The notes under the pieces: model-generated
What the model was told of the DNA's origin: nothing
The model's input: the letters and a program-made list of their open reading frames with translations, nothing else
Database searches by the model: none
Assembly (NCBI GenBank): GCA_963813715.1
Contig: CAWFAK010000009.1
Span: forward strand, 512,001-576,000
Length of the DNA: 64,000 nt
Direction: 5' to 3'
Source of the DNA: an uncultured Planctomycetaceae bacterium
GTDB lineage: Bacteria > Planctomycetota > Planctomycetia > Planctomycetales > Planctomycetaceae
Made by a program: the position numbers and the translations under genes
Shown: piece after piece, positions 1 to 64,000 of the stretch
Layout: each line of letters opens with the position of its first letter
Numbering within the stretch: the first letter of the stretch is position 1

Positions 1-1
1 A

Positions 2-517
2 TCGTTACGGCACCATTTTCCCGGTCCGATCGAAGACTGGGTCGTGGCGTACGGACATCAGGTGTTTTATCCACGGTCCGACGCTCAGGACCACCCGCTG
101 CCCATGCTGCCCGACGTTCCCTGGGCGCCGCAAACGGCGATGCAGCGCGAGCTGAGCGGCTACCTGACCGGCGCGACGCAAACCATGGTGACGACGCAAG
201 GCACGCATCTCGAAGAAATGCGGACCGAGCATGTCGATTACGACCCGCTCAACCACGATCCGCTCTTTATCCTGCGGATGATCACTTTTCACAGCGAGGC
301 CGGCGGTACGCTCTACACGGGCTTGGGCAACGGCGCCTTGCGGCAGTTCGATTGGAGCCCGCTGCTGGAGCTGAACCGGGCCGTGCTCGTCGGCCGCGTC
401 CGCCGTCCGCTGACCCGCTGGCAAGTCGACGGCCAGACCGTCGATGCCGATCAGAGTTACACCCTCGTGCGCATCGTGCTTCCGGTGAAGCCGGTACGCT
501 ACCAGGAAGAGAACTAA
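2..517 (+). CDS. hypothetical protein, C-terminal part (5' end outside window)
   Basis: Frame open from position 2 to TAA at 517; high-GC codon usage; directly upstream of the ABC ATPase. Confidence 0.75.
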   Translation, partial: SLRHHFPGPIEDWVVAYGHQVFYPRSDAQDHPLPMLPDVPWAPQTAMQRELSGYLTGATQTMVTTQGTHLEEMRTEHVDYDPLNHDPLFILRMITFHSEAGGTLYTGLGNGALRQFDWSPLLELNRAVLVGRVRRPLTRWQVDGQTVDADQSYTLVRIVLPVKPVRYQEEN

Positions 518-609
518 CACCCAGAGAATAACGCCGTCGTGCCGGCCCGTTGCTGCCACCGCAGATCGACCCCCTAACGCCGATTGATGCCGGAGACCGA
601 GGACCAAAC

Positions 610-1536
610 GTGATCGAGACCCGCAAGCTGACCAAGCGCTACGGCAACCTGATCGCCGCCAACGAAATCGACCTCAAGCTCGATGATGGCGATGTCTTCG
701 GGTTCATCGGTCCCAACGGATCGGGCAAAACCACGACGATGCGGATGATCGCCACGCTGCTCAACCCCGACTACGGCGAGGCCTACGTCTGCGGCAAGTC
801 GATCTATACCGACCCGCAGGAAATCCGCCGCCTGGTCGGCTACATGCCCGACTTCTTCGGCGTGTACGACGACATGACGGTGATGGAGTATCTCGAGTTC
901 TTCGCCTCGGCCTATCGCATCAACGGCTCATCGCGGCGGAAAGTGTGCGAGGAAAAACTCGAGCTGGTCGACATGTCGTTCAAGCGCGATGCGATGGTCA
1001 ACCAGCTCTCTCGCGGACAGACGCAACGCATCGGCCTGGCCCGCACGCTCCTGCACGAGCCGCAGGTGCTCCTGCTCGACGAACCGGCGAGCGGCCTCGA
1101 CCCGCGGGCCCGCATTGAAATCCGCAACCTGCTCAAGCGGCTGGGCGAGCTCAACAAGACGATCATCGTCTCTAGCCACATCCTCCCCGAGCTGGCCGAC
1201 GTCTGCACGCGGGTCGGCATGATCGAGAAGGGACACATGATCGTCGACGGTTATGTCGACGAAGTCATGCGGAAGGCCCGCGAAGCACTGATGCTGCACA
1301 TCCGCGTCACCGGCGACCCCGACCCGGCCGCCAGGCTGCTCGAGCAGTGCGACGGAGTGCGGACCGTCGCCATCAAAAACGGCCTGATCATGGCCACGCT
1401 CAAAAAGGACACGTTCGACTACAGCGAACTGCCGACCCGCCTGCTCGAAGCCGGCTTCAAGATCAAGCTCTTCCGCGAGGAAGAGGTCAACCTCGAGACG
1501 GCCTTCATGGAACTGACGAAGGGCAAGCAGCAGTAG
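610..1536 (+). CDS. ABC transporter ATP-binding protein (DrrA/CcmA-like)
   Basis: Walker A GPNGSGKTT, signature LSRGQ, Walker B LLLDEP, H-loop SSH; likely GTG start at 610. Confidence 0.95.
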   Translation: MIETRKLTKRYGNLIAANEIDLKLDDGDVFGFIGPNGSGKTTTMRMIATLLNPDYGEAYVCGKSIYTDPQEIRRLVGYMPDFFGVYDDMTVMEYLEFFASAYRINGSSRRKVCEEKLELVDMSFKRDAMVNQLSRGQTQRIGLARTLLHEPQVLLLDEPASGLDPRARIEIRNLLKRLGELNKTIIVSSHILPELADVCTRVGMIEKGHMIVDGYVDEVMRKAREALMLHIRVTGDPDPAARLLEQCDGVRTVAIKNGLIMATLKKDTFDYSELPTRLLEAGFKIKLFREEEVNLETAFMELTKGKQQ

Positions 1537-1564
1537 AGCCGGTTGCGCGCGACGGTAGTTCCGA

Positions 1565-1594
1565 GGGTGACACTGGCGGCTTGTCCGCCAGTGT
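1565..1594. repeat. REP-like palindrome family 1, left copy of inverted pair
   Basis: GGGTGACACTGGCGG-CTTGT-CCGCCAGTGT; reverse complement of 1910-1939 with one mismatch; related copies at 16608, 23920, 23988. Confidence 0.9.
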
Positions 1595-1717
1595 TTTGAG
1601 CTGTTCGCGGCTGGCGACGAAATCAGTGGTGCGTCTATCGCAGAATTGCGTCTTTCGCAGAATGTCGGGTGCCATGTCCACTGGTTTCGGTGGGCATGCG
1701 CAACCGGAGCGGAAAAC

Positions 1718-1951
1718 ATGCCCACGCCAAGCGAGTTTATCCGTCAGGTGCTGCGCGAGAAAAAGGAACGCCTGGAGGCGGCCCGGATTCGGGACGCAAT
1801 TATCCAGGGTTATCAGGACGCAATCGCTGGCCGCACGGTCATCTATCGAGGCAACTTGCGTCGCTTGCTGAAGAAGGTGCCCGAATTGAGTGCCGCAACC
1901 GGCTTTCAGACACTGGCGGACAAGCCGCCAGTGCCACCCGAGGAACGCTAG
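1718..1951 (+). pseudogene. truncated ParD-like (ribbon-helix-helix) antitoxin fragment
   Basis: TPSEFIRQVLREKKERLEAARIRDAIIQGYQD resembles the ParD/CopG second helix and tail; N-terminal strand missing; no toxin gene; ORF runs into the REP. Confidence 0.55.
1910..1939. repeat. REP-like palindrome family 1, right copy of inverted pair
   Basis: ACACTGGCGG-ACAAG-CCGCCAGTGCCACCC. Confidence 0.9.
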
Positions 1952-2325
1952 CGTCCTGCCGCTTTCTCGTTCCGCAGCACCATGCAGGTCGAGCTGAGCT
2001 TGGCCACGACCCGCTGGCGTTCGTCGGTCACGTCGCACTCCACGTAGCCGACGGTGCGGCCGCGGTGGACGACGTGGGCTTCGGCTTTCAAGAGGGCGTT
2101 CCAGACCGGTCGCAGGAAATTGATTCGCAGGTCGACCGTGGTGAACGTTTCCCCTTCGCGCAGCGTGGAGGCGAAGGCGTAGCCCATCGCGGCGTCGCCG
2201 ATGTCGCAGAGAATGCCGCCGTGCAGCGTGCCCATCGGGTTGGCGTGTTGCGGGCCGGCTTGCAGCGTCATCACGGCGCGGCCGTCGCCTCCGGAGGTGA
2301 TCTCAAAACCGACCAGCTCGGCCAC
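1948..2325 (-). CDS. PaaI family thioesterase (hotdog fold)
   Basis: NPMGTLHGGILCDIGDAAMG and TVDLRINFLRPV motifs; true start may be near 2406 with a frameshift. Confidence 0.9.
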   Translation of the reverse strand: MAELVGFEITSGGDGRAVMTLQAGPQHANPMGTLHGGILCDIGDAAMGYAFASTLREGETFTTVDLRINFLRPVWNALLKAEAHVVHRGRTVGYVECDVTDERQRVVAKLSSTCMVLRNEKAAGR

Positions 2326-2576
2326 CGGCGCGTGGGGGCAGGGGACGTGGCGGCCGTTCGGCGGGAGTCTCGTTCGAACCGCTTTCTTCCGAACCGGGGC
2401 TCATCGCCGGTGTCTTTCTTCGCGTCGGGGGTGAAGGGACGTTTCGAGATGCGGGCCGCCGGGCAGAATTACCTATGCAGAATTGCCTGCGCAGAATTGT
2501 CGGATCGGCGACGCGCATGTTCTGCAAGCGGAATAGTGTATCGCTCGAGGTTGGCCTCTTTTCGCGGAGGTGATTT

Positions 2577-3389
2577 GTGGGTGTGCCGCTGCTCTTGGTC
2601 GATGCGTTTACCGACGGCCCGTTTTCCGGCAACCCGGCGGCCGTCTGCCTGCTGCCGGCGTGGCGGGACGATCGCTGGCTGCAGAGCCTGGCGGCCGAAA
2701 TGAAGCATTCGGAGACGGCCTACCTCGTGCGAAACGCCGACGGCTTCGATCTCCGCTGGTTTACGCCGGCCATCGAAGTCGCGTTATGCGGCCACGCCAC
2801 GCTGGCCTCGGCCCACGCGCTCTGGGAGCAGGGCGTGGTGCCCGGCGGACGCGGTGATTCGCTTTGCCACCAAGAGCGGCACGCTGACGGCCACTCCCCG
2901 CAACGGCCGGATCGAGCTCGACTTCCCCCTCAATCCGGAAGAGACCGTCGAGCCGCCGGCCGAGCTGTTGCCCGCGCTCGGCGTTACGGCCCGCTACGTC
3001 GGCAAGAGCCGCTTCGATTACCTCGTCGAAGTCGAGTCCGAGGCGATCGTGCGAAAAATGACGCCCGATTTCCGGCGGCTGGCGAGCGCTCCCGTTCGCG
3101 GCACGATCGTCACCAGCCGTTCGAGCCGACCCGCGGTTCGATTTCGTCTCGCGGTTCTTCGCCCCGGCCGCGGGCATCGACGAGGACCCAGTCACCGGCT
3201 CGGCCCATTGCTGCCTGGCCGCGTACTGGCAGAAACGGCTGGGCAAGAACGAGTTCGTCGCGTACCAGGCGTCGCCCCGCGGCGGTATCGTGCACGTTCG
3301 CGTCGTTGACGATCGGGTGCTGCTTGGGCGGCCAGGCCGTCACCGTGCTCAAGGGCGAACTGAGCGGCCGCACGGTCGAAAGCGGGTAG
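2577..3389 (+). CDS. PhzF family isomerase (frameshifted in this sequence)
   Basis: [28 protein letters not shown], then [23 protein letters not shown] in successive frames; shifts near 2855, 3135, 3325. Confidence 0.9.
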
Positions 3390-3437
3390 GCGCTGAGGCG
3401 AAAGCCCGGACTAGCCGGGGTGTCAGGGGGATTGAAC

Positions 3438-4628
3438 GTGACTTCACCGGCCACAGAAATTCTTCCCGATGGGACGCCTATTCTGGACCGGGAGGCCCCG
3501 CTTCCTCCCCGAGCCGTGCCCGGTTCAGGCTTGAACGTGGTGCTGGCGGTCTGGTCTGGCATTGTCCTCATCGTTGTGGCTAGTTGGCTCCTCGATCGCC
3601 CGCCGATTCTGCGCCGCTGGTTCGAGACGGTTCTTCGCCCTTGGTTCTTGGAGCAGAGGGCAGGAATAGGGATCGTCGGGCTTGTCCTTTCGGCGCTCGC
3701 GGCGTTTTACGCGATGCTTGTCATTCACGAGCTGGGACATCTGATCGCGGGATTGTGCGTGGGCTTTCGTTGCCGGTCCTTTCGGGTCGGGCCGGTGCTG
3801 GTCGACCGTCCGTTGCGGGTGTCGTTCTATCGAGGGCCGGGCGCGGTCGTTCAAGGCGTCGCTGAGCTGGTTCCCGGCGTCACCGACAAGCTCGCCTGGC
3901 GCGGCGTGGCAATGGTGGCGGGCGGACCGGTCGCGAACTTTCTGACCGCGATGGTCGTGCTGCTGTTGCCCTTTCCGTTCACCGCCTTTTCCGGATTGCT
4001 CATTGCGTTCTCGATTGCAAATGGCGTGAGTGACCTGGTCCCGTTTGAAAGCCGCTTAGGTGTTTCCGACGGCCGACGAATCTGGATGCTGTTGCGGCAA
4101 CCCGAGTGCGGCGAACGCTGGCTCGCGCTGTTGCGTCTGGGTGGCGAACTGGCCGACGGCGTGCTGCCGGAATCGCTTTCCGCCGACTTCCTGGCCAAAG
4201 CCATCGTGGTGCGTGACGCTTCGTCGGACACTGTGAAAGCGTATGCGATGGCCTTCTCGGCAGCCTTTCATCAGCACCAGGACAGCGATGCGGCTCATCG
4301 GCTGGAGACGTGCCTGACGTATTCCGACTCTGCCACGCCCGTGTTGCGCGAAGCGCTGATGAGCGAGGCTGCCGTCTTTCAGGCGAGGAGGCGGAGGCGC
4401 GCCGAGCTGGCGGAACAATGGCTCGCCGGTATCCCGGTCAACACGCCGCACCGGTGGTTTCGGTCCCGAGCCGAGGCCGCCATCCTGGAGGCCAAAGGCG
4501 ACATCAACGGGGCGCTGAATAAACTGGCCGAGACCGAGACGGCGATGCTCGCGCTCCCCAAGAATGCACAGCGCGAGACATCCCTCCGATTGCTCGACAG
4601 GTGGAAGGCCGATTTGCGCCCTGCTTGA
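3438..4628 (+). CDS. M50 family (site-2) membrane metallopeptidase with C-terminal helical domain
   Basis: HELGH in a TM segment, AGGPVAN, DLVPF...SDG motif; AGGGGG upstream of GTG 3438. Confidence 0.85.
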   Translation: MTSPATEILPDGTPILDREAPLPPRAVPGSGLNVVLAVWSGIVLIVVASWLLDRPPILRRWFETVLRPWFLEQRAGIGIVGLVLSALAAFYAMLVIHELGHLIAGLCVGFRCRSFRVGPVLVDRPLRVSFYRGPGAVVQGVAELVPGVTDKLAWRGVAMVAGGPVANFLTAMVVLLLPFPFTAFSGLLIAFSIANGVSDLVPFESRLGVSDGRRIWMLLRQPECGERWLALLRLGGELADGVLPESLSADFLAKAIVVRDASSDTVKAYAMAFSAAFHQHQDSDAAHRLETCLTYSDSATPVLREALMSEAAVFQARRRRRAELAEQWLAGIPVNTPHRWFRSRAEAAILEAKGDINGALNKLAETETAMLALPKNAQRETSLRLLDRWKADLRPA

Positions 4629-4640
4629 GCGCGCCGGCGA

Positions 4641-6068
4641 TCAGTCGCCGTTGAGACCGCTGTCGGTGAGCTTTTGTCGCAGCGTGGCGCGGTGGATGCC
4701 CAGCACCTTGGCGGCCGCGGCGCGGTTGCCGCCGCACCGTGCGAGGACCGCTTTGAGCAGCGGCGGTTCGACGACGCGGAGGAATCGTTCGAGCAGATCG
4801 CCGCCGGTGGACATCGGCTGCGTCGCGCTCGGCTTCTCGGTCGAGTTGCTCGGTCGTCCAGTTCGCTGTGGCGAGTTGTAATTCCTCGGCCGACGTGCGG
4901 ACGACTTTGGCGGACGTGGCTGAGGCGGGGGCGAAGTGATCGGCCTCGATCTCGCCGCCGCGGGCCATGAGGGCCGCGCGCTCGACGGCGTTTCGCAGCT
5001 CGCGGACGTTGCCCGGCCAGCGGCGTGAGGCCAGTTCGGCCAGGGCGCCCGCGGACAAATCGGGCGTTCGTCCGTCGCCGGTCGCTGTTCGCAAAAAGGC
5101 CCGAGCCAAGAGCGGAATGTCTTCGACCCGCTCGCGGAGGGGCGGCACGTGAATGTGGAATACGCCGAGCCGATAGAAGAGGTCCTCGCGGAACTCGCCT
5201 TGCGCGACCAAGCTCGCCGAGCGCCCGATGCGTGGCGGCCAGCACGCGAAAATCGGTGCGGCGGGCCCGCGCGTCGCCCACCGGCGTCACTTCGTGCTGC
5301 TCGATGGCCCGCAACAATTTCACTTGCACGGGGAGCGGCACGTCGCCGATTTCGTCCAAGAACACGGTGCCGCCGTCGGCCAGCTCGAGCAGACCTTGCC
5401 GCGCCTGCTCGGCCCCCGTGAACGCGCCGCGGACGTGGCCGAACAGCTCGCTCTCGATCACGCCCTCGCTGAGCGCGGCCAGACACGTCGGCAGAAACGG
5501 AGCGTCCTTGCGGCGGCTGTGCCGATGAATGGCCTGGGCGACCAGCTCCTTGCCGGTGCCGCTTTCGCCCGTGATCAGCACGGGAACATCGGACGGAGCG
5601 ACGAGCGCGATCTGCTTGAAGACCGCCTGCATCGCGGGGGACGTGCCGATGAAGATTTCGGACACGCTGGCGGGTTCTTCCGCCGCCGGCTCGGCAGCGA
5701 TGGCCATCGGAACGCCGCAGCGCCCGCCGCAGCACGTCGCAAATCTGCTCGAGGTCGAAGGGTTTCGTCAGATAGTCGTAGGCCCCTTCTTCCAGCGCGC
5801 GGACGGCCGTGTCGAGATTGCCGAACGCCGTGATCACGATGATCGGCGCGGGGCCGATGCGGCGACGCAAATCCTGAATCGTCGACAGCCCGTCCCGCCC
5901 GGGCAAACGGACGTCGAGCACGACGGCATCGGGCACCGACCGGTCGGCCAGCTCGAGCGCCTCTTCGGCCGACGACGCCACGCTCACGTCGTAGCCCTCG
6001 TCGGTCAAGAGCTCGCGAAAGCCCCAGCAAATGCTCGGCTCGTCGTCGACGATCAACACGTGGCTCAT
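4641..6068 (-). CDS. sigma-54-dependent response regulator (NtrC/AtoC family), frameshifted in this sequence
   Basis: Receiver VLIVDDE/LDVRLP/KPF; AAA GESGTGKE, ELFGH, GAFTGA, FLDEIG, WPGNVRELRN; Fis-type HTH LGIHRATLRQKL. Confidence 0.93.
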   Translation of the reverse strand: MSHVLIVDDEPSICWGFRELLTDEGYDVSVASSAEEALELADRSVPDAVVLDVRLPGRDGLSTIQDLRRRIGPAPIIVITAFGNLDTAVRALEEGAYDYLTKPFDLEQICDVLRRALRRSDGHRCRAGGGRTRQRVRNLHRHVPRDAGGLQADRARRSVRCSRADHGRKRHRQGAGRPGHSSAQPPQGRSVSADVSGRAQRGRDRERAVRPRPRRVHGGRAGAARSARAGRRRHRVLGRNRRRAAPRASEIVAGHRAARSDAGGRRAGPPHRFSRAGRHASGARRAWSRKASSARTSSIGSAYSTFTCRPSASGSKTFRSWLGPFCEQRPATDERPICPRAPWPNWPHAAGRATSASCETPSSARPSWPAAARSRPITSPPPQPRPPKSSARRPRNYNSPQRTGRPSNSTEKPSATQPMSTGGDLLERFLRVVEPPLLKAVLARCGGNRAAAAKVLGIHRATLRQKLTDSGLNGD

Positions 6069-6069
6069 G

Positions 6070-7575
6070 TCAGTCTCGCACGGAGTTCTCGGCCGCGGCC
6101 CGGCTCTCGCCCTGAGGCGAGACGGCGGCAACCGTTGTGGAGAGATGCGTTTCGCGCTCGGTCGCGGCTTCAGTCATGGCGATCGGCCGCGCACGTTCGG
6201 CCGGAGGCGATGTCGGACGCTCGGCCGCCAGCGACATCGTGAATTGCGTTTGTCCGTCGACTCGTGCGAACGTCAGGCTGCCGCCGTGCTCTTCGGCCGC
6301 CGCCTTCGCCAGCGCGAGCCCGAGGCCGATGCCTTCCGGCTTGGACGTGATAAAAGGCTCGAACATTGACGAGTGCAACGACTCGGGCGGACCGCTGCCC
6401 GAATCGGCGACGTGAATCTGCACGTGGGGTCCGGTCCGCTCGGTCGACAGCCGCACGCGTCCGCTGCTGCCGGCCGCCTGCACGCCGTTGAGAACGAGGT
6501 TCAAGAGCCCGGCTCGCACGCTGTGGGCGTTGGCGACGGTGGGATCGTCATCGGCCGCGGGTGGCTCGCACTCCCAGGCGACGTGTCCGTGCCGCGCCGC
6601 GGGCGCGACGAGCCGATCGACCTCCGCCACAATTCGTGAGAGTGGCTGCGCGACGGGGGGCTGCTGTTCCGGCTTGCCCAGCGAGAGGAAGCCGCGAACC
6701 TGCTCTTCCGTGAGCGACAATTGCCGCAGGGCCACGTCGAGGCTTTCGTCGTGCTGTCGCGGACAGCGGCGCTGATGCAGCTGCACGGCCATCCGCGCGC
6801 CGGTCACCGAGTTGCGGAGCTGATGAGCCAGGCCGCCGGCGAGTTGTGCGAGCAAGCGCAACCGCTCGGTGCGGGCGATTTCTTCCTGGTTCGAGGCGAG
6901 CCGGTCGGAGAGTCGATTGGCGGACAAGATGAGGTCATAGATTTCGTCGAGCGGCCGCTGTGCGTCAACGTGGCCGAAATGACCATCGGCCAGCCGGGCG
7001 AACAGTCCCTGCACGGCTTCGATCCGCCGCGCCAACCGCTGCGACAGCCAGGCCGAGACGGCCACCATCAGCAAGATGGTCACGCCGCCGATTGCCAAAG
7101 GCGGCCAGGCCGCCGCCCACTGCGCTTGCCACAAGTTCGACTTGGGATAGAGCACCAACAGCGAGTGCACGCCCGCGTTGGCGTGACCTTTTAATACGGC
7201 CAGGTAATAAGGTTGGCCGCCGACGCCGATCACCTGGAAATCTTCCAGGCGAGTGGGCGGACCGGTGACGGGCAGGCGGGCGGGCAGATCGCTCGCGCGG
7301 ACCGACGTGCCGAGCGTCGAGGTGACGATGGCGCCGCGCTCGTCGAGCGCCACATACTCGGCGCCGGAGAGGCCCCGCATCTTGGTGAGCACGTTTTCGG
7401 TGAAGGGGAAGCTCGCGTCGTTCAGCGTCGCCACGACCCGTTCGACGCGCTCCATCCGTTCGCGGCTGCTGCGCCTCGCGGCGACGGCCGCCAACAGCAC
7501 GGCAATCGAGGCGATCGCCACCAACAGGAGCGTCGCGACGGGCAGAAAAATTTGATTGCGGATCGGCCAGCGCAT
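6070..7575 (-). CDS. membrane sensor histidine kinase (HAMP-HisKA-HATPase)
   Basis: Two TM segments, H-box LAHQLRN, N-box NLVLNG, DSGSG, G-box GIGLGL; immediately upstream of the response regulator. Confidence 0.93.
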   Translation of the reverse strand: MRWPIRNQIFLPVATLLLVAIASIAVLLAAVAARRSSRERMERVERVVATLNDASFPFTENVLTKMRGLSGAEYVALDERGAIVTSTLGTSVRASDLPARLPVTGPPTRLEDFQVIGVGGQPYYLAVLKGHANAGVHSLLVLYPKSNLWQAQWAAAWPPLAIGGVTILLMVAVSAWLSQRLARRIEAVQGLFARLADGHFGHVDAQRPLDEIYDLILSANRLSDRLASNQEEIARTERLRLLAQLAGGLAHQLRNSVTGARMAVQLHQRRCPRQHDESLDVALRQLSLTEEQVRGFLSLGKPEQQPPVAQPLSRIVAEVDRLVAPAARHGHVAWECEPPAADDDPTVANAHSVRAGLLNLVLNGVQAAGSSGRVRLSTERTGPHVQIHVADSGSGPPESLHSSMFEPFITSKPEGIGLGLALAKAAAEEHGGSLTFARVDGQTQFTMSLAAERPTSPPAERARPIAMTEAATERETHLSTTVAAVSPQGESRAAAENSVRD

Positions 7576-7687
7576 CTAATAGTCGATGTGGCGTGTGACG
7601 TCGTGCACTTGGCAGGGGGCGGCTTGGTTTCATCATAGTGCTGCCGAGTGCGTCTGCACACGGGCGGAAGCCGGCCGACGCTGACGA

Positions 7688-7713
7688 TTTTTCTGCCTCG
7701 CGCGGCGGAAAAA
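7688..7713. promoter_or_regulatory. candidate enhancer (UAS) for a sigma-54 activator
   Basis: Inverted repeat TTTTTCTGCC-N6-GGCGGAAAAA about 60-85 bp upstream of a putative -24 element. Confidence 0.4.
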
Positions 7714-7771
7714 GCACCCCCGGAACGCGTCGGTCGCGCAAAAGAGCGGCTTTCCGAACGGTCGAACCCCG

Positions 7772-7786
7772 CGGCACGCCATTTGT
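7772..7786 (+). promoter_or_regulatory. candidate sigma-54 (-24/-12) promoter
   Basis: CGGCACG-CCAT-TTGT versus consensus TGGCACG-N4-TTGC; divergent from the NtrC-family regulator. Confidence 0.5.
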
Positions 7787-7900
7787 TACGTGATGGGTGG
7801 AGAGCTGCCCTCTGTCGAATCGTTGGCTCGATTCGTCCCCGTGACGCGTGATCCCCGCGTCGTCCATAGTGTGATCCAAAACGGCGATACGGTCGGCAAC

Positions 7901-8179
7901 ATGAGCCCCGCCAAACGAACGATGACCGGTGTCGGACGCCTGCTGGGCCTGGCGTGTCTCGCGCTGTTGGCGAGCGTCGCTTTGAGCGGCTGCGGCAGCA
8001 AGCCCGGCTATCCGACCGCTAAGCCCGTCGCCGTGCTCGATCAGCCGGGTGAGTGCGCCTATTGCCGCAAGAAGATCGAGCGGGTCACCGAAGACAACCT
8101 GCTGACGTACGATGGCGTGCAGTACATCGTGTGCAGCGAAGAATGTGCGGCGAAGCAGAAAATCGCCGCCGACCGTTAG
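7901..8179 (+). CDS. small lipoprotein with Cys-rich (TRASH/YHS-like) domain
   Basis: Lipobox LSGC; CAYC...CSEEC pattern; 14 bp upstream of the DUF1559 gene. Confidence 0.7.
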   Translation: MSPAKRTMTGVGRLLGLACLALLASVALSGCGSKPGYPTAKPVAVLDQPGECAYCRKKIERVTEDNLLTYDGVQYIVCSEECAAKQKIAADR

Positions 8180-8193
8180 CAAAAGGGCCCTTG

Positions 8194-9159
8194 ATGCGCA
8201 GGCGAGTTGGTTTCACCCTGATCGAACTGTTGGTCGTCATCGCGATTATCGCCGTGCTGATCTCGCTGCTCTTGCCGGCAGTGCAGGCGGCCCGCGAAGC
8301 CGCGCGACGGACGCAGTGTCGCAACAACATCAAGCAGTTCGTGCTGGCGCTGCACAACTATCACGAAACCAACCACATGCTGCCGCCCGGCCACCTGGAA
8401 ACGGGCATGGAGAATCCGCTCCCCGGACAGCCCTCGGGGCAGCACCAGATCGGCTGGTTGACCTACATCTTGCCGCAGTTGGAGCAGCAGGCGCTCTACA
8501 AGATGATTCCGTTCAACGAAATCAATTTCAGCCTCAACATCAACAAGAACACGTACTTTCTTCCGGCGGCCGGACACGTGGTCGGCATGTTCATTTGCCC
8601 CAGCGATCCGATGAAGCTCGTGAACCTGGCGACGGCGCCCGCCAACTACATGGCCAATCAAGGGATCAATTGCATGTGCGAGTTCAGCACGTGCAGCGGC
8701 GTCTTCGGGCACAGCACGTTCACCAAGTTTGCCTGGATCACCGACGGCCTCTCCACGACGATCGCCGTCAGCGAAACGCTGCGGGGAGACAACAACGTGG
8801 CCACGCTGGGTGACAACTACATCTCGACCAGCTCGACGTCGGTCAACGCGCAGGACGTAACCACCTGCCAGTCGCTCGCCCCGAATGCGTCGGACCGAGG
8901 CCTTTCGTGGATCGGCGGACAGCCGCAGTACAACATGTTCAGCACCAATCGCGTGCCGAACGACGTGTTGTACGACTGCCGAGCCCCGAACTACGGCTGC
9001 ACGAACATGGCGGCCCGCAGCGCGCATCCAATGGGCGTGGTCGTCGGCATGTGCGACGGCTCGGTGCAGTTCATGTCCCAAAACATCGACCTAACAACTT
9101 ATCAGGCGCTGGGCACCCGCAGCGGCGGCGAAATGGTCAACGCGAACAACGGCGATTAG
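8194..9159 (+). CDS. DUF1559 protein with prepilin-type N-terminal cleavage/methylation motif
   Basis: GFTLIELLVVIAIIAVLISLLLPAVQAAREAARR, FICPSD, C-terminal H-X9-DG (HPMGVVVGMCDG). Confidence 0.96.
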   Translation: MRRRVGFTLIELLVVIAIIAVLISLLLPAVQAAREAARRTQCRNNIKQFVLALHNYHETNHMLPPGHLETGMENPLPGQPSGQHQIGWLTYILPQLEQQALYKMIPFNEINFSLNINKNTYFLPAAGHVVGMFICPSDPMKLVNLATAPANYMANQGINCMCEFSTCSGVFGHSTFTKFAWITDGLSTTIAVSETLRGDNNVATLGDNYISTSSTSVNAQDVTTCQSLAPNASDRGLSWIGGQPQYNMFSTNRVPNDVLYDCRAPNYGCTNMAARSAHPMGVVVGMCDGSVQFMSQNIDLTTYQALGTRSGGEMVNANNGD

Positions 9160-9192
9160 TAGGCAATCCCGTCGCAATTTCGAGTTGAGCAG

Positions 9193-9282
9193 GATTTTCA
9201 CCACAAAGACACGAAGGCACGAAGAATTCTGAAATTCTGTTAGGGATTTACTTAGTGCCTTTGTGTCTTTGTGGTGAAAATC
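9193..9282. repeat. 90-bp hairpin with octamer-repeat arms; possible bidirectional terminator
   Basis: GATTTTCAC-CACAAAGA-CACGAAGG-CACGAAG...CTTAGTG-CCTTTGTG-TCTTTGTG-GTGAAAATC between convergent genes. Confidence 0.85.
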
Positions 9283-9294
9283 TCCGTGTGCTTT

Positions 9295-12200
9295 TCAGTG
9301 GAAGTCGCGTGAGGAGACGCCCAGGTCGGCGATGCGTTTGGAGAGGTCGTCGAGGCGGTTGACCAGGATGTGGATCACGTTGTCCTGGCGCTGCAGGCGG
9401 CCGTGGGCCAGCATGGCGGTGGCCGTGCGGGCCGCGTGGTGATAGCGCTCCCAGACTTCGGGCCGCACGATCAGGTTGGCGAAGCCTGTTTCGTCTTCCA
9501 GCGTGACGAAGGTGATGCCGCTGGCCGTGCCCGGACGCTGCCGCATCAACGTCAGTCCGGCGACTTTCACCGGCCGATCGATGGGCAGGATCGCCAGGTC
9601 GGACGCCTTGGCCACGCCCATCCGCTCGAGGCCGGCCCGCAAGAATTTCATCGGATGGTCCTTGAGCGACAACCCCGTCGCCCGATAGTCGTCCACGACT
9701 TCTGCCAAGGGCGAAGCCGCCGGCAACGCGACGGCCGGCTCTTCATTGAGTCCAAAGTCCAAGGTCCAAGGTCCAAGGTCGGACGATTCCGAAGATGGGG
9801 TGGCGGTCTTTGACTTTGGACTTTGGACTTTGGACTTTGGCATACTGTTCTGCGCCGGCAGCGATTTCCACAAAGCCCGTCGGCGGCCCACCGTCAACGA
9901 GCCAAAGGCATCGGCCTGCGAGAGCCGGGCTAAGACCGCGCTGCTCAGTCGCGTGCGACGGGCAAAATTCTCGAACGAAACAAACGGCCCGTCCGCCCGC
10001 CGCTCGCAGATCACGTCGACCTGCGCTTGCGACAATCCCTTCACCAGGCGGAAGCCGAGGCGTAAGGCTAAGTCCAAGGTCCAAGGTCCAAAGTCCAAGG
10101 TCAGGAAATCGGAAGACACCCCATCGCGCCGACTTTGGACTTTGGACTTTGGACTTTGGACTGCTTCTTCCCGACTTTGGACTTTTTCCAGCGTCGCGTC
10201 CCATTCGCTGTGGTTGACGTCGACCGGGCGGATTTCGACGCCGTGGTCGCGGGCGTTGGCGACGAGCTGGGCCACGGCATAAAAACCCATCGGCTGGCTG
10301 TTGAGCAGGGCGGCCGCGAAGACGGCCGGCTCGTAGCGCTTGATCCAGGCCGACGCGTAAACCAACAGGGCAAAACTGGCCGCGTGCGATTCGGGAAAGC
10401 CATATTCGCCGAAACCGCGAATCTGGTTGAACAGCCGCTCGGCGAAATCGTCCGAATAGCCGTTCTTGGCCATTCCTGTGAGGAGTTTGTCGCGAAAACG
10501 ATCCATTTCTCCGGTTTTGCGCCAAGCTCCCATGGCGCGACGGAGTTGGTCGGCTTCTCCCGGCGTGAAACCACCGGCGATCACCGCCAACTTCATCGCC
10601 TGCTCTTGAAACAGCGGGACGCCGAGAGTTTTTACCAGCACACTCTTGATTCGCTCGTCGGGATAATCGACCGGTTCCTCTCTCGCTCGCCTCCTCAAAT
10701 AAGGATGAACCATATCCCCTTGGATGGGACCTGGGCGGACGATGGCGACTTCAATCACCAGGTCATAAAAATCCTTCGGCTTAAGCCGCGGCAGCATGGC
10801 CATCTGAGCGCGGCTCTCGATTTGGAACACGCCCATGGTGTCGGCGCGCTGAATCATGCGATACACCTCCGGGTCTTCGGCGGGGACAGTCGCCAGCGTC
10901 AGTTTGCGACCCCGATGTTTGTGGATCAGGTCAAAACCTTTGCGGATCGCCGTCAGCATTCCGAGCGCCAGGCAATCGACCTTGAGGATGCCGAGGCTAT
11001 CCAGGTCGTCCTTGTCCCATTCGATCACCGTGCGGCCGGGCATCGAGGCGTTTTCGATCGGCACGACTTCGCACAAAGGCTTTTGCGTCAGCACCATTCC
11101 GCCGACATGCTGCGAGAGATGTCGCGGAAAGCCGAGCACCTGCTGGACCAGGCTATTTAATTGCCTGGCTCGTCGGGCACGCGGATTGAAGCCCGATTCA
11201 CGGAAGCGGCCGGCGAGCTTTTCGCATTCGTTGTAGTTCTCGAGATTCTTGGCCAGCACGTCGACCTCTTCCAGTGAGTAGCCGAGTGCTTTCCCCACGT
11301 CGCGAACGGCCGAGCGCGGCCGATAGCTGATCACCGTGGCGGTCATCCCCGCGCGGTCGCGGCCGTATTTGTCGTAGACGTACTGGATGACTTCTTCGCG
11401 GCGCTCGTGCTCGAAATCGATGTCGATGTCCGGCGCTTCGTCGCGCTCTTTGCTCACGAACCGCTCGAACAGGAGATCGATCTTGACCGGATCGACCGAA
11501 GTCACGCCCAGGCAGTAACAGATGACCGAGTTCGCCGCCGAGCCGCGCCCTGACACAGGATGTCTCGGCCCCGCGCAAACTTCACCAGGTCCCAGACGGT
11601 GAGAAAGTAAGCCTCGTACCGCACCTCTTCGACCAGCTTGAGTTCGTATTCCAGCATTCCGCGGACCTTGTGCGGAATTCCGTCGGGGTAACGCTCCTGT
11701 GCTCCTTGCCACACCAGTCGCGACAGGTGCTCGATCGGCGTGAGGCCGGTCGGGCACAGTTCCTCTGGATATTCATAGCGCAGCTCGTCGAGCGAGAACG
11801 TTGCAGCGATCGGCCAGCTCGACCGTGCGCGACACGGCTTCCGGGCAATCGGCAAACAGCCGCCGCATTTCGGCGGGAGATTTGAGATGCCGCTCGGCGT
11901 TGGGGAATCGCCGATGCCCCAGCTCGGCGACCGTTGTGCCATGACGAACGGCCGTCAGCACGTCCTGCAGCGGCTGGCGGGACGGATCGTGATAGTGGAC
12001 GTCGTTGGCCGCCACGAGCGGCAAGCCGATGCTGCCGGGCCACGTGCCATCAGCGTGTTGCAGACGCAAACGATCGTCGGCTCCGCAGAAGAGTTCGGCC
12101 AGCAAGTGACACCGCTCGCCGAACGACGTCGCGATAAAGTGGCAGCGAGCGTTCGACCGCTTCTTCGTCGCTGCCTTCGGGAAGCCGGACGCAGGCCAGA

Positions 12201-12640
12201 AGTCCGTCGGCGAACTCGGCCACGTCGGCGAAAGTCAGCCGGCAAGTCGCCCTTTTCCGCCTGGCGGCGGCCGCGGGTGATCAACTGCGACAAGCGGCCG
12301 TAAGCGGCCCGGTCGGTGGCGAGGAGCACGACGGGGGCGCATCGTCGGGAGTGATCTCCGCTCCGATCAGCAGTTTCAGGCCGACTTCTTTGGCCGCGAC
12401 GTGTGCCGCGCACGACGCCGGCCACGCTGTTCAAATCCGTGATCGCCAGCGCCCGACAGCCGCAGCTCGGCGGCCCGCTGCACCAATTCGTCGGGATGCG
12501 AGGCCCCTTCAAGAAAACAGAAATTCGTTTTGCAGTGCAGCTCGGCGTAAGGAAATGCCGGCTCGCGATCCGCGTCCGGGCTCGTCGGCCGGCGGCGTCA
12601 GCGGGGCACGGATCCGTTTTGGTGCAGGAGGATCGGGCAT
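9295..12640 (-). CDS. dnaE2: error-prone DNA polymerase DnaE2 (ImuC); several frameshifts in the 5' third
   Basis: YAELHCKTNF.FLEGASHPDEL (PHP), PDIDIDFEHERREE, FPRHLSQHVGG, GFPESHAASF, RQRPGTA, C-terminal SRDFH; downstream of imuA/imuB. Confidence 0.95.
9749..9840. repeat. heptamer-array hairpin A, in frame within dnaE2
   Basis: (GTCCAAR)x4, ~27-nt spacer, (CTTTGGA)x4; encodes PKSKVQSPKSK...DLGPWTLDFGL. Confidence 0.92.
10071..10185. repeat. heptamer-array hairpin B, in frame within dnaE2
   Basis: (GTCCAAR)x4, 28-nt spacer, (GACTTTG)x4, plus a detached partial arm at 10173-10185. Confidence 0.92.
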
Positions 12641-12646
12641 CGTTCG

Positions 12647-12787
12647 GGCGAGCGGCAGGTGTCAGCCTGCCGGTTCTTTGGGTTTTCAGAGAGCTGGACC
12701 GGCTGACACGGAACAAAAAACAAACAGACAGAACAGAACAGCATGAAAAAAACAGAAGAACCGGCGGGCTGACACCCGCCGCTCGCC
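12647..12787. repeat. REP doublet (family 2) between imuB and dnaE2
   Basis: GGCGAGCGGCAGGTGTCAGCCTGCCGGTTCT and inverted AGAACCGGCGGGCTGACACCCGCCGCTCGCC with an A-rich spacer; third copy at 38643. Confidence 0.88.
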
Positions 12788-12801
12788 GGGTCAAATTCGC
12801 A

Positions 12802-14323
12802 TCAAAATTCTCCATGAACGAACCACGATCCTTCGTCTCGGGCGTGGAACAACCACAGCCGTTGGCCATCTTCAGTGTCGGCCCGGAAGTAGTCACGGTG
12901 GACGGCGGGGAAACGCCACCAGCCGGTCTCGATTCGTTCCGGGCCTTCGCAGTGCACAATGAGTTGATCGCGATCGGCCCAGTGCAGGCGAATGGGAGGT
13001 CCGTGAGGGACGACCGAAAAAACCTCCACCGGCACCGGCTCGGGAAACAGCCGCAACGGCCGCCGTGGCAGCGATTCGCGAACGAAAGAGCCGCGCACGA
13101 AGTAAGCGGTCTTTTGTTCTTCTTGTTCCTGAGCCGAACGACGGGCACGATGCAGCCGCTTCGTTGTCGGCGAGTCTTTTAAAGGAGAAGTTTGCTCCGC
13201 CAGGGTCGCGTACTCGACGGCCCGCTCGGGCTGATAATCGGGAGCCAGGCGCGGACAGAGCACGGCTCGCGGGCCGAGACGATTGCTCAACCGGTTGAGG
13301 AGCGAATCGAGATCCCGGCGGGCGTGGCGATGTTCGGCCGACTCGAACAGGGCCGACTGGTCGGCATCCAGAGGCGCGGTGCGGACCACGCGCAGCGTCG
13401 CGCCGGCCAATCGACCACGCAGCTGCACACGCTCCAGCTGCAGCCGCAGCAGTTCCCGCAGCCGCTTGGAATCGAGGCTGGGGCGAACCAGGCCGACGGT
13501 GAATCGCGTCGGCTCGTGGCCGGAAACGGTCAGCTCGATGTCGAGCTGCAGAATGCCGGCGTTGCGCCGTTCGAGCGGTTTCATCACCCGTTCGAGCAGA
13601 CGCTGCAAGATGATTTCGATCGCCGCCCGGTTTTCGAGCGGCGGCTCGCAGCCATACGCGGCTTCGATCGGCTCTTCCGGCCGCTCGGGAACGAGAGGCT
13701 CGGGAATTTCTCCCAGCGCCTGATCGAGGCGTCGCAAAATTTCCGGACCGAACCGGGAGGGCAGCGTTTCCCGCGGCAGGGCGGCGACGTGGCCGATGGT
13801 CGACAGTCCCAGGGAGTGCAGCACTTCCGCGACATTCGCGGAGATCCGCAAAGCCTCGACCGGCAGCCGGGCTCAGCGCCTGCGCCGAACGACCGGGAAG
13901 CACGATCAGCGGACCGTTCGCCGTGCGCGTCACCGCCCAGGCCGCGCCGATGGTGTCGGCCACGGCCGCGCGGGCGAGGAATCCCCAACCTCGAAAGTCG
14001 GCCACCACCTGCCGCACCATCCGCGGTTCGCCGCCGAAGAGATGCGCGCCGCCGGTGATATCTAAGAAGAGCGAAGCGGGAGTTTCCGACTCTTCGAGGC
14101 CGACGAGCGGACTGTAGCGACGGCAGCGATGAGCCAGGGAACGGAGGAGTCCAAGGTCCAAAGTCCCAGGTCCAAGGTCGGGAGATTCAGACGCTGTCGT
14201 GTCAGTCTTTGACTTTGGACTTTGGACCTTCGACCTTGGACCCGCTTGTTCGTCAGGCGCGAGCCCGCTTGGGCACGGTGGCTGGAGACGTTGGAGCAAT
14301 CGGACGCACAGTATTCGTCGCAT
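12802..14323 (-). CDS. imuB: Y-family polymerase-like protein ImuB (frameshift near 13870)
   Basis: RYSPLVG, LDITGGAHLFGGE, AVADTIGAAWA, GPERIETGWW, RDYF, WFVHGEF; between imuA and dnaE2. Confidence 0.92.
14148..14242. repeat. heptamer-array hairpin C, in frame within imuB
   Basis: (GTCCAAG-like)x4, ~28-nt spacer, (CTTTGGA/CCTTGGA)x4-5; encodes PRSKVQSPKSK...DLGPGTLDLGL. Confidence 0.9.
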
Positions 14324-15182
14324 CGTCGTATTCCAAGAGAGCGAACCTTTCGCCGGCTGCTCCTCGTCGGCAACGAAGGACTTCGACACGCCAACGCCGT
14401 GCGGACGATGAGTCTCCCTCGCCCATCGCCTCGATCCCGAGTCGCACGTCGCTCCAAGAGGGCTCGCCCCGCGCGGTCGGGGGGCGAATCAAAAAACCGA
14501 GACCGCCGCCGCGCTCGACCGAGAGCTGCAAGCGGCGGAAGACCCGCGCGGAGAGTTTTTGTAGGCGACAGAAGGTGACGGCCACGCCCCGCGAGGCCAG
14601 CGCCTGCTCGAGGGCCCACAAAGTTTCCACACTGGCCGCGGCCGGACTTTTCGACCGCTTCGCTGCTGCGCGCTTTGCTGGTGCGCTCTCTGTGCCTGCG
14701 CCGTGCCCCGCGGCTTTGCCCGGGCGGACGACGATCAGCCGCTCCAGGTCGATTCCCAGGGCGGCCGCCGCGGGAGGATACAGGCTCTCTTCGTCGTCGA
14801 TCACGATCAGCACCCGGTCTTCGCCGAGAGCGGCGCGGGCGGCCAGGAGCGCGAGCTGATCGGCCGAACCTTTTCCCGCCACCCACTCGATGAGCGTTCC
14901 CGCGCGAAAGCCGGCGTCGGGCAGGAGGCGATCGAGCGTTTCGATGCCGCTGGAAATTGTGTCGCCAGTCCCGCGAACCGGATGTGAACCGCGCTCCAGT
15001 TTTTGCAGCTGATCCGCCAACCGCCCCAGCGTGAGCGTCCGCGCGAGGGCCGGGTCGCTCTCCACTAAACTGTCCAGTGAGCCGCGCGGTGTGGAATCGG
15101 TGCGCGGTGCGGAGGGGCCAGCCGCCTGGGGCGCGCCTCCGGTAACGCAGTCGATCGCTCGTAGGGGTGAGTTGTCCGTCAT
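14253..15182 (-). CDS. imuA: ImuA-like RecA/SulA-family translesion synthesis accessory protein
   Basis: SSGIETLDRLLP.AGF..GTLIEW, YPPA, LWALEQAL, RRLQL; first gene of the cassette. Confidence 0.88.
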   Translation of the reverse strand: MTDNSPLRAIDCVTGGAPQAAGPSAPRTDSTPRGSLDSLVESDPALARTLTLGRLADQLQKLERGSHPVRGTGDTISSGIETLDRLLPDAGFRAGTLIEWVAGKGSADQLALLAARAALGEDRVLIVIDDEESLYPPAAAALGIDLERLIVVRPGKAAGHGAGTESAPAKRAAAKRSKSPAAASVETLWALEQALASRGVAVTFCRLQKLSARVFRRLQLSVERGGGLGFLIRPPTARGEPSWSDVRLGIEAMGEGDSSSARRWRVEVLRCRRGAAGERFALLEYDDATNTVRPIAPTSPATVPKRARA

Positions 15183-15188
15183 AACATT

Positions 15189-15217
15189 ATGTATACATTT
15201 GTATCGTACTGCGTCAA
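15189..15217 (-). promoter_or_regulatory. candidate sigma-70 promoter of imuA overlapped by palindromes (possible repressor operator)
   Basis: Minus strand TTGACG-N16-TATACA-N7-ATG; palindromes ATGTATACAT (15189-15198) and TACA-TT-TGTA (15194-15203). Confidence 0.55.
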
Positions 15218-15285
15218 GCCAGAAAATGAGTGGTTTTTTTGCGGAAATTTTCGGCGGGGGGCGGCTCCGTAGGGCAAGCTGCCAG

Positions 15286-15545
15286 TGTTGAGACCGGACA
15301 CCCCTCCGCGTTCCTGTCTCGCAGATCAATGCGGGTAATCTTCTGCCAGCAATAAAACACCTGCCAGACTCCCTCGGTCGTCGTCGGCCGAAGAGCGACG
15401 GCTTCGCCCGCAAATGCCTCGCTGATTTTGATCACCTGTCCCCGAAAACTCAGTTGCCCCACGGGATTCACCTTGCGGACTTCGTCGCCCTCGTCGTATT
15501 CGATCGGCGGAAGATGCTCCGGAAACTCACGTCGGCTGACCGCGT
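15286..15545 (-). mobile_element. IS481-family remnant (3' end of transposase and terminal TGT/ACA end)
   Basis: Minus strand reads FPEHLPPIEYDEGDEVRKV..GQLSFRG...SEAFAGEAVALRP...WQVFY...IDL; ends GTGTCCGGTCTCAACA; catalytic part absent. Confidence 0.8.
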
Positions 15546-15581
15546 CGCTCTACGGAGCGCCTCGGTCACCCGACGCCGGGT

Positions 15582-15768
15582 AAGCTGGCACAGTACTTCC
15601 CAAATTCCGCTTTTCACAAACCCTTAGAGCCAGGGCTGAGCTGCGAGTTTTCTGCAAGAAAAGCAGGTAAGAATCGGACCGCGCGTCGATCTTGGATTTC
15701 GCTACTGCCGGTTGAGTTAGGGGTTCTGGACGAAAGAAGAGTGTGATTTGGAAGTACTGTGGCAGCTT
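15582..15768. mobile_element. MITE-like element, 187 bp, with ~23-bp terminal inverted repeats
   Basis: AAGCTGGCACAGTACTTCCCAAAT / ATTTGGAAGTACTGTGGCAGCTT (one mismatch, one indel); lower-GC non-coding interior. Confidence 0.65.
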
Positions 15769-15921
15769 GTCCTACGGAAGCGGTGACCGGCCGCGGACCA
15801 ACTGGAAAACGCGGGCGGGCTCTGTTAGGTTACGGAGCTTGAAAACCGGCGATCGTAAACGCCAAGCGTGCGACGCAAATCGTGCTCTCTTGGGCACTTA
15901 AGGAAGGCGATTGTGAGTCTC

Positions 15922-16464
15922 GTGCTCGAAGCAAAACCCCAGGCGATTTCCGGTGTCAGTGCGGGAACGGAAGCCGAGATTATGACGGCCTATCCGACGC
16001 TGGCGGCGACCGGCTTGGGTCGGGCCATCGGCAGCCTGTGCGATGCGGTGCCGCTGAAGACGTACGGCATTCCCTGGTGGCGGATGATGATTGCCGCCGT
16101 GCTGGCACTGGTGGTGGTGCCGATCGCGGGGACGATCGGGCTGATTTTGTATTTCGTCACCAAGATGACGGGACAGCGGTTCGTGCTGACCAATCGCGCC
16201 TTGCAGGTGCGGCAGATGATCGGCGTGCGGCTCAACTCGCAGGCGTCGCTGTCGGACATCAAAAGCATCGACATTCAGGAGTTGCCCGGGCAGGCCTTCT
16301 ACAAGGCGGCCGACCTCCTCGTGAAGGGGGGCGACGGCAAAACGCTGGTGCGGCTGGAAGGCGTGCAACGCCCCGCCGTATTCCGCCAAACGATCCTGGA
16401 AGCCCGCGACGCGCGGCAGCAGGTCGAAGAATCGCTGAAGGCGATCCAGTCGCGGAAGATCTGA
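15922..16464 (+). CDS. membrane protein with bacterial PH (bPH_2-like) domain
   Basis: TM hairpin followed by RFVLTNRAL...LSDIKSIDI...DL..; start uncertain (15868-15982). Confidence 0.75.
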   Translation: MLEAKPQAISGVSAGTEAEIMTAYPTLAATGLGRAIGSLCDAVPLKTYGIPWWRMMIAAVLALVVVPIAGTIGLILYFVTKMTGQRFVLTNRALQVRQMIGVRLNSQASLSDIKSIDIQELPGQAFYKAADLLVKGGDGKTLVRLEGVQRPAVFRQTILEARDARQQVEESLKAIQSRKI

Positions 16465-16480
16465 GATGATCGGCGCGAGG

Positions 16481-16578
16481 TCTCCGGAGGCTCACGCCCC
16501 TGGGCTCGGATCTGTGTCGCGATTGAGCGAACTCCATGTGAATAGCGAAACTGAGCCGGGGGCGTCGGCCCCCAGAGA
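16481..16578. repeat. degenerate REP-like inverted pair
   Basis: TCTCCGGAGGCTCACGCCCCTGGGCTC versus reverse complement of the right arm TCTCTGGGGGCCGACGCCCCCGGCTC. Confidence 0.5.
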
Positions 16579-16607
16579 AACAGCAGAGTTACGATTGAAG
16601 AGAAGAG

Positions 16608-16637
16608 CACTGGCGGCCAGAGCCGCCAGTGGCACCC
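16608..16637. repeat. REP-like palindrome family 1 variant, single copy
   Basis: CACTGGCGGC-CAGA-GCCGCCAGTG-GCACCC. Confidence 0.75.
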
Positions 16638-16770
16638 GAGCGAACACAGGCAAGCGTTGCGAGCCTGATCTCATCGTAGAAATGGGTCGAGAGCTGTCTA
16701 GCAATACGATTCCGGTTTAAAGCCCGTCGCTACGGCCCGTCGCTACGGATCGGATAGGAGTACGACGCTC

Positions 16771-17802
16771 ATGTTCAATCAGATGAAGGGGCGGTTCACG
16801 CGCGCGGGACTCATCGCCGTGATCGCGCTCTTTAGTGCAGGAATCATTTCGGCGGAGGAACGTGCGCTGCGCAATGCTTCGACCGAAGTGCGTCGCCTGC
16901 TCCCTTGGTTTCCCGAAGACACGGAGACGCTCCTCGCTGCCCAGTCCTTTGCGGTGCCGCGGCCTTCCTCCGTTGACGCGTTCGAGAGCAAATGGGCCAT
17001 TTTGATGCCTTCGCTCGCGATGGGCGAGTTCGACCAGTACCTCGAGCCATTGGTCGACCGAAAGATTCTAATCGCTTTAAAGGGAATTCGCCGCTCGCAA
17101 CCGGTCGGCTCACTGGGGGATTTCTATGCCGAAGGCTGCGTAGTCGTCGTCTTTGAGCGAGATCTGGGCGACGCCGGCGTCGAATGGACCAGCGCTCTTC
17201 GTAAAGGTGCCGAGGAAATCCGAAAAATCGCCGGCCGCGAAGTCTTTTGTTTATCCCCCGGTTCGAGCCGAGCTCGCGCTCGCAGGCACCCGTTGATCTA
17301 CTTTCTGCGACTGGCACCCGACACGATCTTGTGCGCCTCCCACGACGAGTATTTGCGAGAACTGCTCAATCGCATCGATACGGCTCCGCGCGGACGGGCG
17401 TTTCCCGACAGCCTTCCGCAGTGGGGGACCATCGACCGCTCGGCTCCCGTCTGGATGATCCGCAAGGTCCCAGCGAGCCAACAGAAGCTCGTTGAAGGAG
17501 TGACCTGGACTTGGGCGAACGACCAGGCGCGGGTTGTTTATCTGCCGCGCGGTTCCTCGGCCGAACGAGTCCTCGACCGAGCGCGCAGATTCTGGGAGGG
17601 CAGCAAGGCGGCGGAGGACATTCCGGGCCTGGCCCCACTGAGCGAATCACTTCGCAAAGTGATTCACTGTGAGCTCGGCAAACAAGGCCGCGTCACCGTT
17701 TCCTTCAAAACTGAGGGACAAGAACAACAAACTGTCCGGTTCCCGCTGTATTTGTTGCTGTTCCACGCCCAGATCGAGGATGGGGACGTCGGCCCAACGT
17801 GA
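16771..17802 (+). CDS. hypothetical secreted protein
   Basis: 343-aa ORF, AGGAG RBS, signal peptide-like N-terminus. Confidence 0.75.
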   Translation: MFNQMKGRFTRAGLIAVIALFSAGIISAEERALRNASTEVRRLLPWFPEDTETLLAAQSFAVPRPSSVDAFESKWAILMPSLAMGEFDQYLEPLVDRKILIALKGIRRSQPVGSLGDFYAEGCVVVVFERDLGDAGVEWTSALRKGAEEIRKIAGREVFCLSPGSSRARARRHPLIYFLRLAPDTILCASHDEYLRELLNRIDTAPRGRAFPDSLPQWGTIDRSAPVWMIRKVPASQQKLVEGVTWTWANDQARVVYLPRGSSAERVLDRARRFWEGSKAAEDIPGLAPLSESLRKVIHCELGKQGRVTVSFKTEGQEQQTVRFPLYLLLFHAQIEDGDVGPT

Positions 17803-17807
17803 GTCTC

Positions 17808-17856
17808 GCGGCCCCCAGGGCCGCCGGGTGACTCTAGCGGCCTCCAGGGCCGCCGG
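17808..17856. repeat. two direct copies of a short GC-rich palindrome
   Basis: GCGGCCCCCAGGGCCGCCGG (17808) and GCGGCCTCCAGGGCCGCCGG (17837). Confidence 0.6.
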
Positions 17857-17929
17857 CCGTGACTGCTCGTGATCGCACGCCGGTTGTCCGGAGAGAAGAA
17901 AGAGTGGACGTTGGAGTGGGGAGCGCGTC

Positions 17930-17962
17930 AAAACAAAAAAGCCCACAGATCGTTCCGTGGGC
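17930..17962 (-). terminator. rho-independent terminator
   Basis: Minus strand GCCCACGGA-ACGA-TCTGTGGGC-TTTTTTGTTTT, 18 nt after the stop of 17981..18661. Confidence 0.8.
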
Positions 17963-17980
17963 GGCGGCAGTGCGCTTGAC

Positions 17981-18661
17981 TTATTCGTCGATGCCGAGGC
18001 GGTAGCGCAGTTGTTGGAACTGCTCGAAGTATTCCTCGCTCGACGAGTGAACGTGTTCGGCTTCGGTGATGAATTTGATCTCTTCGTTGCAGCGGACGCC
18101 GTAGTTGCGGAAGACCCGCTCGAATTCGCTGAGGTTCTTGCCGTACATGATCAGGAGCTTGTGCTCGTCGAACTGCACCTCGAAGGGAATCCGCGGATTG
18201 AGCACCGCGATGCCCAGGCAGCCGTCGTTGAGCAGCAGCTCTTCGAAGTCGTACAGCGTGCTCTTGAGCACCGGCAGGTCGATGCTCTCGCGATACAGGT
18301 CCTGGTGTCCGTTGTTCCGCTCGTGGCTCGTCTCGAGCACCATATCGACCTCGTTCCCCAGCGGCTCGAGGAGGTCGAAGAACAGGTCGAGGACGGTTTC
18401 CTTGGAGGCGGCGCCCATCACGACGGGGATTTTGATGCCCGTGTCCGAGTCCTGGTAGACGTCGTGCCGGTAGCCCGACTGAGGAACGACTTGCAGATCG
18501 TACGAGGGACGGACCGCGTCGGTGAGGACGAAGCTGCCGTAGCGCGCGATATTCAGATGCGCCTCGAGCTGCTCCTCGGAGACGTTTTGAAAACTGCTCC
18601 GCTGAGGCGGGGCGGCCCCTTCCCGATCGGTGCTGGGCAAGAACCGTTGCAAGAAGCTCAT
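17981..18661 (-). CDS. hypothetical protein
   Basis: 226-aa acidic ORF with strong codon bias, followed by a terminator. Confidence 0.85.
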   Translation of the reverse strand: MSFLQRFLPSTDREGAAPPQRSSFQNVSEEQLEAHLNIARYGSFVLTDAVRPSYDLQVVPQSGYRHDVYQDSDTGIKIPVVMGAASKETVLDLFFDLLEPLGNEVDMVLETSHERNNGHQDLYRESIDLPVLKSTLYDFEELLLNDGCLGIAVLNPRIPFEVQFDEHKLLIMYGKNLSEFERVFRNYGVRCNEEIKFITEAEHVHSSSEEYFEQFQQLRYRLGIDE

Positions 18662-19218
18662 CAGTCGACTTTCCCCAAAAAGGGCATTGACTCGGCTCGA
18701 CGGCTGGACCGGAAGGGGCAGGAACCGGGCGTCCCGTCGATGTTAAGGAAATCTAGCACGCAATTTTGGCCGCAAGGGCCGCCGGCCCATCGCGTTGGTT
18801 TTTTTCCCGTGCCGGCTCGGCGCAGCGGCACGCTCGTGCCAGCTACGGCAACCTGGACGGGCGCGCAACCAGTCCGTTTCTGACGGTCACAACGTTTTGG
18901 CCCCCGGCCCGCGGGCCCCTCGCACCGGGCCGGCGGCAGTCCCACACCGATCGCCCCCGCGATCACCCCCCCCAATCACTCAGTGCCTTCCAGCATGCAT
19001 CATCGCTACGCCCGGAGACGGATCGGACCATTGCTGCGGAGACAGTCCGGAACGTGTGTATTGAGGCTGTCGCGATCGTCTGTGCAGAGACTGTCCGGCC
19101 GGGTTGGCCGGGCACGGTTGAGCGGGCCAATTCGAGCGGGGTCCAACTCGTCTACCGGCAGTTTTCCGCCCGCGATATACTCCCCGCCCCTGCCTGCGGA
19201 CCGAGGAGACGAATTTCG

Positions 19219-20046
19219 ATGCGCACGATCGCCGTCATGAATCAGAAGGGGGGCGTCGGCAAGACGACCACCAGCGTGAACCTGGCGGCCGGGCTGGCAC
19301 GGGCGGGCCGTCGCGTCTGCCTGATCGACCTCGATCCGCAGGGGCACTCCTCGCTGCACTTGGGCGTGGAACCGGTCGGCGATATCCCCACCATCTACCA
19401 GGTCTTCGCCGGCGAGCAGACGATGGCGCAGGTGCGGCGAATGGTCGCGAGCAACTTGTGGGTCGTGCCGTCGAACATCGACCTGGCCGCGACCGAGATG
19501 GAGCTGGCCGACGTAGCGGGCCGCGAGCTGATCTTGCGGCAGACGCTCGACACGATGCTGGCGTCCGAACCCTACGACTATGTGCTCATCGATTGTCCGC
19601 CCTCGCTCGGCGTGCTGACCGTGAATGCACTCTGCGCCGTGCGCGAGATGTTCATTCCGCTGCAGCCGCACTTCTTCGCGCTGCAGGGTCTCTCGAAATT
19701 GCTGGAGACGACGGCGCTGATCACGCGGCGACTGAACCGCTCGTTACGCGTGACGGGCATCATTCTTTGTCTTTACGAAACGGGAACGCGGTTGGCCGCC
19801 GACATCACCGACGACCTGACGGCGTTTCTCGACAAGAGCGATGCCGACGCGCCGTGGGCGCAGGCCGCCATCTTTCGCAGCCGCGTGCGACGCAATATCA
19901 AGCTGGCCGAGGCGCCGAGCTTCGGGCAGTCGATCTTCGAGTACGCGCCGACTTGCGGCGGCGCGACCGACTACCTGGCGCTGGTCGACGAGATCATGCT
20001 CGCGGAAACGGAAAGCTCGCAGCCGCGCAACGTGCGGGCCGCCTGA
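19219..20046 (+). CDS. ParA/Soj family ATPase (no adjacent parB)
   Basis: Deviant Walker [41 protein letters not shown]. Confidence 0.93.
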
Positions 20047-20491
20047 TCGCGTCCGCGATGTCGCCCGATTTTGGTCGACAAAATCCGGGTCGAGCGGCGA
20101 TCTTCCAGGCGGGGCCAGCGATTGTTTCCCCCTCTGAACGGGAACTTTGCGGCTTAGCCGGGCGTCTCAGCTGGGGGGAAACCTCATTTCCCGCGAGGTG
20201 CCGCACGCGGATTTCTCGTCGCATTTCTTCCCCAATTCCGCGAGACTGACTGGCAAACAGCGCCGGACCTGACGTAGATAAGGTCGGACGCCGCCTGGGC
20301 CGCGGCCTGCGGTCGGGCCGCGCGCCGGGTCGATCGCCGGATCGACGTGCAAGTTTTTGCCGCGAGCCGTTCGGCAACATCTTTACGCCGCCGCGTGCGG
20401 CATCAGAAAAAAAATCATGCCACCACCCACTGACTGCCGCCGTACGACTGTCGACCGATCTCCGGTGATCGACCGGTTTGTGTAGGGGCTT

Positions 20492-23400
20492 GTGATGAAC
20501 CACGCTGTGCGGAATTGTTCGTCGTCTGAGTTGTGCCGTCTCGAATTTGTCCGGCGCGGATTGCTGCTTGGGCTCGTGTGGGCGACGGCCGTTGTGCCCC
20601 TCGCCGTCCGGGCTGCCGACGAGCCTCCGGCGAAGCCGGCCCAGCCGACTCCGGCCGCGACATCCGCGACGTGGGAAAAGTTGATCTACGTCCCCTACCC
20701 GCGCTCAAGAGCGTGCTGCAGGATCCGAAAGCGGCCGCCATCGTGCCGCTGGATGAATATCTCCGCTGGCTGCAATCCAATCGCGGCCAGGCCACGCGCC
20801 TGCCGATCGCCGCCGTTCTCACCGAAGCGCACTACGACGCGAAGGTCGACAAAGACGTCGTCCGGATTCACGGCGTGCTCACGATCCAATCGCTGGAGAA
20901 GCATTGGTCGGGCGCGACCGTTGGCTTTGGCGAAGCGGCCATCGGCAAAATCACCTCCGAGAAAGATCGGGTGCTGGTGCGCGGCTTGGGCCGCGGCCTC
21001 TATGCACTGCTCGTGCCGGACGAAGGCACGTATCGCGTCGAGCTGGAGCTGACGACGGCCGTCCGTACGTCACCCGAGGGCCGCAGCTTCGACTTCGACT
21101 GCCCGACCGTCGGCATCTCGACCTTCGACCTCACCGTGGCGGAGCCCGACCAGGCGATCGAGCTTGTGCCGCGACCGGTGATCGAAGCGGCCGACTCGCC
21201 GCAGGGGCAAACGCGAATCAAAGCCAACCTGGCATCGACCCCGCACCTCGTGGCTCGCTGGCATCCGCGGACGAGCACGCGGCCCGACACAGAGCTGTTG
21301 ATGGCGGTCGACAACGTGCTCGCCGTCACGATTGGCGACGGCGTGATCCACAGCGACGCCACGCTGACCTACAAAGTCCTCAAGGGCGAAACGAACCGCC
21401 TGAAACTGGCGGTCCCCGTCGACGATCGCATCCTCGACGTGTCGTCTCCGCAGGGAGGCGTGCGTGCCTGGAAGGCGGCCAAGGAGGCCAATCGTCAGCT
21501 CGTCACGGTCGATCTGCTGTCAGCCGTTTCGAAAGAAGTCATTGTCGAAGTCCACACCGAGCGACCGCTGCCGGCCGACGGCTTCGACGTCGCGGGGATC
21601 GACGACCAGGGAAAGGTGCTGGGCATCCACGCGGTCGACGTGCTGCACGAAAGCGGTCGGCTGATCGTCGACCACCGCGAGGGCACCGACGTCTCCACCC
21701 TGTCGGAAAAAGGAGTCGTGCAGATCGAGGCAACCGACGTCCCGCAGGCCAACCGCGGGCCCAACGCCCTCTTCTACAAGTTTTACAGCACCGCCTTCCG
21801 CCTCCGCGTCGAGGCGCGAGCCGTCGAGCCGCAGATCGTTTGCACGCAGCGAGCCCAGTTCGTGCTGCGGGAGGACGAGCTGCGGATGAGCTCGCTCTTG
21901 AATTACGAAGTCACGCGGACGGGCATCTTCGAGCTGGACCTCAAGGTGCCGGACGGACTCTCGATCGATGCGGTCGAGTCGCCCGCGCTGCGGACCTATC
22001 GTGTCGACGCCGCCAGCCACAAGCTGATCGTCTCGCTCAACGAAAAGCAGCAGGGATCGATCGCACTCACGGTGACGGGTCATCGCGAAATGCCGGCGGC
22101 GGGCGACGTCGATCTACCCCTGTTGGAGCCGCTAGGGACCTTCCGCGAAACGGGCCTCATCGGGGCCTTCGCTCCGGAAGGCATCGAGCTGGTTGCGGAC
22201 GACAGCAAGCTGGCCGGCGCCCATCCCGAGCCGCCCGGCAGCCTGACGCCGCCGCCTGACACGCGTCCCGCGGGAAGCTGGTCGTATCGCCATCGTCCCG
22301 TGACGATTCACGTGCGGGCCGTCCGCAAGCCCACGCGACTCACCGCGCGGGTGGAAACCACGATCAACGCCCGCCAGGACTCCGCCACGCTGACGGCCCG
22401 CGTGATCTTCCAGGTCGAAAACGCGGCCATCGACACGTTCCGCATCGCCGTGCCGCAGGCGGCCGCTGACCGCGTGCAAATCCAGTCCGAGAACGGCGAA
22501 GCCGGCGTGAAGCAGCAGATCCGCGACGAAAAGGCGGCCGACGGCTTCGTCGGCTTCACGATCACGCTGCAGAAGAAGGTCACCGGCTCACAGCCGTTCC
22601 TGGTCAAATACGATCTCAAGCCGAACGCCGCGTCCGACGCCGCCGCCAAGACGGGAGAGCATGCCGGAGCCGCCAAGGCCGAGTTTGTCGCGCCGCTGCC
22701 GCAAGCACAGGGCCTGAAGAATGCCGACAACACCGATCGCGTGCCGCTCGCCCGCGTCGACGGCGAAGTCAGCGTGACGAAAGACGCGTCGCTCTCGGCC
22801 GCGGCCACCGCCACCGGCGGCGACGTCGAAGCCATCGACGTCCGCGAGCTGACGCATCTCGATCACAACGGCTACCTCGCCTTTCGCTACGAGCGACAGC
22901 CGGTCGAAGTGCGACTGTCGCTCGTGAAGTACGGCGTGCAGCCGGTGATGGAAACGGTCGTCTCGCGGGCCCTGTTCGAGGTCGTCATCGGCCGCGACGC
23001 CACGGCCCTTTATCGCTGCCGCTATCTCCTCAAGAGCAGCCAGCGGCAGCGGCTGGCCCTCGAGCTGCCGGCCGACGCGCAGCCGCTCGGCGTCTTTCTC
23101 GATGGCCGCACGCTGTCGCTGGAGACCGATCCGGCCGCTCCGCATTCCGACCAATGGAAGTCGTTCTTCGTCAACGTGCTGCGGCCCACGTCGTCCGACG
23201 AGCCAATGCATCTGGCCGTGCAGTTTCGCCGGCCGATCAGCCCGATGCCGTTCGAATCGCTGGCGGGGGGCACGCTGGCCCTCTATTTCCCGCGGCTGGG
23301 CGGATCGGACGAACACGTCGCCGTGCAGCAAACGCGGACTGCCATTTGGATCCCCAAAGACTTTTCCTTCGTGCAAACGCCGATCGGCTTCCTGCCCGAA

Positions 23401-23892
23401 TCGCAGACGCTGCAAGTGCTGGGACGCTTCGACCTGACGTCCATCGGACCCACGCCGTCTGACCTCGATACCTGGATCGGCGGCAGCCGCGGCGCGCTGT
23501 TCGAGTTTCCCCTCGAAGGCGACTCGCACGTTTACAACCGCGTGGGGCCGGCCGAATCGATCCAGCTGACCTGGGCTCGCATGCCGCTCGCCACGATCGT
23601 CGTCAGCCTGGCCATCGTCATCATGGGTTGGCTCCTGCGACGCTGCCGCTGGGAAACCCTGGCGACGCTGGTGTTGATCGCGGTGCTGGCTGCCGCGCTG
23701 GGCGCCCTGGTCGATCGCGAGCTGGTCTGGCACGCCATCCTGGCCGCGCGGTTCGGACTGATGGCACTCGCCGCGATCTGGATCATCGAGGCCTTCCGCC
23801 GCGCGTCGATACGACGCCCCGTCACAGCGACCGGCACACCGACGAGCACGCCACCAGCCGCCGCCCCGGCAGTGGGAGGTGGCAATGTCTAG
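20492..23892 (+). CDS. large exported, membrane-anchored hypothetical protein (~1130 aa; frameshift near 20700)
   Basis: Signal peptide (..PLAVRA-ADE) in the 20492 frame joins the 1119-aa ORF; beta-rich repeats; three C-terminal TM helices. Confidence 0.85.
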
Positions 23893-26800
23893 TAGCACTT
23901 CCTTCACGCAAGCAGTTCCGGGTGGCACTGGCGGCTTGTCCGCCAGTGTCCTCGAACGACGCTCGCTGAGACGACACCTGCGGAGAAGACACTGGCGGAC
24001 AAGCCGCCGGTGCCACTCACTTGCCCTGAAGGCATGCTTAGTCGTTGCGCTGGCCTGTTTCGCGATGCCGGCATTGGCCCAGAAATCCGATCCCACGCCT
24101 CCGAAGCGGCCGAGCGAAGTTTATGTTCCCAGTTCGGATTTGGATGCGATTCTCGGCATGGAAAAGCGGAGCGTGCTCCTGCCTCGCGCGCAGTTCGAAG
24201 AGCTGCTGAAGAAGGCCGAGCAAAACGCCCGCGAAACGCCCGACGTCCCCAACGGGATCACGGTCATCAGCGCCGATTACCAGGGACGGATCGTCGGCTC
24301 GCAGCTGCTCATCGCCGCAACCATCAAGTTGAACCAGGTGACCGAGGGCTGGCGTTTCCTGCGCTTGCCGCTGGCGGGGGTCGGACTTGAATCGGCGGCG
24401 CTCGATGGGAAGCCGGCTCTCTTGGGTGCCAAAGGGAGCGACCCGGTGCCGCATCTGTTCAGCGATCATCGCGGTCCGCACACTCTGCTCTTCGAGGCCG
24501 CCGTGCCGCTGACCGTCTCCGGGGGCGAACGGGAAGCGACTTTTCGCCTGGGCGACCTGCCCGTCGGCACGCTCAGCCTCGAGGTGCCCGCCAACCAGCG
24601 GCTGCTCGTGAGCGGCCGCGCGCTCGAGCGCCCGAGCCCGATCGACAAGCCGGCCACTTACTCCATCGCCGTCGGCGGCTCCGCTGAAATCCATTTGAAG
24701 CTGGTCGACCGCAGCCTCGAGCAGGCCACCGATCGACTCCTCTTTGGCACCACAATCTATCGCCTCAACGTGTCGCTCGGCGACGCCGCGTGGCAGGCCG
24801 TCACCACGCTCGACGCGCGGGGACGCCGGTGGGCAAGCTCGCCATCGGGAGCCCCGAAGGCTTGCGGATCACGACCGTCACCTCGACGGGGCTCGACTCG
24901 TGGAAGCTGGCGGCGGCCGCGCCGCAAAAACCGGCCACGCTCGAACTGGCGTTTCGTCAGCCGTTCACCGGCAAGCGGACGATCCAGTTTCGCGGCGTGT
25001 TGCGGCCGGGAGCCGACCGTCGCTGGCGCGTCGAATCGCTCAAGATCGACGGCGCAACCGCCCACCTGGGACACATCGAGATCGCCTCGCCGCACGACTT
25101 GCGGCTGCGGATCGACTCGACGACCAATCTGCGGCCCCGGTCGCAGCCCGTTACGACTGCCGACACGACGGCCCCTCTCGACGTGACGCCCTCCTGCGCC
25201 GCAGGCGAACGCCGCTGGTGAGTCCATGGCGCCCGCAGCACCGAACGCGCGCTGCGCCCCACAGCGACCTACACCCGCGCCTCCGCTAGCGTCTCTGAGT
25301 TACGACGCCTGGAACGAGCAGTTTGCGATCGCCTTCGGCGTCGAGGCCAAGGAACGCGAGGTGCTCGCCAACCTGCTGACGTCTCTCGAAATCTCCCCCG
25401 AGGGACCGCAGCTGCAACTGGCCGCATCGCTGCAGAGCTTGAATCGGCCGCCGTTCGACATCGAAATCACGCTGCCCGCCGAATGGACGCCGACGAACGT
25501 GCTGGTCAACCGCCAGCCGGTCGAATGGCGTGACCTGTCGGCCGAGGCGGGCACGCAGCACTTGCTCATCACGCTGCCCCGGCCCGCGGCGCCCGGTCAG
25601 TCGATCACGCTTGCGCTCAACGCGCAGAAATCGGTGTCGAATTGGCCGATCGACGAAACGGGGATCGAGCTGCCGCTGCCGGAAGTACGAATTCTCAAGA
25701 CGGCGGCCGTCGCCGGCACCTATCTCATTCGGGCCGGCGACGATTTCGAGCTGACTCCGTCGGACATCAAGGGCCTCGATCCGGCCCACCTCAATCTGCC
25801 GCGGGAGCGGATCGGCTTTCGCTATCAAGACACCCGCTTCTCCGGGAAGCTGAAGATCGCCCGGCGGCCGGCGCGGCTGTCGGCCGACACGCTGCTCGTC
25901 GTGCGGCTCGACCGCGCGGCCTTGCGGACCGGCGTACGCACCACGATCGAGGCCCGCGGCGGCGGCTTCCGCCGGCTCGACGTCTTCCTGCCCGAATCGG
26001 CCGGCAAGGACATCCGCTTTCACACCGACGCGGGCGAGGTGGCACTCGCCGACCAGTCGGTCTCGGAGCCGGTCCGCGGCGAGCGGCATTGGATGCTGAC
26101 CTTCGAGCGCTATGTGCAAGGGACCGTGCATCTGTCCGCGCTGATCGAAACGCCTCGCGGCAACGCGGCCGAGTTTCGCGTGCCCGAGCCGCGCCTGGCC
26201 GGCGTCGCCCGGCACAGCGGCATCGTCGTCGTGCGGGCCGCGCCCGATCAGCAACTGCACGTGACGGCCACCGGCGCCGACAACCAACCCCTGACCGAGG
26301 TCGACCAGGCCGACCTACCGACTCAGTCAGGCGACACTGACGACCGCACCGTGGCCGCCTACCGGTTCGTCCAGCCCGACAACCGCGTGACGCTGACCGA
26401 ATCTCGCTACGCCCCGGTCGGCGTCGCGCGGGCCGTCTGCACGAAGTGCGAAATCCAAACAATCGTCCCCGTGTCGGGCGAATGCCAGCACACCGCACGC
26501 TTGCAGTTCTTGGCGACGGGCGTGCAAAGCCTCCGTCTGACCCTGCCGAAAGGGGCCGACCTGTGGGCCACGCTGATCGACGGCGAACCGGTCGAAGTGC
26601 GGCGCGGCCAATCCGGCTACGAGTTGCCGCTGAAACCCGCGTCCGATCCCGAAGCGTCTCGCGAGCTCACGTTGTTTTACGCGACGAAGGCCCCCGCCGC
26701 CGACGCGACGACTGCGGACGCAGCCGGCGCCGGCGAAACGAGCAACCGCGAGCGAATGCTCGGGGACGTCGTTTCCGGCGGGCAGTCCAGACGCCGTCGC

Positions 26801-29800
26801 CACGCGCCGCTTCCAACAGGCGCCGCCAGTCGTCTCCGTCGTGGGCAACTCGGGTGCGGCGGAACGGATGGAAATGTTGCACCAGAGCTGGACGCTGCAC
26901 TACTCGCCCGACCTGGCCGTGCGGCAAAGCTGGGCGCCTTCAGCCCCGATTGGTGGCTGGCGGATCGCGGCGTGCTGGGCCAACTGGTGCAGGATCTGGG
27001 CGACATCACGGCGGTCGACGCCGGCTGGAAGCTGCTCGAATTTCTGGGCGTCGTAGTGCTGATCTGGCTCTGCGTGCGGGGTTATGAGCGGTGGGGAGCC
27101 GGCGGCATCATTTCGGCCTGCGTCGTCGTCGCCATCATCGCCTGCGTCTGGCTGTCGACGATGGCTGCCTCAAGTCGCGAAAACCAAAGCGCGGCAAAGC
27201 TCGAATCGTCGGCGAAATCCGCGGCAGATACCACCGCCTTCGCGCACGCCTATCAGTGGAATCGAGCGGTCGAGCCTGAGAAGAAGTCTTTGCCCTTCCC
27301 ACTCAATCTGAAGGCGAGATCGGGCAAAGCGATGAGAGGCGACTTAGGCGGCGGAATGGGCGGCGGATTCGCGAAGCAGCCGAGCGATCGACTAGAAGTG
27401 AAGTCGGATGAGTCCGCCAACAACCCCTTTGACGGCCCGGCCGCGGCGCCGCCGCCCCAAGCTCCAGCAGCCGGGGAAGCTCCGCCCCGGCAACAGGCGG
27501 CACCTGCGCCGGCGCCCCCCAAAGTCGCACAGCCGGGCGCCCGGTTGTCGGTCGCCATTGCTTTCGATCCGCCCGCGGATTCGCATCATCGCACGTTCGA
27601 GTACCTCGGCCGCGATGCGGTTGCCGCCGGCGCGCCCCTGCTCGACGTCGAGTTCGAGAGCGTTGCCGCGCGACGCGTTTTTTCCAGTGCGCTGGCGGTG
27701 CTCGTCACGCTCGTCTTCTGGTTGCTGCGGCGGCGGACGTGGGCCGTTAAAGGAACGCTCGCCGCGTTCGGCCTGCTCGTGCCGATCGCGCTGGCGGCCG
27801 TCGTGCCGATCAGCGTCGAGGTTTGGCTGGACGGAATTTTTCTCGGCGCGGCGTGCGGCACGATCGCCTGGCTGATTTACCAGATGCCGAACCTGGGCCG
27901 CGGCAGGAGCGGTCGCGCGGACGCCGCCTCGAAGAACGCAGCGGCACGTCCGCTCGGCGCGGCGGGCACGGCCGTGTTGCTCGCGGCGGCAATCGTCGGC
28001 GTGGCGACGGCGGCTCGCGGCGACGACCAGACGCCGGAAGCGAAAACCACTCCCCCGATCGTCGTCCCGCGACCGCAGCCGCCGACTGGCGGCACGGCAA
28101 TCGTGCCGTACGATTCCGAGCACGACCCGCTGGCCGCCGAGCGCGTGCTGCTCGAACAGCGGGCGTTTCTGGAACTGTGGAACCGGGCGCATCCCGAGCA
28201 GTCGCTGGGCACGCATCCCGCCGCCGAAGCCTTCGTGACCGAGGCCCTGTACACGGCCCGCGTTGTCGAGGCGCGCGACGCCAAGGAAACTACGACGGCC
28301 GATCGCGGCCGCGTGAGCGTCTCCGGTCATATCGTGCTCTTCTCGCGCAGCGATCGGCCACTGCGCGTGGCGCTGCCCTTTCAACAGGCGGCGCTGCAAA
28401 GCGCAAAACTCGACGGCCAGCCGGCCCTGCTCGTGCCGCATCCGCAACCGCTCGGGCAGAAGGCGCCGACGCAGCAATACGACGCCGTGCTCAAGACGGC
28501 CGGCGCGCATGTTCTGGACGTCGAACTGGAACTGGCGGCCCGCGTCGCCGGCCCGAGCGGCGAATTCACGATCGGCCTGCTGCCGGTGGCGAGCGGCCGT
28601 CTCTCGTTCGAGCTGCCCGCCGGTGCCACGAGCGTGCGGATTAATGGCAACGACGCCGGCTATCGTCGGCGGCCGGACGGCGGCAAGACGTGGATCGACG
28701 TCCCCATCGCCACGGCCGGCCAACTGTCGATCGCCTGGCAGCCGGCACAGGAAGCCGGCTCGGTCGCCCGCTCGATCGAATCGTCGGCCCGCACGCTGGC
28801 CGTGCTCGACGATGCCGGCTTGCGAACGGTGAGCCAGTTCTCGCTGCAAGTTCGACAAGGCGGCGTCTCCGAGCTGTCGTTCACGCTGCCGGCTGGCGCC
28901 AAGCTGCAAACTGTCCGTGGCAGCGACGTCGTCGGCTGGAAGATCGAAGGGAACGATCCGTCCCGCAAGCTGACGGTTTCACTGCGTCGCAGCGTCACCG
29001 GAGAAACGGGACTCGAGCTCGATCTGTTTCAGGCGCTCTCGGTCAACCAATCGTCCGTGCCCGTGTCCGTCGGGCTGCCGGCGCCGCTCGGCGTCGTGCG
29101 AGAGACGGGGATCATCGCCCTCTGGGCCGGTTCGCAGTTCGACGTCCGCGGTCCCAATTTGCCCGGCGGAACTCGGGTCGACGCGCGCGAGTTCCCGCTG
29201 GCCACGTTCGACCAGGTCGGCACGTCGGCCACCAATGAGCGCGGGATGTTCGAAGCGGCCTTCCGTTACAATTCGCGGCCCGCGGCGTTTGCGTTTACGC
29301 TCGCGCGGCGCGGTTCGCAGACCGACGTGTCGGCGCTCTACGCCGTGCTGGTGGGACGCCGCAAGCAGACGCTGACGACCCGCTTCCACATTCAGCCGAC
29401 GGGCACCGCGCTGACGCAGGCACAATTCCGGCTGCCGGCCGGGTTCCTGACGCTGTCGGTCGAAGGGTCGCCGTTCATTTCCGATTGGTACGTGAGCGGC
29501 GTCGCCGGGGCGAAAAACCTCGTCGTCGAGTTCGCGTCGCCCCAGTCGTCGCCGTTCGACCTGGCGATCAGCGGCACGGTGGCCAAGAACCCGGACGACG
29601 CCAAGACCACGCTCGACGTGCCGACGCTCGCCGGAGCCCGCCGCGCCGAGAGCCGACTGGCCGTGTGGCTCGACGGCTCGTACCAGGCGACGATCGGCGA
29701 AGCGGCCGATTGGAAGTCGATCGGCCCGAACGAAATCCCGGCCGACATGAAGTCGCTGCTGCACACGCCGCCGCAGTTCGCATTCGAGAGTCGGCGGCCG

Positions 29801-32000
29801 GAGCCGGCGGCCGTTTCGCTCGACCTGGCGCACGCCGTCGCCCGCCTCTCGGGCGATAGCGCCACGATCGTCACCGTCACCAACGCGGCCGTGTTCTACA
29901 CGGTGGCGTTGCATTGGAACATCACGCAGGCCACCGCCGACACCTTCGTGCTGACGATGCCCGACTGGCTCGCCTCGCGGCTCGATCTGACCGATCCCCA
30001 CGCCGAGAGCGCGGCCAACCCGCGGCGGCGCGAGACTGTGTCGACGACGCTCCCCAATGGGCGCGTGCGCTGGGCCGTCGAGCTGCAAGAGCCGGTGGCC
30101 GACCAGCTCTTTCTGACGGCGACGGCCGTCCTGCCGCTCCCCAAGGACGGCAAGATTGTCGCGCCGACGATCGGATTCGAGAGTGAAGAGTCGTCCGGAG
30201 CCGAACGCCGCTTCGACCCCCTGGCGACGCAGCGGCATTTTGTCGTGCTGGTGAACCAGTCGGCGGCGCAGCTGTCCGAGGCGGCCGGCAACCCGATCGA
30301 AACCGTCGAGCGAAGTAGCTTGCCGATCCAGCTCGATGCGCAGTTGCTCCGCGAGGCGATGCTCGTCGGACGGCTCACGCGCAGCGACGTCGCGGCGACC
30401 TGGCGGCTCGATCGGCCCGCCGTGCGTCGCGGCCCCGCGGCCTTCGTGAATCTTGCCGACCTGATCACGGTGCTCGAGCACGGCGGCAGCTGGCGGACGC
30501 AGGCCACCTATCGGGTCAAAAACGTGTCGCGGCAATTCCTGCCCGTCGAGATCCCCGAGCAATCGGAAATTCTGTCGGTGGTGGTGAAGGACAAGCCGGC
30601 CCGGCCCGTCCGCGCCACCATCGGCGGCAAGGCGCTCAACCTGATCCCGCTGCCGGAAGCCAGCGAAGGCGACCTGTCGTTCGACGTCAAACTGATCGTC
30701 GCCGGCAAGCTGCCGGGCGGCTCGCTGCCGCAAGGCCTGCAGTTGGCGGAGCAGCAGGTGGCGCTGGTCGCGCCGCAGGTGGTTTCCGGGGAAGGCGACG
30801 CCGACTTTGGCATCCCGGTCGCCCGCACGCGCTGGACCGTGTGGCTGCCCGACGACGAGCGAGTCCGCGTGCTCACCTCGGCGCAAGACACGAATCTCGA
30901 ACGGGCCGACGAATCTTCGGCCACGCAGCTCGAGCGTTCGGCACTCGTGGACGAAGCCAAGCAACTGCTCTCCGTGATCGAATCGAACCCGACGGGCAAC
31001 AGCACCGACCTGGCAGTCGGCAACTTGTCGAAAATCAATTCGCGGCTCAACAGTGAAAGCCAGGGCTGGGGGGGAAACCGGGCTGGGGGGGAAACGCCGG
31101 ATTTGTCGCACAGGACGAATGGCAGCGCGAGCAGTCCGTCAAGCAGCAGATCGAAGCGGTCGAGAAGCAGCAAAGTGATTCAAAATCGAAGCCGGCTTCC
31201 AAGGAGTCGGCCGACAAAACGCTGACGCCGGAAAGTCAGGCAGCCCAGGCCCGCGACCTGTTCAGAATGAACGAGGCCCCTGGCGAACAAGGACAAAAGG
31301 GAGGGGGAGAGTCCGTGGCGGTGCCGGAATTCCGCTTCCCGACTGGAGTTGCAAAACGATCGACAAGTCTCCTCGTCGCGCCCGACCGCAAGAGTTGCGG
31401 CAAGGGAAGGACAAGGAGCTCGCGTACGACCTGGTCGACGACGCTACCGTGAATTCCAAAAAGGACGAGAAACAGTCGGCGCCTCAATCGGGGCTCGGCC
31501 AGTTCGGGGCGCCGATCTTTTCCTCGACTCCCGGCACGCCGCACAATGTGGCCGGTAACGCCGATTTCGGCTTCCCGATTGTTCAAGGCCCCTCGCCGCA
31601 GCTAGGTCCGTCCGGTAATGGCGACCTCTCGCGGCCGCATTCGGCAGGCACGCTGTCGCTGGCGTTCGACATCCCGCAAGAGGGCCAGATGCTGGTCTTC
31701 ACCAAGGCGGGCGGCGATCCCAAGCTGGCGTTCGAGCTGCGGCCGCAAAAGTCGTACGATTTGCTGTTCGGCGCACTTTGGACCTTGCCCTGGTTGTTCC
31801 TGTTGCTGCTGGTGCTCTTGCTGGCGACTCGCTCGTCCGCACCGGCGGCCCGGCGACAACTTCCTTATGCACTCGTCGCGCTGGGGCTCGTGCTGTTCGT
31901 GCTGCTGCCGCTGCCGTTGGGGCTGTTCGGGCTGCTCTTCGTCGTCGTCGGGACAATCTGGGTGCTGAGCGCGTGGCAGCGCCCAACTGTTGGCGGCTGA
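23885..32000 (+). CDS. giant multi-domain membrane protein (~2700 aa; several frameshifts), paralogous to the upstream gene
   Basis: Start overlaps upstream stop; ORF pieces 23879-24830, 24790-25221, 25226-31225, 31395-32000; internal and C-terminal TM clusters. Confidence 0.75.
23920..24016. repeat. REP doublet (family 1) inside the 5' coding region of the giant gene
   Basis: GGGTGGCACTGGCGGCTTGTCCGCCAGTGTC (23920-23950) and inverted GACACTGGCGGACAAGCCGCCGGTGCCAC (23988-24016). Confidence 0.9.
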
Positions 32001-32299
32001 GACGGCGGCGCGAGCCGGAAAAATCTCGCGAACCGCACGCATCACCCGGCCGTCCTAATTTGGCGTGAGAGCGTCCAGTTTTTTGCCCACACAGGAGCGC
32101 GCTTGCGCCCGTTTGTGGAAACTTGACCGGTGTTGGAGCCACTGATATCGTTGGCAGGTCGCTGATCCGCGTCGGGTTGATTCGAGCCCGGTCGATCCTG
32201 AGCCCATTTGATCGGGGTCGGGGCGTGGGATGTGCTTCTGCAGAGCCGCTGGGAGAACATCCGCGTGGCCCGCCCGGCACGTTCCCCTTGAGGCGTCCC

Positions 32300-33067
32300 A
32301 TGTCCGAAGGACACTTGCCGCTCGACGGCACCCCCGACGCTCTGGAACCGTTGCCCTCCGACATCAGCGCCACTCAAAAGACGGCCGCCGTCTGTGGCGG
32401 CCGTCATAGACGGCTGGCCACGCTGGGCGGAGCCTTCCTGGCGCTCATTGGCTTGGTGGGTTACTTCTACTGGTCGATGGTGCACGATGAGCACACGACG
32501 GCCCAAATCCAGAAAGAACTGAAGGCCGAAGGCGTGCAGCTCTTCTTCTCGAAGGCCGAGCCCAAGGAAGCCAGCTTTTCTCCCTTTCAGCAATTGACGT
32601 CAACCGTGAAGGTGATGGCTCCCGCGGGCAACGTCACCGACGTTCTGCTTAAGCGGATTGCCGGCATCAACCTCGATATGGACCTGGTGCTTAACAATTG
32701 CCCCGTCACCGACGACGGCTTGGCCGCGCTCGAAGGCAAACCGCACCTCCGCGGCCTCGATCTGCGGAGAACCAAAGTTACCGACGAGGGAATCAAGCAT
32801 CTCCGCGGGGCTCGACTGGAAGAGCTCGACCTGTCCTCCACCAAGGTCGACGACGACGGGCTGGCCGCGCTGAGCCAGCTCGAATTCCCCTACCTGGGGA
32901 CTTTGACGATCGAGCACCTGCCCAACGTCACAGACAAGGGAATCCAGCAATTGGCGGGGTTCCAATCGCTGGAGTTTCTCACCGTCACCGGGACCAAGGT
33001 CACGCGCAAGGGAGCGGAGCAACTCAGGAACAAGATTCCCGGCCTCACCGTTCTGGGACTCCCGTGA
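32300..33067 (+). CDS. membrane-anchored leucine-rich repeat protein
   Basis: One TM helix, then LxxLDLxxTKVTDxGL repeats. Confidence 0.85.
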   Translation: MSEGHLPLDGTPDALEPLPSDISATQKTAAVCGGRHRRLATLGGAFLALIGLVGYFYWSMVHDEHTTAQIQKELKAEGVQLFFSKAEPKEASFSPFQQLTSTVKVMAPAGNVTDVLLKRIAGINLDMDLVLNNCPVTDDGLAALEGKPHLRGLDLRRTKVTDEGIKHLRGARLEELDLSSTKVDDDGLAALSQLEFPYLGTLTIEHLPNVTDKGIQQLAGFQSLEFLTVTGTKVTRKGAEQLRNKIPGLTVLGLP

Positions 33068-33203
33068 GCGTCGCGCGACTCGCCGCTTGGCACGACCCGA
33101 TTGGTCGAATGTCCGTTCGTCGGCCGGAACCGTCGGCCCCACCCACGCATGACGTCGCGGCGCACCGACTGAGCCCGGACGTCTGCCTGCGCGAAAAGGC
33201 CCC

Positions 33204-36200
33204 ATGAGGCGCATCTCCCGTCTTCTGGTTGCCAACCGCAGCGAGATCGCGATCCGCGTCTTCAGGACCGGACACGAGCTGGGCATCCGCACCATCGCGA
33301 TCTACGCCCACGAGGATCGCTTCGCCCTGCACCGCCTCAAAGCGGACGAAGCCTACCCCATCGGGCAGCCCGGCGAGCCGATCCGCTCCTACCTCAACAT
33401 CGAAGCGATCATCGCGCTCGCGAAGGAGCGGAAGGTCGACGCGATCCATCCAGGCTACGGCTTCCTCTCGGAAAACCCCGAGCTGGCCCGCGCCTGCGCC
33501 GCCAACGACATCATCTTTGTCGGGCCGCGGGCCGAGCTGTTGGAACAATTAGGCGACAAGATCGCCGCCCGCGCCGTCGCCGAGCGGATCGGCGTGCCGA
33601 TTCTTTCCGGTAGCAAGCAGCCCTTGAAGAACGCGGCCGCCGGACTGAAGGCTGCCGAGAAGATGGCCTTCCCGGTGATCATCAAGGCGTCGAAGGGGGG
33701 CGGCGGTCGGGGCATGCGGGTGGTGCGAGCCGCCAACGAATTCGCCGGTGCCTTCGAGCAAGCCCAGCGCGAATCGCAAGTCGCCTTCGGCTCCTCCGAC
33801 GTCTTCCTGGAGAAGTACGTCCCCCGCGCCCGGCACATCGAAGTTCAGTTGATGGGCGACCTTCACGGGAACCTGGTGCACCTCTACGAGCGCGATTGCT
33901 CGATCCAGCGCCGCCACCAAAAGGTCGTGGAGATCGCGCCGGCCCCATCGCTCGATCCGGCCACGCGGCAGAAAGTCTGCGACGCAGCGCTCTCCATCGG
34001 CCGCGAGCTGCGCTACGAGAACGCCGGCACCGTCGAATTCCTGGTCGATGCCGACAGCGGCGACTTCTACTTCATCGAGGTCAATCCCCGCATTCAGGTC
34101 GAGCACACCGTGACCGAAGAGGTCACCGGCACCGACATCGTCAAATCGCAGATCCTCGTGGCCGAGGGGCTCCCCCTCTCCGATCCCGAGATCGGGCTGG
34201 GCACGCAGGACGCCGTCAAGACGACCGGATTTGCCATCCAGTGCCGCGTCACCACCGAAGACCCGGCCAACAACTTCACGCCCGATCACGGCCGCATCGC
34301 CGCCTATCGCTCGGCGGCCGGCATGGGCATTCGGCTCGACGCGGGGACGGCGTTCACCGGGGCCGTCGTCACGCCGTACTACGACTCGCTGCTGGTAAAG
34401 GTGACCGCCCGCGGTCGCCGCTTCGTCGACGCGGCCAAGCGGATGGAGCGCAGCCTGCAGGAATTCCGCGTCCGCGGCGTGAAGGTGAACGTGCCGTTTT
34501 TGATCCAGTTGATGGAACACCCGCAGTTCCTGGCGGGGGAATGCACGACCACCTTCATCGACAATACGCCCGAACTGTTCCACCTGCAGCGACGCCGCGA
34601 CCGGGCCACGCGGCTCTTGAGCTACCTGGCCGAGACGATCGTCAACGGCAATCCGTTGATGAAGGAGCGACCCGCACCGGCTCGCCGCGCGCGGCCCCTG
34701 TCCCCACGTTTTCCACCCTCGGCCCGATCCCCGAGGGGAGTCGCCAGAAGCTGCAGCGACTGGGTCCAGAGAAGCTCGCGCAATGGGTGCTCAAGCAAAA
34801 GCCGCTTTTGCTCACCGACACCACGTTCCGCGACGCCCATCAGTCGCTGTTGGCGACCCGCCTCCGCACAAACGACCTGCTTAACGTTGCCGAGGCGTAT
34901 GCCCGGCTCTGCCCCGACATCTTCTCGATCGAGATGTGGGGCGGAGCGACGTTCGACACGACGATGCGATTTTTGAAAGAGTCTCCCTGGCGGCGGCTCA
35001 CCGACCTGCGGGAGAAGATCCCCAACATCCTGTTTCAGATGCTGCTCCGCGGCTCGAACGCCGTCGGCTATTCGAACTATCCGGACAACGTCGTCCGCGA
35101 GTTCGTTCGCGAGTCGGCGGCCGCGGGCATCGATCTGTTCCGCATCTTCGATTCGCTCAATTGGCTGCCCAACATGAAGGTGGCCATGGAGGCCGTGCTC
35201 AAAACCGGCGCGATCTGCGAAGCCGGCCATCTGTTACACGGGCGACATCCTCGACCCCAGCCGGCCCAAGTACGACCTCAAGTATTACGTCACGCTCGCC
35301 AAAGAGCTGGAAAAGATGGGCGCCCACATCCTGGCCATCAAGGACATGGCCGGGCTGTGCAAACCGTACGCGGCCCATTTGCTCGTGAAAACGCTCAAGG
35401 ACGAGATCGGCATCCCGATCCATTTCCACACGCACGACACGGCGGGTATTCAGGCGGCCTCGATCCTCAAAGGCGGCCGAGGCCGATCTCGATATCGCCG
35501 ACGCCGCCATGGCGCCGATGTCCGGTGGCACGTCGCAGGTGAATCTAAACACGCTGGTCGAGGCACTGCGATTCACCCCCCACGACCCGGGGCTCGACGC
35601 CGTCGCACTCGACGGGCTGGCCGATTACTGGGAGGCCGTCCGCCAGTTCTACACGCCGTTCGAAAGCGTGGAGCTGGCGGCCACGTCCGATCTCTATCGT
35701 CACGAAATGCCGGGCGGACAGTACACCAACCTGTTTCAGCAGGCCCGCGCGTTGGGGCTGGCCGATCGCTGGGCCGAGGTCCGCCGCCGCTATGCCGAGG
35801 TCAACCAGCTGCTGGGCGACATCGTGAAAGTCACGCCGACCTCGAAATCGGTCGGCGACATGGCCCTGTTTCTCGTCGCCAACAATCTGACCGTGGAAGA
35901 CGCGCTGGACGAAAACCGCGAGCTGGCCTTCCCCGAATCGGTGATCGACCTCGTCAGCGGCCGGATGGGGCAGCCGCCGGGTGGATTTCCCAAGCGAGTG
36001 ATCAGCCGGGTGTTGCATGGCAAAGAGGCGGTGCGGGGTCGTCCCGGGGCGAGCCTACCAGCCATCGACTTCAAGCAGACGGCTGCCGACATGGTTCGCT
36101 TTCTGCACCGCGAGCCGAGCAAGCAGGAAGTGCTCTCCTACGTCCTTTACCCGAAGGTCTACGAGGAATTCTCCCGCCACCAGCGCGACTACTCGGACAC

Positions 36201-36648
36201 GAGCAGCCTGTCGACTCCCGTCTTCCTCTGCGGCCCGCTTCCGGGCGAAGAGGTGTCGATCGACATCGAGGCGGGCAAGACGCTGATCGTTAAATACCTG
36301 ACCACAGGCGACCCGCGCCCCGACGGCACCCGCAGCGTCTTCTTCGAGCTGAACGGCCAGCCGCGCGACGTCACCGTGATCGACCGCGCGATCCTGCCGG
36401 AGGAGGCCAAGGCTCGCAAGGCCGACCCGGACGACCCGCACCACGTCGGCGCCAACATGCCGGGCATGGTGGTCACCGTCGCCGTGCAAGCGGGCGACCC
36501 GGTCGCCAAGGGGCAAAAGCTGCTGACGCTGGAAGCGATGAAGATGCAGACCAACCTCACCGCGGAACGCGACGGCGTCATCGACCAGGTCCTCGTGAAG
36601 CCCGGCACCCAAGTCGAAACCGGCGACCTGCTGCTCACGCTGCGGTAG
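33204..36648 (+). CDS. pyc: pyruvate carboxylase (frameshifts near 34695, 35225, 35475)
   Basis: ANRSEIA, HPGYGFLSEN, RDCSIQRRHQK (BC); DTTFRDAHQS, EMWGGATFD, IKDMAG, HTHDT (CT); EAMKM biotinyl motif. Confidence 0.97.
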
Positions 36649-36663
36649 GTCGTTGGTGGGACT

Positions 36664-37161
36664 TTAGCCGGTCTTCCAACGTTCCAATTCGTCCCGCTTT
36701 TCCATCACCGGTTTTGCGCCGGACGGAATGGGAAGATACATGAAGGTGCCGGAGGCGGCTGCGACGAGAGCGCCTTCGGCCGTGCGGATTTCGCCGCGGG
36801 AGACGGCCGTCATCTGGCCTGCGTGTCGGACTTCGGCACGGGCCGTCAGCTTCTCGCCGAGCCACGCCGGGCGGATATAGTTGATGTTGAGCTGCACGGT
36901 GACGACATGATTGTTGGGCGGAGCCAGAGTCCAGCAGGCACAGCCGAGGCACGAATCGAGCATGGTCGCCACCAGCCCGCCGTGTGCGATGCCCATCGTC
37001 CGCAGGTGCGTTTCGTCGATCGTGACCTCGAAGGCGGCCGTGCCTTTTTCAATCGTCACCGGCTTCACGTTGAGGCGATCGAGAAAATTACGCCCCTCGC
37101 TGCCGGCTTTGAATCGGTTCGCCGCTTCGGCGAACTTGGCGTCGGTCTCGTCCAAAGTCAC
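36664..37161 (-). CDS. PaaI family thioesterase
   Basis: GIAHGGLVATMLDSCLG, VTVQLNINYIRPA. Confidence 0.9.
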   Translation of the reverse strand: MTLDETDAKFAEAANRFKAGSEGRNFLDRLNVKPVTIEKGTAAFEVTIDETHLRTMGIAHGGLVATMLDSCLGCACWTLAPPNNHVVTVQLNINYIRPAWLGEKLTARAEVRHAGQMTAVSRGEIRTAEGALVAAASGTFMYLPIPSGAKPVMEKRDELERWKTG

Positions 37162-37249
37162 ACCCGCTTTCTCGGTTCGTGCCGCAAGAATTCGCTAAAT
37201 TGTGGGTTGCGATTCTAGCAGACCGCTCAACCCGTTGCAGAGGTCGTCG

Positions 37250-38656
37250 ATGCCGCTGATTCCCGACCGCCGCGCGACCATCGCCGGGGCCGCCGCCGCC
37301 CTGGCTCGCGGCGAACTCACCTGCGAGGAGCTGTTGGACAGGTGCCTAGGGCGGATCGATGCTTGGGAGAGCCAGATTCAGGCCTGGGTCCGCGTCGATC
37401 GCGAAGGCGCCCGGCGACAGGCGCGGGAATGCGATGTGCGACTCGCCCGCCATCGCTCGGAGGGATCGGTCGACTCGCTTTCGCCGCTGTTCGGTATTCC
37501 CATCGGCATCAAGGACATCATCGATATCGCCGGGCACGTGACGGGCGCAGGATCGAGTGCGCGAATGGACGGCCCGCCCGCGGAACACGACGCCCCGGTC
37601 GTCCGCAAGCTGCGCGACGCCGGGGCGATCATCCTGGGCAAAACGGTCACCACGCAATTCGCCTGCTTCGATCCGCCGCCGACGCGCAATCCGTGGAATC
37701 TCGAGCGGACACCCGGTGGCTCATCAAGCGGCTCGGCCGCGGCCGTGGCCGCCGGAATGTGCCTGGGCGCGATCGGTTCGCAGACCGGCGGATCGATCAT
37801 TCGCCCCGCGTCGTTCTGCGGCGTCGCCGGCTGCAAACCGACCTTCGGACGCGTGAGCTGCGATGGCGTGGTTCCCGTGGCTCCGAGTCTCGACACCGTT
37901 GGCCCAATCGCCGGCTGCGTGGCCGACCTGGCGATCATGCTGAACGCGATCTCGGTGGGCGACAAAGGAATCCCCGAAGAGCCGAGGCTCAAACTCTCGA
38001 TCGACCTGCGCGACTTGGAACCGCGAAATTCCAAGCCGCCGCGGTTGGCGCTGCTCACCTGTCGCACTGACGACAGACCTGAGTTGTATGAGCGTTTCAG
38101 CGACCCTTCGATGTGGTCTGCCTTAATTCGCGCGCTCGACGCCTTCCGAATTGCCGGCGCTTCAGTTGTCGAACGCCGCGGATTGTTTGTCAGCAATTCG
38201 CACAGCACCGTGATGGCGTTTGAATTGGCAAATACGCATCGCGACCGGTTTCGCCAGCTGCGGTTCGACTATCGGTCGAGCGTCCTCGGCCTAATCCAAG
38301 AAGGGATTCTGATCACGGCGAGTCAGTACGAATCAGCCCGACGAGATCAAGCAAGAGCCGCCGCCGAGTCGGAAGCTCTAATGCAAGACATCGATGCGCT
38401 CGTCTGCCCAGCCGCCAATGGCCCGGCCCCCGATCCGTCGACCACCGGCAATCCGATCTTCAATTCCTCGTGGACCTTCACGGGCCAGCCGGCCATCACT
38501 TTCCCTATGGGTCTGTCCGACGAGGGGCTGCCGCTGGGCATTCAGCTCATCGGGCGACGGTTCGACGACGTCGGCTTGTTCCGAGCGGCGGCTTGGTGCG
38601 AGGCCATTTTGCCGCGGTTGCCGCCACCGAACGTGCCGGAAAAACCGGCGGGCTGA
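37250..38656 (+). CDS. amidase signature family protein
   Basis: IGIKD, GKTVT, PGGSSSGSAAAV, GSQTGGSIIRPAS, GLPLGIQL. Confidence 0.93.
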   Translation: MPLIPDRRATIAGAAAALARGELTCEELLDRCLGRIDAWESQIQAWVRVDREGARRQARECDVRLARHRSEGSVDSLSPLFGIPIGIKDIIDIAGHVTGAGSSARMDGPPAEHDAPVVRKLRDAGAIILGKTVTTQFACFDPPPTRNPWNLERTPGGSSSGSAAAVAAGMCLGAIGSQTGGSIIRPASFCGVAGCKPTFGRVSCDGVVPVAPSLDTVGPIAGCVADLAIMLNAISVGDKGIPEEPRLKLSIDLRDLEPRNSKPPRLALLTCRTDDRPELYERFSDPSMWSALIRALDAFRIAGASVVERRGLFVSNSHSTVMAFELANTHRDRFRQLRFDYRSSVLGLIQEGILITASQYESARRDQARAAAESEALMQDIDALVCPAANGPAPDPSTTGNPIFNSSWTFTGQPAITFPMGLSDEGLPLGIQLIGRRFDDVGLFRAAAWCEAILPRLPPPNVPEKPAG

Positions 38657-38671
38657 CACCCGCCGCTCGCC
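38643..38671. repeat. REP family 2 single copy overlapping the amidase stop codon
   Basis: AACCGGCGGGCTGACACCCGCCGCTCGCC, identical to the right arm at 12759-12787; supplies the TGA stop. Confidence 0.88.
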
Positions 38672-38888
38672 TTCTTTGCCCAGCTTCTCACCTAGATTTC
38701 GCGGCTCCGGACGGCCCGAAAGCCGTCTTGAGGCGATCGGCACTATCTGCTACTTAGGCGGCTCCACTCTCTCGCTAATCCCTCCCATTCTCGAAATTTT
38801 CCGACCAAATACGGCCGCGGCCAGCCGCGTTGCAGCGAGTCTTCGCCTGCGACGACTGCGTTTGGTGTGCCGGCCAGGAGATCGTTCG

Positions 38889-41327
38889 ATGCCACGCTTC
38901 GGCATGCTGCTGAGCCTGGTGCTCTTGGGCGCAAGCCTCGCCACGGCAACGCGCCCTGCACGGGCCGCGGTCAAAGAATTTCCATACGAGGCGGTCGTCG
39001 AAGCCGATGAGACCTTCGTCCGCTGCGGCCCCGGCAAGAACTTCTACACCACCATCAAGCTAACCCGCGGCCAGCACGTCACGGTGCGACGGCACGATCC
39101 GGGCGGATGGTTCATGATCGATCCGCCGGCCGGCAGCTTCAGCCTGATCCGCGTCGAAGACGTGGTACAGGAAGGCAACATCGCCACGGTGAAACGCCTC
39201 GAGCAGGGGCAGGCCTGCGTCCGCATCGGCAGCACCGTCGACCCGACCAACGACTCGATCTTTCAACGCAAACTCTCGACCGGCGAGCGGGCCGAGATTC
39301 TTGGCGAAGTCATGATTCCCCGCAAGGACCGGACCGTGCCGATGTTCCGCATCCGGCCGCCGCGCGGCGAGTTCCGCTGGATCGAAGGGAACGATCTGGC
39401 TCCGCTCGACCCCCAAATCAAGCAGCAGCAGGATAACGACCCGTTCACCACGCCGCCCCGCACGCAGGAGGCCCGCAACGATCAAAATCGCCAATTGCCG
39501 CCTGCCGCCAACGCGAGGACGATTGCGCTGTCGACGACCGCTCCGAGTACCCCGACCAGCTCGATCAACGGCACGACGAGCCGAGCGAGCGGGCAGCCGG
39601 GCAAAGGCAAGTCCGGCGCCGGTGCGACGACGACCGCGCAGAAAGGCAAAACATCCGCGACTCAGCAAGTCGTGATTGGGCCCGCGAACTTCGATCCGCG
39701 CGGACGCTTGGACCAAATCGACGTCGAATTTCGCGACATGATCCAAAAAGATCCGCCATCGTGGAATTTGGGTCAGATCGAGCAAGCCTATTTAGAGCTG
39801 CGACAGAACCCGGCAGCCGCGGGAGTGGCCAATCAGGTCGACCTGCGGTTCTCCGCGCTGTCGCATTACAAGCAGGTGAAAGCCGAGTACGACGATTACT
39901 ACAGCCTGGTGTCGAACACCTCGCGGCGCGACGCCGAGTTGGCCGCGGTGGAGAATTCGCTCGCGCCGCAGAATTCGCGGCCGGCCATCGGACCGGCCCA
40001 GCAGGAGGCCGTAGCGACGACCGCACCGGCGTCGAACGAGCTGCCGACCCTCAGCATGCCGGGAAACCAACCGAACGCCAGCGGGCAATCATCGGCCGAC
40101 GGTCAGCAATCGTCGCAGTCTCAAATGCCACAGCCTCAATTGTCACCGTCGCAAGATCCACGGGCGGAATATCCGCAGGCGCAATATCCGCCGGCACAAG
40201 TCGGACAGCAGCAATTCCCACAGGCGCAGCAGCAGTCGCAGTTCGAGTCGTCGCCTCAGCCCTCGGCGGGGCCGCAGTCGCCGCCGCAGGACGCGCTGCC
40301 CCAGTTTTCACAGCAGCCCGCGCCGCCTCAACACGAACAACGCCATGGGCCGGTGCTGGGCGCTCCGGTGCCGGTGCCGCTCGAAAACCAGCCGCCGGCT
40401 AATGCCGGTTTCGATCGGTCGCTCGAGCAACCGGCGAATGCCGGCGAATCGATGAATCAGGGCCGCAACCACACCAGTAATTCGCCGGGCGTCGGCGAGA
40501 TGTCTGGGGGCTCCGGCTCTATGCCGTCCGCACCGGCACCGCAGTTCCCGATGCAACAGCCCCCAATGCAGCAAGGGGCCATACAGCTAAGCCCGACGCA
40601 GCCGCTGCCCCCTCAGCAGAACCAGCCGCCGCAGATGCGGAGTTATACGAGCCAGTTCGGCCCGAATCCGGGAGTGCCGGGGCAGATGTACTCGGCTTAT
40701 CCGGGTGCTCAGGGCTCGCAGGTCGCTCCGGGGCAGGTGCAGCCGAACGCCCCCTTTAATTTGACTCCGAGTCAGCCCGGCGCTCTGCCGATGGGTCCGG
40801 TGAACGGCGCTGCGAACCAGCCGTACCCTTCCCAAAACATGGGCTATCCGCGGCAGTATCCGCCCGCCGAGAGCGCACAGCCGTTTGCCGCTCAGCAGCG
40901 CGAAATGCCCCAACAGATACCTCAGCCAATGCCGTCGCAGCAGCCGGGAATGCCGCAAGCCATCGCGTCTCAAGGCGGAGCACCGCAAAACGGGGCTCCG
41001 CAAGGCGGCTTCCCGCCCAACGGAATGAATGCTGGGACACCGCAACTGGCCGCGCCCCGGCAAATCCGTCCGCCCGGATCGCCGCCGCTAGACGGAGCCG
41101 GCATCATTCAGCGGGCCGCCACGACGTCGCCGAACGGACCACGACACGTACTGCTCGCGCCGAACGGCCGAATCCTGGCCTACCTGCAGGGCGACCGGGG
41201 CGTCAATCTCGACGCGTTCGTCGGCCGCTCGATGGGAATTATGGGCGCCCGCGCCTACCAGCCCGACCTGCAGACGGATTTGATCGTCGTCCACGGGATG
41301 GTGCCGGTACGATTGGCACAGCCGTAG
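38889..41327 (+). CDS. exported protein with SH3-like N-terminal domains and long Gln/Pro-rich linker
   Basis: Signal peptide; VRCGPG..FY, GWFMIDPP.GSFS, IRPPRGEFRWI; low-complexity Q/P tract; small C-terminal beta domain. Confidence 0.8.
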   Translation: MPRFGMLLSLVLLGASLATATRPARAAVKEFPYEAVVEADETFVRCGPGKNFYTTIKLTRGQHVTVRRHDPGGWFMIDPPAGSFSLIRVEDVVQEGNIATVKRLEQGQACVRIGSTVDPTNDSIFQRKLSTGERAEILGEVMIPRKDRTVPMFRIRPPRGEFRWIEGNDLAPLDPQIKQQQDNDPFTTPPRTQEARNDQNRQLPPAANARTIALSTTAPSTPTSSINGTTSRASGQPGKGKSGAGATTTAQKGKTSATQQVVIGPANFDPRGRLDQIDVEFRDMIQKDPPSWNLGQIEQAYLELRQNPAAAGVANQVDLRFSALSHYKQVKAEYDDYYSLVSNTSRRDAELAAVENSLAPQNSRPAIGPAQQEAVATTAPASNELPTLSMPGNQPNASGQSSADGQQSSQSQMPQPQLSPSQDPRAEYPQAQYPPAQVGQQQFPQAQQQSQFESSPQPSAGPQSPPQDALPQFSQQPAPPQHEQRHGPVLGAPVPVPLENQPPANAGFDRSLEQPANAGESMNQGRNHTSNSPGVGEMSGGSGSMPSAPAPQFPMQQPPMQQGAIQLSPTQPLPPQQNQPPQMRSYTSQFGPNPGVPGQMYSAYPGAQGSQVAPGQVQPNAPFNLTPSQPGALPMGPVNGAANQPYPSQNMGYPRQYPPAESAQPFAAQQREMPQQIPQPMPSQQPGMPQAIASQGGAPQNGAPQGGFPPNGMNAGTPQLAAPRQIRPPGSPPLDGAGIIQRAATTSPNGPRHVLLAPNGRILAYLQGDRGVNLDAFVGRSMGIMGARAYQPDLQTDLIVVHGMVPVRLAQP

Positions 41328-41373
41328 GTTCCTGCGTGCGCCGCTCCTGAATGTGCGCGGCCGCGATGGGCTG

Positions 41374-42930
41374 TTACGGTTCGTTTTGCGCGACGGCGTC
41401 GTAGCCGACCTTTTCTTCGCCGGCTATGGAAACCCGGTCGCGGAAGCCGATGACGAAGATCACGCACGTGACGAGCGCCTCCACGGCCGGCCAGAGCCAG
41501 ATCTGCGGCCATTGACGGCGCCGCGCGATGTTCCATTCCGTCCGCGTCACCTCGCCATCGCCGCTTCGATCGGCTTTCGTGACCGCCTCGACGAAGCTCG
41601 CGTGATCGTAGATGGTCTCGGTGCCGAGATCCGGATTTTTCTCGGAGTACTCCGCCGGAATCATCGAGGGAGCGACCTTCGAGTCGGGCTTCAGTTTCAG
41701 AACCTCCACGAGATGACTCGGTTTCTCCTCGGTTGTGAGCCAGCTCAACCAGCCTTTCGCAGGTTCCTGATCGCCGCTCCACGCGGGAAGGGGGATTCTT
41801 GTCTCCGTGGTTTGGCCATCCGGACTCTTGATCGTCGCTTTGACGAGGATCAGCGGCGGATAGCGGTCGACAACCCAACCGGAGGCGATCGACCCCAAGA
41901 ACATGCCGACGCCGAGCATCACGAAGGCAATAAAGCTTTGCGCACTGGCCCGCTGACTCTCGTGTACTCGCGTATCGACATAGATATAGCTGGCGACGAA
42001 ATAGAAGTCGTAGCACATCCCGTGCAAAAACAGTCCGAAGATCACGGGGACCAGCGCCAGGCTCGCGAACGCCAGGTAGCGCAGAACCCACGAAAGCATG
42101 CCGACCGTCAGCATCCGCTTGACGCCCAGCCAGACAATAAAGAACGGCATGGCGGCCATGAACCCGACTTCGGAAAGCTGTCCGATCGTCTGCAGGGCCG
42201 TCGGGTACGGAGCGTCCAGCTCCACCAGAAAGCCATTGGCCTGGCTGTAGTAAAAGGACAGCGGGATGCAGATCAACAGCGAGCAGATGACGAACACGAG
42301 AAAGCTCGGGTCGGCGAGCAGCCGAAAGATGCTCTCTCCACCGGCCGATTGGGCTGGCGTACCGGCGGTCGGTGCCGCCTTGAACTTGGGAGGCGTATGC
42401 GGCAAGTACAGGCAGAAGACCGCCAGGATTGCCGACAGGGCGGCGGCGACGAAGAACTGATGATTGGTGACTCCCCCGACCAGAAAGCCGATCAGCCAGC
42501 CCGCGATAATCCAACCCCAAGTCCCCCACACGCGGATGCCGGGAAAATCTCGCTTCGAGTCGGCGATGTTCGCGAAGCTAATCGAATTGGTCAGCGCCAA
42601 GGTCGGCATGTAGCACAACGCATAGAGCTGCATGATGGGAAAGAGATGGCGGAACTCGCTGGCAAAGGCGGCCGCGATCAGCAACAGCGTGCCCATGAAA
42701 TGCAGCCCGGCGAGCATCTTTTCGGTGGAGAAGAAGCGATCCGCCACGTAGCCGACGAACAGCGGCGAGATCATCGCCGCGAGGGCCGTGGTCGAAAACA
42801 TCCAGCCGACCTGGGCGCCGTCGTAGTGCAGCGTGTTGTACATGTAACCGCCGATGGAGACGCCCCACGCGCCCCAAACGGCGTATTCCAGGAACATCAT
42901 GATGCACAAGCGCAGTCGAACGCTGAACAT
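41374..42930 (-). CDS. MFS nucleoside:H+ symporter-like protein (NupG/XapB family) with inserted loop domain
   Basis: MMFLEYAVWGAW, GYVADRFF, YMPTLALTNSI, IRVWGT.GWI, GQLSEV, HGMCYDF. Confidence 0.9.
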   Translation of the reverse strand: MFSVRLRLCIMMFLEYAVWGAWGVSIGGYMYNTLHYDGAQVGWMFSTTALAAMISPLFVGYVADRFFSTEKMLAGLHFMGTLLLIAAAFASEFRHLFPIMQLYALCYMPTLALTNSISFANIADSKRDFPGIRVWGTWGWIIAGWLIGFLVGGVTNHQFFVAAALSAILAVFCLYLPHTPPKFKAAPTAGTPAQSAGGESIFRLLADPSFLVFVICSLLICIPLSFYYSQANGFLVELDAPYPTALQTIGQLSEVGFMAAMPFFIVWLGVKRMLTVGMLSWVLRYLAFASLALVPVIFGLFLHGMCYDFYFVASYIYVDTRVHESQRASAQSFIAFVMLGVGMFLGSIASGWVVDRYPPLILVKATIKSPDGQTTETRIPLPAWSGDQEPAKGWLSWLTTEEKPSHLVEVLKLKPDSKVAPSMIPAEYSEKNPDLGTETIYDHASFVEAVTKADRSGDGEVTRTEWNIARRRQWPQIWLWPAVEALVTCVIFVIGFRDRVSIAGEEKVGYDAVAQNEP

Positions 42931-43133
42931 TCCCGCGTACCTTTTGCTGCAGGTGGCCGTCCGCGCGGTCGTGCGCGTTCCGGCAAAAGTCCGCTCGATC
43001 ATGCCGACTGCCCAGGCGGTGGGCAAGACTCAAACGGTTCGCGCCTGCCGATTTGTCCAATCCGCTCGGCTACAATGACCACCGGTGATTGGCGGACATC
43101 AGCCCGCCCGTTCCTGAGCGAGCGACCGACTCA

Positions 43134-43853
43134 ATGCCCGACCCAGTTCCGACCCAGCCGGCCCGACTACGCCCCCTCACCCGAGAAGAGGTCCGCGACA
43201 TCGACCGCCGGGCGATCGAGACGCTGGGACTGCCCGGCATCGTCCTTATGGAGAATGCCGGACGCGGGGCTGCCGAGCTGTTGATCGAGCTGGGAATCGG
43301 CGGCCCGGTGACCGTCGTTACCGGCAAGGGGAATAATGGCGGGGATGGGTTCGTGATTGCCCGTCACCTCGCCAATTACGGGTACGAGGTGCGGGTGCTG
43401 CTCTTTGCCGATCCGCACGACCTGACGGGCGACGCGGCCACCAACTATCACGTGCTGCGGGCTGCGCGGATGGCCATTCGCAACTGCGCGGCCGATTCCG
43501 ATCCGTCGCAGTGGCGGAACGATCTCGTTTCGGCCTCGTGGATTGTCGACGCCCTGTTGGGTACCGGTACCCGCGGCGCCGTCCGCGAACCGTTCGTCAC
43601 CGTGATCGAAGAGCTCAACGCGACGGGCGTGCCGATCCTGGCCGTCGACCTGCCGTCCGGCCTCGATTGCGACACCGGCGAGCCGTTGGGACCGTGCATC
43701 CGGGCGGCTCACACGGCGACGTTGGTAGCGCCCAAGCAAGGCTTCGAGGCTCCCGGCGCAGCCGCCTTCACGGGAAAAGTGCAGGTGATCGACATCGGGG
43801 TCCCGCGCTCGTTGCTCGAGGAGTTCGTGTTGCCCGGCCGGGCCGCCAACTGA
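43134..43853 (+). CDS. nnrE: NAD(P)H-hydrate epimerase (YjeF N-terminal domain)
   Basis: LMENAG, GKGNNGGDG, VDALLGTG, AVDLPSG, DIGVP. Confidence 0.92.
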   Translation: MPDPVPTQPARLRPLTREEVRDIDRRAIETLGLPGIVLMENAGRGAAELLIELGIGGPVTVVTGKGNNGGDGFVIARHLANYGYEVRVLLFADPHDLTGDAATNYHVLRAARMAIRNCAADSDPSQWRNDLVSASWIVDALLGTGTRGAVREPFVTVIEELNATGVPILAVDLPSGLDCDTGEPLGPCIRAAHTATLVAPKQGFEAPGAAAFTGKVQVIDIGVPRSLLEEFVLPGRAAN

Positions 43854-44038
43854 AGACCAAGTCGGGTCTGCACTCGGGGGAAATCCAGAACCGGCCGGCT
43901 GACATCGGCTTGCTCGCCGTCCGGGCGACTTGGCGGCTGCCTCGGCGGCCCGGATAATGGAAGCTGGACGGCGTGCGGCTTGTACCGCGCTGGTGGACCT
44001 CGCCCGCCTGATCGTGAAATGACCCCAGAGGCAACATC

Positions 44039-45151
44039 GTGCACGATGAATCGGCGGGAGTGCCGCAGGCGGAAACGGCCGCGGTCACCGAGTCGGACCA
44101 GGAAGCGGTCGCCAGGCTCAATGAAGCCTACCGCAAGATCACCGACGAGTTGGCCAAGGTGATCGTCGGCCAGCGGAAGGTGATCGAAGAGCTGTTGATT
44201 GGCATGTTTGCTGGCGGCCACTGCTTGCTGCAGGGCGTGCCGGGGCTCGCGAAAACCTTGATGGTCCGCACGCTGGCCGACTCGCTCAACCTGTCGTTCA
44301 ACCGCATCCAGTTCACGCCCGACCTGATGCCGGCTGACATTACCGGCACGGACGTCATTCAAGACGACCGCGTGACGGGCACGCGCGAGTTCCGCTTTCT
44401 ACCGGGACCGATCTTTGCCAACGTGGTGCTGGCCGACGAGATCAATCGCACGCCCCCCAAGACGCAGGCGGCCCTGCTGGAAGCGATGCAGGAGCACCAG
44501 GTGACGGCCAGCGGCAAACGGCACAAGCTGCCCGACGCCTTCTTCGTCCTGGCGACGCAAAACCCGATCGAGCAGGAAGGCACCTATCCGCTGCCGGAGG
44601 CTCAGCTCGACCGTTTCATGTTCGAGATCCTGGTCGATTATCCCTCGGAGGACGAAGAGTTCGAGCTGGTGCGGAAAACGACGAGCGACCACACCGCGCA
44701 GATCGACAAAATTCTCTCGGCCGAAGAAGTGGCCCACCTGCAACAAGTGGTCCGCCGCATGCCCGTCGCCGACCACGTCATCCGTTATGCAATGCAGCTC
44801 ACGCGGCTGACGCGACGGCAGAATGCAGACATTCCCGATTTTGTGCGGGACTACGTTTCGTGGGGCGCCGGTCCGCGCGCGAGCCAATATCTGATTCTGG
44901 GCGCCAAGGCGCGGGCCATGCTGAAGGGGCGGGCCTTCGTCAATACCGAGGATGTCCGCGAAGTGGCTGCCCCCGTCCTGCGGCATCGCATCATCACCAA
45001 TTTCAACGCCGAGGCCGACGGGGTCTCGCCGGATACCATCGTCGGCCGCCTGACGGAGCTCGTGCCGGCCGATTCCAGCAAGGCGACCCGGGGTGGACGA
45101 CTACCGGAAGTATTTCGATCCGCAGACGCTGGCGAAGCTCGCCGGGCTTGA
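44039..45151 (+). CDS. MoxR family AAA+ ATPase
   Basis: GVPGLAKT, RIQFTPDLMPADITG, LADEINR, ATQNPIEQEGTYPLPEAQLDRF. Confidence 0.95.
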   Translation: MHDESAGVPQAETAAVTESDQEAVARLNEAYRKITDELAKVIVGQRKVIEELLIGMFAGGHCLLQGVPGLAKTLMVRTLADSLNLSFNRIQFTPDLMPADITGTDVIQDDRVTGTREFRFLPGPIFANVVLADEINRTPPKTQAALLEAMQEHQVTASGKRHKLPDAFFVLATQNPIEQEGTYPLPEAQLDRFMFEILVDYPSEDEEFELVRKTTSDHTAQIDKILSAEEVAHLQQVVRRMPVADHVIRYAMQLTRLTRRQNADIPDFVRDYVSWGAGPRASQYLILGAKARAMLKGRAFVNTEDVREVAAPVLRHRIITNFNAEADGVSPDTIVGRLTELVPADSSKATRGGRLPEVFRSADAGEARRA

Positions 45152-46001
45152 TCTCAAGGCCCGCCTGATCGTCGAGGGCTACCTCACCGGCCTGCACAAA
45201 AGCCCGTATTCCGGCTTCTCGGTCGAATTTGCCGAGCACCGCGAATACTCGCCCGGCGACGACGTGCGCTACGTCGACTGGAAAGTCTTCGGCAAGAGCG
45301 ATCGCATCTATCTCAAACGCTTCGAAGAAGAGACCAACTTCGCCTGCCACATCCTGCTCGATTCCAGCGCTTCGATGGCCTATCGCTCCCGCGGCGCGGC
45401 CGTCTCTAAGCTGGAGTATGCCGAGTACGTCGCAGCGGCTCTTGCCCACCTCGTTGTCCGGCAGCAGGACGCCGTCGGCCTGGCAACCTTCAACGACTCG
45501 GTGACCAAATTTCTGCGGCCGTCGAGCCAGGCAGCCCATCTCAAAGAGATCGTGCACGTGATGGAGCACACCGTCCCGTCGGGCGAGACGGCGCTCGGGC
45601 CGATCTTTCACGACCTGGCTGAGCGGATCCGCAAGCGCGGGCTGGTGATCATTCTGAGCGATCTCTTCGACGACCCTGCCGGACTGATGTCGGGCTTAAA
45701 GCACTTTCGCCATCGCCGCCACGACGTCAGCCTGGTGCAGATCATCGATCCGGCGGAGCAGGATTTTCCGTTCGACGAACCAACCCGCTTTCGGGGCTTG
45801 GAGCAGCTCGTCGAACAGACGGCCGAACCGCGCTCGCTGCGGCGGGCCTATCAGCGGGAATTCGAGGAGTTTCTCCGCGAAGTGCGGACGCGGTGCGGCG
45901 ACTTGCGGATTGACTACACGCTCGTTCGCACCGACCGGCCGCTCGACGTCGCCCTGCGGGCCTTCCTGACGCGGCGGATGCAGCGCGCGGGGAGAACCTG
46001 A
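45093..46001 (+). CDS. DUF58 domain protein
   Basis: GLHKSP..GFSVEFAEHREY.PGDD.RYVDWK, EEETN, LLDSSASM. Confidence 0.93.
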   Translation: MDDYRKYFDPQTLAKLAGLDLKARLIVEGYLTGLHKSPYSGFSVEFAEHREYSPGDDVRYVDWKVFGKSDRIYLKRFEEETNFACHILLDSSASMAYRSRGAAVSKLEYAEYVAAALAHLVVRQQDAVGLATFNDSVTKFLRPSSQAAHLKEIVHVMEHTVPSGETALGPIFHDLAERIRKRGLVIILSDLFDDPAGLMSGLKHFRHRRHDVSLVQIIDPAEQDFPFDEPTRFRGLEQLVEQTAEPRSLRRAYQREFEEFLREVRTRCGDLRIDYTLVRTDRPLDVALRAFLTRRMQRAGRT

Positions 46002-46002
46002 C

Positions 46003-48425
46003 GTGACCGCGCCGACCCTGCGGGCACTCTCCGCGAACGGCCTTCTGGCCTTCGGCTTTGCCAATCCGTGGCTCTTATGCGGGCTGGCGCTGGGGGCCAT
46101 CCCGATCGTCATTCACTTGCTGTCGCGACGCGCCTACCGCGAAACCAACTGGGCAGCGATGCGGTTCCTGCTCGAGGCGGCCCGCAAGAACTCGCGCCGC
46201 ATGCGACTCGAGCAGCTCATTCTGCTCGCCGTACGGACGTTGATCCTGCTGTTGGCGGCGCTCGCCTTTGCCGAGCCGCTGGTCGAAGCGGTTTCGCCTC
46301 AGGCGCGGCCGCGGACCTTGTTGCACCGCGTGATCGTGATCGACGCCTCGTTCAGCATGGGAGCGCGGACGGATGCAGGTACCCGATTCGACCGCGCGAA
46401 AAGCGTCGCGCGGCAGATCGTCGCCGACTCGCAGACCGGCGACGCGATCAGCGTGCTGAGAATCGCCAGCCACACTCCCACCGCGGTGATTCGCGAGCCC
46501 GCCTTCGATCCGGAGATCGTGCAATCCGAAATCGACCGACTGCAAGTCACCGACGAGCCGGGTGAACTGATTCCCACGCTGGCCGAGGCCAGCGAAATCC
46601 TCGCCGACCCCCGGGCGCCACAGTCGAAAGAGATCATCTTCCTCAGCGATTTTCAGCGAGTCACCTGGGGCGACGACGCCTTGGCAAAATCCGAGGTGCC
46701 GGCCCTCTTTCGCAAGCTCGGCGACAAGGCCAAGATCGTGCTGATCGGCGTCGGCGACGGGCGGACGGACAACACGGCCATCACGTCGTTGACCTCCGCC
46801 GATCCGATCGTGCTGCCCGATCGGCCGGCACGGCTACGGGCGGCGGTGCGTAATTTCGGCCCCGCGCCGCTGCCCGGCGTGCGCTGCGAGCTTTATGCCG
46901 ACAACTATTTGGTCGCGTTCAAAGCGGTCGACTTGCCGGCCCGCGAGGAAACGGTGGTCGAGTTTCCGTACGAGTTTCGCCGCTCCGGCGAACATGCGGT
47001 CGAGGTCCGGATCCCCGCCGACCGTTTGACAGCAGACAATCGCCGCTGGCTGAGCGTGCCCGTCACCGATCAAATCCGCGTGCTGGTGGTCAACGGGCAC
47101 GAGGGAGGTCGGCCGGTGGAGAATGCGTCGCATTATGTGCGAACGGTGCTCGCCCCCTCGACGGTCCGCGAAAGCTGGAGCGGGGCCACGCAGCCCAAGG
47201 TGATCAACGAGGCGGACCTCACGGCCGAGGATCTCTCGAAGTTCGATTGCGTCTTTCTCTGCAACGTGGCCCTGGTCACGCGGACGGAGGCCGATCTGCT
47301 GCAAGCCTACGCGGAGGCCGGCGGCGGAATTGTCTTCGCACTGGGCGATCGCGTGAAGCCGGCCAACTACAACGCGGTGCTCTATCGCGACGGCAAGGGC
47401 GTGCTGCCGGCGCTCCTGGAAGGCCCGGTGGGCAACGCCCGCGATCCCGTGCACGGCGGCTACCAGTTCGACGCGTCCGACCTCAGCCATCCGATCGTCG
47501 CTCCGTTTCGTGGGAATCCGGGAGCGGGGCTCGATCGCGTCGTCACGCTGGAGTACCTGCAGGCCAAGCTGGCCCCCGGATCGCCGTCGCGCGTGGCCCT
47601 CAAATTCAGCTCGGGCGATCCGGCGATCATCGAGCGGCCGGTCGGGCGCGGACGCAGCGTTTTGTTGACGACATCGGCCGACGTTTCTTGGAGCACGTGG
47701 GCCGTCCATCCGACCTTCCCGCCGATGATCCACGAGACCGTCCGCTATGCGGCCGAAGGGCGCTGGCACCAGCGGCAGCACCTGGTGGGCGAACCGCTGT
47801 CGCGGACCTCTCACCGGGCGAGAGGCGGGCGTCAAAGTCGCCATCAAGTTGCCGGACGGCTCCGAGCAAAGTCTGCGACCCGTTGGCGGCGAAAACCGGG
47901 CCGACGTGACTTTCGCCGGGACCGCGCATCCGGGCATTTATGACCTGATGCTCGAGACGCCGCCCGATGCGTCGGCGGGCTCAGCGTCGAGCACGGCTTC
48001 GTCCGAGAAATTGGCTGGCGGCGTGCGACACGAGCTGTACGCAGTCAACGTCGATCCGCGCGAGAGCGACCTCGAGATGGTCGACGAAAAAGTCCTGCGC
48101 TCGACGACCCTCGCCGGCGTGCCCTACGACCGCCGCAGCGATTGGTCGCACGAGTCCCGCGAACTTGGTGCCAGCGAGCCGGCCACGTCCGGGCATGTCG
48201 CGGTGGCTGCTCGTGGCTACGCTCGCTCTGCTCCTGGTCGAGCCCCTCTTGGCTTGGAACTTTCGACAAGGGTTCGTCGTGCTGTGTGCGCTGGCGCTCG
48301 CCGGCCTGGGCTTCGCGATCGTTCCCGGTCATCCCCGCTACGCGGCAACGTTTGCCCTGCTGCTCGGGGCGGGACTGCTGGTGGCGGCGGCCGCTCGCTG
48401 GCTGTCGCGGCGACGGCGGCTTTAA
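46003..48425 (+). CDS. BatA/vWA domain membrane protein (frameshifts near 47810 and 48190)
   Basis: IPIVIHLL.RR...WAAMRFL, vWA DASFSM and LSDFQ, AVNVDPRESDL, C-terminal TM helices. Confidence 0.88.
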
Positions 48426-48444
48426 CCGGCGCCACGCGTTTAAT

Positions 48445-49431
48445 CTAGCGCGATGCTGCGCCCGTGCGGGCCGACTCGAACAAGCCCTGCGTAAAGTCGA
48501 ACACGGGCAGTGCGCACTCGGGCGGAGCAAAGTTCTCGGCCCCCAGCAGAATCGTGTCGAGAAAAGCGGTGATCGGGTCGGAGTCGGGCTCGCCGATCGC
48601 CACGCGTTCCGACCGCCCGTCTCGGGCCAGCCACAGTTCGCCGTCGCGCAGGGTCAGGTCGGCCGCCGCGCAGTGCACGCTCAACAGCTCTTGAAAGGCC
48701 TGGCCGTGGCCGACGAAGTTCATCGTCAGTGGCACGCCGCCCGAGAGCAACGCAGACACCGTCGCGGTGATTTCGACGTGGCTGCCGCAACGGTCGCATC
48801 GGGCGAAGACGGCGCTCGGCTCGAGACCGGTGACGGAAAACACGGCGTCGATCTTGTGGCTGCCGGCGTCGCCGATGAAGCCTCCCGGATTCATCTGCGG
48901 ATCGTCCCGCCAGGTCCCGGCAATCGTCGACTGCCAGTTTTCCACATTGTGCGACAGCACCGCACGCACCGGTCCGAACTCGCTGGACCGCACGAGCCGT
49001 CGCAGCGCTCGATAAGTCGCCCACATGCGGCGCTGATAGGCGACCGACAAGAACACGCCCGTTTTTTGCGACGCTTCGATCAGCGCGACGATCTCTGCTC
49101 GCGAACGGGCCAGCGGCTTTTCGCAGAGTACCGGCACGCCACGGTTCAAGAGCGCGCTGGCTTGCTCGAAATGCAGGTGCGTCGGCGAGGCGATGACGGC
49201 CGCGTCGAACTGCCCGCCGTCGAGCAGCGCGGGGAAACTCGGAAAGACGACGGCTCGCTCCGCCGGACCAAAGCGGAGTGCTTGGGCCGCAGCCGGTTCC
49301 GGATCGAACAGGGCCGTGATGTTCGCCCGACCGTCGGCGGCCACGCGCTCGCAATGCAACCGACTGATGCGTCCGCAGCCGACCAAGGCCAACCGCAGCT
49401 GACTCCGCGAAGTGGATGTCTCCTCGCTCAC
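48445..49431 (-). CDS. Gfo/Idh/MocA family oxidoreductase
   Basis: LVGCGRI, IASPTHLH, LCEKPLA, GG..GDAGSHKID; GTGA overlap with the mazG-like stop. Confidence 0.9.
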   Translation of the reverse strand: MSEETSTSRSQLRLALVGCGRISRLHCERVAADGRANITALFDPEPAAAQALRFGPAERAVVFPSFPALLDGGQFDAAVIASPTHLHFEQASALLNRGVPVLCEKPLARSRAEIVALIEASQKTGVFLSVAYQRRMWATYRALRRLVRSSEFGPVRAVLSHNVENWQSTIAGTWRDDPQMNPGGFIGDAGSHKIDAVFSVTGLEPSAVFARCDRCGSHVEITATVSALLSGGVPLTMNFVGHGQAFQELLSVHCAAADLTLRDGELWLARDGRSERVAIGEPDSDPITAFLDTILLGAENFAPPECALPVFDFTQGLFESARTGAASR

Positions 49432-49754
49432 GGCTTTTCGCCGAGATCGCAACGGCAGACCATCTGCCCGCAACCCGGGCAGCCCCGGCCGTACTTATCC
49501 AGCACGGCTTGCTCGAGGTCGATGCCCGCGACATTGGCAATCGTCACCAGCCACGCCAGCACGTCGGCAAACTCTGCGGCCAGGTCCTCCTTCGAGCCCG
49601 ACCGCAGCGCGCCAGCCAGCTCGCCGACTTCTTCCATCAGCCACATGAACGTGCCGTCGACGCCGCGGGCAGCGTCCTTGTCGGAATACATCTCGGCAAT
49701 CAGCGTCTGAAAGCCGGCAATCGTCAGCGGCGGAGCAGTTTCCGGAGATTCCAC
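49428..49754 (-). CDS. MazG-like nucleotide pyrophosphohydrolase
   Basis: WLMEEVGELA...EFADVLAW; C-terminal CPGC..CRC. Confidence 0.88.
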   Translation of the reverse strand: MESPETAPPLTIAGFQTLIAEMYSDKDAARGVDGTFMWLMEEVGELAGALRSGSKEDLAAEFADVLAWLVTIANVAGIDLEQAVLDKYGRGCPGCGQMVCRCDLGEKP

Positions 49755-49852
49755 AGTGTTAGACCTTAGAGCCTTTGGAGCTGCCCCGACAGCAGCCCGA
49801 CGGTGAACGAAGAGTTTCTTGGTCGACTTCCTTTGAATTTCGGCGTGACGGC

Positions 49853-52842
49853 TCATTTCAATCCGTCGAGTGCGGCGCGGGCGTCGGCGTTTTTGCCGTT
49901 GCGTCCGAGGATCGCCGTCAAACGCGTGCGCGCCTCGGGGACGCGACCGCCGGCCGCGAGCGCCTTGGCGAAAGCCAGTTCCAAGTCGTCGTCCTTCGGC
50001 TTGAGATCGACCGCGGCCTCGAACTCCGGCAGCGCTTGTTTGACTTGTTTCGCACCCAGATACGCCAGTCCCAGGTCGCGGTGGATTTCCGCGTCGAGCA
50101 CGTCGACATACAGCGCCTGCTTGGCCAGGCCGATCGCGTCCGCAAATCGTTCTTGCTTAAGCGCCAGCTCGGCGAGCCGTTTGCGCGGGGCCGCGTCGTC
50201 GGGGGCCAGCTCGCACAAATGCACGAGCGCTTCGGCCAGCCGCTTCTCGTCACCCAGCAGCCCGTAGGCCGCCGCCAACCCGCGGACGAAATCGGGCTGC
50301 CAGGGGTAATATTTCGCACCCAGCTCGCACAGCTCGGCCGCTTGCTGCGGCTTGTCATCGAGGAGTCTGAGCTTGGCGAGCGTCATCAGGATCTCGCCGT
50401 GCGGGGCCGCGCGATTGAGCAGCGGCTCCAGCCGGGCGACCGCCGCACCGTACTGCTGATCGTCGGCATCCAATCGCGACAGCACGAGCGCCGCCCACGG
50501 CTGCCTGGCATCGAGGGTCAGCGCGTCTTTGGCCGTCTTCTTTGCCAGACCGGCATTCCCTTTCTCCAAAAGCGCCCAGGCGTACGCGCCGGCGATCGCG
50601 GCGTCCTTGGGATGCGCTTCGACCTGCTTCTCCAGTTCCGAAACGCTGCCGGACGGCGGCCGTTCGGCAGCGTGCAGGCCGGCCACTTTCGGTTTGAGGA
50701 AGTCGCGATAGCCGCGCTCGAACTCCGCCACATCGACGCCGAAAACTTTCTTGATCGCTGCCGGCGTCGGCAGGTTATCGTGATACGCGGCCAGCATTTT
50801 CTGCAACGAACCGGCGCCGCCGCGCTCGATCATGTATTCCGCGTAGAGGCGGCTCTGACAATAGGCGAACTGCCAATCGTCCGAATTCGACGGTCGCTCG
50901 AAGCCACGATCGAGCGTCTCCAGCGTCCGCAGTTGGCCGGGGTAGCGCCGGGCCAGGAGTTCCATCCATTGCGACGGCGGTGGATAGCCTTCGTTGAGCA
51001 CGGCCAGGGCCTCGGTGAACCAGTGCGGGATATTAAAGCCCGACTGCTGCACGGTGATCACATGCACGAATTCGTGTCGCAGCACGCGGGCCCAGTTGTA
51101 GGGCACGGAGGCCGACGTCGGGGACGCCAGCGCCACCATCACGCCCGTCGATGCGCCGATGGTTTGGATCCAGGGCAAGCCGACCATCCGCGCTGAACCA
51201 CTCATGCCCGGACCTCCCTTCGGAATTGTTGAAAACCTCGATGTGGGTCCGTTGCGGCGGCGCGTAGCCAAAACGCTCCACGAGCTGCGGATAAATCTGT
51301 TCGAGGTATTCGGCGATGTAGCCACCCAGCAGCTTGTCGAGCTTGGAATCGACGCGTATCACGAAATGCTCGGTCGAAATGGCCTGGTAACCATCGAGCA
51401 GCTTGAGCACCTTGCGGAAATTGCTCACCCGCGTGTGATACGGATCGGCCTGGAAGGCGTCATCGAGAATCTTGCGGGCCTGATCGGTGCGGCCGACACG
51501 CATCAGCAACATGCCCAGCGATGTTTTCGCCTCCGGCAATTGGGGAGCGAGGGCCATCGCCCGGCGGTAGCAAACCTCGGCCACGTCGAAGCGGCGGCGG
51601 GACTCGAGCAGCTCGCCGAGCGCGGTCAAAAAGACGCCCGGTTTGGGATCGGTTGCCGAGACTTCGGCCCAGACTTTGAGAAAGCGGGACGAGCTCGTCC
51701 GCGGTTTTCGTTTCGCTGCCGATCGGAGGTTTGGCCAGCCACGACTCGAGCGACGATCGCGAGGGAAGACCGTCGGTCAGCAGGCGCAGGCGGCCACGCG
51801 AGCGAGCACGTCTTCGTCGCGGGGATTGACGGCCAGTGCGGCATTCGCGGCGGCCAGCGCCGCCTCGATGCGTCCCGGACAAAAAATAGACGTCGGCTTT
51901 GAGCTGCAGGGCTGCGGGAAGCCGCGGGTTGATCCGCAGGGCCTCGGTCGCCTTCGCCTCGGCTTTGTCGAACTCGTTATTGTCGAGTGCGTCCTGGCCC
52001 AACAGCACGATCGCCTCGGCCGCACGGGGATTGATCGCCAGCGCCTGCTCCAACTCAGGGACGGCCTGCTCGCGGTTGTATTTCTCCAACAGGAGCGACC
52101 CGGAGATCAGATGGGCTTCCCAGGCGTTGGCATCGTTCTTGAGGGCGTCCGGGCAGAGCGTGTTGACCACGAAGTGGAAGATTTGGGTGTTGTGATTCCA
52201 GCGGGCGTACTGCACCGAGCCGCGGGCCACCACGATCAGCGTGGCCGCGTCTTCCGGCTGTCGCGAATTGTACAATCGAATGAACCAGCGGTAGCCGGCG
52301 TTGGCTTCCCGAAAGCGACCGGTCTGGGCATAAACGTCGGCGAGCACCAGCCGCGCCGTCGCGTTATCGGACGAGGCGGTGATGGCCGCCTCGGCGGTCT
52401 TCTCAGCATCGGCCAAACGGCCCCGCGCAAGCTGCAGCTCGGCCAGCCGCGCCAAGAGCTTCGGCTCCGCTGAGTTCTGTTTGCTGGCGTCGACGACGAG
52501 CTTTTCCGCCTCTTCCCAAGCCCCCACCGCCTCCCTGGCACGGCTGAGGCCGATGGCCACAGCGACCGGATCGGCCTTGGCGGCAGCCGCCTTATGAAAA
52601 ACCTCTTCGGCCTCCTCGTAACGCCCTTTCGCCAGATGCGTCTGCGCCTTGGCCAGCAACTCTTTCGGCGTATTTGCGGACGAGGCTGATAGGGGCAGCG
52701 TGACGGCGAAGATCAGCAACAAGAAGGCCGATCGAGCGATCCGCCAGTGAGCGATTCGGCAGTGAACGATCCGCGGTGAACTGGGGCTGTCGGATGGAGC
52801 CTCTCGGCACGTCGGACAGCTTGCGAGTGGACGTCGGCACAT
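49853..52842 (-). CDS. exported TPR protein with gluzincin/peptidase MA-like domain (frameshifted)
   Basis: Many TPR helices; VLRHEFVHV...PHWFTEALA zinc motif; signal peptide; start uncertain. Confidence 0.85.
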
Positions 52843-52989
52843 CGGTGGAAAGCCGGTCGTCGTGGCGCTTGGGCGATTCGACAGCGCGGGCGACGCGTTG
52901 CTCCGGGACCTGTTGCCCGCACGGGCGCGCGGACAGTTCGAGGCGGCGACGTTCGCCGCGTCTACCCTCCAGTATATGCGGCGACGCGC

Positions 52990-53031
52990 AAGAAAAAACC
53001 GCGAGTCTTTGTGGGACCCGCGGTTTTTCTT
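52990..53031 (-). terminator. rho-independent terminator (possibly bidirectional)
   Basis: Minus strand AACCGCGGGTC-CCACAAA-GACTCGCGGTT followed by a T-run. Confidence 0.8.
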
Positions 53032-53140
53032 ATCAAACCTCTCAGTGTTGGCGACGGTGGAGTCGCTTTGAGAAGGGCGCGGATCGGGTAGTGACTAGCA
53101 CTCACCCTTTTGTGATCCGGGCCCACAGTTTGGGTTTGGC
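53032..53140. ncRNA. candidate structured RNA or attenuator leader
   Basis: Three-way junction: CAAACC/GGTTTG closing stem, TCTCA..GCGAC/GTCGC..TGAGA, GGGC.CGGATC..GGGT.AGTG/CACT.ACCC..GATCCG.GCCC; abuts the terminator. Confidence 0.4.
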
Positions 53141-53412
53141 ACCTCCGTCGGAACGATGCGAGAGGCTTGTTCTCGGCCCTGCCGTGTGGCCCGCGTGGCG
53201 GCCAGTTCTGATGCAGTCTCTGTCGTGTGTCGATCGATGCCGGGCAGGGCTTCAGTTCTGTCTCTCGCCGGGCCCTCTTGCGAGTGGCCGCGGCGATCGG
53301 CTGCTTATTGATCGGCACAGGCAAGCCCGCTTCGTCGATCAAAAATCCAGAATTCGTGCGCCGAATTCGCGCGTTTTCGTCCGCTCGGGCGAGACATTCG
53401 GCGATTTGGCCG

Positions 53413-54633
53413 CTAGACCCGCGGCAACGCATCGTCTCTCTCTGACCAACGCCGCGACCAACGGCGATAAAAGTAGACCCCAATCCACGCCAGCAGCGGA
53501 AATACCCTCAAGAACTGGCCTAGCCCAGCATCGTTGGGCCGGGTAAAGGTCCAGGTCGCCGCCAGATCGTGGTCCGGCAAGTTCCAGATCCTAACCGTTC
53601 CGTCGTTTGAGCCGGCGGCCACCCGCCGACCATCGGGACTGAACTGCACCGTCTCGACCGCCGGCACGTCGAAATGGACTTCCGTCTTTTTTCGTTGCGG
53701 CAAATCCCACAGCGTAAGCCCGTCGAAGCGACCGCTTGCGAGCTGTTTCCCGTCGGGCGAAACGGCGATCGCCAGCACCAGCCGCTCGGGCAGCACGGCG
53801 ACGACCTTGCGACTTTGCAGGTCGACGATTTGGATCGTTTTATCGTTGGCGGCCACGAGCGTCTTTCCGTCAGGCAGCCAGGCGAGCGCCGTGACGTTCG
53901 GGGCCAGATCGCCGTTGTCGGGCGGCTCGGGAGCTTCGATCCGCTCCAGCAGTTTTCCAGCAGCCGAGTCCCACACTTCGAGGTCAAGCGTGCCCAATCC
54001 GCCGACGGCAAATCGCGAACCGTCGGGCGCGGGAACCAGCGTCTGCACGTTCGGGCCCACTTGCAGCCCGCGCAGCGGCGCATCGGAACCGAATTCGCCC
54101 AAATAGACGAACTGACGAAGCGCCAGCGCGTAACGATTGCCTTGCGACAGCGAGGCCAGAGTGCGGAAATGCAGGCGCTCCGATTTTGGATTCGACAGTA
54201 GCCGCCGTTGGGCCGTGTCCCAAAAAAACAACCCGCCATCGAAGCCCGCCGAGAGCAGCTGGCGACCATCGGCCGAGAATGCGACGGATTGTCCGATCAA
54301 CACTTCCGGCAGGATGTTGAAGATGCCCGGACGACCGACGCGTCCCAGAACGGTCGCCCGTTCCAGGTCGGTGACCGAGGCCAGCACGGCCGTATGAAAC
54401 AGGTCGGAAAGATACCAACGCTCGCGGAGCGCGCGAAACCGGCCGCTATAGACGCCGATCGCCAACTGTTTGCCGTTCGGAGAGAAGGCCAGCCCGCTCA
54501 CCGACTGCCACGTCGACCCGCGGTTTTGCGGCCAGAGAAGGAACGCCAGGCTGACGACCAAGCCCACCGCCATCGCCGACTGCCCGGGCGAGAGGTCCCT
54601 TAACCTATTTTTCACGGCCGCGAGGAGATCCAC
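53413..54633 (-). CDS. membrane-anchored WD40 repeat protein
   Basis: Repeated AFSPDG/VWD motifs between N- and C-terminal TM helices; start taken at GTG 54633. Confidence 0.88.
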   Translation of the reverse strand: MDLLAAVKNRLRDLSPGQSAMAVGLVVSLAFLLWPQNRGSTWQSVSGLAFSPNGKQLAIGVYSGRFRALRERWYLSDLFHTAVLASVTDLERATVLGRVGRPGIFNILPEVLIGQSVAFSADGRQLLSAGFDGGLFFWDTAQRRLLSNPKSERLHFRTLASLSQGNRYALALRQFVYLGEFGSDAPLRGLQVGPNVQTLVPAPDGSRFAVGGLGTLDLEVWDSAAGKLLERIEAPEPPDNGDLAPNVTALAWLPDGKTLVAANDKTIQIVDLQSRKVVAVLPERLVLAIAVSPDGKQLASGRFDGLTLWDLPQRKKTEVHFDVPAVETVQFSPDGRRVAAGSNDGTVRIWNLPDHDLAATWTFTRPNDAGLGQFLRVFPLLAWIGVYFYRRWSRRWSERDDALPRV

Positions 54634-54896
54634 TGCGATGCCTCGGCACGCCAGCAGGGTTTTCTTAGACTCTACCCACGGTACACTAAGGGCGCCCGCG
54701 AGGATATTTCGGGCAGCTGCCAGTGGAGCCAGCGCCAGCGGAGCCAGCCAATGGGGGCCAGCAGGAACTGACGGAGGGCTGCCGAGGCGTGCCGTGAAAC
54801 CGTCCACGGGCTGCGAGGGAGTTCCACCTCGGCTGGTGAAACCGTTCACAAAAGCGCCGCGCCGGACCGCGGTGTGATTTCGGACGCGGATCGACG

Positions 54897-55172
54897 ATGG
54901 TGAACAAGAAATCAGACGAACTGGCAGTCGGAGCCAACGTCCGCGTGAAGGCGGGCACAACGATGCCTGAATTCCCGGACGTCGCCTGCGGTGGCTGGAC
55001 AGGCAAGATCGTCGAAACGTCGGGCAAGAAGCCCAATACCAAGTACTTCGTCGAATGGGACGAAGCCACTCTGGGAAGCATGCCGGAGTCGTATCTGAAG
55101 CTCTGCGAAGCGCAGGGACTCTATCATCGCATGGCCTGCCTCGACGGCTCGGTCCTTGAACCCGCGGGCTGA
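54897..55172 (+). CDS. small hypothetical protein (SH3/KOW-like beta barrel)
   Basis: VG.NVRVKAG...GGWTGKIVE...YFVEWD; good codon bias. Confidence 0.75.
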   Translation: MVNKKSDELAVGANVRVKAGTTMPEFPDVACGGWTGKIVETSGKKPNTKYFVEWDEATLGSMPESYLKLCEAQGLYHRMACLDGSVLEPAG

Positions 55173-55520
55173 CGTCCCCGCTTGATTGCGGCGTCCGGCG
55201 TCTATTGCAATTCGTGCCGAGCGCGTTTTCTTCGGACTCGCTGCGCACCCAGATCCTGCCGCACCGACTCTTCCGGCACGTTGACCTCCATTGAGGGTAT
55301 TTCCCAGCTCTCAACGAACCGGTCATTCCAATCTTCACGAACAAATCACTTTTGCGGCGGCGCCTTTTGCGCCGTTTATCCGTGAGAACCGACGCAAGCT
55401 GCAGCAGGGCGGTCAGGAACGAGTCACCGCTGCAAGTTCACAACGCCGACAGAATAAAGAAGCCTTATATTCTCAGCGGCAAGCCATACCTTCTGGCAAA
55501 CCAGAACGTCTGAGGGATGT

Positions 55521-56434
55521 ATGATCGACTGGAAGCATCTGCGGGCGCAGGTGATGGGGAAAACGGACAAACCGCCCCTCCCGCCCAGACTCGAAGTTCC
55601 GAAACTGCCTCAGACCGTCTCGGCCGTTTGCGAGCGCGCCAGCGCCCCGACTGCACGGCGGCCGACCTGTGTGAAGTGCTCGAGCAAGATCCGGCAATCA
55701 CCGTCGACCTGCTCAAACACGTGAACTCCGCAGCGAGCGGCCTGCGCACCAAGGCGGCCACCGTTCGCCAGGCCGTGGCGCTCTTGGGCGTCAAAAACAC
55801 GCGGCTGTTTGTGACCACCACGGTCCTCGAACAGCAGATGCGGAATACGAAGTCGCCGCTGATCCTCGGGCATTTGTTCTGTCTTTCGGCGTTAGAGCGG
55901 GCATTTTTCGCGCGAGAGATCGCCAAAGCGACCAATCGCGACACGGATCTGGCATTCGCGGGGGCGCTGATTCAGGACTTCATTCTGCCCTCGTTCACGA
56001 AGCAACACGTGACCGAATACGCCTCGTTCATGAAGCAGCTCTCCGCAGGCGAGGCCGAACTTCCCGATCTGGAAAGCGCTCATTTCGGCTGCACGCACGC
56101 CGACTGTGCTGCCTTCCTGATGCTCAATTGGGGCTTTCCGGACGACCTGATCTGCTGCGCGCTTTTGCATCATCGCCCCGTGCAAATCTGGGCGCTCGAG
56201 CCGTTGCGGCATACGGCCCTCCCCGCGCTGGCCGCCACCTCGTGGCTGCCGTCGGTGCTGGCTCCGTCGACCGCCCATTTGCCCAAGCTCTGCCAATACG
56301 TCGCTGACAACTTCAAACTCGATATTGCCGTCCTCGCCCAATCGGTCGATGAGCAGCTCCGCCACCAGGTTCCCAATTTGGGCACGTACGTGACCCTGCA
56401 CCAGCATCTGGCCAGTTCCGCCGTCAGCGTGTGA
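55521..56434 (+). CDS. HDOD domain protein (frameshift near 55650)
   Basis: PKLP, EQDPAIT.DLLKHVNS, TVRQAVALLG, AFAGALIQD, E..FGCTH, WGFP, HH. Confidence 0.88.
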
Positions 56435-56488
56435 ATCGCAAAACGCGCGTGTGAAGCCTGAGCGCGTCTGAGTAGTGAGCCGTGTGAG

Positions 56489-57784
56489 ATGACCGCGAAC
56501 AGCCAGACAATCACGTTTTCCATCGACCGACTCTGCTCCGGGACCACATTGCCCGGCCCGATTTACGAAGACACTGACAGCGGCGTGCTGTTGTTGCAGG
56601 CGGGGGTCTGCGTCTCCGAGGAGCAGATCGATCAGCTCAAGAACCGCGGCATCAAGCAAATCCGTATCGAGAAGCGGTTTGCCGATTCACTGTTTTCCTC
56701 CGCGCCGCGACGCGCCGGCAACCGGCCGATTCGCCAGCGCAACCCGACGACGCCGCAGGCCCAGCGGGCCGAGAAGAGCGCGCCGCCGATCTGCCGCCCG
56801 GAGCCGAAAACGACCTGGTCCGCGCAAGGATCGCAGTCGGTCGCCAAGCTGCGCAGCGCGCAATCGGAACGCCTCTCCAACGTTTACACGCTCCTGGAAA
56901 CCCAGGGCGGCATCGATGCCGACATTCTCGACGAGATCGGCCAGGAATCGATCGACCAGCTGTCCGTCGACATGGACCTGTTCATCAAGGCCTCGATCGA
57001 GCCGCAGCTCAGCGAGGCGGCGTCCGAGCACTGCGTGCGGGTCGCCCAGCTGGCGGTCGCGGTGGGCGCCGTGGCCGGCCATACGCGGGAAGAACTCCGC
57101 TGGCTAGCTATGGGATGCCTGGTTTCTCGTTGCTGCGCGACGGAATCCGCGCGAGAGCTGTCGGAAGAGCCGCGGCGCCTCACTGAGGTGGAATTCGCCG
57201 AGATCAAGCGGACGCCCGGACGCGTCTTCGATATGCTGTCAACGATCGACTTCCCCCTCGTGGCCCGGACCGTTGCGTACCAAATTCACGAACGCTGGAA
57301 CGGCACCGGCTACCCGCGACGCAAAGCCGGCAACCAGATTCACGTGCTGGCCCGCGTCGCTGGCGTCTGTGACGCTTACGTTTCGCTCAGCTCGCCCCGA
57401 CCGCACCGGCCGGCCTTCTCGCTCTATGCGGCCGTCGTGCAAATTCTGGCCGACGCGCGGGCCGGCCTGTTCGACCCGCAAACGATCCGGCACTTCCTGC
57501 GGACCGTCTCGCTCTATCCGATTGGGGCCTACGTCCGGTTGAGCACGGGCCAGATCGGCCGCGTCGTGCGGACGAGCCCGGATGCGTACGATCGCCCGTC
57601 GGTCGAAATCGTCGGCGAATCCCCGCACCGTATCATCGCCCTGACGGAGTCGCCGGACGTGCAGGTCGTCGAGGTAATCGATCCCGAGCAAGCCGCCGAG
57701 GAGATCTTCGTTCCTCAGGAGGGACAGCTCGATTCGGACCAGATCAATTTCCTGCTCGGCGTTCCCAGCACGCAGGAAATCTGA
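56489..57784 (+). CDS. HD-GYP domain protein with degenerate HD motif
   Basis: HCVRVA, HERWNGTGYP, VCDAY..L...RPHR; GCLVSRC at the position of G.L.HD.G. Confidence 0.85.
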   Translation: MTANSQTITFSIDRLCSGTTLPGPIYEDTDSGVLLLQAGVCVSEEQIDQLKNRGIKQIRIEKRFADSLFSSAPRRAGNRPIRQRNPTTPQAQRAEKSAPPICRPEPKTTWSAQGSQSVAKLRSAQSERLSNVYTLLETQGGIDADILDEIGQESIDQLSVDMDLFIKASIEPQLSEAASEHCVRVAQLAVAVGAVAGHTREELRWLAMGCLVSRCCATESARELSEEPRRLTEVEFAEIKRTPGRVFDMLSTIDFPLVARTVAYQIHERWNGTGYPRRKAGNQIHVLARVAGVCDAYVSLSSPRPHRPAFSLYAAVVQILADARAGLFDPQTIRHFLRTVSLYPIGAYVRLSTGQIGRVVRTSPDAYDRPSVEIVGESPHRIIALTESPDVQVVEVIDPEQAAEEIFVPQEGQLDSDQINFLLGVPSTQEI

Positions 57785-57837
57785 GCTCCGCCTCAGAAGC
57801 CGCGCCGCGCGTTTTCGCGTGCGGCGATCCTCGACAG

Positions 57838-58767
57838 TCACTTCGCTTCGCGGAACCGCTGCCAGGCCAGCCCCGGGCGATCAACGCGGAACGTCACGAG
57901 CCGCGTGTGCTCGACTTCCGTCACGTAGACGTTGCGACCGTCGGGCCCGCCGAAGCACAGATTGCTGGGCCGCTTGCCCAACACGTCGATCTCGCGCAGA
58001 ACCTCCCCCTGCGGCGTCATCTTGATGACGGTGCCGTTCCCGTAGCGGCAAATGTAGAGATTGCCGTCGACGTCGCAACGCATACCGTCGAACCCGTGAT
58101 TGGTGATGCGGCGAATCAAGCGGCGGTCGGCCAGCGACTTGTCCGCGCGAATCGTGAACCGCCAGATGTTCTTTTGATCGCTCTCGTTCACGTAGAGCGT
58201 CTTGCCGTCGGGACTCACCTCGATGCCGTTGGACGTTCCCTGATTGTCGGCCGCGAGGGTGATGCGGCCATCCGGGTCGATCCTCCAGACGCGTCCCGTC
58301 TTGGCCTTCCAGTTCGGATCGCTGGCGAAGATCGTCCCGTCGGGCGCGATCGCCAGGTCGTTCGGCTGAGCCATGCGGGGCTCATGAGCGAGCACGCGAA
58401 TGGCCCGTGTGGCCGGATCGATGGTGAGCACGTTGTGCCCGGTGTAGTCGGCCACGAACATCGTTCCTTTGCGGTCGAAGACGATGCCGTTGCCGTCGCT
58501 GCCCTTCGGCAAGGTGACGTAAACTTCGCCGCGTCCCTCGGGCGTGACGATGCCGATCGTACCCTCGGTGCGAAAGTTGACGGCGTAGATGTTGCCCCGC
58601 GCGTCGCAATTGGGCCCCTCGATGCCGATGGTGAATTCTCCCGGCTGCGTGAGCGGCCGCGAGACAAAGAGCGACTCGCTCGACGGTTCAGCCGCGGTGC
58701 CAAAGCGAGCTGCGCTCGTCACGAGTCCCACGAACAGTGATCCCAAAAGTAGAATTCGCGGGTTCAT
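57838..58767 (-). CDS. SMP-30/gluconolactonase family protein, exported
   Basis: Signal peptide; EGP, PND, NGI.VSPDG..LYV, DGMRCDVDGNLY, SNLCFGG. Confidence 0.93.
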   Translation of the reverse strand: MNPRILLLGSLFVGLVTSAARFGTAAEPSSESLFVSRPLTQPGEFTIGIEGPNCDARGNIYAVNFRTEGTIGIVTPEGRGEVYVTLPKGSDGNGIVFDRKGTMFVADYTGHNVLTIDPATRAIRVLAHEPRMAQPNDLAIAPDGTIFASDPNWKAKTGRVWRIDPDGRITLAADNQGTSNGIEVSPDGKTLYVNESDQKNIWRFTIRADKSLADRRLIRRITNHGFDGMRCDVDGNLYICRYGNGTVIKMTPQGEVLREIDVLGKRPSNLCFGGPDGRNVYVTEVEHTRLVTFRVDRPGLAWQRFREAK

Positions 58768-58818
58768 TTCGGGAGGTCCATCGCTGGAGGTGCGGAGGCG
58801 GCTGAGGCACGGGGGAGG

Positions 58819-59763
58819 TCAGGACTGGTCCATCTCTTCGTCGCTGATCAGCGGGATGGTCGGATAGCTCGGCTTGGCTTCGCTTTCCGGCTGCGCCGTC
58901 GAGGCGGTTTCGGCCACCTTCAGGAAATCGGGGGGGATCGCGGGCGTTTCCATGCCGCGCTCGCCGTAATAGAACTTTCGCCAGACCAACCGATCGCCGA
59001 CGCCGATGATCAGCGATTTGCGAAACAGTCGCAGCGAGGGATATCGCGTACGATTGAGATGCTCGCGACAACGACGGAAACGGATCGCCACCACCGTTTC
59101 CCCCTGCAGTTGATAGCCCACCAGGAAGCCGACAAATAGGCCCAGTGGGACCAGCCAGCGCCCTTCGATGTCCCACAAAAACAACCAACCAATGCAGGCA
59201 AAGACCAGCCCGAGGATTGGTGCCCACAGCGCCCAGGTGAGATCCGGCACGCTGCGATGCTCGCTGTTCCATTCGCATTGAGTTTCGTTGCCGCAAACGA
59301 CGCAGCAGTCGGGCAGTTCGGCTGTCCAGCGATCGCCGTAGAGATAAACGTGATCGTTGTGATCCTCGGACGAGACCCGTAGCTCCTTGCGCTCACCGTG
59401 GTCCTGGAGAAAGGTCAGGTATTCGGTCGCCTGCGTCCGCAACTCGGCCCGGTTCGCCCAGTAGAATTTGGCGACGCGTTTGAGATGCTCCCAGGTCGCC
59501 AGGGCCGCCGTGCGGATCATTCGCAGGGCACGGTCGAGCCAGCGCTTCCAAGCCTCGGTCGAATTGGTTCCCGCTGTCGGTCCCTCAGGGAACAGGGGCG
59601 GCTCGAAGGCCGTGGCCGCCAGCCAGGCCTGCCCATCGAGGGACACCTGGTCACCAGGCCGCAACCGGCCGTCGCGGGCGAATTCACGAAGTTGGTCAAC
59701 GGGGAAAGGTCCCTGGACGTCGCGCAGCGCACGGGGATCCCGGTAGTAAACGTCGCCGGACAT
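58819..59763 (-). CDS. GYF_2 (DUF4339)-like membrane protein with Cys motifs
   Basis: QGPFPVDQLREFARDGRL.PGD.VS.DG..W; LPDCCVVC, two TM helices, C..H. Confidence 0.75.
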   Translation of the reverse strand: MSGDVYYRDPRALRDVQGPFPVDQLREFARDGRLRPGDQVSLDGQAWLAATAFEPPLFPEGPTAGTNSTEAWKRWLDRALRMIRTAALATWEHLKRVAKFYWANRAELRTQATEYLTFLQDHGERKELRVSSEDHNDHVYLYGDRWTAELPDCCVVCGNETQCEWNSEHRSVPDLTWALWAPILGLVFACIGWLFLWDIEGRWLVPLGLFVGFLVGYQLQGETVVAIRFRRCREHLNRTRYPSLRLFRKSLIIGVGDRLVWRKFYYGERGMETPAIPPDFLKVAETASTAQPESEAKPSYPTIPLISDEEMDQS

Positions 59764-59921
59764 ACCGGTCGTTTGTACCAAGCTGCGCGAAGCGATAGAA
59801 GCCAGCGGCGGATCGAGCCGCGGCAGAATCCCTAAACCCGAAGGTGCAAGCGGCAAGTCGCGCAAACAGAAAGAAGGCGGACTCAAACCAGAGACGATTC
59901 AGGCGGCGGCCGGCGACGCGG

Positions 59922-60902
59922 TCACTTTGTGATCGCTTCCTTCGGAGCAACGGGGCGCATCTTTCCGACGCGGATGTTTAGCGGGATCGGGTCGGGAGCC
60001 GCGTTAACGGCGGGTACGCGGACGGCGCGTCGCAACACTTTGCCATCGAGCACGATCCCGTTCCCACCGGCGAAGCCCGGCGCCTGCTGGAGTTTTCGCT
60101 GCATGATCCGCCACTGCCACGGCTCAAAGATCGGCTGCAGCTTTTCTTGAGGGATCGAGCGCATTCGCGCATACACCACATTGAAATATGCGGCCGGATA
60201 CGGGCGATCCTCGAACCGGGCGGGCCGCGTCTCTTTGAGCAGCAGGTCTTCCAGACCCTTCCATTGTTCGTCGCTCAAGCCCAGGGCCGTCGACAGTCGC
60301 AACACGGTCATGTGAACTCCCGCCCGATGCTGAAAATCGCGGCGTTCGACCTCGACGCGATCGAGACTCGCGATTTGTTCTGGGCTGAGGATGCTGGCGA
60401 GGGTTTTGGCGAAGAGCGAGTCGCCGGCAAACAACGCACCGCCGCTGAGCGCCGCCTGAAACGGCTGCGTCTCCTGCCGAACCCGACGCCATTCGTCGAT
60501 CGTAATTCGTCCACCCCGATAGTGTGATTTGAACTGCTCGACCCGGTCGACAAGCCGCCGGATGTCCCCCTGGCCGGCCAGCAACAGTTTTTGCTTTTGG
60601 TTTTCGGGTATCCCGAAGCTTCGTCCAAGCGAGTCCACCTTCATGCGCAGTTGCGATTCGAGCCTTTCTTGCGGCGACCCGCCTCCCTCGTCGTTTCGGT
60701 AAACCCAATTGTCAATCATCGCCCCGATGTTGGGGACGTTGATCGACCGCTGTTCGTTCGCCGCCGGCTGCCGGGATTTGTCGACTAAATCATCGTCGTC
60801 ACCCGCGTGGGCGGGATTTGCTGCGAGCGCCAGCACGAGCAGCCACGCCGGCAGAGTCGTGCGTCCCCAACTCGTCACAGCGATCCTGGGTCCCGTTGGC
60901 AT
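59922..60902 (-). CDS. hypothetical exported helical protein
   Basis: GGAGG RBS, signal peptide AHA-GD, repeated L.L(S/T)xEQ helices. Confidence 0.8.
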   Translation of the reverse strand: MPTGPRIAVTSWGRTTLPAWLLVLALAANPAHAGDDDDLVDKSRQPAANEQRSINVPNIGAMIDNWVYRNDEGGGSPQERLESQLRMKVDSLGRSFGIPENQKQKLLLAGQGDIRRLVDRVEQFKSHYRGGRITIDEWRRVRQETQPFQAALSGGALFAGDSLFAKTLASILSPEQIASLDRVEVERRDFQHRAGVHMTVLRLSTALGLSDEQWKGLEDLLLKETRPARFEDRPYPAAYFNVVYARMRSIPQEKLQPIFEPWQWRIMQRKLQQAPGFAGGNGIVLDGKVLRRAVRVPAVNAAPDPIPLNIRVGKMRPVAPKEAITK

Positions 60903-60911
60903 GCCGGCCTC

Positions 60912-61944
60912 CTAGTCGCCGTCGTCCGGCTCGTCAATCGGCGTCCCGACGGACCCGATTCGTCCGGCATTAAATCGCGGATGCGGATCGCGACTCTTGA
61001 GGATCTCCCCCCAACGCTTCGACCTGTTCGCGATCCAACAGCGGCACGATCAGGGAATCGGGAACCGGCGGAACTTCGCGGCCCCCATCCCGCACCGCTA
61101 ATTCGATCATCTGGCTCCAAGCCGGTTCCCACTTGGGAACGAGTCTCGCCACCATGACCCGGCGCTGCGTTTCAGTGAGCGCGAGATCCTGATCAATGAA
61201 AGTCACAAACGTCCAAACGCAGGCCTCGCGTTCGTTCCCCCGTCGTTTGACGACCTCGCGGTGATAACGATCGGCGTCTGCGGGCGACAGGTGCTTCGTC
61301 ACGCATTCGGCCAGCTCGTTCGGAACCGCGTCGCACGACGCATCCGTCGCCCCAGTGGCCGCCCGTTCGAGGCACTGCACCAGATCCTTCTCCATCTCCC
61401 GCAGCTGTGCCTTCGTCGGAGCGCAGGCCTTCTTGACAAAAAGCAACTCCACAGTGACCATGGGCCGCCACTCAAGGCCCTGATCGGGCGCGTTTTGCGC
61501 GGCGAACGGGTCTTGCACCCGCCTAACCCTCGGCACGACCGGCCGGGGTCGGAATGCGGGAGCGCCGGGCGGCTCGCGGTCGGTGATGAGTACGATGCCG
61601 TTAAAGACCCGCGGCGCGAGCTTCAGGCGCCCCAGGATGTGCGTCAAGGCCTGACCGAGCGGAACGCCCTCGAGGTTCGCCGAGATCGGCGTCGTCGGCG
61701 CGACTTTGGACCGCTTCAGTCCGGCATCGTCGAGACGGACAGGGATCCGGTATTTCTGCGCGAGGAGTCGGGCGAATTCCGTCAGCGGCAGATTTTGGAC
61801 CTTGAGGTCGGTCTTCGCTTCCAACACGGCGACTGCCTGCGGACGGTCTAATTGCACTGCCGACAGCTGGGCAGGGAGCGAAACGGCCGTCGCCGTCAGC
61901 GCGACCAGTAAGAAGGCAGCGGGCAGAAGCAGGAGTCGGTTCAT
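60912..61944 (-). CDS. hypothetical exported protein with N-terminal STN-like domain (probable frameshift near 61010)
   Basis: GAGGAG RBS, signal peptide; PL.EF..LL...IPV.LD...PIS.NLEGVPL..AL..IL..L.L...NG..LIT. Confidence 0.75.
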
Positions 61945-62093
61945 GGCGCTTCCGTACTCCTCGGAAATGCCAAAACACGCCGTGCGTTGCTGCCTAGACC
62001 TTACCAGATGCGGGTCGGCAATTCGACATTTTTCTTGCCCAGCCTGAGCGGCTGCTTACGCGATCAATCCGCCTGGTTATGCGATCACTCCGT

Positions 62094-63579
62094 TCAGTGC
62101 GGGAGCGACTCGAACGGGTCGCCTTTGCTCGAACCGGAGCCGTCGGCACTGGGGATGGCGGAAGTCGGCCGCGTGGGAGGCGGCGAGCCGGCGGCCGCAG
62201 GCGCTTCGAGGAACGGATCGTCGGCGTCGGCGCTCCGCAACGGAGGCGGTGAGGACGCGGGCGAAGGGGAGCTCGACGGCAGCGAGTTGAGTGCCTGAGA
62301 GTTAAGTGGCGGCGAGTTGTGCGGTTGGAAGTTGGGCGACGACCGCGGACTCGCGTCGAACGAACCGAGTTGCACGTGGCCTGCGCCGGACGAACCGCTC
62401 GGCGTTGTCGGAATCGGCTGATTCCATTCGGCGCTATCGCCGTCAAGTCGCGAGCCCGCACCGTTGCCGGGCCCCAGCGTAGCGCGACCGGGCGGCGATA
62501 GCGGGGAAGGCGCCGAATTGGGACGGCGGATCGTTCGGCGCGAGCGGCGCAGAAGGCGGATTGGAGGAGGGCGTGCTCAAGTCGCCAACGTCCGACGACG
62601 CAGACTCGGACAAGGTGGGAGTCGCGCGGCCCCGGCCTGCCGTCGCGCCAGCGAACTGTGCTCGTTTGCGGTTCATCGCGCCGATGTCGAAGGCCGGGTA
62701 GTAGGGTTTGCGCGGAACCTGCCAGTTCCGCGGCGGAATGGTCGTCGGGTTGACCTCGATCTCCGTAATTTCGAGCTTGATCTTCAATTGAGCCTGCGGC
62801 CATTCCAGCGCAATGACATGGGGCATCACGATTCCGGTGGCCCGGTCGCGAATATGCTGATCGAGAGTCGCCCGCGCGATCAGGAGGCCGTTCATGTCAA
62901 CCAGGCTATGGCTCAGCACGAGGCCGCGGCGCAGGTCGACGCGGATCACTTTCTTGACCATTTGGCCGGACGGGGAGAGCCGCTCGGAAATCAGGTTTAC
63001 GAACTGGCCGCCAGCTTCAGGATGTAGCGATACGTGCTGTGTGTCGATCGGCACGACGCCCAGCGCTTCCATCAGCCAATCGGGCTGAAACGGAATTTGC
63101 GAGAGCATCTGTGAATTGGGCACGTCTTCGTGTCGGGCCTGGTAGACGTAGCTCGGCTGGCCGTTCATGCTGCCGTGTTTGACCCAGAACCAAAACCACT
63201 CGGCGTTCGAGCCAAAATCGGCTTCTTCGTCCATGCGGAGGATGCCGGCGGTCAGGTGAAAGTTGCGGGGCCGCTCGACCGCGATTGTGCCTGTCAGATG
63301 CACGGGCAAGCTCTGGCCGGAAATGCGGACGTCATTGGAACGCCAGGCCGACACTCGTTCGATGTTGGCGTTAACCCGCCGCACGACCTCGTCGACCGAC
63401 GCGTTGGCCGGCAGCGGCGAACCGAAGTCTTGGTGAGTGAATTGGGCCTCGAAGTGGCAGCCGCTTGCGGTGACGAGCAGCAACAGGCCGGAGCAGACCG
63501 ACAGTCGCGACCGTGGTGCCCCACCGGACATCGCTGTTGCGGTTGAGCTGCCCCCACCCCCGATAGATTCGCGATCCAT
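62094..63579 (-). CDS. hypothetical lipoprotein with Pro/Ser-rich tail (frameshift near 62480)
   Basis: Lipobox TASGC; ERPRNF, DFGSN..FWFW, PFQPDWLMEALG. Confidence 0.75.
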
Positions 63580-63659
63580 CGCGTTGATTCCTGTCAGCCG
63601 CCGCAGCCTTAATTGGAGTCAGCGGTTATTTGCACTCAGCGTTTATTGGGTCTCAGCAG

Positions 63660-64000
63660 TTATTTGGGCTCTGCCGTGATGCTCGCTTCGAGTTCCAGTT
63701 GCAGCGCCGCCAATCTCCGCTTCCGCAAGCTGTTGGTCGCGGACCTCAAACGGGCCTTCCCCCTGCAAGCCGGCCAGTTCCAGGATCGTCCCCTCGGCAT
63801 CGCTCCGAGTCTTCGCGATTTGCAGGCGCCGCCGTTGGACGAGCAGGAGGGCCAGCACATAGCGGAACTTTTCGCGGGCCGGGTTCGCGTCTTCGCACAG
63901 TTGTTCGAAGTGTCTCAGCAGGGCGTCTGGATCAAGTACGCGCCGTTTCGGTTGGTCGCGAACGGGGACTGTCACTCGCCAGAAGCCGAGCGCTCCCTCG
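63660..64000 (-). CDS. hypothetical protein, C-terminal part (5' end outside window)
   Basis: GFWRV.VP...RYVLALLLVQRRRL..; probable frameshift near 63710. Confidence 0.7.

Follow-up and report, generated by a model that had tools for sequence, protein, structure and literature searches.

Heptamer-array hairpins in frame in the mutagenesis genes of a soil planctomycete: probable gene-less descendants of a cassette that carries a four-helix-bundle gene in sister species

Three hairpins made of inverted heptamer arrays lie in frame in dnaE2 and imuB, in the 64,000-nucleotide stretch of a soil planctomycete genome analysed here (the window). We consider, with a probability little better than even (about 0.55), that they are copies, placed in frame, of a family that spans the genus and is mostly non-coding, and that they likely derive, without the gene, from a cassette that probably spreads by copying and that carries, in sister species, a four-helix-bundle gene of the PF05635 family. 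Within the window itself they are probably passengers that the host tolerates. Heptamer arrays and the four-helix-bundle protein (found in rRNA intervening sequences, IVS) were both described decades ago, and no role has been agreed for either; here they form a single cassette whose site can hold an allele with the gene or one without it, a concrete system in which to ask whether the protein binds or spreads the hairpin.

The three elements follow one plan, in which a spacer separates about four GTCCAAR units from about four YTTGGAC units, and none is assigned a strand. Hairpin A (9749-9842) has four units, a spacer at 9781-9811 and four to five complementary units; hairpin B (10071-10185) has four and four around a spacer at 10103-10130, with an additional arm remnant at 10173-10183; hairpin C (14148-14242) has four and four to five around a spacer at 14180-14210. 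A and B belong to the reading frame of dnaE2, the error-prone polymerase gene (9295-12640, minus strand), and C to that of imuB (12802-14323, minus strand, ATG at 14323), where it starts 10 nt past the stop of imuA at 14253. The positions, units and frames thus agree with the first-pass annotation of this DNA; the spacer of 27-28 nt that it gave fits B (28 nt) but not A and C (31 nt each, measured from inner GTC to inner GAC). Its statement that the window holds no further copies also stands: all 15 matches to a three-unit pattern fall inside A, B and C, against none in 100 shuffles. Folding z-scores of the three range from -5.1 to -8.7. Terminator and sigma-70 promoter predictions made no call on them, and Rfam returned, for positions 9000-16000, only sub-threshold miRNA hairpin matches, none near the gathering score.

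Longer copies whose arms enclose a four-helix-bundle gene, guessed at from the window alone, do exist: GTCCAAR arms bracket PF05635/TIGR02436 genes in the sister genomes G010, G006 and G011. Within the genus, a script recognised both arms at 9 of the 14 PF05635 loci listed, with differing words; phylum-wide, inverted heptamer arms accompany 18 of 30 PF05635 genes, compared with 0 of 55 shifted controls, and octamer arms were found at five more. Such a frequency requires a tight link between gene and arms, in one direction or the other. At the phoU/PAP2 site the gene is present in G010 and G006, the copy in the source genome (locus C16, near 217,650) lacks the gene and shares its inner junction with that of G006, and G003 and G007 have a hairpin of another family; the gain of a gene by an existing hairpin fits these alleles as well as its loss does. 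A GxxExxY gene, single in the source genome, was rejected as a partner since it is flanked by another repeat, and so was IS110, which stands beside 4 of the 9 repeat-rich tracts examined but ends inside CCCTC hairpins and not in GTCCAAR arms. PF05635 proteins are not known to have a catalytic role. Their resemblance to Avd is described in PMC10053308.

The family counts 54 loci in the source genome, 51 of them besides A, B and C, and is mostly non-coding there: the only internal coding copies are the three of the window (3/54), all in imuB and dnaE2. Elsewhere in the genus 2 of 37 sampled hairpins are coding, the imu and phoU-upstream sites being left out, and 7 of 78 metagenome copies were scored as coding, by a codon model trained on the source genome that could classify 36 of the 78 and not the other 42. 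The mobile family colonising protein loops that had been proposed is therefore a dispersed hairpin family indeed, but not a mainly coding one. Nor is its word special in being stop-free in all six frames, a trait supposed to permit coding insertion: 1180 of 2340 heptamer classes (50%) are equally so, which rules out stop avoidance as a design feature.

Several observations point to copying. The likeness noted between the spacers of A and C was borne out (each is the other's closest match, z 6.7; among 231 pairs they rank 13th, behind pairs drawn solely from one multi-copy subfamily), and the imuB copy of G010 carries 14 nt matching the flank that follows site A in the dnaE2 of G003. Otherwise the spacers vary freely among family members. 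A target duplication was sought in vain, flanking direct repeats in 75 elements being no commoner than in shuffled pairings. The likely parent is a selfish cassette of small size, a PF05635 gene set between inverted heptamer arms, which would be mobile with the PF05635 protein as its presumed agent; new copies would arise by homology-guided copying between arrays, through gene conversion or template switching, perhaps by way of an RNA to which the Avd-like protein binds. The clustering in imuB-dnaE2 would then reflect three insertion-tolerant sites and local copying between A and C rather than a function.

Host processes might also suffice: slippage would build an array, template switching would mirror it and gene conversion would copy it, the PF05635 gene being a passenger that lands in hairpins. 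We hold this rather unlikely. In its favour, no PF05635 gene was found in the source genome (82.6% complete) nor in the array-bearing G002, G003 and G007. The closely related PF05635 proteins L164, L165 and L166 have different words, which makes strict word recognition doubtful. Other mobile genes use other hairpins, as IS110 does, and the GTCCAAR word turns up in many phyla, frequently in the form of single arrays. It speaks against the cassette as parent that among 80 loci from other genomes no arm pair encloses a gene, and that of 146 ORFs neighbouring arrays (the longest on each side, so that short genes could escape) none is PF05635; one of the 146 is Y1_Tnp, the domain of the RAYT transposases that go with REP/REPIN repeats. 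What host processes explain poorly is the fixed polarity of the arms (left-right order in 24 cases, right-left in 0), the use of one word throughout the genus that was not found in 29 other genomes of the class, and the bracketing of 18 PF05635 genes out of 30.

The nearest known system is the IVS of Coxiella 23S rRNA (S23p/PF05635), a 28-bp stem of which is cut by RNase III (PMC4990558). The two have in common a terminal stem of about 28 bp, tandem heptamers by the ORF, a sporadic distribution and, in G006, G010 and G011, a long stem whose loop holds a PF05635 ORF; they differ in that GTCCAAR hairpins lie within or between protein genes, not in the 23S rRNA precursor, have arms made wholly of heptamers and are dominated by gene-less copies (as those of the window), some in frame in proteins. 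With about four 7-bp units, often in inverted pairs, dispersed and mostly intergenic, and with a lineage-specific word, the family also resembles the arrays of Xanthomonas and Nostoc (PMC4692102) and of Geobacter metallireducens (PMC2700814); its word is a different one and does not form G-quadruplexes. In the accessible parts of these papers 7-11% of the Xanthomonas arrays are intragenic, the arrays are read as regulatory or structural, and no partner gene is named. Rickettsia palindromic elements (PMC10969869) are likewise palindromes inserted in frame at tolerant sites, in unrelated genes and thought to be compatible with the fold, but they measure about 150 bp, encode a conserved peptide and are coding in nearly half of the cases. 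GTCCAAR hairpins are set apart from them by a length of about 90 bp, tandem-repeat arms, a variable spacer, less than one coding copy in ten and a host that the names of homologues place in the Planctomycetaceae. With MITEs of the DDE type they share terminal inverted repeats, but these are tandem heptamers of variable number, without target-site duplication, and where such arms enclose a gene, it is PF05635 and not a transposase. Cyanobacterial STRR arrays and small dispersed repeats, which are reportedly located near gene ends, inside genes or nested, are heptamer arrays too, of another phylum and with other words. The literature that we covered, subscription papers and supplements aside (the supplement of PMC2700814 may bear on this), yielded no paper that connects inverted heptamer arms with PF05635 genes other than in rRNA, and none that describes such heptamer inserts in DnaE2; the accessible parts of PMC8700078, PMC10392669, PMC6749651 and PMC12926913 hold nothing direct on either.

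Of the three insertion sites only B, after WDATLE in the HhH region, is a plain variable loop. Both dnaE2 sites had been taken for such loops, and this fails at site A, in the linker between the HhH and OB domains, where the hairpin stands in place of a QKVMPLF motif whose PLF is kept in 84 of 108 homologues. Site C lies at the N-terminus of an ImuB without about 70 native residues present in the ImuB of G020. Site B holds a GTCCAAR hairpin in G000, G006, G007 and G011; the hairpin there is of the CCCTC type in G002, G003 and G008, and G005 and G009 have no hairpin. The dS of G002 and G003 versus the source genome is only 0.15-0.16. Filled and empty orthologous sites were thus found, but the empty ones of the genus look like later deletions; no clean pre-insertion allele occurs among the alleles examined, and the insertion step itself was not seen. 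More widely, hairpin-type peptides occupy site B in 38 of 104 homologues and site A in 19 of 108 (shuffles: 3/415 and 2/540), those of site B representing about 26 heptamer words, as deduced from peptides in distant homologues and with a query that itself contained the inserts. Judging from these sequences, the same DnaE2 loops appear to have been occupied repeatedly by unrelated 7-base words. The length variation of planctomycete proteins can accordingly come from repeated hairpin capture, even where this sacrifices a conserved motif.

At site A, of the 7 proteins in which PLF has been lost, 6 show LDF or EDF, in few independent lineages, and all 3 proteins that keep PLF and have a right arm show LDL. 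The repeat-encoded WTLDF aligns weakly (HMMER) to QLDLF of E. coli Pol III alpha, which we take to be the clamp motif. One could imagine, as a conjecture to which we give little credit, that PF05635 drives transposase-free, RNA-templated hairpins behind both heptamer arrays and rRNA IVS, that dozens of separate invasions are recorded in the loops of DnaE2, and that the repeat-encoded (T)LDF was co-opted in place of the lost, clamp-binding-like PLF.

That the hairpins are retained to exert control at the RNA level, as sites for RNase III or for ribosome pausing that tune imuA-imuB-dnaE2 and other operons, seems improbable to us. Stems of about 28-31 bp, similar to the Coxiella stem cut by RNase III (PMC4990558), would suit such a role, as would the location of 28 of the 36 classifiable metagenome copies between co-directional genes and that of hairpin C, which adjoins the imuA stop in 7 of the 8 genus genomes examined and is lost in the eighth. 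Against it, sites were emptied or refilled by unrelated hairpins within a dS of 0.15, and the coding copies fold more weakly on the mRNA strand: 8 are weaker and none stronger out of 9, versus 18 weaker and 20 stronger out of 40 copies between genes (Fisher p 0.006, in a test run after the pair counts and the comparison of synonymous positions given below, and one of several looks at the same data). This looks like stem avoidance, yet the choice of amino acids in the loops could give the same signal, and synonymous versus non-synonymous positions did not separate selection on RNA from selection on amino acids. The asymmetry reported for the left arm, with A-C mismatches in the mRNA, is seen in the window (8 A-C, 1 G-U) but not at every orthologous site (3 G-U and 1 A-C at site B of G006); by pair counts there is none in copies between co-directional genes (27 G-U, 23 A-C), and that of the coding copies (2 G-U, 7 A-C) is not significant (p 0.18).

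We find it very improbable that the inserts are removed by splicing or skipped by translational bypass, even if long stems with short loops could juxtapose their flanks. The frame is kept in every orthologous allele examined, including a 3-nt indel polymorphism at 9841, a pattern expected only if the insert is translated. Furthermore one RNA-library contig, which may derive from DNA (contigs cannot show transcription), spans C and keeps it, and no joint skipping a hairpin was seen among the contig matches listed. As passengers copied into dnaE2 and imuB, the hairpins would be translated as floppy loops; inserts A and B are indeed predicted to be disordered (pLDDT about 50 in the structure model).

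Hardly credible, and already largely refuted, is the idea that the repeats are scars left by the error-prone polymerase on its own operon or artefacts of long-read assembly: it could invoke the restriction of internal coding copies to imuB and dnaE2 and the many single-base errors of the assembly, but the same word recurs at 51 other loci and around PF05635 genes, and the elements are also present in other genomes and in Illumina contigs of independent origin. In contigs from public soil runs hairpin C is bridged and A and B are covered by tiling, and P0002, a DnaE2 of 1111 aa that is 98% identical over the searched region, has inserts A and B; an assembly artefact as the source of the hairpins is thereby ruled out, and the doubt first raised about read support is lifted. 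The same contigs differ from the window by single-base indels at the frame breaks (11547, 11799, 12029, 13874 and others), and the frameshifts of dnaE2, whose frame is intact in these contigs and in P0002, and of imuB (at 13874) look like assembly errors. A decayed operon is ruled out by the dN/dS of dnaE2 (0.055-0.129 in conserved blocks), by which DnaE2 is evidently under purifying selection. The imuB gene, without a match in Pfam, is tentatively named from gene order and family features; it overlaps the end of imuA (14253-15413, minus strand), which has a weak RecA-like match, an uncertain start and a stop codon abutting hairpin C. Between imuB and dnaE2 lies a REP-like inverted repeat with AACAG-rich filler (12650-12785, no strand assigned), of a family unrelated to the GTCCAAR hairpins.

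The first-pass annotation had described three hairpins in the window, and we find them there: A (9749-9842) and B (10071-10185), in frame in dnaE2, a C-family polymerase gene whose homologues are annotated "error-prone DNA polymerase" in Planctomycetaceae, and C (14148-14242), in frame in the upstream gene, which from gene order and family features we take to be imuB. All 15 window matches to the three-unit pattern of GTCCAAR (the heptamer of the left arms, the right arms being complementary) fall inside these elements, 100 shuffles gave none, and on either strand their folding is much more stable than that of shuffled sequence (z -5.1 to -8.7). The window interrupts the reading frames of these genes at several single bases; contigs from public Illumina soil runs carry indels at these breaks and contain the elements, C being bridged and A and B tiled by overlapping contigs, while the homologue P0002 is an unbroken DnaE2 of 1111 residues with both inserts. 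The three-hairpin observation is real.

We propose, with a probability of about 0.55, that these hairpins are the gene-less offspring of a cassette carrying a gene of the four-helix-bundle family PF05635 within the hairpin. Their spread would rest on homology-guided copying that leaves no target duplication, copies landing in genes would survive only when in frame at tolerant sites, and the survivors would be translated as loops. That the hairpins are tolerated, translated passengers is very probable, and is a much firmer claim than the role of the PF05635 protein.

The genome holding the window (G000) contains 70 GTCCAAR arrays at 54 loci, whereas 3 Mb of simulated sequence gave none. By a codon model only A and B are internal coding copies, C having been placed in frame by alignment; many other loci lie between genes or within non-coding mosaic repeat tracts. 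All 11 genomes of the genus show the pattern and none of 29 others from the class does, yet the word is also found in other phyla (at least 124 stretches, 80 of them examined). Coding copies represent two of the 37 analysable hairpins from 40 genus regions, a choice that left out the imu and phoU-upstream sites; in metagenomes they number 7 among 78 distinct copies, 42 of the 78 being without class. The family thus does not mainly colonise protein loops, as had been supposed, coding copies being a minority in the genus and in metagenomes. Neither is the stop-free word special: half of the heptamer classes (1180/2340) are stop-free on both strands, so that this property is a filter rather than a design. 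Arm polarity is fixed (left-then-right 24, reverse 0), and flanking direct repeats, sought as a trace of target duplication, are not in excess around 75 elements. Arms of ~20 units (G007:C290:9363-9507; locus L174 of G011) show slippage on top of dispersal.

Longer copies enclosing a gene do exist, as anticipated: PF05635 genes occur in 8 of 11 relatives and lie within GTCCAAR arms in G010, G006 and G011, with further copies flanked by arms of other words. The phoU/PAP2 junction holds the gene-bearing form in G010 and G006, and in G000 a gene-less form with an inner junction common to G006; such alleles would suit gain of the gene as much as its loss. In a phylum sample of 30 loci, the best PF05635 match per genome, inverted heptamer arms are present at 18 loci (controls 0/55) and octamer arms at five further ones; the arm words appear to track the PF05635 protein tree only loosely. 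Set against this, host processes might make the hairpins, the PF05635 gene being itself the passenger. No PF05635 gene was found in G000, a genome 82.6% complete, and none of the 80 loci from other genomes has a gene between the arms, which counts against the PF05635 link; we regard this alternative as unlikely, though worth keeping in mind. As separate observations, the phoU/PAP2 intergenic site has five different occupants in seven genomes, and a GTCCAAR hairpin was also gained and lost in the gap upstream of phoU (both sites: L199-L204, L214). The complete genome G048 has 35 PF05635 matches, among them several that score identically and contain internal stops, which suggests a recent multiplication.

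The likeness noticed between the spacers of A and C is confirmed: they are mutual best matches among 22 hairpins (z 6.7). In the imuB copy of G010, the 14 nt after the right arm are the same as those past site A in the dnaE2 of G003. Both features fit imprecise array-to-array copying inside the operon, which partly explains the cluster of hairpins.

An asymmetry between arms had also been pointed out. It holds in the window, where opposed positions on the mRNA strand comprise 8 A-C and 1 G-U, but is reversed at two sites in G006, and pair counts by themselves are not significant. By folding energy the mRNA strand is weaker in 8 and stronger in 0 of 9 unrelated coding copies, versus 18 weaker and 20 stronger among 40 copies between co-directional genes (p 0.006 vs coding); for 12 imu orthologues the values are 8 and 3. 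This weaker folding of coding copies is a lead, of which amino-acid choice could be the source. A function of the hairpins in RNA-level control seems improbable.

Occupancy of site B varies: GTCCAAR hairpins are present in G000, G006, G007 and G011, and G004 retains a remnant; G002, G003 and G008 carry a hairpin of an unrelated family with another word (CCCTC-type), and the site is empty in G005 and G009. As G002 and G003 differ in occupant from G000 at a dS of 0.15-0.16, turnover is fast; empty alleles are interspersed with filled ones on the dnaE2 tree and are therefore probably deletions. Among 120 homologues, surveyed with a query favouring close relatives and with words deduced from peptides, not DNA, 38 of the 104 sequences parsed at site B have hairpin-type periodic peptides there (shuffles 3/415), as do 19 of 108 at site A (2/540); those of site B fall into 26 best-fit word classes, two being GTCCAAR variants. 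The description of the dnaE2 sites as variable loops stands only in part: A is not a neutral loop, its LF motif (QKVMPLF in the genus) being kept in 84 of 108 homologues and lost in G000, G002, G006 and G007. C begins at, or just past, the imuA stop codon, which in G006, G009 and G010 is built from the first bases of the arm. There, ImuB of the genus lacks ~70 N-terminal residues present in the compared genome G020, presumably the fingers region; this deficit (window 14143-14323; L190-L196) is seen with or without hairpin, the frame being kept. Purifying selection acts on DnaE2 (dN/dS 0.055-0.129), and both inserts in this protein are predicted to be disordered inside a folded domain (pLDDT ~50 vs mean 78). 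It is hardly credible that the inserts are skipped, or that they are polymerase scars or an artefact.

Earlier reports describe the Coxiella IVS with a 28-bp stem, S23p ORF and heptamers (PMC4990558), paired heptamer arrays, some within genes, in Xanthomonas (PMC4692102) and Geobacter (PMC2700814), in-frame insertion of RPEs (PMC10969869) and a similarity of PF05635 to Avd (PMC10053308). Tested against the definitions of a MITE, an IVS and an RPE, our elements fit none of them, while working in part like each. In the literature searched we found no account of the cassette outside rRNA, nor of DnaE2 hot spots for hairpin insertion.

Other repeats of G000 deserve mention. An IS110 element of ~1.25 kb has nine copies, with 92-99% likeness to the one used as query, on contigs C16 (near 500,650, 502,500 and 393,480), C5 (near 1,086,600, 1,120,900, 1,206,700 and 1,208,200), C8 (near 69,250) and C17 (near 775,700). 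Most sit at one fixed position within CCCTC-type hairpins, the family also filling site B in G002, G003 and G008, a situation resembling that of IS621, which reportedly inserts in REPs. Many contigs bear long non-coding, BIME-like mosaics (e.g. C5:1,206,100-1,206,700; C17:159,300-160,000) in which GGGACGGGACAC units (217 matches) are combined with CCCTC hairpins (36) and with a subfamily of GTCCAAR hairpins whose 23-nt spacer is conserved. Between imuB and dnaE2 (12650-12785) lies a REP-like inverted repeat with AACAG-rich filler, both arms being terminator-like by score, with ~30 similar matches genome-wide. Finally, at L039 (G000:C5:1,218,997-1,219,341) a GxxExxY (PF13366) gene has inverted repeats of another kind (AACAGGAG-type) on its two sides, and so represents a second gene-in-hairpin family.
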